Of a DNA stretch of 64,000 nucleotides, positions 1-64,000 are shown piece after piece. The notes below the pieces were generated by a model, which saw only the letters and a list, made by a program, of their open reading frames with translations, searched no databases and was not told where the DNA came from. A program made the translations under genes and the position numbers. The DNA comes from Sphyrna mokarran (Eukaryota): positions 37,696,001 to 37,760,000 of the forward strand of contig JAGIQG010000019.1 of assembly GCA_024679065.1 (NCBI GenBank), given 5' to 3'. Each line of letters opens with the position of its first letter. The first letter of the stretch is position 1.

Positions 1-11048: not shown

Positions 11049-14000
11049 AATAACCAATATGCCACAATGCCGACTTGGAAAATCTTTAATAGGCATCAAC
11101 ATCCAAACCCCACCTGGAGTATGATAAAACCCTGCTTCAACAACTAGACACCAACAGCAATGCAATGCCAATGGTTTCTTATTGGAATGATAGTGAGAAG
11201 GTGCATGTGTCATAGATTATCTTTTGAAAAATGTATCTGAAACACACTGCCATGCTTTATACTAGATAAATCAAAGGATAACTGTCATGGGTAGTGAACA
11301 AAAGTATCTGTCTCAAAGGGGATGCAACTTCATAAAAATGTGTGCGGCAAGATCTTTCCGTTTGCTCGTAATCACGTGGCATGATGATGCATTACTTGTG
11401 CATTAAGTTATCCTGATGAGAAACAATGTGATTATTTTGGTTCTACTATCTCCTGGAAATAAGGAGGATCATTAGAGAACTTTGTGTGACCATTGGGTTC
11501 CTTTAAGTGAATTGTAGATATAAATGGAAATAACTAAGACTATTTAGTAGCTAGAATAGTTATTGTCACCTTTATCCTTTTCTAGCAGCAAGATGTTTTC
11601 CAGCTCCTACAATGCTTCTATGAGATTAGACACAATAGGTAGATTTAGCATTTGGAGTGGAAGGATCTTGATTCCAACTGGCCACAACAGCAGTCCTATT
11701 AGAGAAACAACCTATCCATAAAATAGGAGAATTTTTAAAAAGCTATTGTCAACTCAGATCTGAACATTAACTCATGACATTTTATGCTGTTGGATGTTGA
11801 GCAACATTAGAAAGTCAAATATTTGTGCACTTATCCAACCAAGAATCCTACACATCTTGATATGAGCAGTTGATTATGAGTTGAAATGATTCAAATATTT
11901 CTCCTCAAAAACTATTAACAATGTACTTGATGTTTGTGAATAAACATGGAGGAGATAGATAGGACTTTAATCAGTAGCAGGATGAGAATTATTGGGGAGC
12001 GGGCAAGAATATGGAGATGAGATTGAGTTGAGATCAGCCACAATCATATTGAATGGCAGAGTAGTCTCAAGGGGCTGGATTGCTTACTCCAGCTCCTAGA
12101 TGTTATGTGACCTTGTACACTGAAGACAGCAAAGAAATAGAGAAGAAAGCCAAAATGCAAGGACTGTACCAGTTTTCTGCAGCCTAAGTGTTTATTTTTA
12201 ACAATTCCAGCTGCTCCATTCTCCCAACAGAAATAAAGATAACGCGACTCACTACAAAATCTGCCCTCTTGACTATAGAAGACTTTGGCTGTGATCACAT
12301 GTACAATTAAGATGGTTTCTCAACTCCCACATTACATTAGGAGCTGCCAAGGTCAATCACTATAAGCTGTTCATGTTAAAAATAAATAAAGCCAAATGGC
12401 AAACTCCCAAGACTTGGTTGGACTGAGGCCTTGATTACTAAACATCTCAAGGTACTGAAGGAGGAAGATGTCACCTCCTCAGTCAGAATCATCTGGTAAA
12501 TTTGAGATGGGACTTCTATTGGAAAACAATTATCTCCTACATCAGGTATAGTGAGCAAACATTATTCCTGACAATCTAGAAATTACTGTTGATCATAGCA
12601 GTGAAAAGCCATATGTGTTGATGTAATATCCTCTATCCATTATTTTAAGGCAATGCTATCCATTTATTTTATCTGGAATGTTAAATTAACGTTGCTTAAT
12701 GTGATTGTCCACTGACATTAGTGCTGATCATTCTTTCAACGATCTTTCTATTCATCGTTTCCTTTCCAATTCAGCCTCCCACCTCATCTCCTTAAGATGT
12801 TCGCTTGTACCACAGGCAAAATCACACCCAACTAACCAATGCTCATCTATCAGCCTTGGCAATGGATGCATCAGCCTATTAAACCATGGGAGGGGAATCA
12901 AAAAAAAGTCAGTTCTCATACATTGCACTTTTGAGCAGGAGTCACTGGATACTTTTCAGAGTGGGTTTCTCTTTCTTAAACCAGGGGTTCTGTATCAATT
13001 ATGGCACCTCTATGAGTGCTCTGACTATGCCACAGGGGCTGGTGACTGAACTTTGGATGTTCAAACTCTATGTGGCTCAATTACTTCCTGGGTGAATTCA
13101 CTGAGCTCATGGCGGGTAGCTAATGATCTTCTTAATAGGCTTCTTAATATCAATTATTAAACTAATGAAAAAAACCCTTCCTATCTCAAACATGGGCAGC
13201 ATGAATTATTCAAAGCCACTATGGCATCTGGAGTAATCTATCTGTATTTCTCGCTCATTTCTTATCCAAAGGTATTAATAAAACCATTTTTGTTTTCTTG
13301 TCTCTACAGTTGAGACAGGTACGTTCAGGTCCATTGAATTCAACCCCGAAGCAGTTACATTCCCAAGGACAATGGTAAAATGCAGGAAGATGCAGTCTTC
13401 AGGTCAGGTGGAGCCAACATCAGAACTTTGCCTCCAAGGGACTAAGCCTATACACATTGTACTGTCAGCCAAGCACAGAATACATTTTGCTTGTTGCTAG
13501 ATGCACTACAAGGTTTTATTTCTCTCTCTCTGTGATATACTGTACAAACTGGAAGATCTTCAACAACAAACCAAGGGACATGTAAGGCAAAGAAAGCAGA
13601 TGGTAGATCTTCAGTGCCTCTATCACAAACTGGGAGATAATTGGAATAGGGTACTTGTTTGCCTTGTTCAGTCATTGGCAACATCATGTCAGTATTCAGT
13701 CTGGCCCACTGAAGCCGGCTGACATGGTAGGCCAGCCTAAAACAAGGGTGAATGAACAGGGATACAGTCAGTTGGAAGAGCAAATTGGCTTCACATTTCA
13801 CTCAGTTTCCATACTCGTACCTTGCAACCAAGCTCCAGGAGGTTGTGATGCAGAACTCTGAATCCTCTGAAAACTCATCTATGGAGGTTTTGGGGCTACA
13901 TGTCCTGCTCTCATCTGGCTGAGGTGGCTATAAATCACAAAAGTGCCTCTTTCAAGGACCCTCAAGGAAGAAGTCCTCTCAACTTAACGTAAGGTTTGTG

Positions 14001-15340
14001 GTGAGGGTAATTATAACAAAATGTATATAGTTTTGGAAGTACAAGTAACAATGTAAATTAACTGCACTAGTCGCCCTAGCTTAGAATTTCCACAAGAACT
14101 TCCTCTGATCCTTCACTGTTACTTTGACCGAATCCCTGGAGAAATGCTGAAAACAAAATTGTCTTTTGACCCCTTCCTCTGGAAACTTCACTCCTCTTTT
14201 AGCCAAATTCTGTCAGGTTTGGTTCAATGGTAGCCCATTTATCTCTGAGTTAGGAGATCCAGATTTTAAGCTTCAGTTGAGGATTTAAATATGTATGCAG
14301 AGACAACATATGAAATAGTTTTTTTAATATAAATTCTTGCCTGCATTTTAAATTGCCAAACCCATGAACTGAATGGAATACCTGATTGAAGATGATCTTT
14401 TGCATAGTTATAAATTAGTTAGTGCTCCTTCTGATACTATGATCTTATAAGCTCTTCAAAAAACTCCCAGAACATGCAACCATTGGGAAAATATTTGTTC
14501 ACACCAGTAGCTACAAAGGTAATTCATTTTCTCCAGTAATCCTGCCAACAGACTGGAAACTGAAAACTTTACCCACGTTTAGATGGGAACTTAACAACAA
14601 TATCTTGCTTTTATCTGGTATTTTTTGAAGAATCTTCCACAGAGGTGAAGAGGAAGATTGAACAGTAATTGAAAAGAACTTGGGAGGCTTGAGCAAATAT
14701 ATGTGCAAAGCGATAGTTATTATGAGCATCCAAGGGTGTACTTGTTAACAAGGTAGGAAGGTTTTGGAAAAGCTGCAGAGAATGTGGCCAGTATACCTCA
14801 AGGCTCTAACATGAAAGGTGGAATGAAATGAAAGTCAATGTACAGGAACACTGTATCTGAAGGCACTGGCATATTTAGGGCTGGGGGAAACTGCAGACAG
14901 AGAGAGAGAATGTAAGGCCATAAACAAATTTGGAAAGAATTGACAACATGCCCAATATGAGCCATTTGGAATTTAGTAGTGGTGGGAAGAAAAAGGGCTA
15001 CTGGCAGTGCTGAAGTGGACACGATAGTAGAAATGTTAAGATAAGATCTCATTCGTTCTTTCTGGTTGAGAATGAAGAGCATTCCTGGGGAACAGTATGA
15101 GACAAACTCAATGTCATCAGCAATATTCCATCAAAAAACCTTTTGAACCATTGCTCTGGTGCCTGGACTCCACCTGTGATATTGCATTAGCTTTGGTTTA
15201 ATGTGAATAACTGAACGAATATGTGTAGGATTTCTTCAGCTGCATCCAAATTAAAAACTAGTCAAAGTTCTTACAAGAGATAGAATTGAATTGAGGCCCT
15301 TTGGAAAAGGACTAGGACGATCGAAGCAAAAGGCAAATCT

Positions 15341-15424
15341 CCTTTGCCCATTTTGGCACTAGCACATTTTTGCTTTTGTATATGGCCTTTGAGCAATTAT
15401 GTGTAGTGCCAATATAGGAAAAGG
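15341..15424 (+). ncRNA. MIR96: pre-miR-96 hairpin (5p mature 15352-15374; 3p 15394-15415)
   Basis: Exact mature miR-96-5p TTTGGCACTAGCACATTTTTGCT, complementary 3p arm CAATTATGTGTAGTGCCAATAT, and a CNNC motif (CAAC, 15433) about 17 nt downstream. Confidence 0.98.
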
Positions 15425-16068
15425 ATGCACGGCAACCATCATTGTCCAGGAAGAGAATACAACTTCTGACGGCCGAGACTCAGGAAGTAAAATCCACAGT
15501 ATAGGGCACAACAGAAAGTAGGAAGGAAGATGAGATAAATCAAGAAGTAATGATCAAGGGACAATGAACTTGGATGTTAAAAGACTGCAGAATATAAAAG
15601 GATAGTAACAATAGGGAAAATAAAGTTTGGGGGAAGATGGAGGTCAGGCAAGAGATGGCACAACGTATTTCTTGAACATTTCCATTTTGTCTTCATGTCT
15701 CAAAGTCTTCACTTTCTCACTAGCTTTCTCTAATGCTGTTGTTGCCAGTATAATTGCAATCTCCCGTTCTGTCTTTTTACTGTTCGATATTGGTGAAATG
15801 TTCCCTGGTGTACTGTGACCTTGCCACATTGGTAACTGAGCTGTATCGATGGTATTGATTCTCTTGTCACTTTTCCTCGCCATGGGGACTTTTTGCTATT
15901 GTTTCTCATTTCTGCACTGTCTGATATTGAGCCAGGTGCTGGATGACTTCATGGAGTCCGTTCAGTGCGGAAGTAAAGTGCCGGAACTTCATTGGAGGAC
16001 ACTACTTGCTTTGGTTTCACAACATGCCAAAGACACATTGCCAGCTTGGGCCGGAGGAGATAACTGCA

Positions 16069-16147
16069 TGGCTGTTTTTGGCAATGGTAGAACTCACACT
16101 GGTGAGATAGTGGGATCCGGTGGTTCTAGACTTGCCAACTATAGCCA
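16069..16147 (+). ncRNA. MIR182: pre-miR-182 hairpin (5p mature 16077-16100; 3p 16121-16141)
   Basis: Exact mature miR-182-5p TTTGGCAATGGTAGAACTCACACT and 3p TGGTTCTAGACTTGCCAACTA. The order 183-96-182 is the canonical cluster order. Confidence 0.98.
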
Positions 16148-17352
16148 GAAGGCAGAGCACTCTATCAGCCATAAAAAGTGGGGCTGTGTTACAGAGGTGG
16201 ACAGGAAGAGTGCATCAGATCTGGGTTGACTTGACTAACCTGACTGGGTTGACCTGCAACTATGAAAAGTCCAGCAACTACAGAGAGGATTAAACAGACA
16301 AAAGAAAATACATGACAGAGATAACATAAGAAAAACATTCTGGCGAGGGTCCTGGATAACCAAGAAATCTGATCAATAGCATGATATGGAACTGAAAATG
16401 GCTCGGAGCTCAGCGAGAACAAGAGAGACACACAGATAAGAACAATTGGCAACAAATAGGAGAGGCAAAATGGAATTCTTTTCATGTTATGATCTGGATT
16501 GTGATATTTGGAAGGGCCACAAAAGTAGATTCAATGTGACATTCAAATGGGAATTGTGTAATAATCTGAAAGAAAAATGTTGTAGAGTTATGGGGAACAG
16601 CAAGAGAGAGAGCTAATTGGATATCTCTCTTAAAGAGCTCACACATACATGATGGGTCAACTGGCCTTCTGCACCGAATGGTTCAGTGACAGGGATACAG
16701 GGAGTTGTGTGTTATCTATCTATCTACATATATATGTAAAGAAATGACACACAGAAATACATTGAGATTATAGGCATATATGCTAAAGGAAAGAAATCCA
16801 GATAAATAGGTACACACACATGTGCGCTCAGAAAGCTTTCAGAATAAATACACTTGAACTTAATGGCACTATTTACACCGAGAATAACTTCTGATACTGA
16901 CACATGACAGCACATTTGAATGTATTATATTGTGTTTGTTGTAAATTTACACTAAGTTTTGTTATGAAATATATGTTGCCTCTACATTGTTGAATAGCTA
17001 TGAATTGGACAGAAAGACCTTCTTTCTGAAAAGATTGTCTGAAGGGTGCCCAGCCAAGCTAATAGCTATTCTAACCGCACTATCAATTATGTTTTAAGCA
17101 CTCATGTCGTGACAATCAACTCCACTTTTACTGGTTTGCCCCCTCCAAGACTGATCAATTGTGGTTTCTTGCTATCTAAAGCAGGGTGTCAGCAGAAATG
17201 TTAATCACACAACAACATCCCAGTGACTCAAACTCAGCCCTGCTTCAGCAAATCTCTTCCACGCTTTGCTGATGCTTAAATGGGAAGTTTCACAATCCAG
17301 ACACTTTCTACTGAGGATTTTGGCATTGAACTCAATACTTGGCCAGATAATG

Positions 17353-17700
17353 GAATCATAGAATCCTACAGTGCAGAAGGAGGCCATTCAGCCCATCAAG
17401 TCTGCACTGACCACAATCCTACCCAAGCCCACCCCCCCCCCCCCCCCCCCACTGTTCTCCATAACCCTTTGCATTTACCCTAACTAGTTCCCCTGACACT
17501 AAGGTGCAATTTAATATGGCCAATCCACCTAACCTGTATATCTTTGGACTGTTGGAGGAAACCGGAGCACCTGGAGGAAACCCACGCAGATACAGGGAGA
17601 ATGTGCAGACTCCACACAGACAGTGACCCAAGCCAAAATCAAACCCGGATCTCAGGCACTGTGAGGCAACAGTACTAACCACTGTGCCAGCGTGTCATCC
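17353..17700 (-). mobile_element. HE1-type tRNA-derived V-SINE, near full length, CR1/HER1-type tail
   Basis: Minus strand shows a tRNA-like head (GGCACAGTGGTTAGTACTG, GGTTTGATTT), V-domain TGTGTGGAGTCTGCACATTCTCCC...GGTTTCCTCC, and tail GGGCTGAATGGCCTCCTTCTGCACTGTAGGATTCTATG. Confidence 0.9.
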
Positions 17701-18769
17701 CTAAAATTTGGGGTGGCACAGACAGTTGGTGCCCAGAACTCCTTTCAAATCACTGGAAGTATTCAGCAGCAGCAGAGGGTGACAGATGCATTGAGGTGGC
17801 GACAATCTTACTGAAAGGCTAACAACTGTAGTACCAACACTGCAAAACTATTGAGAGACAATCAACACTTCTTATCACAGAGAATAATACAGCCAATATA
17901 GAAACTCTTCTGTTTGATTTATGAATTCCGCATCCAGTACTCTGCTTTAAAAGGTACAGGAGTGGGTGGGCAAATTCTCGACTTTAAATAGGCTCTGTTT
18001 ATTTAATCAAATCAAACCTGGGTCTTTTTGTTTCTTGCCTAAATGTGAGTGACTGAAGACCCGCTACTAGAGAGAGAGAAACAATTCAATATAAAGGTGG
18101 CCAGTTCACTCAGCTGGTGAATGGTCCGAGATGTACAGTTCAGGAGGGTGAGCAGTCCACTCTGCTCAGCCAATCAGTGGGCCCAATAATTGTCCTCAGT
18201 GCCTCTGGAAGAGTCAATCAGATTTCCTGCTCCCAATTACTATGTAGTGAAACTTGGTGTATTGTGCCTGTGTATAGCTGAGTACTGGACATAGAGAGCC
18301 CAACTCACAACCCCCACTCCCTACACAACTGTTCAAGGTTGAATAGTCTGCCAAGTAATTACTGTCTTGACTCACGTGGAAACTATGGAAGCAGACACTG
18401 CATACTGCAGCAATGGCACTCAGCCCAGTAAGTGGGAAGAAATCAGTACAGATCTTCAGGCAGAGTGGAACCCAGGGCATTCCCAGTATTGCAGAGCTGC
18501 TGGTCCCAGCCACACCGCTGCTAAGAGGCATCAAGGGGAAGAAAAGGAAACAGGATTGGATGGAGAGAGCTGTCACAGAGCTTTGCCCTTAGGGAGAGTG
18601 GGCTCGCCATTCCCCTTGAAACATCCATCCAGCTGCAGAAAAACTGACCCTGAGTGATTTCCCGGGAATTCATTTTGTTCCATCCACCTGAAATTATTGT
18701 GCCCGAGAATTGCTAGTAAAAGATTTCTGCCCACTACTGACAACCCGGTGTCCCCCACACCCAACAAGA

Positions 18770-19452
18770 CTGGGGTTCTGCTGTGTTCAGATCTGGGTTC
18801 CGCTGTGTCTGGGTTCTGCTGTGTCCAGATCTGGGTTCCGCTGTGTCTGGGTCTGGGTTCTACTGTGTCTGGGTCTGTGTTCTTCTGTGTCTGGGTCTGG
18901 GTTCTTGTGTGTCTGGTCTGGGTTCTTCTGTGTCTGGGTCTGGGTACTTGTGTGTCTGGGTCTGGGTACTTGTGTGTCTGGTCTGGGTTCTTCTGTGTCT
19001 GGGTCTGGGTTCTGCTGTGTCTGGGTCTGGGTTCTGCTGTGTCTGGGTCTGGGTTCTTCTGTGTCTGGGTCTGGGTTCTGCTGTGTCTGGGTCTGGGTTC
19101 TACTGTGTCTGGGTTGGGTACTTGGTGTCTGGTCTGGGTTCTTCTGTGTCTGGGTCTGGTCTGCAGTGTCTGGGTCTGGGTACTTGTGTGTCTGGTCTGG
19201 GTTCTTCCGTGTCTGGGTCTGGGTTCTGCTGTGTCTGGGTCTGGGTTCTGCTGTGTCTGGGTCTGGGTTCTTCTGTGTCTGGGTCTGGGTTCTTGTGTGT
19301 CTGGTTTGGGTTCTGCTGTGTCTGGATCTGGGTTCTGCTGTGTCTGGGTCTGAGTTCTGCTGTGTCTGGGTCTGGGTTCTTCTGTGTCTGGGTCTGGGTT
19401 CTGCTGTATCTGGGTCTGGGTTCTGCTATGTCTCAGGTCTGAGTTCTGCTGT
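18770..19452. repeat. Minisatellite, ~22-bp unit GGGTTCTGCTGTGTCTGGGTCT
   Basis: About 30 head-to-tail variant copies with no unique spacers. Confidence 0.97.
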
Positions 19453-19684
19453 TCCACTCAGTTGCTGCCCATTTAGCAGGAGTGCAATCCAGGCCACAGT
19501 GTCTTTTTCCTCCATGCTGGAGTTACCTGCTGAGATTCAGGATTGTTTTGCAAAGTGCTTCAAACATCTCAGCTTCACCTTAGCTCCTGAAATAACATGA
19601 GCATTGTACTGGAACAAACCTCCACCTTGACTTTCACTTCTATTGTTTCCTCAACCTTGACTGTCACTTTCTGCTGAGACTATA

Positions 19685-19800
19685 GTCTCAGTAAGAATTT
19701 AGCAACACCAATTTATAATCCAACCGATTTATTTGATAGTAAAAACGCGAGCTTTCGACTCCTGTGTCTTCTTCAGGCAAATGCAGTGTTCTGGTCTGCA
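19685..19800 (-). mobile_element. Penelope-like pseudo-LTR containing a minimal type I hammerhead ribozyme (19746-19779)
   Basis: Minus strand UGC-CUGAAGA-A-GAC-ACAGGA-GUC-GAAA-GCUC-GCG, followed by AATAAA...GTTGGATTATAAATTGGTGTTG...TTCTTACTG. Confidence 0.7.
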
Positions 19801-20879
19801 ATAGTACACATCAGCACAGACAGTCAGAGATTGCTGATTAGAATGCGAATCCTTACATCTAACCTGCTATTGAAGTATTAAAGTGGCGAACAATGTGTGT
19901 GAAGGGAATCCTGAGCATTGTTGGAGAATTGTGTGTTTTCTCCAGACAGCACAGTAAGTGAGGTTTTTTGCTAACCCAGGCAAGTTACAGGGGTAACATC
20001 GAGACTATAGTCTGTCAGGTGTCTCTATTCCAATAGCAAATCTCAGCTTTTCTTTTCTGGGCTGCAAGTGTTTGGTTCTATGCTTTGCCCCCTTTGATCT
20101 ATTTGTGTTTGTCCTCATCCTGCTCTGTCTTCTGATGAATGATGTTTGTTGCTGAACACTTGTTTCCAGTGGCCACTGACCCCAGGCAACCTTTGGGACA
20201 TCTCTTTCACTGGGACTTTTGGCTCTTCTTACAAATTTTGTTCTCCACACTTTCCAACAACTATTCCTTGGACTAGCTGCCTCACGCCCACTATCTCCTA
20301 TAACACCGTAAATTTATTTCCCACCCACTCCTGGCTTCCTTGGGCTTTACGAATACAACTCCCCTGCAGAAATGCCAAATCCTCTAGTCTGCATTGCCAA
20401 CATTGAGGCCATTGCCTACCTTGAGAAATCTCAAGAGCAACACACCTTGTCTCATTGTGACTTCCCAGTCCTCCAGCAACATGCCTCTCATACTCTCCTT
20501 GTCCACAATGCTTTCTGAAACTGGGCATTAGCATGTTGGTGATAACATCTATTTCTGCCCTTTTCACAAATCAACTTCATCTATTTTGGATTTTAACTTT
20601 AGGCTCTGTTGTACTCTGCCTTCCTTGTGGCCTTTTATACCCAGCACTAACCTTTGCAATGTCTGAATTCTCCATGTGACCATTCCCATGCTGCTCCTGG
20701 TATTATTTCTGGCTCTCTTTCTTCTTATCCTCACTCAGATCTTTCTCTTCCCTGTTCTCCCTTGCATTCCCGATACCTGACCAGGTCACCTTTCATTTCT
20801 CTCCCCCTCAGCTCCCTTTTGGATACTTTGCTCATTAATCACTACCCCATTTCCTTTCCTGAACTATTTATTTAGCATA

Positions 20880-22880
20880 AATTTCCCTACCAATAGTCAC
20901 AAACAAAATCTTTGTCATTTCATATTGTCTGCCTGCTTCCATTGGTTTGATAATTGATAAGAAAATCTCCAACAATTTGTTTGTATCTCTCACTATCCAA
21001 ATCTGCAACCTCTCTTCCTTCCATGTCCCACAGCTCCCTACCCCTCACTCCTAGAGAACATTTTCCTTCAAGCTACATCCAACTTTTCAAGTTGCCTCAT
21101 ATCTAACCTCAGTTTGTCATAACACTTATTTAACCAATGATCTGCTTAACCATTCCCTCTCCAGTACGTTTGTTATTTTTGCCCTCAATTAAACTTTTAT
21201 TCTTGCCCATCCTCCTTTGAAGTAAACCCCACCCCCAACCCCATACTTGACCACTGGTGTTCTCAGAGTGTTATCCTTAGCCCCCATTTCTTCCTATCTA
21301 CATGCTGTCATGAGGCGAGGCAGCATACTGCAAAGATATGCGATTAGCTGTTACAGAAATGTAGTTAATACTCCACTGGCTCTTTCAACCCCTCCGCTGT
21401 CTGTGTGGCTGACATCCAATCTTGAATGAATTTCTTTTTCTACCACTTCAATAATGGCAAGGCAAAAGCCATCATCTTCACCTCTCCCACCCACACACCA
21501 ATTTTGATTTGATTTCCCTCCTTTGGTCGTTGTCTCAGCGTGAACAAAATTGTTTGCAACCTCAGTGTCCTATTTAACTCCAGTACGAGCTTCTGATGGA
21601 AATTCCAGCATCTATATACTTTGTAAAAAAATTACTAGGGTAAAGCACAAGTATTACAAATAATTTTGAATAATTTTTTTTGAATAATTACTGAAAAATA
21701 GTGACCAATTTCAATTGGGCAGGAGAGAAAACTGAATAAAAATAGTTTTCATATGTGCGTATTAATAGATTATTCAAACAATGTGATTGTTTTAGTATCA
21801 TTGAGAAAGACAGCAAGTAGAAATAATTGGTGAAATAATCAAAAGTGAAATGTGGACAAACATTTTTACCCAGTGAGTTGTAACCACTGGAATTCTTTAA
21901 CTGAGGATGTGGTGGAGGCAGATTCAATCATGGTTTTTTAGAAAATTGGATAAGAACCTAAATTTGCAAGGATTTGGGGAAAAATTGGGAAAGTGGGACT
22001 AACTGGATTGCACCTGCAGAGAGCTAGTACAAGTTTGATGGACCAAATAGCCTTCTTCTGTATCCTATTCATCATAAAGACCGAGTGTGTCTACTTTAAT
22101 AACATTGTCCATCTTCAACACCGCTACAATCCATCAAATGCTCAAATTCTTACATCCAGACTATTATTTCAATACTGCCCTGACTGAACACTTATTCTCC
22201 ACAATCTTCAACTCTGATACTCATATCATACTTTGAGGATAAGGGATAAACCTTTTAGAACTGAGGTGAAGAGAAATTTTTCAGCTGATAAATGTATGGA
22301 ATTTATTACCACAAAGAAGTTGAGGCCAAGATGTTGGCTGATTTCAAGAAGAAATTCAATATAGCTCTTGGGGCTAAAGGGATCAAGGGATATGAAGGGA
22401 AGGGGGATCAGGATATTGAATTCAATGATCAGTCATGATCAAAATGAATGATGGGCTGGCTCAAAGGGCCAAATGGCTTACTCCTGCTTCTAGTTTTTAT
22501 ACTTCTATATAGAAATCTCAGTGTCCAGCTCATCACACTTATCTCACTAGCTGACAGTAGCTTCCTGTACCCCAGTGTCTCTTGTTTAATATTTTGATGA
22601 TTATGTTTAATTCTTGTTCCGGCCTCATCTTTTTCTATGTCTGTGACCACCTCCATCCTTACAACTGCCCCAGAGTTTTCCATTCCTCACTCTTTGGTCT
22701 CACATTCATTCCCCCTCTTTTTGTCCTATCATTGGTAACCATTTTTTCTTTGACCATTTCTTTGGCCAAGCTTTTGGCCACCACTCTTATCATCTCCCTC
22801 TTTGGTTCACTGCTCATTTTTGTTTGATTGCACCTTGGTGAAGTCCTTTGAGACACCTTTCTGTAGTACATGCACATTAC
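20880..22880 (+). mobile_element. Decayed L2-clade LINE (RT to 3' end) with nested CR1 3' fragments (~21830-22065 and ~22230-22510)
   Basis: 21247-21429 reads TTGVLRVLSLAP...ILQRYAISCYRNVVNTPL, a degenerate GVPQGSILGP...ISFHCYADDTQL. L2-like 3' sequence resumes after the CR1 inserts. Confidence 0.6.
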
Positions 22881-23039
22881 TGATTTCTCTCCAGCTCAAT
22901 GGCTTTCTGTCATCTCTGTTCTGGGTCCCTTGCTCCCTATATATTCCTTGAGTCAATATGTCTCATAATATACTGCCTACTGATGATACATGGGATAATC
23001 AGTGAATTCATAGGCCTTTCTAACACAAATTCATCTTGG

Positions 23040-23555
23040 TATAAAACTGGAAAATGCTGGAAATACTCAGCAGCTCAGACAGCATCTGTGACAAGAGGAC
23101 CAGAGTTGATGTTTCAAATTGATGACTTTTCATTAGAACTGTCTTGGGATCTTGCATGATAGTTGGTCAATGAGTAGAGGGTAGATTGATGACACGGGTG
23201 AATGAGCTGTACATTTAAGGATGGATTTATAACTTGGATCAATGTGAAGGTATGGACATTCATACAAGGAAGGTGGACCACCTGAGTGAGAGGAATATAC
23301 TCACTAAAGGCTTATGTGTCAAGTGTCAAACCCTGCAGAAATATATTGAATGTCTCTCATTGAGCTCATTGTTGAACTTTTGCTCGGTAAAAGACGCGGA
23401 TAAATATTAACAGAAACATAAAATATTGCTGGAAAGCTGAAATAAAAACAGAAAATACTCAAACTACCCAGCAGATCTGGTGGCATCTGTGGAGAGAGAT
23501 CAGAGTTAATGCTTCAGATGTCAATGACCTGCTAAATATTTCCTACAATTCTGCT
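23040..23555 (-). mobile_element. Two Penelope-LTR-like remnants (23040-23140 and 23430-23555)
   Basis: AAATGCTGGAAATACTCAGCAG...CAGCATCTGTG...GAGTTGATGTTTCA...GACTTTTCATTAGAACT. Confidence 0.6.
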
Positions 23556-23862
23556 GATAAACACAAGGCTGAGAACAAGGAAATTTGGTGAGATACTGAC
23601 TTCGGGATGGTGGAGACAGCAGGTCAGTGTTGAATAGCAGAAATATTAAAATCAATGAGTTTTCTAGCTGGTTCCCTCGGGGAGCAGTGAGTGTACAGAA
23701 CTCTCTCACAGCTGAGTAATTGAGTGAGGCAGTATCCAGAATAGATCATACATTTTTATGAAAGGGACAAGCTTGATGGATTAAATGCCCTCTCTGCCAG
23801 ATGTTCTAATGTTCAGCCATTCAAATCAAATGTTTTAACTTGTTTCCATTTGTGCTTCACAG

Positions 23863-23925
23863 ATATTTTTTGAAAGTCCTCTGGAGATGCACTTCAGTCC
23901 AATGTGAGATTAGATATGTAGTTGG
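23863..23925 (+). ncRNA. Candidate downstream non-coding exon of the host transcript
   Basis: Acceptor ttgtttccatttgtgcttcacag and consensus donor TGG|gtgagt, 63 nt long. Confidence 0.35.
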
Positions 23926-24042
23926 GTGAGTATGAATCAGTCATGGGTCCAGGTCAAAAAATACAAAGGGGTTTCACTCTTGCAGGGCAGAAACTGTTTA
24001 GGCCTGATTCAAGAGATGCTGAACAATCAACCATCAAGGTTT

Positions 24043-24325
24043 AAAGTTTAAAGCTTATTTATTAATGTCACAAATAGGCTTATAGTAATACTGCAATGAA
24101 GTTACTATGAAAATTTCCTAGTCACCGCACTCTGGCACCTGTTTGGGTATAATGAGGAAGAATTTAGCATGGCCAATGTACCTAACCAGCACGTCTTTTG
24201 GGCTGTGAGAGGAAACTGAAACACCCAGAGGAAATCCACGCAGACAGGGGGAGAATGTGTAGATTCCACATAGACAGTGAAAAGAAACAGGAATTGAACT
24301 GGCACTCTGAGGCAGCAGTGTTCCA
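24043..24325 (-). mobile_element. HE1-type SINE with alternative tail (tail B)
   Basis: V-domain followed by ...GACTAGGAAATTTTCATAGTAACTTCATTGCAGT...TTGTGACATTAATAAATAA. Confidence 0.85.
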
Positions 24326-26959
24326 ATAACAATACCTATGAATTAAAGAAATCAAGAGAATTAAGGGATACGGTAATAGTGCAAGAAAGTGGAACTGAGT
24401 TAAGAATATTAGCTATAATCGGATTGAATAGTGGCGTAAGCTCAATGGGTCACATGGCGTACTCCTGTTCCTATATATTTTCTTACAAATTAGTTGAATA
24501 TTCAATTATCTTGAATATTAGTTGAATGTCCTTTATGACATTGACACTTACCCAGAGTAGAAGGATCCCATCTTCAAACCCAATCCAGTCGGGTTGGCTA
24601 ATCTCAGCTGCTGTGTCACCTGGAAGTCCTACAAGTGTCCAGGCTGGAGAAAACCAACCAGACTTCTGAGTGTTGGTCACCAACTGAAGCTCAAAGTGTG
24701 GAACTGGGATGAGGACAGGATGGTGTTTGGCTGTGATACTCCCCTCTCAGTCTGCTGCCATTCCCAGTCCTGCTGACAGTTAGAATGGATACTTAAATAA
24801 GTTATTGATAAACAGCTAATGCTCATAGGATTGTACTGATCTAGAACTACTGCCATCAGATTGGTGTGTTTTTGTCAACTCACTTGCACATCTAATGAAA
24901 TTTACACCAGATTCCAAAGGCATTATGACAATGAATAGTCTGAACTGCTCCACAGGTGATTTCTGTTTTGTAAAATCCCTTTTGACAGACAGATTTGCTG
25001 CCCTTTTAAGATGACACTTCATTAAATCTTTCCTTGTTTAATTCCTGAAGACTTCCAGGAGGTAAGAATCCCAAACTGCTTTGGCTTGTGAACCAGCATA
25101 TTATCCTGGAATCCCATAATCTATGCTTAGTGTAGGCTTTCCTAGTACATATTGACTGCAATCTAAATGTTTAATTCTATTTTTGGAGGTGTTGTTGTAC
25201 AGTGAAACTCCAACATACTATCCACAGAACAATGAAATCAGATGCTACGGATCATGATCTCCCAACAGACAATTTCTTAATCCTGGCTATTTCAACACTG
25301 GAAGATAATTGACCAGCAATGCAGCATCTCTTAGGGAGAAAGGTTGAGTAAGGAGCAATGTACCCTCAGTGCAATGTCCTTTCCTATGACTGGGGAATGA
25401 GAAAGGGAATGGGTTGGAAAGACATTTAGCATTGGCCTTGCTAAATTCTCTGTCAGTGTACCCAAACAGGAGTGTGGTGACTAGGGGACTCTCACAGTAA
25501 CTTCATTGCAGAGTTAATGTAAATAAAAATATAGAGACATAGTAATAAAATAAATAAAAATATAGAGGCACAGTAATTGCTGGCTAAAAAAGATTAACGT
25601 ACATCTCATTCACCTTCTACCATCCTGGTATGACAACTCATTGACAAATCACAGCAAACAATCTCTATCCATTAGTCCAAATAAGATGAGGAAAACCCCA
25701 ATGGTGAGATCCAGGATATTCTGTACCTTGCAAGCGTGTTACATTTACCACGTGTCCTGTCTCAATCATGAACCAATTCAGAGGCAGAAGTAATAATTGA
25801 ACCAGTTTTGAATCTAAAAATAAGTATTTTTGTTAGATATTGACAATTGTGGACCACAATGTGGTAGTGAAGGATGTAGTAATATAGTGATAATGTTGGT
25901 TCGGGAAGTAGTGAATATGAATTTAAATATCAAAATGGCAGTTTAAATATTTGATTGGTTTTAATTATTCATTGTTAGAATTAGTTTTGAACTTGACACA
26001 CACTAACTTATTGGAATGGAACCCAACCCACTGACTCTATATTCACTTCACCCTATTGGATTGCTCAATGCTGTTTCTTGGATATTGTTACATCCAGACA
26101 GTCAGAAAAGCTTTATTTTTTGAGTACACTTTAACAAATTTACATCAAGGCTTGAGAATAGCCAACCAACCCATTAACCTCTTCTGGCAGTGATCCCTCA
26201 ACTGACAGAAAATGAAGTACAAGCCTTTAAAAATTCTAAGTAATTCATAGGGATGACCATTAAACACAAGAATTGGCTATGCTGGAGCAATGAGGACATT
26301 TGGAGTTAGAGGAGAACTGGGCAAAAGAGAATTTCTTCAGATGCTGGAATTCTAAAATAATAACAGAAAATAGTGAAAATATTTAGCAGATTGGGAAGCA
26401 TCCCTCGGGAGAGAAAAAAGCTAATGTTTTGGTGGAGATGCATATGTATTTTATTATCAACCATTGATAATATCCAACCTCTGCTACAAACGCTGATTGT
26501 AGCAAGTAACAAGGTAACCAGACTTGAGGGAGAGATCCTCCAGCCTACCAGCTGTATGTTTCCTGCTGGTGGGAGTGGCACGTTGTTTGCTAACAGTGGG
26601 ATTCTTTGGTGCTGCTACTGTCAGTGGGAATTCCCATTGACCTCACCCACGTGGGCAGGAAATTGGCAAGTGAGCGTGCACTGCCAGCAGGACTGGAAAA
26701 ACCGGATGATTCCAGCCTTGATTTTTTTTCCATTTTCTCTTCCATTAAGTCTATGTTTTCCTTTGTTCTGGCTGGGTGACTGGGTCAGCGGCCATGAGAT
26801 TCCTCAATGGAGTCCCACTTCTGTTGGTGAATAACCCCTGTCATAAGATCCATTCAACTAATTTGTGTGTGTGAGGTTCTGATTTAGCCAGGCCAGCAGA
26901 GCAGAGATTAAAGAGAAAGCAAAGAGCTTTCTACAGGGAAGGATGATCACAATATGATA

Positions 26960-27780
26960 AAATTTCACATTCAGTTTGAAAGTGAATCATTTGGGTCTAA
27001 AACTAGTGTCTTAAATTTAAATAAAGGCAATTACAAAAGTGGAAAGATAGAGTTGACTAGAGTGGAAGGGGTAAGTACGTTAAAAGATAAGACAGTAGAA
27101 AAATAATTGTAGAAATTTAAGGGGATAATTCATAACTTTCAAAAAAGATATATTTCACTGAGAAATAAAGATGCTATGAGAAGGAAGTTAAGGATGATAT
27201 CAGATTGAAAGAAATGATGTACAATGTTCCAATGATTGGTGGTAGTTCAGAAGATTGGTAAGATTTTAAAAACCAGGAAAGAATTATTTTAAAAAAATAG
27301 AGAGAGGTGATCTTATTGAAACATATAAGTTTCTGGGGGCTTGAGAAAGTGGTTGCTGGGATGCTGTGTCCTCTCATGAGGCGACTCCGAAACTAGAGAG
27401 ATGGTTTCAAAATAATTTAATATGAAGTTGAGGAGGAATTTCTTCTGTCAGAGTTGTTCGTCTTTGGAATTCCCTTCCCCAGCAATCTGTGGAGGTTGGG
27501 TCATTAAATATATTCAAGATTGAGTTGGGTGTTTTTTTTATTGTGGAGTTAAAGTTTATGAGGGGAAAGCAGAAAAGTGAAGTTGAATGAGATCAACATT
27601 GATCTTATTGAATGTTGGAACGTGGGCCCTGATTTTACTGGCATGCATGTCCCTGAAATTGGAGTGGGCGAGGCTCACAGAGTGCCATTTTCTGTTGGCC
27701 TTGGACATGATCTTACTAGTCTTGGGCTGGTGTGCCGGTAAAATTTCACCCACGGTCTATTACTGCTCCTATTTCATATG
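26960..27780 (+). mobile_element. CR1/HER1 LINE fragments
   Basis: AATTTAAATAAAGGCAATTAC...; AGAGGTGATCTTATTGAAACATATAAG...GAGGAGGAATTTCTTC...TATATTCAAG... followed by the 3' tail. Confidence 0.8.
27624..27751. mobile_element. Short MITE with terminal inverted repeats (possibly PIF/Harbinger-like), inserted in a CR1 tail
   Basis: GGGCCCTGATTTTACTGGCA ... TGCCGGTAAAATTTCACCC. Confidence 0.65.
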
Positions 27781-28380
27781 ATCTTAAAGGAGGAAGGAAT
27801 AGTTCTTAGTTCCTGGTGGTCAATTACAGATTGCCTTTCCTGCCTTGTCCTGGAGCAGGGAATACCACAGTAACAATAAAATACTCATAAACTCAGGGAA
27901 TGCCAGTCAGTTCTCAGCGAAGGGACTGACTGCCCAGCAACATCTTCTGGACACTGTGCAATAAGATGGAAAGTGTTAGAACCTGGCAATGGCAATGGAC
28001 AAGACTTATGGTACCACCACCAATCACCTACCTCCATTCTCAATCATTCACCACCATCCCATTTGCTGTCAACATTACAGTGTGAGACATGGGGTCACAC
28101 AAACCAGGCGTGTTCGCACCAGGCGTAAGAATAGATGGCAAGTATGTTAGACAGTATGAGAGATGAGGATGAACGTGCTGGGTGTTTTAATATGAGATGA
28201 ATTGATACTGAGTTTGTTAGTATGAGCCCCACAGACATTAACCTTGTCAGAAGACTGTCGGTGAGATAGTTATTGTAAATAATATAAATAGTTTACATAG
28301 AAACATTCAAAACTCATTATGTTTGTAACCTTGATCTACCTGTGTAATTAAATCCAGTTGTATACTGACTGCAGCATTCT

Positions 28381-28440
28381 AATAAAAAAGGAAGTTTCCG
28401 GTTGTTTTGAAGTGTAATGTTTTCTTGTGTCTTGTCTGAG
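28381..28440 (+). terminator. Candidate polyadenylation signal of the + strand host transcript
   Basis: AATAAA at 28381, several upstream TGTA motifs, and a GU/U-rich downstream tract GTTGTTTTG...TGTTTTCTTGTGTCTTGTCT, all in non-repetitive sequence. Confidence 0.35.
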
Positions 28441-28515
28441 CTGAATCATTTTGCATTTCAATTAAATGATTAACAGTCCAACAACAGGCTAAGCAAATGA
28501 TGAATCCAATGGCAG

Positions 28516-28528
28516 AGGTCAGGGGTCA
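28516..28528 (+). promoter_or_regulatory. Nuclear-receptor DR1 element
   Basis: AGGTCA-G-GGGTCA, two consensus half-sites spaced by 1 nt. Confidence 0.35.
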
Positions 28529-29051
28529 GCAGGATCAGATGTTAATTCCAGCTTTTGATCTGTTGCGTCATTGACTAATTCACCAAAAATGAATAAACAA
28601 ATACCAACACAAGAACCAAAACACATTCTTCATTTTGTTTTGCTTCCCACCAACCCCAAACTCCACATCAACCAACCTCCATCATCACCAGCCTCCCACC
28701 TCTGCTCCTATAGAATTTGTCATGTTCTGTTTAAGGAAGAGTTATAGATTACATGCCCACATGTTTCAATAATAGGTTCATGTGAGTGTTGTTCTGCTCT
28801 AGGTATTGTACTGTTCCAAGTGGCCATGGTTCAGAATGCTCACAGCGTAATAACCATAATGATGCTTGTTTATAATGTAATACCTACATTATCTTGAACT
28901 ATAATGACACTGTGAACAATTCGTGAAGTGAATCCTGTCTCAGAGTAACGCATATTTTCCACCAAAGGATAATTGTTCATGTGAAAAGAATGAAATGGTT
29001 TGTTGTTGCATTTCTCTTTCTGAGTGCTCACATATCCAATGTAGACACAAA

Positions 29052-29990
29052 GGGCCCAATTTTACCATTCCGTCATGTTCATTTTCAGGTGCAAAAACTT
29101 AGTAAAATCAGGTGTGACGCAATTAGCGTGATTTGCGCCCACGTCTACGCAGATGTCCTCTTTACCAAGGCCCTAAATGGACGCAACGGCGATTTAAATG
29201 CATTTCATGCATTTATATTGAATTAATGGGCTGCTGCCCAACCTTACCAGCATTTCCCCCTTTACCATCACAGTCACTTGTCCAGATTCGATGTGAAACA
29301 GACAAACTTGGCAAAGGCCTGTTCCAGGTGCTCCAGCTTCTGAAGAGGTAAATTCAGAGCTTCCAATGGCTCTCTAACTCAAATCGATGGTGGTGGGTGA
29401 GTGGGAGGTGGGGAGGGGAAGAAGGAAGGCGGATCAGATCATTTTCTGGTGGGGGGAGGGTGGTTCAATCATTCTCTTGTTGGGAGGGGGAGGAGGAGGG
29501 AAACCAGATTATTTTCTGGTGGTGGGAGCAAGAGGAGGGCAGTGGCAAGGGAGGTGGATCAGATCTGGTGACAGGGGAGGAGGGAGGTCAAATGGTTCTC
29601 GGGGGGTGTGGGTGGAGGGGAGGGAGGCCAGGTGGATTTTGATGGGGGGAGGGGGAGGTGGGGGGGGCTCTGCTGCCACTCTGCGGGCAATCGGTAGGGG
29701 GGAAGGGAGTAGGGGGTTGTGATCAGTGTTGTAGTGGAGGGGTAGATGGATAAGGGGGACAATTATGTTGTGGGGGTGGGGTGATATTTGTGGGGGCCAT
29801 CATTTCCACTTTTTGCTCTTGGGCCACTTTATCTGCTTTTTGCGGCCTGGGAGCGATGTAGCAGAGAAGCGGTTTTCTCTTTTTTTCTCTCCGTGCACAT
29901 GCAGTTCAAAGCTTCAATCGGAACCCACACTGCTAGCATCAAGAACGGGCAAGAGAAGAAGCTCCCTGGGAACCATGCCTGGAAGTTCCC
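29052..29990. mobile_element. Non-autonomous DNA-transposon-like element with a G-rich interior
   Basis: Begins GGGCCCAATTTTACC, the same TIR type as at 27624. Retains CpGs and has a G-run-rich interior at 29390-29795. The right end is unclear. Confidence 0.5.
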
Positions 29991-30454
29991 CTTGAAAGCA
30001 CACAGCACCTTGACTTGGAAATATATCCCTGTTCCTTTCCCTGTTCCTTTCACTGTTGCTGGATCAAATTCCTGGAACTCCCTCCCTAACAGCACTGCGA
30101 GTGTGCCTACAGCTGTTCCAGTAGACACCTGATCATCACTTTCTCAAGGTCAATTAGAGATAGGCAATAAATGGCCACATCCCATGAATAAATAAAACAA
30201 TACATAATCAACACAAACTATCAAAGAACATCCATATTCCAGTGGGAATTTAAATTCAATTAATTAAATAAAATCTGGAGGGGAAAAAGCCAATACCAAC
30301 AATGGTGACAATGACACTGCTCTATCATTGTCAAAATGCATCTCCCGCATTTTGATACCTGGTGGGATAATGAAGACATGTGGAGTTTATGGAATTTTAC
30401 TTCAGCATGGGATATCATCAGGAAAAACAGCAAGTTTAAGATTAGGGTGCCATT

Positions 30455-30727
30455 TGGGTGGCATAATGGCACAGTGCCCAGCACTGCTGCTTCACAGCAC
30501 CAGGGACCAGAATTCAATTCCTGCCTTGGGATTTGCCCGTTTTCCCCATGTCTGCGCGGATTTCTTCCAGGTACTCCAGTTTCCTCAATCTGGTTAGGTG
30601 CTTTGGCCATGCTAAATTCTCCCTGAATTTACCTAAACAGGCGCAGGAGTGTGGCGACGAGGGGATTTTCACAGTAACTTCATTGTAGTGTTAATGTCAG
30701 CCTACTTGTGACAGTAATAAATAAATT
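30455..30727 (+). mobile_element. HE1-type SINE, tail B
   Basis: GGCACAGTG...AGCACTGCTGCTTCACAGCACCAGGGACC head, then tail GGGGATTTTCACAGTAACTTCATTGTAGTGTTAATGTCAGCCTACTTGTGACAGTAATAAA. Confidence 0.88.
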
Positions 30728-31351
30728 AAATATATTTCTTTTGTGTCATGTTGCCTTAATCTTCAGTAATTGTAGCTTCCTGCAGTTCCTGTTTATTTTC
30801 CTATCCTAACTCTCAAAATCCATTGGTAAAATAGAGAAACCTACTCTAAGGCATTGAAAAGAAATAATTTGCATTTATATAGCACTCTTCAGTATGTCTC
30901 TGTACACAGTATAGCCAATAAAGTAACTTTAAAAAATGGTTGCTGTTGTAATGTTGGAAAGGAGACCTTGTGAACAACCCCTAGCAACAAATAAAATCAT
31001 TAAAAGAAAGGCTGGACAAATACGTCATTGTTAAAAAAAAACTGCCTTTCTAAACAATGGGATGGGCCAAACATTTTTTCCATACAGGATTGATGAGTGA
31101 TATGAAGGTTGTGTTTATCTAAATATTGCACAAGGCTGAAAGTAATGAAATGAATAATCAGGAAAAGACTCATCTTCCCAGCAACTTCGATGCCTTGTAA
31201 TGGGTCAAAATGTTTAATACATTCATCTCAAAGGCTAAAAATCTTCAGTTATCAATAAAAACTGACATTTAAATAGCACCTTTAGTGTTATAAAACATAC
31301 CAAGCTACTTCACAGTTGTGTTATCAGACAACTATTTTTAACTATTTTAAC

Positions 31352-31530
31352 AATTGACCTAATCCGCACATCTTTGGATGCTGGGAGGAAACTGGAGCAC
31401 CCGGAGAAAGCCCATGCAGACATGAGGAGAATGTGCAAACTCCACACAGACAGTGACCTAAGCCGGGATTTGAACTCATATCCCTGAAGTTGTGAAGCAG
31501 CAACGCTAACCACTGTGCTATGTGCTGCCC
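31352..31530 (-). mobile_element. HE1-type SINE 5' half
   Basis: Head and V-domain on the minus strand. Confidence 0.85.
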
Positions 31531-31677
31531 TCAGTCAACCCGACCAGGAGTTATGCTCCTAGTCGCACAGGTCACAGGGACATTCAAGCCTTGCCACCCA
31601 AAACAAGCTGCTGTCCATGATTTTAGAGTGGCTTCCACTCCCCTTCCTCTGCATTTCCTCAATTACATAACAAAATA

Positions 31678-32010
31678 AGGCAGCACTGTAACACAGCTGC
31701 TTCACAGCTCCAGGGACCTGGGTTCGATTTCTGGTTTGGTTTACAGTCCGTATGAAGTTTGCACATTCTTCTTGAGTCTGTATGGGTTTCTTCACAGTTC
31801 TCTGGTTTCCTTCCACATTCCAAGATGTGCAGGTTAGGTGATTTGCCATGCTAAAATTGCTCCTTAATGTCCTAAGATGTGCAGGTTAGAGGGATTAGTG
31901 GGTAAAATATGTAGGGATATGGGGTAGGTCTTATGTGGGATTGTGGTAGTGCAGACTCAATGGGCCGAATGGTCTCTTTCTGTACTGTAGGTTTCTACGA
32001 TTCTTCTATG
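31678..32010 (+). mobile_element. HE1-type SINE, CR1-type tail
   Basis: GCTTCACAGCTCCAGGGACCTGGGTTCGATT...GCAGACTCAATGGGCCGAATGG...CTGTACTGTAGG. Confidence 0.88.
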
Positions 32011-32011
32011 A

Positions 32012-32310
32012 TTCAAACCATTGTCCAATCTCCAACCATCACCCAGTCTCCAACCATCACGCAATTGCCAACCAGCATCCAGTCTCCAACTATTACCCAG
32101 TATCCAACCATCGCTTAGTGCCCAACCATCAATCACCAAGTCTCCAACCATCACCCAACCTCCAGCCAGCACCCAGTTTCCAACCATCACTCAGTCTTCA
32201 ACCATCCCCGAATCTCCAACCAGCACCCAATTTCCAACCATTACACAGTGTCCAACCATCACACAGTCTCATGCCAAGACTCCAAACATCAACCATCACC
32301 CAGTATGTAA
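32012..32310. repeat. Minisatellite, 18-bp unit CACCCAGTCTCCAACCAT
   Basis: About 15 degenerate tandem copies directly after a SINE tail. Confidence 0.93.
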
Positions 32311-33290
32311 CCACCCATTCTCCGTAAACTGAAGCACAAGTAAACCAATAATCTCTTCCAGTTCTGTAGTACTTGGAAGTGGCTGCATTTCTCTTTTTCT
32401 GATATCATGAGCAGCATCCAATTTCTTCTGATGTTCTACTATCATCTGCCTGGCTCTTAAACTCTGGAAAACCTCCCCAAACATTCTGCTGCACCACCTT
32501 CCCACCTCTCTGTCCTCCTTTAGGATGCCCTGTAAAACCAATCTCTTTGACCAAATTTTTGATCAATTGTTGTAATACTCCCCAATGTGCATCAGATTTT
32601 CCGTCAAGTGTGTTTGCATGTATTTGCTATGTTGAGAGCACTTTATAAATGCAATTTTTTGTTGTCAGGAGCAAAAGGGGCAATTAATTGTATTTGGTGA
32701 TAGGCAGAGGAGACTGCAATGAAACTCATTCAGTTCAAGTACTTATCCCCCATAATATCCAAAAGAGCTGAGTTAAACCCCTGCTTTGTAAAGTTCAGAG
32801 GATGAGAGCTCCAACTAGTCCACCCATTAAAAACTAGGCAATTCCATGTGTGCTTTTGATGAGCCTGAGAGTTCCGTGATTTTTTTTTGGTACCTTTCAG
32901 GAATTTATTTCTATCCTTCACCTTGATCGGTTATCACTGACTGACTGGAATGTGAGGGGTAATGAGGTCCCATTCCTTACACCTCCCACCCCAATGGACC
33001 CCTTGATAATCACGATTGCATGAATAATAAATCAGGTTTAAGTCTGAGAGCTGCTTTTGGCTAAGTGCTAACTGAGTATAAATAAGAAGGATTTAATAAT
33101 TTATCCACGTCTTGATTTATTCATTTATATATGTTACTTTTGCTTCGCTAAAGTCACAGACTACATTAGCAACATAAACGCTCCAAACATATTTCAGACT
33201 GATGTGCACCAAGGAGCCGAAGGGTAGGTGCTAGTTGTTAAATGTGGGGCCGATAAAAAATGTGATAAGAAATCTGCACATTACTCTGAT

Positions 33291-35390
33291 TGTATGAGAG
33301 GCTGTTTTATTTATGAGAATATTCTAGAGACTTCAAAGCACAAAAGCCACTCATCTAGACATAGACTTACCCAAGCACCCAAACAAATAGAAACCCAGAC
33401 ACACCCAAAAACCTAGAGGTATGCACACCTCTGATGATCGCCTTCTGCTATCCATATAAACACAAATAAAGTATGTGGGATGGGCTTTTCCAGCCTTCCC
33501 ACTGACAAGATCTTCCAGTCCTACCGACGGCAACACCCCCGCCACAGGTTCTCCAGCGGCAGAAGGTGTGGACAATGGGAAACCCCATTGGCATTGGTGG
33601 GACCAGAAGGTCCTATGGTTCTATTTGTTGGAGGAGCTGTGGCAGGGTTTATTTACAAGCAATGGACCAATCTCTAGACACATCCTGTTGTCTAGAGTAT
33701 TACAGCGTACTGAGACCTTGATTCCTAGCCACATGATGGCATCCCAGTAATTGGCTTATCTGCAAATTGAGCTTCTTAAATGGCCATCACTCTTAAAGCA
33801 ATATTACAACATTTTTTCCCAAAGATAAATCTCACACATTAAAAATGAGATACATAGGTAGTGAATAACAGCAAACACTGCTATAGAGATAGGGATTGTA
33901 AACATTATGTATACAGAAATAACAACTGTATAGATTACGAGTTTGGAGGTCACTGACTCCTTACATTGTTTTGGTGGTTTGACAACTTTTCCAGATCTTT
34001 TTAATGTGCGACCTTCTGGAATTGTGGGTTTGCCCTTGTCTGTTATTGATTCTAAAACATATTTTTGGTGTATTGATTATTGTCCTAGTGTTCCATCCAT
34101 TGTTGTTGGCTGGGTGTGTTCTTTCATGTTGACTGTGTGCAATTGGCATGTTGTACATTTCTCTTAGCTGGCTTCTGTTCCTCCTGAACATTGCTCTGTT
34201 GCATATTGTGACTTCATAAGGCTTGGGCTCACTGCACACTTTGGATATCTCTGCAAATAACAATGCCCCCAGTGTGGAGTGTGTGATTCTGACCTTTTGA
34301 TCTATGTACAGCTAAGGTCATCTGTAACTATGTGTTAGTCATGCATCACTTCAACCTCTTTCTTTATCGAGAAGTGCATCCTGAATCTCAAAGAATTCAG
34401 ATGGATGATGGCTTGGCAAGATCGTTTTCATTTGCCTTCCAAAGATGATCTCAGTTGGTGACGTAAACCCATATCCAGGGAGGTTTAACATGGCGACACA
34501 AAAGTTTTCTTTAATTGTTCTACACTTCAGGATAAGTGATTTGATAGTTTGAAGGATATATAAGAATGAGACTGTTAGATCACATACTCACACATCATTT
34601 GATGTACATCTCCCTGAAGGTTTGTCCATATACTGTGGCTTATTTTCCCCATCAAGCTGAGCTGAACAGATTGAATAGATGCACTTAGCATTCCCTAGCC
34701 TGCTTGATAACTGGAAATTTGGAAAAGTAACCTAAAAAATTTGGAGAAGTAACCTAAGATTAAGTTGCCTCTGTTTATGGTAACTAGATTGGTGGCAATT
34801 TTAGACCAAGGAACTGATGGAGGCTGGTGAGGCTGTAGAGGTTCTTTACATTGCTGTGTGTGGTGGCTCTGCATACTTGCACATCCACTCTAATTTTCTG
34901 ATGTCAGTATTAATCTCTGATCGATAGATCATGTCATGTGCCAGTCATCTCATCCACGTAAATCCCCGGTGTGCTTGTGACAAAAATGCCCCGTCGGGAA
35001 CTCCAGACACAAGAACTTGTTTCTGTTTGAAAATTATCCCTCTCGAGATACCAGGTTCATCCTTGTATGGCCATAAACATCTGAGGTTGGTTGACATCTC
35101 TCATCGTATCTGGCCATCCTTTTATAATAATTTTCCACAGTGCCTTTGATTATAGGTCATTAGCTGTTTCTGTTTGAAGCTGCATGCTTGTGCAATGAAT
35201 GGATTGTGAACACATCTCCCACCTCAATGTTCATGTTGTCTACTTGTAGACCAGTGGAAAGTCTGCATTCTTGTTCAGATTCAAAGGTGACCATATTGGT
35301 ATTGGGTTTGTAGCAGGATTCAGTTCCATTCACAATTCCTCAGATACTGAGGCATTCCGTATCCATATGTAGCAAGACCTGGATATCATT
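33291..35390 (-). mobile_element. Decayed Gypsy/Ty3 LTR retrotransposon (pol 3' part, integrase, PPT, LTR-like sequence)
   Basis: Minus-strand remnants: WPYKDEPGISRGIIFKQKQV (~35020-35080), a zinc-finger-like segment (~34870-34950), PWSKIATNL...YFSKFP integrase core (~34710-34815), and PKPYEV...FRRNRSQL (~34170-34230). A purine run GGGAAAAAA is followed by TG at 33811. 33291-33704 is a TG...CA LTR-like segment. Confidence 0.75.
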
Positions 35391-37499
35391 CAGCTTATTG
35401 GGAAGCATGTGTGTGGACATTGGTCAAAGTTAGGACCTGACTTTACTGCATCTCTCCCGTAGTCTGCAAATATGAGATCAAAATGGAGAACAAGCACTTG
35501 TTTATATGAGGGAAGACTGGTGCTTGTGGACCTGTAATTGGACATCATTGGGACCCAATGTGCATATTTAAGATCATTGGAACTGGAAGAGGCCATTCAG
35601 CCCCATCAAGATAATTCAGCCATTCAGTTAGAGCATGGCTGATCTAAATCTTAGTTCCATCTAACTGAATGGACTCCAGGACACTTACTGGGGGTGATTC
35701 TTTGACCACATGCGCTCATGCACATATCATACTGAGACCGCTCTAGGCCAGGGAATTTGGAGGAGGGGTGCTTGGTGCTGTGGACCTGCTGCCCTCCCCA
35801 ACCCCAATATAACCTAGTGCCACCCAGCGAGGTTGTGATCCAGCTTCTCATATCTAAATCTCACTTAAATATGCTTTATTGGTTTGAGGCTGGATTTTCC
35901 TCAATTCCAACCTTCAGGAGAACAGGAACCATGTGCCAAACACTAATCCTTTCCAAAACAGAAACTAATCATACTGGCCATGCAGGGGTTCTGAGATGCC
36001 ATTAAGGCCCCCAGGTGATTGGGGAAATGGCTGGATAATGCTCTGCATTGCTGCCCTTGGTAGATGCTGATATCAGTGAGGTAGAGGGGCCTGATGCCAA
36101 CAAATTGAAGGGATGGTCTTAGCCAGCGAGTATGAAGTGGGGCAGGGGTGGGGGGAGAGCTTGTATCTAGGGTTGACTGATGATTGTGGGGCGCTTTAAA
36201 AAAGACACCTGATCTCTGAGGAATCGGCCATGTTGGCATCTGTTGGTTTCTGCTGGGAGAATTTAGTGAGAATCTTCTCAGGCTCTGAAAGTGTGGTTGT
36301 ATTGTGAATTGAATCATATTGACCCGTCCAGCAGGAATCTCCCTGATTTTTCTGCTGGGGACAACACTTTGACTTTTTATTGAATTCCATCCAATATATT
36401 TGCTCAACAAGGAATAAAACATTCGGGGTAAAATGTCTAACTTCAGACAACGAGTGAAAAACATGCGATAACAGATGGATCATTCATTTCTGCCACCTTG
36501 CCTGATTTTCCTGTTGACTGACTTGACAGCACGTAGCAATCCACTGAGCAACCTGGACAGAGGGCCAGGACTGATAGTGTAGAAAACAAACCACCAAAGC
36601 TGAGATGAGGAGGAGACTAACCCTTTGAAAAAGGTATGAAGCCCAGTTCCATGGAGTGAAAGGCAGAATTAGACGTTAGTTATTTTATATAAACAAATAA
36701 CAAGTGAAGTAAAGATGAGGCAGCTGTTTAAATGGTGCGGCTGTTTACACAAAACAAACCAACTGCCTGACTCACGCATGCTCACACCAGGGCTTTAGTA
36801 ACTTCATCCTACATTAGGCACTGAAGTCCTCTGTTTAACGTTGTCATCAGGCCTGAGGAGTGTGGTGAGGTGGATCAGGAACCTAGCTTCCATCTCTGGG
36901 ATTTGATTTGGATCCAGTCAAAGCACAGGGAGAAAATTTCTTCTTCGATCCCTGGTTGAATGTTTGAGATGGATTGACACTGTGACATTGGGATTTAACC
37001 ATTTGGACCAGGATTGCAAACAGCATTGTCAGCACAGACTGATATATTCCTAGAGGTAACATTGCACAATTTCTCACCTTCGGCTGCCCTGCCCAAAAAA
37101 GCATTTATTTCCCACCTATCATTTTAAAATAAATAACACAAAAACTGCTAAAAGTGGTGGGAATCAGGCTATTGAGTTGGATGATCAGCATTGATTATGG
37201 TGAATGGTACAGCAGGCTCCAAGGGCTGAATGGCCTCTTTCTGTTTTTATTTTCTATGTTTCTAAATACTATTCTTTGTGAATGCGTCTTTTCTTGCATG
37301 CTGTCCACAGGCTGGCGTAGACAAAATGGCCAAATTGCCTCCTCCTGTGCTGCAACTTTTCTATGGTTTGATGATTGGTGGCAGAGAGGCCAAGAGTTGA
37401 ATATCTTATTCTTGAAGACTCCAAGGCAATCCTGGAGAGTTTGTAAACGTATACCCAAAGTACAATTCTGCCCTTAAATTGGCACAAAATTGAAGAACA

Positions 37500-37950
37500 A
37501 TGGAGTTCACACCAGTATTCCAGCAAATATTTATCCTTCAATCAACAAAAAACAGATCAATTACCTCATTGCTGTTTGTGGAACCTTACTGTGCATAAAT
37601 TGGCTGTCATGTTTCCAACATTGCAAACTTCAAGAGTAATTCATTTTTAAGGATATTTATTATTGCCACAGGTAAGCTTATATTAACACTGCAATGAAAT
37701 TACTGTGAAAATCCCCTAGTTGCCACACTCTGGCATCTGTTCAGTTATACTGAGGGGGAGCTTAGTATGGTCAAAATCATCTAACTAACACACCTTTCAG
37801 GAAACCAACGCAGACATGAAGAGAAGGTGCATAGTCCATTGAGAATCGAATTCCGGTCCCTGGAGCTGTGAGGCAGCAGTGCAAAGCATTGTGCCACCCT
37901 CTCATAAAGCACTTTGGGATATCCTGAGATAGTCAAAGGTACTCTACTGT
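37500..37950. mobile_element. Deu-SINE-like 3' part (+) interrupted by an HE1 SINE with tail B (-, ~37655-37898)
   Basis: AATATTTATCCTTCAA...CATTGCTGTTTGTGG...AAATTGGCTG, then the SINE, then AAAGCACTTTGGGATATCCTGAG. Confidence 0.75.
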
Positions 37951-38744
37951 AAATTAAAATATTTATTTTGGTCTCATTTCAAAATGATAATGTAGCATCA
38001 TCTAAGAAACAGTCTCTTGAGCAAAGGAATTGATACTCTAACCAAGAGGAAGCCCTGTCAGCCAGGAGAGAAGGTAATTAGGAAAAACAATGTTGAGTTC
38101 AATGTTAAAGATATAGAGAATGTTCAGTGAAATATTTAGAAAGCTGAGATGCCAAATTGTGGTGAACTTGAGAGTTTTGGAAAGCATAGAGAACTCAAAA
38201 TAAACCATCAGCAGTTGATACAAAACATGGAAAGGTCTATTTATAGATTGGACTTCTAAAAAACTGCCATAGTTTCTAGTGATTTAAATGATTTCAAAAT
38301 AAAACATGTTCAAACCTCTGAAGGAATCAGTGGCACACGATTCAAAATGGTGAATTGAGGAGATAACAACATCACAGAACATAAGACTAGTCTCACATAA
38401 AGGGCATGAAATATAAGGATTTGAGGTTTTTATATTTTACAGTCCAGATAATTAATGCAGGTTAAATATATATTAAATATGTAATACACAGGAAACACAA
38501 AACATTCCAAGAAAACAGAACTTAGGAAAAAAATGGAAATTAATAAAGGATACATTTGAAAAGTTTACTGTGAGATGCCATATTGAATGTATTAATGTTC
38601 CAGGCAGAGAAAGTTCAAATGTATAGACCACCATGAGGGGGCGATTCTCTGACCTCTCCACAACGTTAGTAGATCACTTTGATCCTGGAACAGTGCGTGT
38701 ATCAAAAAATCCATTTCACACCCAGCGCAATTCTCCTGGCCTTT

Positions 38745-38992
38745 TTAAAGTTAAAGTTCATGTATTATTCATCACAAGAAAAGCTTACATTAACACTGCA
38801 ATGAAGTTACTGTGAAATTCCCTTAGTCGCCATAGTCCAAGCCCTGTTCGGGTCAATGCACCTAACTAGCAGGTCTTTCAGAATGAAACCCATGCAGACA
38901 CGGGAAAAACGTGTAAACGCCACATAGATGGTAACCCAAGCCAGAAATTGAACCTTGATCATGGCACTGTGAAACAGCATTGCTAAACACTG
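38745..38992 (-). mobile_element. HE1-type SINE, tail B, internally deleted
   Basis: TTACATTAACACTGCAATGAAGTTACTGTGAAA...CCCATGCAGACACGGG...GCACTGTGAAACAGCA. Confidence 0.8.
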
Positions 38993-39261
38993 CGTTAGCA
39001 TGCCATCTCTTTTCTAATGGCATGAACCAGGTCGCATCTTTGGGTGCAGTACCATAACACCGCAAATCACTACTGGTCTTGAGCTGACCCCTAGTGCAAT
39101 GGTAACACTGGGGTGGGGGGGCGGGGGAGGAGCATTGAATGGAAATCAACCTTAATCGCAGAAAAGTATCAATCGCTTGTGTCAGAAAATGAAATTGTTA
39201 ACCACCACGATCAAAAGAGTATGTGCCATATCCACAGGGGCCCATAATGTGTAGATGCCAG

Positions 39262-39410
39262 TATTGGACTGCAGTGGGCACAGTAAGAAGTCTCACACCA
39301 CCAGGTTTGAGTGATGATCACCTAATGAAGGAGAAACGCTCCAAAAGCTTGTGATTCCAAATAAACCTCTTGGATTTGAATCTGGTGTGAGATTTCTTAC
39401 TATGCCCACA
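39262..39410. mobile_element. Penelope-like pseudo-LTR in inverted arrangement, decayed hammerhead
   Basis: GTGGGCACAGTAAGAAGTCTCACACC...GGTGTGAGATTTCTTACTATGCCCAC inverted arms around ATCAC-CTAATGA-A-GGAG...CTCC-AAAA-GCTT-GTGAT. Confidence 0.7.
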
Positions 39411-39719
39411 AAGAGCCCATGAGATTGACAATGATTGATTTATGTCAGGCCCCAAAAGCCAAGAAAACCTCATTTTGTGGAAGACTTTACTGGAACCTCG
39501 GTCCAAACAGTGACAGTTTAATTTTGGGGACAAGGAGACAGGGAGAAACGAGATAGAAAATCACAATCAACAGAAAATAAAACTTGTGTTTGTTCTGGTC
39601 TGAGCGATTATGTATGTTTACCAAATAAATGTGAAGGCACTCAACAATGGTTATGTTCAGCTTGTCTTAAATGTTAAAGTATTAAAACCACATATCATCT
39701 TCTCAAGTGCATTCCTAAC

Positions 39720-39950
39720 AACAGCAAGATAGAGATGGCAGGGAAAGAAATGAAGAGATGGGGGAAAATGAATATTGGCATGAGATAGGGAAATATGGAG
39801 AAGGGATGCAGGGAAGAATATGCAAGGGGAAGAGGGAAAATAATGTAAAGAAGCGAGGGAGAAGGAGAAAAGTGGGTGACGGAAGAGAAAATGGAAGTGA
39901 GAGGGGGGAGAAGAGGAGCTTTAGTATAGATGAAGGAAGTGGGTAAAAGA
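39720..39950. repeat. GA-rich low-complexity tract
   Basis: Purine-rich stretch just beyond the presumed NRF1 3' end. Confidence 0.75.
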
Positions 39951-40389
39951 GAAATGTATAGAGTGCAATTATTGTCCTTTCAGAACTGTGGAATGTAGAT
40001 TCTTTCTCGAAACCCTCTGAAGTATTTTGTCCTCTCACCCAATGGATAAGCTCTGTTATTACACTGGCAAACTTCATGGACTGGATACTTGTTATGATGC
40101 TATAAGTTGTTTAACAAATTCCCCCTTCCTTCCCCATGCATTGAAGTTACTGCAAGAACCATTGTTTGGCTGAAATAAAAGAGGCATAGTCCAGCAGCCT
40201 CCATCTTACCAGGATTATTCACATCTTTATTACACACCATGAGCTCAATATGCCCAGAAAAGCCTGTGGTGTTTAGATAGCAAATCACAATTCCCAAACA
40301 AAAGTAAAAGCAACATATAAAACAAAATAAAATGCAAATTACTTCATTCAAATACATTTCAGAGTATCCAAGGGGAATAAATATGGTAG

Positions 40390-40460
40390 CAAACAAACCA
40401 CAGTACTTTTAAGGCCTGTAGTCACTTTCAGCACTTAAAAGAACTTTTATTATATACACA
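40390..40460 (-). terminator. Candidate NRF1 polyadenylation site
   Basis: Minus strand reads TGTGTATAT-AATAAA (40446-40451) with an upstream UGUA and a downstream GU-rich TGTGGTTTGTTTG. An alternative AATAAA lies at 40226-40231. Confidence 0.5.
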
Positions 40461-43334
40461 GTTTTCTTATCTATTTGAAGATTAAATCTTTGCAATGTGC
40501 CCCCTTAGACCAAGCTGGACACTATTTGTAGCATCCATTGGTCCACTTGACTAACTAAACAAAATATGGGGGACAATGACAACTTGACCCTCCCTTCCCG
40601 TACCAATCCTATCCCCTCCCTCCCTCCCCATATAAAGCTGTACGTGTCCAAAGCAGGAAGCATTTCCAATCTATTCTAGCTTGCTGGATAGAATCTCTTT
40701 TCACAGTACCTGGAGTCACCACATTCATTTTACAAAGCGACCAAATTGCTCCTGTGACCATTCCCTAATCCATCACCCCCCTTCCCTGCCATACACACAG
40801 AGTCAAAGCTTCTGCAAGGAATTCAGCTAATACTATAGTGGTTGTTGCAAGAATCATTTTGGCTCCATCCATCACCCATCTCATTAGTTGGCAGATTCAG
40901 AACCCTCTTGCCCAAGTGTTGGGTGTGAGCTGGATAAGATTGACAGGGGAGAAAAGGGGAAGTAAGTACAATGTAGTGTTATCACTGGGATTTTAGCAAA
41001 GCTTAATGGTGGTTTGGGGAACTGCTATAACATTTACCTGAACTGAAACACAAAGTACCACTGCAGATTTTCCATCCTTCATACTCAGTCTGTGTCTAGA
41101 AAAGGTTCTAAACTGTATAACATTTGAGCAAAGTACTGCTGTGGTACAGGTTTGATACTGGATGGTAAAGTGATGAATTAAGAGCAGCCCACAAGAAGCA
41201 TATTGGCACAAACATTAAAGCGTATTGGCTTAAGTGCGATTTTTTTTGACAAAGTGCTGGGCCAAGCATTCTCAAGTAACCCAAGTGACAACATTGCAGT
41301 ATACAGTAGATGCATGGCTGGAAACCAGGCCAGTAAGGTCAATTTCAAGAAATACTGAAGCAGTTTAAGGAGTGTCTGGACCTGCAATATTTTAACTTTA
41401 TTAAGCTCTCTTCACTTACACATAATGAAAGGGGCAAATTAATCACTGTACTCTCTAGACATTCCCTCTAGTCTGGTCCAGTGGATATGGGTTCCAGCAT
41501 CCACAACATGCAATATAACTGATTTTGTCTCATGACATCAGGATGAGAGTGCAACAGAATTCCTTCTCTTGCCCAGTTACTATTTTAATCTCTCTTACTC
41601 CATTTAGATGGTCTCCTTTGAATAATGCCAAAGTCCAACATAAATATCATCTAACTCCTACTCAAACTACATTCATGAGTCCCCCTTATAATCTTATTTA
41701 TTTTTTTCTGCACACATTCCAGAAAGTGAAACGCCAAAAGAAAAAAAGCTTTGCTTCAGAACTCCAGCAGGAACAAGGCCTAGAACACAAAACTAGGATC
41801 TGGAATATCTGAATTTATTCAGTTCAACTAAAGCCTATTAATGGGAAATATAAAATGTCTTTTGCATCCAAATAACTTTGAACAAAGTAGAACTTACTGG
41901 ACTTGTGTGTGGGTTAACTTTGTAGAATAAAACAATTTAATTCAATAGCTTGAATGATACTGAGATCTACCATCTGTGGTTAAAATTCCCCAAACTAGAG
42001 GTGCCTGGGGAAAAGCTTTTTACTTGGCAGAAGCTTCCTCTCTCTTATGTGTAAACGGTGTCTACTTCATATTCTTTGGAACATTTTACCATATTAAAAG
42101 CCCTGTATAAATGAAATTTGCTGTTGTTACATTACAATTACATAAGTGGTCTAAAGTTAAGACACAACAAATGTTTCATGACTGCCTGTCAAGTGGACAA
42201 GGCCAAACTGAGGGAGTTGCAGCCTTAAAGCCCCCATGCTGTATTTCCACCCCCTCACTGCCCCACTATGGGAATTCCGGTGAAAAGCCACAGTTAAAGC
42301 CTGGCAATGTAAGTCTACAGTAATAGCTTTCACAACTAATCAAGGTATGGACGGAACTCAGGCTTTACACACTGGATGGCTCCTGGATTTAATAGGAAAT
42401 GAATAAAATACATGAAAAATTAAAAATGATTAAAAATAACTTCAGTTTACCCAATGGGTCCCTGGTCCAGTTTGCTTTGGGAGTGGGGACAGAGGGACAA
42501 ACCAGGTTTATACCTCAATTCGCTAAATGCCTACCAATTTCATCCCTTTCCCATCTTGTGAAGTTTCAGACCAGTGTCTGCTGACCTCTTGTACATCACT
42601 TCAGCTGAGAGGAAAAAGAAGAGATTCAAAACAAAGCTCGGCCCTGCTCTTGTGCAGCAACACATATCTGCCGGGACATGAACACACATGCACTCAAACA
42701 GAGATCACAGAAGAGGGGAAAATTCTGGCACGATATCACACTTTCATTTGTGCTCAAAGACAGCAAGGTTGATCAGAACAGTGACTGGGGATAGAAAATG
42801 CTTCTGCTTTAACGTGTAAGATTTAAAATAAGCGAAAGAGCAATAAAGTCAAAATTTACACACCAACCAGACAGCAGCTTATAAAACGATTGGGGTTCAG
42901 GTCCTGCGCCAACTTTTATTGAGATGGAAAATGCAGAGGCAATCCACCCTCCCAAAACTCCAACCCACCAAGCCAATCCAAACTACCAGAACCGCAATGA
43001 GAAAGATCCCAGTTGAGACCGCTAATAAACAAGGCCTCCATCTTCAGTCACGGACACAAACACTTTGTGCATAAATACAGAGAAACTTATACAAATAGGT
43101 TTGATTTTTCTTCCCCTCCAATATAAAACAGTAAATACAAGAGCTAGAAATCTCTTTGAAGATAATATAAGAGATGAGAAGTCCATCCTCTAGAATTTCT
43201 CTCCCCAGCACTAAACCCACACAGGGTACTTTTATTTTTCATGACCACCTGTTAACACTAGACATCTGATTGCAGAACTGCAGTGTTGGGACTTCCCAAG
43301 GACAGAAAAGTTGCTTTGCTCATCGGTGATCTTC
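40425..43334 (-). other. NRF1: Probable NRF1 3'UTR (~2.9 kb)
   Basis: Follows the NRF1 stop codon and is largely free of recognisable TEs, unlike its flanks. Minus-strand AATAAA occurs at ~42915, ~41397, 40446 and 40226, so the exact end is uncertain. Confidence 0.6.
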
Positions 43335-43507
43335 TCACTGCTCCAGTGTCACTACCTCCACTGCTTGTCCTTCCACGGTTACGCCAGACGACTGGATATC
43401 TGTCATCCGAGTGGTGACAGGGGCCATTGCAACCTGAACGGGTCTGTTACCCTGAGCCAGGCTGGTGACGACGGTCTGGTACATGCTCACTGGGATCTGC
43501 ACCAGGC
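43335..43507 (-). CDS. NRF1: Nuclear respiratory factor 1, last coding exon (phase-1 acceptor, ends in TGA)
   Basis: Acceptor ctttccgtttctttcatttccag, then (G)LVQIPVSMYQTVVTSLAQGNRPVQVAMAPVTTRMTDIQSSGVTVEGQAVEVVTLEQ*, which matches the NRF1 C-terminus (human ...GLVQIPVSMYQTVVTSLAQGNGPVQVAMAPVTTR...GQAVEVVTLEQ). It is convergent with the miR-183 cluster, as in human. No upstream constitutive exon is recognisable in the window. Confidence 0.97.
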
Positions 43508-44969
43508 CTGGAAATGAAAGAAACGGAAAGAGTCAGCTATTTACCAATGCAGAAACGCCTCCCCCCAATTCCCCCACCCCAACATCAATATTATTTCCTT
43601 TTAGGTGAAGCAGCCCAGTCTGTGATACCTCCAGTTAGGACAACAACTTTGAGATAGGTTCTAAGGTTGACTGGCAAGACATTTATTTTGGGATTAAGTA
43701 CCGTGGAGTCTGGAAGCAAACATATCTGGAATTTTGTTCAGTCAAGGATACAATACTCCAGCATCACAGTGACTGACAGCTATAGGAATGCAAAGAATAA
43801 ATTGAGTAAAAGAACATATGGTCTCAAGCCCTTCTTCTTTCCAACCCACCCCACACAATCATGGGCTCTATCCAACATGCTTCATCATAAAGAACAGTTC
43901 CGTAAAAATGCTTTCCAAGATAAACAAGAAACACTTATTTATTCATTCCTACCCTGACCGTTAACCTTTGTGGTCTGCCCTTCACAAGCATTCAAGCCTG
44001 TGACAAGGACTTCCAATTGTGGAATATTTGGTCACAACAGCCTATCCTTTACTCTCCATCTCACGTAGATATCTCCTTCATGATCTTATCACACTCTCTC
44101 TCTTCCAGGATTCTGTCTTAAACAAAACCAAATTCTCTGCCTTCCTGTACATTCTTCTCTCTAATTGTAATGACAGAATTTTCAGTTATCGTATCTCTAT
44201 GTTCTGGAACTCTCTTCCTAAAATCCTTCACTGCCTGTGGTTACCTTTAACTCCTCCACTTCTGTCCAGTGTCTCATTCTTTCTGTGAAGCATCCTGGGA
44301 TATTTTCTACATTGTGCACTATCCAGTTATTTTCCAAACTAATTTATGTGGTAGCAACGGTTTTTGCTGGAAATCTCCTTCATAAGGAAGGAGAAGGGGG
44401 AGAGAAAATCTTCTCATCTGCAGCCTTATTTGACGTTTATTAATTTTGATTACTCCACGTGTGACACAAGATAGACAGCGAGGCATGGGGCTAGGGAGAA
44501 TTACAATCTCTCTAATTAGCCCTCACCACATAGATAGGAACAATGTGAGATCATTCAGCCCCTCGGATCCGTTCCACTGTTCAATTTGATCATGACTGAT
44601 CGACACTCTTCATATGTGATGGACCTTAAACACAAAAAGAAGATTTCTTCTGGTATCTATCTGGAATAATAGTAAACAGAGGAAATCTTCTTCTATTATA
44701 AAATTTGTTATGGTACAGTTGAGAAGAGTTGGCTGTACTAGTCTTGATTGCAGGTTGATAAATTCCAAGCCTTGTTTGTTTTGCAGTAAGTGGACACAAC
44801 CCAGGTTCTAGAATGGGTTTCTGTGTCCTTGGATTAGGAAGGACCTAGTGACTCTGCCAAGGTCAGGCTCAAACATGAGGAATAGGCAGTTGACTAAGGG
44901 GCTGGACGGTAGGTGGTCATGGAATTGGACACTGACAAAACAATTGATACATTCAGAAGGGGAGAAGAG

Positions 44970-45297
44970 GAGCAGAATAGTGGTACAGTGGTTGGTACTA
45001 CTGCCTTACAATTCCAGGGACCTCTGTTCAATTCTGGCCTTGGGTGACTGTGTGGAGTTTGCATATTCTCCCTTTTGTCAGCATGGGTTACCTCCAGGTG
45101 CTCCAATTTCCTCCTACAGTCCAAAGGTGTGCAGGTTAGATGGATTGACTATGCTAAAATTACTTCTTAGTGTCCCAAGATGTGTAGGTTAGATAGATTA
45201 ACCATGGTAAAGGTGTGGAGTTAAGGCCTGGATAAGTTACTCTATCATAGGGCAGATGCAATGAGTCGAATATTCTCTTCTGCGTTGTTTTGTAATG
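44970..45297 (+). mobile_element. HE1-type SINE
   Basis: GTGGTACAGTGGTTGGTACTACTGCC...TGTGTGGAGTTTGCATATTCTCCC...CCAAAGGTGTGCAGGTTAG. Confidence 0.88.
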
Positions 45298-45664
45298 TAC
45301 CCGATTGATTGCAGACTCCTGGGCAAAAAATCTATTTCTGCCCACACCCAAATGTTGGACAGCAAGTATAGAACTACTGGGGCATCAAAATCGAGTGCTG
45401 TTTTTAATCACTCACATACGCAGTCTTAACAGCAGAATGCTATGAAATGAGAACGAATGGGAATCTTGAATAACTTTCCCATATTCGCCCATATTCCCAG
45501 CAAACCCAGGGAAGTTGAATTAGTGAGATGTCCTTTGCTACTCAAATAAAAGCAAAATTCAAAATATAAAGAGGAATGTTGGATAAACTCAGTAATCAGG
45601 CAGAGTAATTTAGACTTGAAACATTTTTCTCTGTGCAGATGCTGCCAGGTTGAGTTTAGCCTAG

Positions 45665-45948
45665 GATAACACAGTGACAGAGGTTGGCACTGCTGCCTCT
45701 CAGTGCCAGGGACCCAGGTTCAATTCCTGGCTTCGGTCACTATCTGTGTTAAGTTTGCACCTTCTCCCAATGTCTGCATGGGTTTCCTCCAGATGCTCCA
45801 GTTTCCTCCCATAGTCTAAATGCTAAATTTTCTCAGTGTAGCCGAATAGGCGCCGGAGTGTGGTGACTAGGGAATTTTCACAGTAACTTCATTACAGTGT
45901 AAGCATTAATGTAAGCCTACCTGTGACTAATAAACATTAGCTTTACTT
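45665..45948 (+). mobile_element. HE1-type SINE, tail B, inserted in a Penelope-LTR-like remnant
   Basis: Head, V-domain and tail B are present. The flanks read GAAAC...CAGATGCTGCCAG and TCCAACATTTTGTTTTTATT. Confidence 0.85.
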
Positions 45949-46849
45949 TATCCAACATTTTGTTTTTATTATCCCTTGTTACTCCACTGACTGAGAGCAG
46001 CTCACTTTCAGAATGGAGCTAACATTGAACCTAGGATCATGATTGCTTGTGTGGTTCAGCTTCTCAAAATTCTTCATTAGCTATAAAACAATTTGGGTGA
46101 TTGAGGGTTACGAAAGGTGTTCTATAAATTCAAATCAGTACTCGTCTTTCACTCACTGGTCCATTACAGGAGTGTTTATTTGGTGAACACAAAGGAAAAT
46201 AGACAAAGATCTCCAAAGATTTCAATATTTAAAAAAAATCTTTTCCCATTTAATAATATTAACTGACCTTCTGCAGCTGAGCCAAGGCTGCAGGGTTTTA
46301 CTGTGCCAAGTTTTTAATTTATTTTGAAAGATTCGAAGGACTTAGCCATCTGAATGATTTAGCGAAGTAGAGTTAATCCTACTGGTTACATAATTGATGA
46401 TTAATTTGTAAACAGACGGAGGTTTTTCTTTGGTACTCATGTCTATAGGTCTAAAACCAACCTCCAATTAAGCTAATCTTTACATCTTCACCCTGACATG
46501 GACTGACAAGCTTTCAAATTATATCAAAAAATATAAAGCTCCCTCATTCTTTCCATCCTCTCTCCCTTCCCCCACAACATACAACCAATTCAAAGCTCTC
46601 AGAAGAAATGAAGAGGAGCTGAAACTGCAGGCTGCCCGCAGACACTTACAATCCAATAGCATGACGTGGGTAGCAGGGGTTCTGATACTTCTGTTGCTGG
46701 CTTCCCAGAGATCGTAAAGGCTGCACCTACAACTGCACTGCAGACTTCACATTTTATGGGACAGTCAGAAACAGAAGAAAAGGATTCATACAGCAAGTTA
46801 TTGTGGACAATTCAGGGCACCACATTTCAAGAAAGATATGAAGACCATT

Positions 46850-47290
46850 AAAATCACACAGGGATTTACCAGGGCTGAAAGATATTAATTGTGAGAAGAA
46901 GTTGGAAAAGTTAGGATTATGTTTCTTGGAATAGAGCAGGTTAAGAGATCGAGGTTTTTCAAGATGATGATTAGAGTAATTAGAGAAAAGCTATTCCTCC
47001 TGGTAAGTGAGTCAATACTCAGAGTTCAGAGATTTAAAATTATCAGTAAAAATAGCGAGGGAGGATGAAGAGTAGTATTGTCACGCAGAGTCACTGTGAT
47101 TTTGAACAATCTACCTAAAAAGGCGATGGTTACTGATTTCATAAATAACTTTAAAAGGGAGCTGGACAGATACTTGAGGATGGGGAACTTAAGGCAAACA
47201 GCAGGAATGTGGGATAAAGCATGATGACTCTCAAAGAACAAGCACAGTTGCAATGGGCTGAATGGCTCCTTCTACCCTGCAAGTTTCTTT
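46850..47290 (+). mobile_element. CR1/HER1 LINE 3' fragment
   Basis: CCAGGGCTGAAAGAT...AGGTTAAGAG...TTTAAAAGGGAGCTGGACAGATACTTGAG...ATGGGCTGAATGGCTCCTTCT. Confidence 0.8.
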
Positions 47291-49499
47291 GAATCTTTAT
47301 AAAAAATTAAAAATGAAGCAATGATGAATCACTGCAGAAGTGTTATTTACAGACACACACTGTGTAATTCAACATTGAGAAGGAACTGGTGACAGTGAAA
47401 GGTGAGCCGTATAGTTACCTGAAGCAGCCAACACCACAGAGGGTTACTTAGAAGTATAAATTACAGCCAAGGGTAAGTGAAATTACATGAACTGCAGAGA
47501 ATGGACAGCAGAGAAAGAGGCTATATGATTCAAATGGTTAATATCAGTATGAACGTGCCACATGAGCCCCCTCCCACCATTTTCATCTAATTCTATTCTA
47601 CATAATTTTTTTATTGCTTTCCCTTCGTATTTGTTTAGCGTCTCCTTAAATCATGTATGCTATTCACCTTGACCATTCCTTGCAGCAGAGTGTCTACACT
47701 CTGAACCATTCTCTCTGGATAAAGAAAAATAATTTCCCCAATTGGATCTTACGTTTATTACTCCTAGTTTTAGAATCCCCGACACGAGCAGTTTAGACAG
47801 AGTGCCCGAGGAGCGCAGAGACATGGCCAGCCTATGACTGTGAATAGTGAAGGGCTGCTGGCTCTTTCGCCATGAGCCACCGACTTAAGCTCATTACTCC
47901 ATTCCAAAACTGACCTGGACATAGTATTTTATTAAACCCAATTACACAATAACATTGCTCAGCAACAAAGCTTCTACAGATGTCACTAGCCACTTCTTAA
48001 CAAGACAGTAGTTGAGGCTAATCACTAGACGGATGTGGGGGAGGGCCCCACAGTATTGCAGGAGACATTTAAATCAGAAAGTAAAGGATTTGCCTTTCCT
48101 CCTGTTCTGCTGTTGCTAACTCTGCCTAAGGGACAGTTTTGTAGATATCCGGGTGTCTGTTAGGCAAGCTAAGTGTAATTCTCAATAGAGCTTACATAGT
48201 GGGCAGCAACAGGTTTGTTCACTATAAGTGAATCATCTGATATTTGTTCCAGAACTCGTGTACATGCAATTTTCAGTGGAAGCTGCTGGATAGAAATAGC
48301 AATCAAATCAGGCTGATTTTTCCATTTCCAGCTGCAATACTCAATCCACCATCTCAGCAGAGTCCAGGCTCACTTACTAGCCATCAGCCCTGAAAACCAA
48401 CCCCAGCAGCCAATCAGCAGGACTGGCCATCAGTACCTGGCCTGGATCAAGATCAAATTAGGCCTTTGGGAAAGATGTGCCTCATTAGGAAGCTGCTTGC
48501 ATGAGATCAGATTTGCAAATAAGTGGATTGGACTCTAGCTGTTATCTTGGAGTGAGATTTCCTATTTAAGCTTCACCAGCAGGGAACAGAATAAATCACT
48601 TACTGTTGATCAGTAGTTTAATACCAGGAAAACCTTGACAATTGGAGTCTTTTGTCCCTTCCTGTCCCCCACTGATTTCCAATCCACCTGGTTCCACACC
48701 CCATCACTGAAACATTCTTGGGACACAGAATAAAACCCCTCAACAATGTCCGATCAAACATTACCATTATTGATAGGGCACAGATCAGATACACAGTAAA
48801 AGCGAATTAGTTCCTCTCTTCACAGCTCAAAGATATTGAGGACAACACCAGTGTCCTTGCCATCATCTTGGCTGAGGTCAGCTATTTCTGCATATGAGGG
48901 GAAATTGATCTTAGTTGCTCAACTATTCAGTGCTTTAACCAGCTCAGTCATCATTGGAGCTTTGGTCAGGAACAGACTGCTAATTGTACAGAAAGAAGCT
49001 GCCTGCTATGACTTAGATGGTTGTGGTGATGATTAGCAAGTCAAGCCAAGTCTGTCTCAGCTAATGGCAGGAGGGGTTTTACACTTGGCTTCAGCAGCTG
49101 TAGAGTCACTGGGTTACAATGGAGGCATCAACCAGAAGCACTTCCCCTGATTGCTCTACAGACCCTTTAAAAACGTAACCATGCACAGAATTAAATTTGG
49201 TTGACATGGTCTGTGGTCAGACAAAAAGTATGGTCACTTGGATGAAATATTGGTGATCTTTGCACTATTGAGAAAGTGCCAATATTTTTTAGCACAGATA
49301 AAAAGAAAGTTGATGTATCAAAATAAAAGGTTCTTTCTATTCCACAGAACCGTCGTTACAAGAGATTGTTGGATAATTCTACATTTGTCTCTTTAATTCA
49401 TATATTCAATATGAAAGGAGCTCAGTAGGCTTAGTTAGCAGGATGATTTTCTGGGTAACGTGAGTGAGCATGTGTGCTGTCCTTTCATTTTGTAGAACC

Positions 49500-50490
49500 C
49501 TAAAACTGCATAGCACAGAAGAGAAATATTCAGTTCGGTTCTTTTAGAGAGAAATCCAGTTAATTCCACTTCCTGTTCTTTTCCCAGTATCCTGAACTTT
49601 TTTCCCCTTTGAGTGTTGACCCAATTCTCTTTTGAAGAGTACGACTGAATTTGTATCCATCACCCCTATCATGTAGCGCATTCCAAATCCTAAACATTCA
49701 TTGCATAAGAAACCTTTCTTCATGTTGGGTCTGGTTCTTTTGCCAATCACCTTAAATTGGTGACCTCTGCTTATCAACCCTTCAGCCACTGGTAATAATT
49801 TTTCTTTATTACTTCATTTAACCCTTCACAATTTTTCAACAATATCAAAATTCCTTGTAATCTTCTCTGCTCCAAGGAAAATGAAACAGCTTCCCCAGTG
49901 GATCAATATAACCGCACTCCCTTATTCCTGGGACCATTCTACTTTGCTGCTTCAGAAAAGCAGCCAGCATAACCAAGGATCACAGGCACCCTGGACATTC
50001 TCTTTTCCAATTTCTTCCACTGAGAAAAAGATACAAAATTCTGAGGTCACCAACCGATTCAAGAACAGTTTCTTCCCTCTGTCACCAGACTTGTATTAAG
50101 TTTATCTTTCTCTACACCCTAGATATGACTGTAATATTACTTTCTGCACCCTATGCTTTGTCTGCAAAACATGCACCAAGCAATACTTTTTATTGTATAC
50201 CAATACGTGACAATAATAAATCAAATTCTGATAAATTTTGTCTGCAACCTCTCCAAAGCCTTCACATCCTTCCTGAAGTGTGCTGCCAGAATTGGACAGA
50301 ATATATCAGAAGAGTCAAACTAGTGTTTGATGCAGATTTAGCTTAGCTTTCTGTTCTTTTTTTTAAACTGCTTGTCTTGTTTGTAAAATCCAGGATCCCA
50401 TATGTTTTATTAACCTGCCCTGTCATCTTCAAATATTTGTGCACACGCTCCCCTAGGTGTCTCTGTTCTTGGAATCCTTTAAAATTGCAT
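49500..50490. mobile_element. CR1 fragment (-) interrupted by a Rex-Babar-like LINE 3' end (+, ~49885-50227)
   Basis: CR1 sequence lies on both sides. The insert reads CACCAACCGATTCAAGAACAGTTTCTTCCC...CAATACGTGACAATAATAAATCAAAT. Confidence 0.75.
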
Positions 50491-53086
50491 TTCTAGCCTT
50501 AGGATTGAGTGCAGAGAAATCCTGTCTTTTGATGGACTGCAATGGGAGAAGATAGAAAGTGGGAGTAGGCTGGGACTGACATCGTTGTAGTGGTGCTGAA
50601 AGAATTTTGCCCCTACAGTTAGTTCCATAACTTAAGAGAATAGCTGTTATTATTGGGGGTGATAAAAGAAATATAAAATAACAAACTTGAGTAACTCAAC
50701 AGATGGTCATTAACCTTCAAACACTGGTATTGAATTTAAGTTCAGCTCAACTGTCTGCAGACTATAAAGGATTTATGTGAAATTAGTCAGAGGCTTTCTG
50801 AATGCAACCCCCATTGAGACAAGATAACAGAGCTGGAAAGAGAGAGATGGAGCACTCTTCTGAGGTTGGTGGTTAAGCACATTATTAAGGCAGGCTTTAC
50901 ATCTAATCAAAGATTTCTTCTTCATGTGCAAGACATGCCAATAAGTGCAGCTTTAAATTTGACTGCAGGGCTCCAATACTGGAAGGTAGTGTTCATTTTC
51001 AAAGACTGACATCCATCACATGGGTGTGCACGCATGCACGGAGCTCAGAGAACATTCATAGAATTAATTCTTTCCTCCAGGAATCGCAACCCAGATTCAT
51101 GTCAAATTGGAAGGATTAGCAACCACTTTGCCACGAGTGGCAGCACCAAAGGGAGGTAACACACTTCCAACATAAAGCTTGGACTATTCCTAACAAAGCT
51201 TTATCAACTGAATGAAGAAAAAAATACTTAGGAAAAAGAAGTCTTAACATGGAAATTTGATGGAAGACGGAAAAAGCTTTGAGAAATTCTGCTTCATTAA
51301 AATGAAAAACCATGGTTAGGTCATAGATACAAAAGGAGGTAATAAGTTGAAGTGCACAAACCTTTAAAGTGTTTACAGGGGTAAAAAGTGACTAAGAGGA
51401 ATACAAATACAAAGAATGAGAGATTTAGATGAAATAATCCCTAGGATATTGGTATTGCTAGAGAAGTCAGCAATTTTTGCTCATCCCTAGATGTTTTCTA
51501 TTAGTGGGCTTTCTCTCGACTTGCTGCAGCTGTTTGATACAAGCACGGGGTTTGCTAGACTACTTCAGGTTAATGAGCAGTCAAATGCATTGGTTTGGAC
51601 TCATGTGTACATCAGACCAGATGTGGTCAGTAGGTTTCCCACCTGAGACATTCGATGGACACACTGCCATTACAAAGAGTGCTTTCTGGTAAAAGTAGAA
51701 GGACTTAAGTTGTCAAATTATTTGGAGGAGAATGCCAATTATAGATAAACATTTCATACATCTACTGTAACCCTTCATCAGATTCTGAGTGGCAAGAATG
51801 CAGGTGCTAGCTCATTCAGAGATTACGGCCCCTCTTGCTGCAAGGCAACAAGGCTGTGGCTAATTGTTGCAAATGGCCTCTCTCAGCTGTCTGTGTTCTA
51901 AAGCTCATTATCCTATATCTTAAACTATGGCAGGCAGTAGCTGCCCTGCAATAGATTACCAGGCACCTCAATCTGCAACACGAGTCGATTACAATAATTA
52001 CTCCTCTGCTAATCGCCTTCATTTTTTTTAAACAGTGAAATCTGTTACTCTTGATCACTTCTCTCCATTTGGAATTATTTTCACATGTACAGATGGATTA
52101 AAAAAACTATCCTAATGCAACTGCTACTTTTTTAAAAAAATCAGCCTGCTTTATAATCAGCCTCCACTCTTTTAATTTTCACACACTAGTTGCATTGGGA
52201 ATAACGTTACAAGTCCTATATGCTGCATGTTTGATCCTTTCCTTAGAGCTGCCCCTTCCCCTATGTTGTCAGCACACCTCTCCTGAAAATTTGAATTGGA
52301 GGACAGGTGCTGGCAGCCCCCCTGGACTCTGCCAAGGACTCTGTTCTTTAGGTGCAAGCCCTGATGATGTGTCCAACTTGGATATTTGACTGCAGGGTGC
52401 ATCTCAAAGTCAAATTTTAACATCTTAAACACATGCCAACACTGGACAATTACCAGGAGCAGGAAGATACTTGGATATGGAAAGCAAGATAGTGAGCAGG
52501 CAGTGGGGTTAGTATTTGATAGGTCAAATGGCCTTCTTCTGTGCTGTAAATATTTAATACTGCTTTACTGATCAGTCTGTGTTTCTGGGTGTTGGGGAGC
52601 CAACATGATCTGCATTTCCATAGCAGTGGCCAGACTGTGGTCAATTTATTCATTGAATGTTGAGTGTGACACTTGGTGATGCCTTTACTCATTAGGCCAT
52701 GAGATTTAGAAGCAACTAAACTTGCTAGTATGCTCTCCCACTGGGTCAGTTGCCAAGTGGTCAACTGGCTGATTTAGAATTGCACAACTTTACAGCACAA
52801 AAGTAAACCATTCAGTCCATTGTGTCTGTGTCAGCTTTTTGAAACAGCTATTCATCTGATCTTTTGCTCTTGCTCTACAGCCCTGCAATTTCCTCAAAGC
52901 ATTTGTAGGGATGGTCATCACCTGTTCTGGACACTTTTCATACCAATATTTAGTCTCTTTCCCTTTCTCAATGTTGCCACTTCCCTACATCATACACCTC
53001 CTGACCTGGGTGATACCATGCAGACTGGGCCCTCTTATATTCAGCATTTTTAAAATAAACTAAAGATCACAGGTTTGAATCTTTAC

Positions 53087-53212
53087 CAATACTGCTTTCT
53101 CGATCCGGTTTGTTGCACCCAGTGGCTTTCTGTTGTTTGCTGCCCGTGGAACTGCGGCAGACAGCGGTCAACTGGGAAGAAGCGGCAACCTTTACAGGAA
53201 CGTACAAGGCCA
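53087..53212 (-). CDS. Candidate in-frame cassette exon of NRF1 (126 nt, 42 aa)
   Basis: Acceptor ttcccctctcgtattttgcaattcacag and donor TTG|gtaaag. Phase 1-1 matches the last-exon phase. The frame is open (VALYVPVKVAASSQLTAVCRSSTGSKQQKATGCNKPDRESSI) and locally CpG-rich. Confidence 0.6.
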
Positions 53213-55836
53213 CTGTGAATTGCAAAATACGAGAGGGGAATATGATGGAAACGGCTCTGACACACGCAATCTGAAACCAGCACCACTAGCACAAGCATCC
53301 CAATTTTCATCGCTCCATCATTGGTGGCTGTGCCTCCAGCTGCCTAAGCACTAAACTCCAGAATTTCTTCCTCAAATCTCTACTTCTCTTTCCTTTCCTT
53401 TAAGCTTGTCCTGAAACCAACCTCTCTGACTGCGTTTTTGGTTGATTGTCCTAATATCTCCTTACACAGCTCAAATTTTGTTTGACAATACTCCCATGAA
53501 ACGACTTAGGACCTTTTACTAATTTAAAGGAGCTAGGCAAATGCAAGTTGTTGTTGCTACGCAGGTGGCCTTCATTACAGCCTCCAAAAAATCCAACAAA
53601 TACCCAAAAAAGGCCAGGTACCACTTGTTAATCCACTGCCATAACAAACAGATTTACATCATTTCACCAGAGTTGCCACCGTTCCTTTTGAAGATGGATG
53701 GTTCTTTGGGGAGACATTTCACTCATGTGACCATATCCACCCAGTGGATAAGTATTGCCAGGCCTTTCAATGTTAGAGGTCATCCAGACCCAGTATCAAT
53801 GTGCATACTTTGTTCGTAGGTGGGTTAGGAGAGATGGTGTTGATGGTGGAAGTTAAGAGGGGGTGGGGGTTGCTGTCACCAGATAGTCAGCAGGGGATAG
53901 AAGTTTTGGTGAGTTTGCCTCTCCCTAAATGAGGAATACTGATCTCACTGTAATATTCTTAGCATCTTGCTGAACTGACAGCAGATAACCTACAACCTTC
54001 CTGGCTCAACCTTCTACTAGATAAACTTAGAGCCATTTCAGAGCTTTTTGGAATTTGCTTTGAACAAAAGCAAAGTCAACTGTTGCAATTGGTTTTATTC
54101 CACTGCCACTGAGCTAAGGAGAAATAAAACACAGGGCCAAAATGGGGGGTTTCAAGCTGAGCATCTACAGCGTTGACACAAAGGGGTGATTTGTTCTGCT
54201 GCTCCTCCACTGGTGATTACAGGCTGCAGATTACTGCAGTCACGTGTGCTGCTTAGAACAAGGCAAGCTGTCAGGAGCCGCTAAGGTCAGTGTGAGCTTT
54301 CTATCCAGCACTCAGAAAAGAGAGTGGAGGACAGGAGAAGACGAGAGAGGAAAGAAGTGTATTTTCTACTTTAGCAGTCTTTAATTTATTCAATACTGCG
54401 TATTCCTTTGACTTTTTTCCCTTTTAGCTTGCAATATTAAAATTCAAGCTTGGTGTGTCCAACTAATTTGCTCAATGTTTCTGATTCTTTTTAACATGAG
54501 CAGTGAACCACACTCATAGACCTTAACCTAAATTGCCACCTTATCACCTCCAATGCACACACATGCATCTTATAATTGCTTATTACTGCTGTGGTCATTA
54601 ACTTATTTGGCTTCAAATGTTATTTTTCCCCAGTTCAACCCTGTAGTGGGCTGCACTGTATGACACTCTCCAAGCATTTCAGCTCACTGAAGGGGCCATA
54701 GATCAAGTTCCAACAAAACTGGCGCTGGAACTGAAATTGGATCTACAATTCCTCGGCTGCTCAAAGGACAAATGCATCAACTGAAAAAGAAATCACACCC
54801 GGAATGAGCTGGATTTCAGTCTAAGTGACATCAACCCAATGCCATGTGAGATGCAGCTGACATCAAGTCAGGATGCTGGACGTATAGTTACGTCAATCAT
54901 GAAATAAAGGGGATTAACTTTGTTTCTTTGCTTGAAACTCTGGTAATTGTTTGCAGCTAAAGAATTTCAATTCCAAAGAAAACAAAACAATTCCACATCA
55001 AAGATTACCAGACAGGATGGAAAATAGAAGCAGAAAACACATACATAAAAGCATGCTCAAGCACATGCGCAAGCACACATACATCCATGTGCATGCACAG
55101 CAAAGAGGCTATTTTGGGAGATACAGAAAATAAAGATCAATATTTAAATTAAGAGCTTGGTCTCTGAGAACTCTGATCATCCTAGCAGCTAAAGGCAATA
55201 TCCAGAACAGTGCCAAGTTGGACAGATCAATAGGTACCAGGTTTGATGCAGTCTTGAGCTAGGTGATGCCAGCACCTCTCTAAAGTGTCTGTGTTTTTTA
55301 ACGACAGGTGAGGTTAGCGTCTTCAGCCAAATCCCATAGATGAATGACTACCTGGATAAGGTACCTACAGTCTGGTTAGGTGCATTGGCCAGGCCAAAAT
55401 CTCCCTCAGTGTATCCTAACAGGTGCCCGTGTGTGGTAACTAGGGAATTTTTATAGTAACTTAACTGCAACATTAAGTAAGCCCATTACATTAATAAATA
55501 AACTTAATTATAGGTGGTCTTCAAAAATCGGGTAGGTGGGGATGGTGCGATGGGGGGAGGGAAAATTCTACACTTTGTTCTTTTGGTGGGCAGGTGAATC
55601 AAATGCCAGAGTAATGATTCATAAAACCAAGAAGAACACAAGTTTTTGTCCTGAGTTTGTCGAATGGAGATGTCACGACTGAACATAATGTCACAATGGA
55701 ATAAAAACCAAACCAATCCAGCACTCGCTCCTCATTGAGCACTGCTTGAAAGCTGTGGGATGTGAACTGTGAGCTAGACCACAATCTGGCTCAGCTCAGA
55801 TTCCCTCACAACAAATAAGCCAACGACACTAGCTGC

Positions 55837-55883
55837 TCATAACCACTTGTCAGGAATGACAACTTGGGCACTGGAGTTCTCCC
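55837..55883 (-). CDS. Candidate alternative terminal (or poison) exon of NRF1
   Basis: Strong acceptor tttctggtttctgtctttcattctatcctag. The phase-1 reading is (G)ENSSAQVVIPDKWL*, in non-repetitive, CpG-retaining sequence. Confidence 0.3.
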
Positions 55884-56213
55884 CTAGGATAGAATGAAAG
55901 ACAGAAACCAGAAACCCCCATTCCGATCGAAATGGAACGATACAAGTAATTCCCTCAATCTTCTCTTCCACAACTAACTGGAACATAACTGGAGTCCTGG
56001 GAGTTCGGAATAACGCACAGTGGCTGTGGAATAGCACCTGGTATTTTATGAACAACTCCTCGGGTGAGCTCCTGTCGATGTGTTTATATACATCAAACTG
56101 TTTCCTGGCAGAACACAGCAGGCAGGCTAGAACCAAGAAGGTGAATTATGGACAGGATGGTCTTACTGTAACAGCAAAAGAGGTGTACAGAAGAGAATAC
56201 TAAACTGTCATCA

Positions 56214-57070
56214 AGGCTCAGTTGGTGGCAATCACTCTTCTGAGTCAGAAGATTATGGCTTCGAGTCTCATTCCAAAGGACTGAGCATAACAAACTAGAC
56301 TAATATTCTATTGTAGCACTAAGAACGTTGTACTGCTTACACGGTGCTAAGGGTTGCACAGTTGGAAATGCTGCCTTTTGAATAAGACATTAAACGAGTA
56401 TTAAATCTTGTTCTCAGTTGGATGTAGAAGACTCCATGGTATGATTCCGAAGAGTGGAAGAGGCCCTTCTGCCTCCCACACAATGTCCTGGCTTAATGTA
56501 AAACTAGGCCCCCAACCCGCCACCACCCTTACCCTCCAACAACAATGTCCTGACCAATATTTAACCCTCGATCAATACTAGAATAGAATAGAATCCCTAT
56601 ATGCAGAAGGAGGTCATTCAGCCCATCGAGTCTGCAATAGCCACAATCCCACCAAGGCCCTAGTCTCATAACCCCACATATTTACTCTGATAATCCCCCT
56701 GAAAGTAGGGTCAATTTAGCATGCCCAATCAATCTAACCAGCACATCTTTCAAACTATGGGAAGAAACCCGAGCATCTGGAGGAAACCCACGCAGACACG
56801 GGGAAAATGTGCAAACTCCACACAGACAGTGTCCCGAGGCCAGAATTGAACCCGGGTCCCTGGTGCTGTGAGGCAGTGGTGCTAACCAGTGTCACCAAAT
56901 ACAAAGCAAATAACGTGATCATAATCACATTGCTATTTGTGGGAGTCACCTGTGGCAAATTGGCTGCAACATTTTCTACAACAGCGACTATACTGCAAAA
57001 AGTTGGATGTAAAGCACTTTGGAGCATCCTGAGGTCTTGAAAGATGTTATATGAATGCAAATCTTTCTTT
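56214..57070 (+). mobile_element. Deu-domain SINE (SacSINE1/AmnSINE1-like) split by an HE1 SINE
   Basis: tRNA-like head GGCTCAGTTGGT...CTGAGTCAGAAG, Deu-like core GCTGCCTTTTGAATAAGACATTAAAC...CCATGG...TGTCCTGACCAATATTT, and an L2-type tail GTAAAGCACTTTGG...ATGAATGCAAATCTTTCTTT. Confidence 0.75.
56581..56895 (-). mobile_element. HE1-type SINE, near full length, relatively young
   Basis: Clean V-domain and B-box (CCGGGTTCAATTC on the minus strand) with a CR1-type tail. Confidence 0.92.
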
Positions 57071-57299
57071 CTATGAATGATCACGATGAGAGATTTCGAA
57101 GAAGGCCATAATCTACTATGGGATTTTTATATATCACAAGATTTTGAACAGAACCAGAAGAGAAGAATTGTATTTTAAAAACAGCAACTTATATTCATAT
57201 AGCACCTTTAGTGCAATTAAATGTTCCAAGGTGCCTCACAGGAGTGTGATAAAATAAGATACTAAGCTCCATAAGGGAAGCAATGGCTGGTGGGGTTTT

Positions 57300-57690
57300 G
57301 CCATTAATCCAGAAATTCAGTTAATGTTCTGGAAACCCAGGTTCAAATCCCACCACAGCAAATAGTGGAATTTGAATTCAATAAACAATATTTGGAATTA
57401 AAAACCTACTGATATCTATGAAATCATTATCATTCAGTCAGGCAGCATGGTCAGTGCTGGCTGAAGGTCTGCTCCTGTACTATAATTTTCTTTGTTCTTT
57501 GATTGTCTGAAAAACCCATCTGGTTCACTAATGTCCTTTAGGGAAGGTAATCTGCCGTACTTACCTGACCTACACATAATTCCAGAGCCACAAAAATATA
57601 GCTGACTCTCAGTTGTCCTCATGCAACTAGGGATGGGCAAAAAATGTTGGCTAGCCAGTGACACCCATGTCCCACAAATGAATTTAAAAT
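57300..57690 (+). mobile_element. Another tRNA-derived SINE family, inserted in an L2 3' fragment (-, ~57180-57950)
   Basis: B-box GGTTCAAATCC and body AAAACCCATCTGGTTCACTAATGTCCTTTAGGGAAGG. Its tail AGGGATGGGCAA...CCCATGTCCCA resembles the LINE 3' end at ~29990-30200. Confidence 0.7.
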
Positions 57691-58505
57691 ATAAGGAGTT
57701 ATTAGGCAAGATGGCCAAAGACTCAGTGATAGAAATGTCTTTGAAGGAACATCTTAAAGGAAGAAAGCAAGCTGGAAAGGTGAAGGAAGAATTGCAGAGC
57801 CTAATGGCTACTGAAGGCATGGCCACCAATGATGGAGTAATTAAAACTGCAGATGTTCTAGAGGCCAGAATTAGTTGAATGCAGACAATTTGGAGGGACA
57901 TGGTGCTGGAGATTACTGACATAGGAAGGAGCAAGGCAGTGAGTTATGATCTAGGATGTACTGCGCCTCTGAATAGGACAAATAGATTCAATAGTGACTT
58001 TCATAAGTCAACTGGATAATTAGCTGAAGGAGAGAAACTTGTAGATCTATGGGCAATGAGCAGTGATGGGAGACTAACTGGTCAGCTCTTGAAAACAGCC
58101 ACACGGATGGGATGTACTTACGTGCACAAGGTTCTACGGCTGGTCTCCCTCCAATTACATCATCCTACACAATCTTTCCTTTTCCTGAAAGCTAATATCA
58201 AGTCTTTTAGTCCTCTTTTCTACCTAAACCCACTTTTCTGCCAGGGATTAAATGCCGTGGAACTTCTCATCTCTGTTAGCACTCCCATCTGGCTATAGTT
58301 GGAAGTTTCTTTTCAAATTCCAAGCTAGGTATCCAATTATACATAGATATGGAAGAGAAAGGTCAAATGGATTATTCTATATCCCGAGACGAAAAAACCT
58401 GAAGCTTGCCTCACCTCATTACACTTCCAGCTGCTTCTTAAAAGTGACAGTATTCTTGCTTCCACATTAGAAGCCACCCCACACATTGATTGTGTTGTAC
58501 CAAAT

Positions 58506-58830
58506 TATAGAATCCCTACAGTACAGAAGGAGGCCATTTGAGCCATCGTGTCTGCATCAACTCTCCAACAGTGCAGCTTTCCCAGGCCCACACCCTGTCC
58601 TATCCCCGTAACCGCACGTTTACTCATTTAATTCCCCTAACCTAGTGTTTTGGGGCACTAAGGGGCATTTGGCATGGCCAACCCACCTAACTGAACATCT
58701 CTGGATTGTGAGAAAAAACCGAAGCACCCAGAGGAAACTCTCACGCACCTGGGGAGAATGTGTACACTCCACACAGAACCCCTGTTCCCTGGCACTGTGA
58801 GACAGCAGTGCTAACCATTGCACCGTCGCT
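58506..58830 (-). mobile_element. HE1-type SINE
   Basis: ATAGAATCCCTACAGTACAGAAGGAGGCCATT...GGCACTGTGAGACAGCAGTGCTAACCA. Confidence 0.9.
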
Positions 58831-60019
58831 GTGTCAGTCTCAAACTCACTATGCATTTGTATCAACCTGAAGTTTTCTTTTCCCAAGTTCATTTGAATCA
58901 GTGTTTGCCCTCTCCTTCCTCATTGATTTTGTCTTCTCTTGCTTTACATTTGGTCCTTCACTTGGATTTCGTCATAGATACAAACTATCGTAGCTGCTGA
59001 GTTAATGGGAACTTCCCCCATTTTCTGCGGTCCTGTGCACAAATACTCATTTTTAACTTAATATGGCTGTTTCCTTCTTGTTCTTTTTTTTTGAAACTGA
59101 GTTTTTACATCACTCACCGTCACTGATTCGTGTGTCAGTACTACATGCTAACATTATCCCTTTCCTTCTTAATGAGCTTTGTCAATTCTGCTGTCACTGT
59201 GTTTTTAAAGAGTCTTAGGCAAAGAACAACGGTACACCCATTTACTGGTGATGACATCATTTAATCTGCATGCTGGACCCTAGGATATTCGACTCTGGAT
59301 AGCTTGTGTTAGATGGCAATGACCTTGAGAGGTTACTGCTGAATGTTCCGATAGAAGCAGTGATTGCAAAAATAAGTCAAGAGCAGTTCACATATAGCAC
59401 CATCGCAACAGTGTCAAATCAATCAACCAACATTTTTCCTTTCTTTTGTGATGGATATGATATGCGAGAAATGGAGAAGAATTTGGGTAGGGGGCAGAGA
59501 AAGACATCAGGCAAAATTATTCATTTTTGACCCTGTTCCAAACAAAATACTTCACTCCGTAGCCAGGTTTAATTGAATTGTGCAGTAGACAGTAAGCGCA
59601 CTCAAATCCTGATAGAAAGTATTAACTACCATGCCAAAAAATCTGGGTTACGCTGAGATCAAGATTTCTAAAAATATCTACTGTTGCATCGCTGTGCCCT
59701 TGGCATAATGAACTGTTAGTTTCACCCATGTTTCAGCAGAAGTAAAAATACTGCAGAGAAAGAAATTAAATCTCAAGAAACAACACTGCTTTCTCCCAAG
59801 GAGATTTATCAGTGTTCACCAGAAACATAATGGTGGATCTTCACAAAACAGGGATGGATGGAAAACGCTTGGGCAACAGAAATGTTATTGTCAGAGCGAG
59901 TGAACAGGCTTCTGTCCGTCAGAATTCTGTAAGAATGAGTGAGCTTTGTTCCATTTGAATTCTAAACTGGTATCATTTGTCTGACACTAGCCAGCATGCA
60001 AGGAAATATACACCACGAT

Positions 60020-61140
60020 GGATTTGATTTATCACAAGTATTAGTATACAGTGAAAAGTATTGTTTCGTGCATGCTATACTGACAAAGCATACCATTCAT
60101 AGAGAAGGAAAAGACAGAATGCAGAATGCAATGTTACAGCCATATCTAGGGTGTAGAGAAAGATCAAATTAGTGTGAGATAAGTCCATTCAAAGTCAGAT
60201 GACAGCAGGGAAGAAACTGTTCTTGAGTCAGCTGATATGGTACCTTAGATGTTTGTATCTTTTTCTGTGGGAAAAAGGTGGAAGAGAATATGTCTGGGTG
60301 CATGAAGTCCTTAATTATGCTTGTTGCTTTTCTGAGGCAGCAACAAGTGTAGAGTCAATGGATGCATTCACGATCCTTTATAATTTCTTGCAGTCTTGGG
60401 CACAGCAGGAGCTATACCAAAACTGTGATACAACCAGAAAGAATCCTTTCTGTGGTGCATCTGTATAAGTTGGTTAAAGTAATAGCAGACATGCCAAATT
60501 TCCTTAATCTTCTGAGAAAGTTGAGGCATTGGTGGGCTTTCTTAACTGCGTGGATGGATCAGGAAGATTGTTGGTGATCTGGACACCTAAAATCTTGAAG
60601 CTCTCAACCATTTCTTCTTCGTCCCCATTTATGTGGACAACGGCATTTTCTTCACTACGCTTCCTGAAGCCAATGACTATTTTCTTGTTTTGTTGACATT
60701 GAGAGATCATTGAAATTGCACCAGTTCACTGATTGTACAGATAGATTCTCCATCTCATTCCTGTACTCCATCTCGTCATTGTTTGAGATCTGACCCATTA
60801 TGGTGGTGTCGTCTGCAAACTTCAAAGTTGAGTTGGTGGGGAATTTGGTTACCCAGTGGGTCATCCGGGCTCGAAACATCAGTTCTTTTTTCTCCTTACT
60901 CATGCTGCCAGACTTGCTGAGATTTCCAGCATTTTCTCTTTTGGTTGGCCACACAGTCACAAGTCTATAAGGAGTAAGGGGCTGAGGACACAGCTTTATG
61001 GCGCACTGGTGTTGAGGATGATCGTGGAGGGCGTATTGTTGCCTATCCTTACTGATTGCAATCTTTGGGTTGGGAAGTTCAGGATTCAGTCGCAGAAGAG
61101 GAGCCCAGCCCCAGGACACAGAGTTTGGAGATGTGCCTTG
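60020..61140 (-). mobile_element. Rex1/Babar-clade LINE 3' portion (frameshifted RT) with a Penelope-LTR fragment inserted at ~60850-60945
   Basis: KFADDTTIMGQISNNDEMEYRNEMENL and KKIVIGFRK...HINGDEEEMVESFKILGVQITNNL are typical Rex1 RT and C-terminal motifs. The 3' end reads ...TACTTGTGATAAATCAAATC. Confidence 0.85.
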
Positions 61141-61649
61141 TAGAAATAATGATACCCTTTGGAATTATATACCGGGGTGAAAGGGAACCAACGTCCACTG
61201 AAAATTGCTGGTGAACTAGGAACTATTCCCAGCTGGTGTGTATCTTCACAGAAGCTGTTATTATTCTGGGTGTATGTTTGCGCATGTCGAGATTGCATGC
61301 TCCCTGCTAGCATATGTGTATGTTTCCACAGGTGCTAGCTCCTTGCTGGTGTATTCCATGCTTCCACGGGTGCAAGCTCCCTGTTGATGTATGTTCATTA
61401 AATTAACAGAGACTTGTGCTGAGCAACATTTTCTAAACTTTCATTCCTCTTCAAAAAATCCCCTACCCCAAGGTATAAGTGCTCTGCAGAAATCTACAGC
61501 AGCAGTGTGTCAGAAGGATCAATTTGAAATTTACCCCAGACACGTGGATCAAATCTGCTTAAATTGTTCGACAACAAGAATTATTGGGGTTTATTTTTAG
61601 ATGTGAACTGAGTTACATTTTCTGCCCTAATGACCTTTAACCTATTGCC

Positions 61650-61848
61650 GACACAGTCAGGCACACACACAGACACAGTCAGGCACACACACAGACACAG
61701 TCAGGCACACACACAGACACAGTCAGGCACACACACAGACAGTCAGGCACACACACAGACACAGTCAGGCACACACACAGACACAGTCAGGCACACACAC
61801 AGACACAGTCAGGCACACACACAGACACAGTCAGGCACACAGGCAGAC
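61650..61848. repeat. Minisatellite, 22-bp unit GACACAGTCAGGCACACACACA
   Basis: About 9 nearly identical tandem copies. Confidence 0.97.
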
Positions 61849-64000
61849 TCATACCAACATTCAGGAAAGTCAAGACTTTATATCCTGAAAGACTCCAGCA
61901 TCCAGCAGGCAAAAACTTTCTGTTCTTACCTGTCGTACTAAGACCTTTTGATCAGCTTTACTTTCAAATACATATGCACACATTCCAATTATTGCCCAGG
62001 TTCACAGACTATTGCCTGCCTCCCAGGGCCTGGAGAATCGCCTATGACAGCTGTTGTTCTGCTTAGTCTATTGACTGATAATGGACTGCATCAAAGCTCT
62101 TTACAACAGCTCAGAAGGCCACACGTCTCAGAGAGAGAGAGAGCTATTTTTGGAAAGTATACGTCCTTTGAGGGCAGAGGGAGGGAGGAAACATTAAGGA
62201 AAGAAAACGAGACATTTTTTTCTCTTTAAATGATGTTGCTCCAATTATATTCAAGAGTCCTGAAAGGGCTTGACATCAAACTTAATTCTATTATTTGACT
62301 AGTCGTATGTCATTTGTACAGGCAACCAGGAGACTGGAACAGGCGACTGCCTAAACTCCAGGCAATACAGATGTTAAGAATTAAGGGACACAATTAAGTG
62401 TGATGTTGACAATGGGGAATACAAGGAGTACTGCAGAAGCCTGAGAACACATTTTCAAATTATCACAGTCAAAAAAAAGTGAAAAACAAGTGACAAAGCC
62501 AGCATTTGCCCCTGGAATTACCATAGTCTTCGAATAAAATAAGTTTGTGACTACTGAATGTGGGGCACTGCTGCTGCATGGTATAGAACAGTTGCTGGGC
62601 TTACTTCAGAAAATAGTGCCCTGTGTAAAATGCCCCCGGTGGCTTATACATGATAAGGCAGGAAATAAATGAAAGCATTTCTGCTCTTGAGGATCAAACA
62701 AGCACAAAATAAAAGGGCTGACTGCTTGGTGCTGTCCTCTCTGCAGCCGTGTGGCAAGATTAATAATCAATATTGCAAGAGGGTCTACTGGGAGTTTTCT
62801 GCTAATTTGATGGAGCCTAAAGCTTTTCCAACATTTATGGCAAGTGTATCAGCTCTTGAATCAAAAAACCTTTAATAGTTTCAAATATTGGTGCAGAATT
62901 CCAAGTAGAAATGGATATCCAGAAACATTAATCAAGTGAATTTATTTCAAGTTTACTAATGAAGGAACAGAAAGACCAGGTTGGTTCTTTCACCATCTTT
63001 AAAACATAAATTCCTTTTTGATCCAGATTAATGGGACCAAAGTCACCCTCCCCACCAACACACACACACACAATTTACTAGCTGCAAGAATACTATGCAA
63101 ATTGGGTTTATGAGTCCCAACCCAGTGGTGCTATTTGGCAGTCATTAAGATTACAAGGATGCATGGTGTGGCCAATGTCAAAACTGTTGTATTGAGGGGG
63201 TTTATTGTTAGGGAAACTAGACTCCACATGCAATTACGTAACACCAGAAGTGGGAGAAAGGACAGGATACTGGATACCCCTGATAGGAATGCATCCTATT
63301 CTTCACATTTACATCCCAATCTTACAAACACAATCATAATAAATTTTCATAATAATCCCTAGATGCCAACTAGGGATTGCCAACTTCTAATAATCACTCA
63401 ATCTCTCTATTCTTCTCTCCCTTTATCACTCCCTACTCCAGAAGTCAATTTTTAAAAGCACTTATCTTTACTGGACCTGCTACACATCATTCATTAGTTA
63501 TGGCCGATTAAAGAGCCAGACATGCTCAAGATGGATTGTGTGTGCTGCAATGTTGAAAGGATTTTATGAATGAAGTTTACATCACATTATGATACAATCA
63601 TAAAACTTTCATGACAGCTTGTAGTCATCAAATATTTATTCTGGTAATGCCTCAGGCATCAGTTCAAGACCAAAAGGCTCTGGACAGCTTGGAAAATGAA
63701 AGTGACAGCCTTGATGGTTGCGCAGCTACATTTTACAAAATAAATAGCTACAGCATTTTAAATTCCTTAGACGCAATTATGAATTTTGAAAATCCCCCAA
63801 ATCTATTTTATTCCATTAGGTTTGCTAATCTCCTGTGCCAGATGGATGAGCTGTAAGCAATGACTAGGTAAGCTAGGGCTCTTGACAAACAGGAGATGCT
63901 ATGCAGTTACATGAGCTACATTATAGGTTTGAGAAAGCAAACCTTAAACAATGCTTGCATATGCCCAGGCAGCAGGATAGTCAGGTTAAAGTTTAGAAAG

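Follow-up and report, generated by a model that had tools for sequence, protein, structure and literature searches.

NRF1 is a master regulator of mitochondrial genes. Its activation clusters were reportedly mapped by Gugneja in 1996, with finer mapping reportedly pointing to the beginning of the terminal exon. In PMC6113564, the activation region of NRF1 is given as residues 305–503. For the Drosophila homologue, erect wing, neuron-specific RNA processing is described at the C-terminal end (PMC2643944, PMC2275111), which is also the site of the NRF1 exon examined here. The processing described there is ELAV-regulated and affects the last intron; both mechanism and factor are different. Among exons under strong RNA-level selection, 15 of 20 tested cases were tissue-regulated (Lu et al. 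2009, PMC2784930). The RNA-selected alternative exons of that source resemble the NRF1 exon in being frame-preserving, with low synonymous change and conserved alternative use, but they come from mammal-centred alignments, whereas our estimate rests on 10 listed changes.

No paper on the NRF1 exon was found in a literature search. It is nevertheless already annotated: for 17 of the 19 genera of cartilaginous fish, including sharks, rays and skates, an automatic RefSeq predicted isoform of NRF1 contains it, and for 15 of these 17 the form that skips it is also predicted. In Mustelus asterias, for example, isoform X2 (XP_078091930.1) includes the exon and isoform X6 (XP_078091936.1) does not, both being automatic models only. 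The elasmobranch RefSeq isoforms have the same exon and junctions as the sequence described here, and their peptides are 79–93 % identical to it. The original prediction had called for a comparison of the peptide with vertebrate NRF1 isoforms, and the peptide is absent from all 100 NRF1 proteins without a cartilaginous-fish label. A metagenome scan for the start of the exon returned 0 matches. What is new here is the contrast between synonymous and non-synonymous change, and the recognition that the insert in isoform X1 of Callorhinchus milii NRF1 (XP_042191436.1, referred to below as P0182) is the same DNA in another frame.

The exon is located between the last two constitutive exons of NRF1, with an intron of 11,197 nt upstream and one of 9,579 nt downstream (Table 1). 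The window, namely the whole stretch of 64,000 nt of Sphyrna mokarran DNA that was analysed, ends just short of the upstream constitutive exon, whose last base is at G000:C760:37760410. As this exon ends in phase 1, and the terminal exon begins at 43507 in phase 1, the cassette is symmetric. The cassette peptide is read from 53213 on the minus strand, and the coding frame is open. The canonical splice sites (AG at 53214–53213 and GT at 53086–53085), the length of 126 nt, the phases (1/1) and the lack of a stop codon were all as originally predicted. The upstream constitutive donor matches the consensus at 7/9 positions, compared with 5/9 for the cassette donor. Retention of CpG, also predicted, was borne out by 7 CpG in 126 nt (observed/expected 0.76 versus 0.23 for intron), a number reached by no overlapping 126 nt intronic window (step 10, 20,367 nt). 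A transposon-derived exon was not supported: when 52940–53293 was used to search the genome, the sole match was itself, though such a search gives lower bounds and very old copies are invisible to it. A poison (AS-NMD) exon was rejected, since inclusion brings neither a premature stop nor a frameshift.

Table 1. Positions in the window of the NRF1 cassette exon and associated features
Feature	Position	Strand	Details
NRF1 cassette exon	53087..53212	-	126 nt, phase 1/1, 42 codons; from sequence, junction contigs and predicted isoforms
Cassette acceptor	53213..53245	-	Pyrimidine tract and AG (53214-53213); from sequence
Cassette donor	53081..53089	-	GT at 53086-53085; matches the MAG|GTRAGT consensus at 5/9 positions
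Cassette codons 1–9	53186..53212	-	Same in 12/12 distinct elasmobranch peptides; upstream of the part used in the chimaera
Part homologous to the 26 aa insert of Callorhinchus model P0182	53099..53176	-	Different frame; ungapped core 53164-53099
TGCATG, RBFOX-type hexamer	53017..53022	-	Downstream intron, +65; within 53006-53067, where no difference is listed in run X1
Downstream intron	43508..53086	-	9,579 nt, GT-AG; absent from spliced contigs
Terminal-exon coding part of NRF1	43335..43507	-	57 codons and stop; downstream junction partner

Read contigs were available for 7 of 23 listed runs, which are from related organisms, were chosen because they share words with the locus, and are assigned as RNA by a guess. 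The original prediction had proposed that junction reads be sought, and contigs from five of the six RNA-like runs examined have the cassette joined to the terminal exon, with the upstream junction read in one run (X14). The joint 43507/53087 with GT-AG ends was found in runs X2, X6 and X8 (three of four runs), and loose contig ends in runs X1 and X14 match the terminal exon. In X14, a loose end also matches the upstream exon, and both junctions are on a single contig. The contig from run X19 is unspliced through 52902–53295, and X9 yielded only an unspliced contig. Exon-only contigs of 184 nt, as a branch point would give, were present in runs X2, X6 and X14; these and the predicted isoforms (15 of the 17 genera with the exon) support the skip form. 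Contig depth for the cassette and terminal exon, which is a poor measure of inclusion, was 16.2/34.4 in run X2, 9.1/36.9 in X6 and 10.5/208.7 in X1, and the single unbranched contig of run X8 indicates apparently high inclusion. An optional 126 nt exon of shark NRF1 is real, conserved and frame-preserving, and its predicted place in the C-terminal (activation) region is supported by the spliced contigs together with the predicted isoforms.

The encoded peptide is basic (net +4) and Ser/Thr-rich, and enters at residue 447 of the 503 aa shark skip form. Pfam PF10492 (Nrf1_activ_bdg) had no match in a genome search or in seven NRF1 proteins or pieces, and is of no use for placing the insert because it does not match NRF1 proteins themselves. 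AlphaFold2 on 27 sequences gave a mean pLDDT of 35, and as this was poor even for the DNA-binding part, we make no statement on disorder.

The base changes listed for the cassette and for the terminal exon differ in kind. The distinct changes are 2 synonymous and 8 non-synonymous in the cassette (pN/pS ~1.25) but 18 and 4 in the terminal exon (pN/pS 0.08), a contrast with a Fisher p of 0.0015 (0.07 for run X1 alone). The counts amount to 10 and 22 changes among those listed, leave out differences near contig ends and are uncorrected for phylogeny. Across 15 species, peptide identity is 87 % for the cassette, while the exons on either side reach 100 % and 96 %. The original prediction had suggested a dN/dS-type check for a constrained peptide, and in this small sample the ratio, as well as the use of another frame in P0182, does not point to purifying selection on the peptide. 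The suggestion that a basic, Ser/Cys-containing peptide is itself the conserved function is weakened by the non-synonymous excess, by replacement of one of the two Cys by Phe in three skates and by the frame change in the chimaera. However, there may be some protein-level constraint, because non-synonymous change in the cassette is well below synonymous change in the terminal exon. In run X2, the cassette differs at 5/126 sites, compared with 13/44 synonymous terminal-exon sites (p 2e-5), and change is therefore low at all cassette sites. Hidden coding in one of the five remaining frames was considered and rejected: the excess at codon position 2 (14 versus 5) has a p of 0.06, and stops arise in those frames where synonymous changes are most numerous. 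The second open sense frame of the cassette is likewise broken in relatives by inferred stops.

Outside the exon, the acceptor side (53213–53251) has no change in run X1 and one in X9. The intron flanks in run X1 are ~93–96 % identical, and thus not more conserved than three other intronic contigs of that run, at 94–95 %. Conservation of the proximal intron in run X1 was not accepted, as the p of 0.02 was obtained with a post hoc boundary and was 0.06 at the midpoint.

Sharks and chimaeras separated ~420 million years ago. Like the shark exon, the P0182 insert is optional, in-frame and at the same junction, but it is 26 aa rather than 42, with other splice sites, another frame and an unrelated peptide. 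This predicted model leaves out codons 1–9, and the remainder is read in a different frame. Over 66 ungapped nt, 15 minimal base changes relate the insert to the cassette. This is the lowest number at any of 127,868 positions, where the mean was 36.9 (sd 3.2), and the whole 26-mer also ranks first, of 127,844 positions. The 26-mer needs 23 changes in the shifted frame, compared with 35 at best in the shark frame. The match scores 36.0 bits, whereas none of 795 other tiles scores above 21.1, and it exceeds every tile score of 37 other inserts (highest 29.0). An in-register likeness in the same frame, reached by 1.2 % of pseudo-exons, was dropped in favour of the far stronger shifted match. At the level of sequence, we take the match as proof of homology and of a frame change, not of constraint; in simulations of neutral drift, 15 or fewer changes were obtained in 22 % of cases at 0.6 substitutions per site and in 3.5 % at 0.8. 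No other holocephalan protein with the insert was found in a protein search that was weak and missed P0182 itself. As an exon, the cassette is unremarkable. What sets it apart is the change of frame, which provides a natural experiment separating splicing-in from peptide function, an open question for most conserved alternative exons.

Because this DNA is translated in a different frame in the chimaera model, the nucleotide sequence of the cassette is likely of greater importance than the added peptide. The reading we favour, to which we give about an even chance, is that the optional 42-residue in-frame exon is a splicing-regulated spacer, selected for nucleotide sequence and frame more than for peptide. 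The weak donor, together with elements in the exon and near intron, of which UGCAUG is one candidate, would set inclusion differently by tissue. Inclusion would leave dimerisation and DNA binding intact, and may re-tune, probably dampening, activation by wedging a basic, Ser/Thr-rich segment between segments rich in Ala and the hydrophobic cluster at the head of the terminal exon. If regulated, the exon would be a splicing handle on NRF1 output for cartilaginous fishes. At the RNA level, folding of the cassette was no better than that of shuffles (z +0.85 and +0.68), no Rfam match was found at the cassette, and a search for pairing with the neighbouring exons gave nothing (best E 0.3).

An alternative that we consider unlikely is a peptide-specific function in elasmobranchs, in which the hydrophobic codons 1–9 would bind a partner or act as an additional activation cluster, with RBFOX switching them in in neurons and muscle. 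The invariance of these codons could also be explained by a protein motif and counts against the spacer reading, and the sole indel seen in the cassette is 3 nt. However, no synonymous change is listed in codons 1–9 either, and constraint on the bases close to the acceptor would be enough to explain this; moreover, variation is present at 17 of the remaining 33 columns, the chimaera model dispenses with the nine codons altogether, and the peptide has no Pfam match. The cassette peptide also weakly resembles, in register, the beginning of the terminal exon, which would fit. Partial duplication of the terminal exon as the origin of the cassette was nevertheless not supported, since this score is reached by 2.9 % of 2,421 pseudo-exons and equalled or exceeded by several unrelated inserts. 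The predicted UGCAUG ~65 nt past the donor is indeed present, at 53022–53017, and sites for Rbfox1/LASR are reported as enriched downstream of activated exons in PMC11874969. The hexamer is weak evidence in both chance and conservation. With 26 copies on the minus strand of the window and 10 in 20,367 intronic nt, TGCATG is not rare, and would therefore fall by chance within 100 nt of any donor in ~4 % of cases and within 200 nt in 8 %. No change in it is listed in run X1 (a depth-3 contig from a more distant organism) or in the close relative X19, and the chance of its being unchanged anyway is 0.49–0.71.

It appears quite improbable that the DNA is conserved as a cis-regulatory element, acting as an enhancer either for NRF1 or for the miR-183/96/182 cluster (10969–16146, at a distance of 37 kb), and was exonised separately in elasmobranchs and chimaeras. 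Splicing into NRF1 would be tolerated because the frame is kept. The low change in all site classes, the CpG retention, the single copy, the presence of the miRNA cluster and the different splice sites and frame of the chimaera model are consistent with an enhancer, as is the fact that 52 of 100 other NRF1 proteins (a list enriched for inserts) carry unrelated inserts at this junction. However, acceptor and donor use is identical in 17 genera, inclusion is apparently high in some runs, such as X8, and conservation of the flanking intron is not unusual. A neutral, low-level cryptic exon that only seems conserved through the slow change of cartilaginous-fish genomes is very unlikely: although pN/pS is near 1, other intronic pieces in run X1 are as similar as the exon and the chimaera similarity is compatible with drift at up to 0.6 substitutions per site, the scarcity of change in run X2 relative to neighbouring synonymous sites, the constant boundaries and open frame in 17 genera, and the substantial contig depth in runs X2, X6 and X8 argue against it.

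The repeated uptake of unrelated, optional in-frame exons in this intron fits the splicing-regulated spacer, as the site may tolerate or use insertion. A wider proposal, which we regard as doubtful, is that one ancestral element in the last intron has persisted from the shark–chimaera split onwards as an optional exon that is in frame, with its reading frame changed between lineages, and that it and the unrelated amniote, amphibian and bowfin exons form a peptide-independent 'insertion switch' before the activation cluster, in which any in-frame spacer would re-tune NRF1. The 19 aa cassette exon of amniotes (P0056, primate; P0049, bird; P0053, aardvark) is in the same intron, flanked by the same constitutive exons, in-frame and optional. 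The cartilaginous-fish case suggests that the amniote exon may likewise act by insertion and not by sequence. Orthology of the two exons appeared plausible by eye in the second open frame but was rejected, as no homology was detectable in any frame, and the best rank of the 37 non-chimaera insert peptides against the cassette was 12 of 795 tiles. No convincing match was found in the window for a 12 aa Pristis exon or for two alternative ends from skates. Further lineage-limited inserts in the same intron are present in Xenopus, axolotl, Amia, cetartiodactyls and squamates.

The 126 nt cassette is a real spliced exon of NRF1. The original prediction had called for junction reads, and cassette splicing was found in five of the six RNA-like runs, representing five studies and five coded organisms. 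Seven of 23 listed runs, from related organisms, were examined (six guessed to be RNA, one of unknown kind). Runs X2, X6 and X8 contain the joint of 43507 to 53087, with 9,579 nt removed between GT-AG ends. X1 and X14 both have loose contig ends that match the beginning of the terminal exon; a further one in X14 matches the end of the upstream exon. The sole contig from X9 is unspliced, and X19 is continuous through the cassette and introns. In X2, X6 and X14, the cassette forms a separate 184 nt contig, as expected from a splice branch. Its depth relative to the terminal exon, a poor measure, has its low end at about 5 % in X1; at the high end, X8 has an unbranched path. Contig 2 of X1 (53213-53330) is spliced at the cassette donor and retains the upstream intron, which suggests that splicing can take out the downstream intron before the upstream one.

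Features of the NRF1 region
Feature	Position	Strand	Remarks
miR-183 precursor	10969-11042	plus	above Rfam gathering score
miR-96 precursor	15344-15421	plus	above Rfam gathering score
miR-182 precursor	16070-16146	plus	above Rfam gathering score
NRF1 terminal exon, coding part	starts 43507	minus	
NRF1 cassette exon	53212-53087	minus	126 nt, AG and GT ends, stop-free
High-copy interspersed repeats	44985-45900; 49955-50332; 53294 upward		
Second NRF1 cassette exon (outside the window)	4590-4501 of NRF1 stretch L002 (contig 37789590-37789501)	minus	87/90 nt, NAGNAG acceptor

The cassette and the terminal exon are the only NRF1 exons in the window. The last base of the upstream constitutive exon, in phase 1, is at contig position 37760410, 410 bases past the window edge, so the frame is kept with the cassette in or out; further along that contig come the remaining exons, in order (11 matches). 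The predicted in-frame exon with canonical splice sites, symmetrical phase 1 and no stop codon was thus recovered, with a 42-codon reading frame starting from 53213 on the minus strand, and so was the CpG retention (7 in 126 nt, observed/expected 0.76 versus 0.23). The nearest named protein is from Mustelus (houndshark; cassette 93 %, terminal exon 100 %). The cassette gave no sign of a transposable element origin, of RNA structure or of acting as a poison exon. A repeat starts about 80 nt upstream of its acceptor, with a 67 % copy at 57692-57849. The three miRNA precursors point towards the 3′ end of NRF1, an arrangement shared with human.

A search of vertebrate NRF1 isoforms, also proposed originally, found the cassette peptide in 57 of 196 NRF1 proteins (automatic RefSeq models). 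Those 57 span 17 of the 19 cartilaginous-fish genera, and a skip isoform is predicted as well in 15 of these 17. The peptide is absent from all 100 NRF1 proteins without a cartilaginous-fish label. The cassette is therefore a conserved exon common to elasmobranchs and already annotated in automatic models; no publication on it was found in the portions of the literature covered by our searches.

Over 15 species, mean peptide identity is 87 % for the cassette and 100 % and 96 % for the exons on either side. The only indel in the cassette is one codon, and 17 of its 42 peptide columns vary, none of them in codons 1-9. The base differences that the read tool listed were sorted by their effect on the codon. 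With each distinct change counted once, the cassette has 2 synonymous and 8 non-synonymous ones (pN/pS 1.25), the terminal exon 18 synonymous and 4 non-synonymous (pN/pS 0.08; Fisher P=0.0015). The sample has few changes, covers the listed differences only, ignores kinship and comes from runs chosen by words shared with the region. For X1 alone, the contrast gave P=0.07. In X2, the cassette differs at 5/126 sites versus 13/44 synonymous sites in the terminal exon (P=2e-5). Hence, the cassette shows little change in every site class, and amino acids are not spared by the changes present. A pattern of this kind has been described for RNA selection pressure (PMC2784930). On the proposed dN/dS check, the exon proved conserved, and the few changes listed (pN/pS 1.25) gave no support for constraint on the peptide. 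That the invariant codons 1-9 form a functional hydrophobic motif is rather unlikely.

The predicted Callorhinchus milii (chimaera) isoform P0182 (XP_042191436.1), a single model under two RefSeq accessions and known here from protein alone, carries a 26 aa insert at the same junction. It has no peptide-level match to the shark cassette (shuffle P=0.40), and its best tblastn match among those listed (minus strand beyond 43000) is the cassette in a shifted frame. For residues 5-26, aligned to 66 nt without a gap, 15 base changes suffice: 9 codons are the same, 11 differ at one base and 2 at two. Among 127,868 positions, counting both strands, this placement ranks first. The 26-mer as a whole ranks first of 127,844 and needs 23 changes when the frame is shifted; the lowest count in the frame used by the shark is 35. 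In a gapped scan the cassette scored 36.0 bits, and the highest of the 795 other tiles 21.1; for 37 other inserts, no tile exceeded 29.0. On sequence comparison, the two are homologous DNA read in different frames. Chimaeras and elasmobranchs split about 420 million years ago (PMC6238376). The match alone does not show constraint, because neutral drift can give equal similarity: 15 or fewer changes arose in 72 %, 22 % and 3.5 % of simulated cases with 0.4, 0.6 and 0.8 substitutions per site, respectively; at synonymous sites, the shark and X2 are already at least 0.37 apart. That a DNA regulatory element was exonised twice is a shade less likely still than the hydrophobic motif, and neutral cryptic splicing is improbable. 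A search that did not return P0182 itself found no second holocephalan protein with this insert, and no account of the frame change was found in the literature our searches reached. The frame change is the sole surprising feature of the cassette, and it rests on one predicted protein.

Of 100 NRF1 proteins from other vertebrates, a sample enriched for inserts, 52 have some other insert at this junction. Among them are an amniote 19 aa exon and distinct exons of birds, frogs, axolotl, bowfin, squamates, and whales and cattle; none has detectable homology to the shark cassette in any frame. The last NRF1 intron is thus a recurrent optional-exon site. Further optional pieces occur there in rays and skates (proteins P0128, P0131, P0150, P0155 and P0169): a Pristis 12 aa exon is used alone or following the cassette, and skates have two alternative C-terminal ends. 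None of these has a convincing match within the window.

The cassette inserts at residue 447 of the 503 aa skip form, just ahead of the terminal exon, whose first residues open one of the hydrophobic clusters used in activation. Loss of region 305-503 gives a dominant negative (PMC6113564, PMC11269187), and the solved dimerisation and DNA-binding domains span 54-284 (PMC10810270). The insertion point is inside the former, agreeing with the predicted location in the transactivation region, and distant from the latter. The title of a 1996 study by Gugneja says that NRF1 activation depends on hydrophobic clusters. Inclusion may be regulated, the donor fitting the consensus at 5/9 positions, and would add a spacer, basic and rich in Ser/Thr, that would re-tune activation and leave DNA binding untouched. 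We consider this reading about evenly balanced between right and wrong.

The predicted UGCAUG is present, as TGCATG, at +65 from the cassette donor; the chance of this hexamer, a common one, within 100 nt of a donor is about 4 %. It has no listed change in the close relative X19 or in X1 (one depth-3 contig with 11 differences in 166 nt, 9 of them listed and none in 53006-53067), and at X1 divergence a six-base word is expected unchanged with probability 0.49-0.71. The contrast between proximal and distal intron differences is borderline, and other X1 intronic contigs are equally similar (94-95 %). The lead stands because activated exons have an excess of Rbfox sites downstream of them (PMC11874969); RBFOX is a candidate regulator of the cassette, a tentative one that is somewhat more doubtful than the spacer reading.

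A second elasmobranch NRF1 cassette exon, with 29 and 30 aa forms both in predicted isoforms, inserts directly after the residue matching human R113; it was not seen in the three Callorhinchus NRF1 proteins examined. This point lies within helix alpha3 of the dimerisation domain, which contacts DNA phosphates. The second exon may therefore alter DNA binding or dimerisation; it is possibly more consequential than the 126 nt cassette. In several elasmobranch isoforms (P0001, P0003 and P0006), the exon for residues about 320-354 (1090-980 of NRF1 stretch L003) is, by prediction, either left out completely (34 aa) or made 10 aa shorter.
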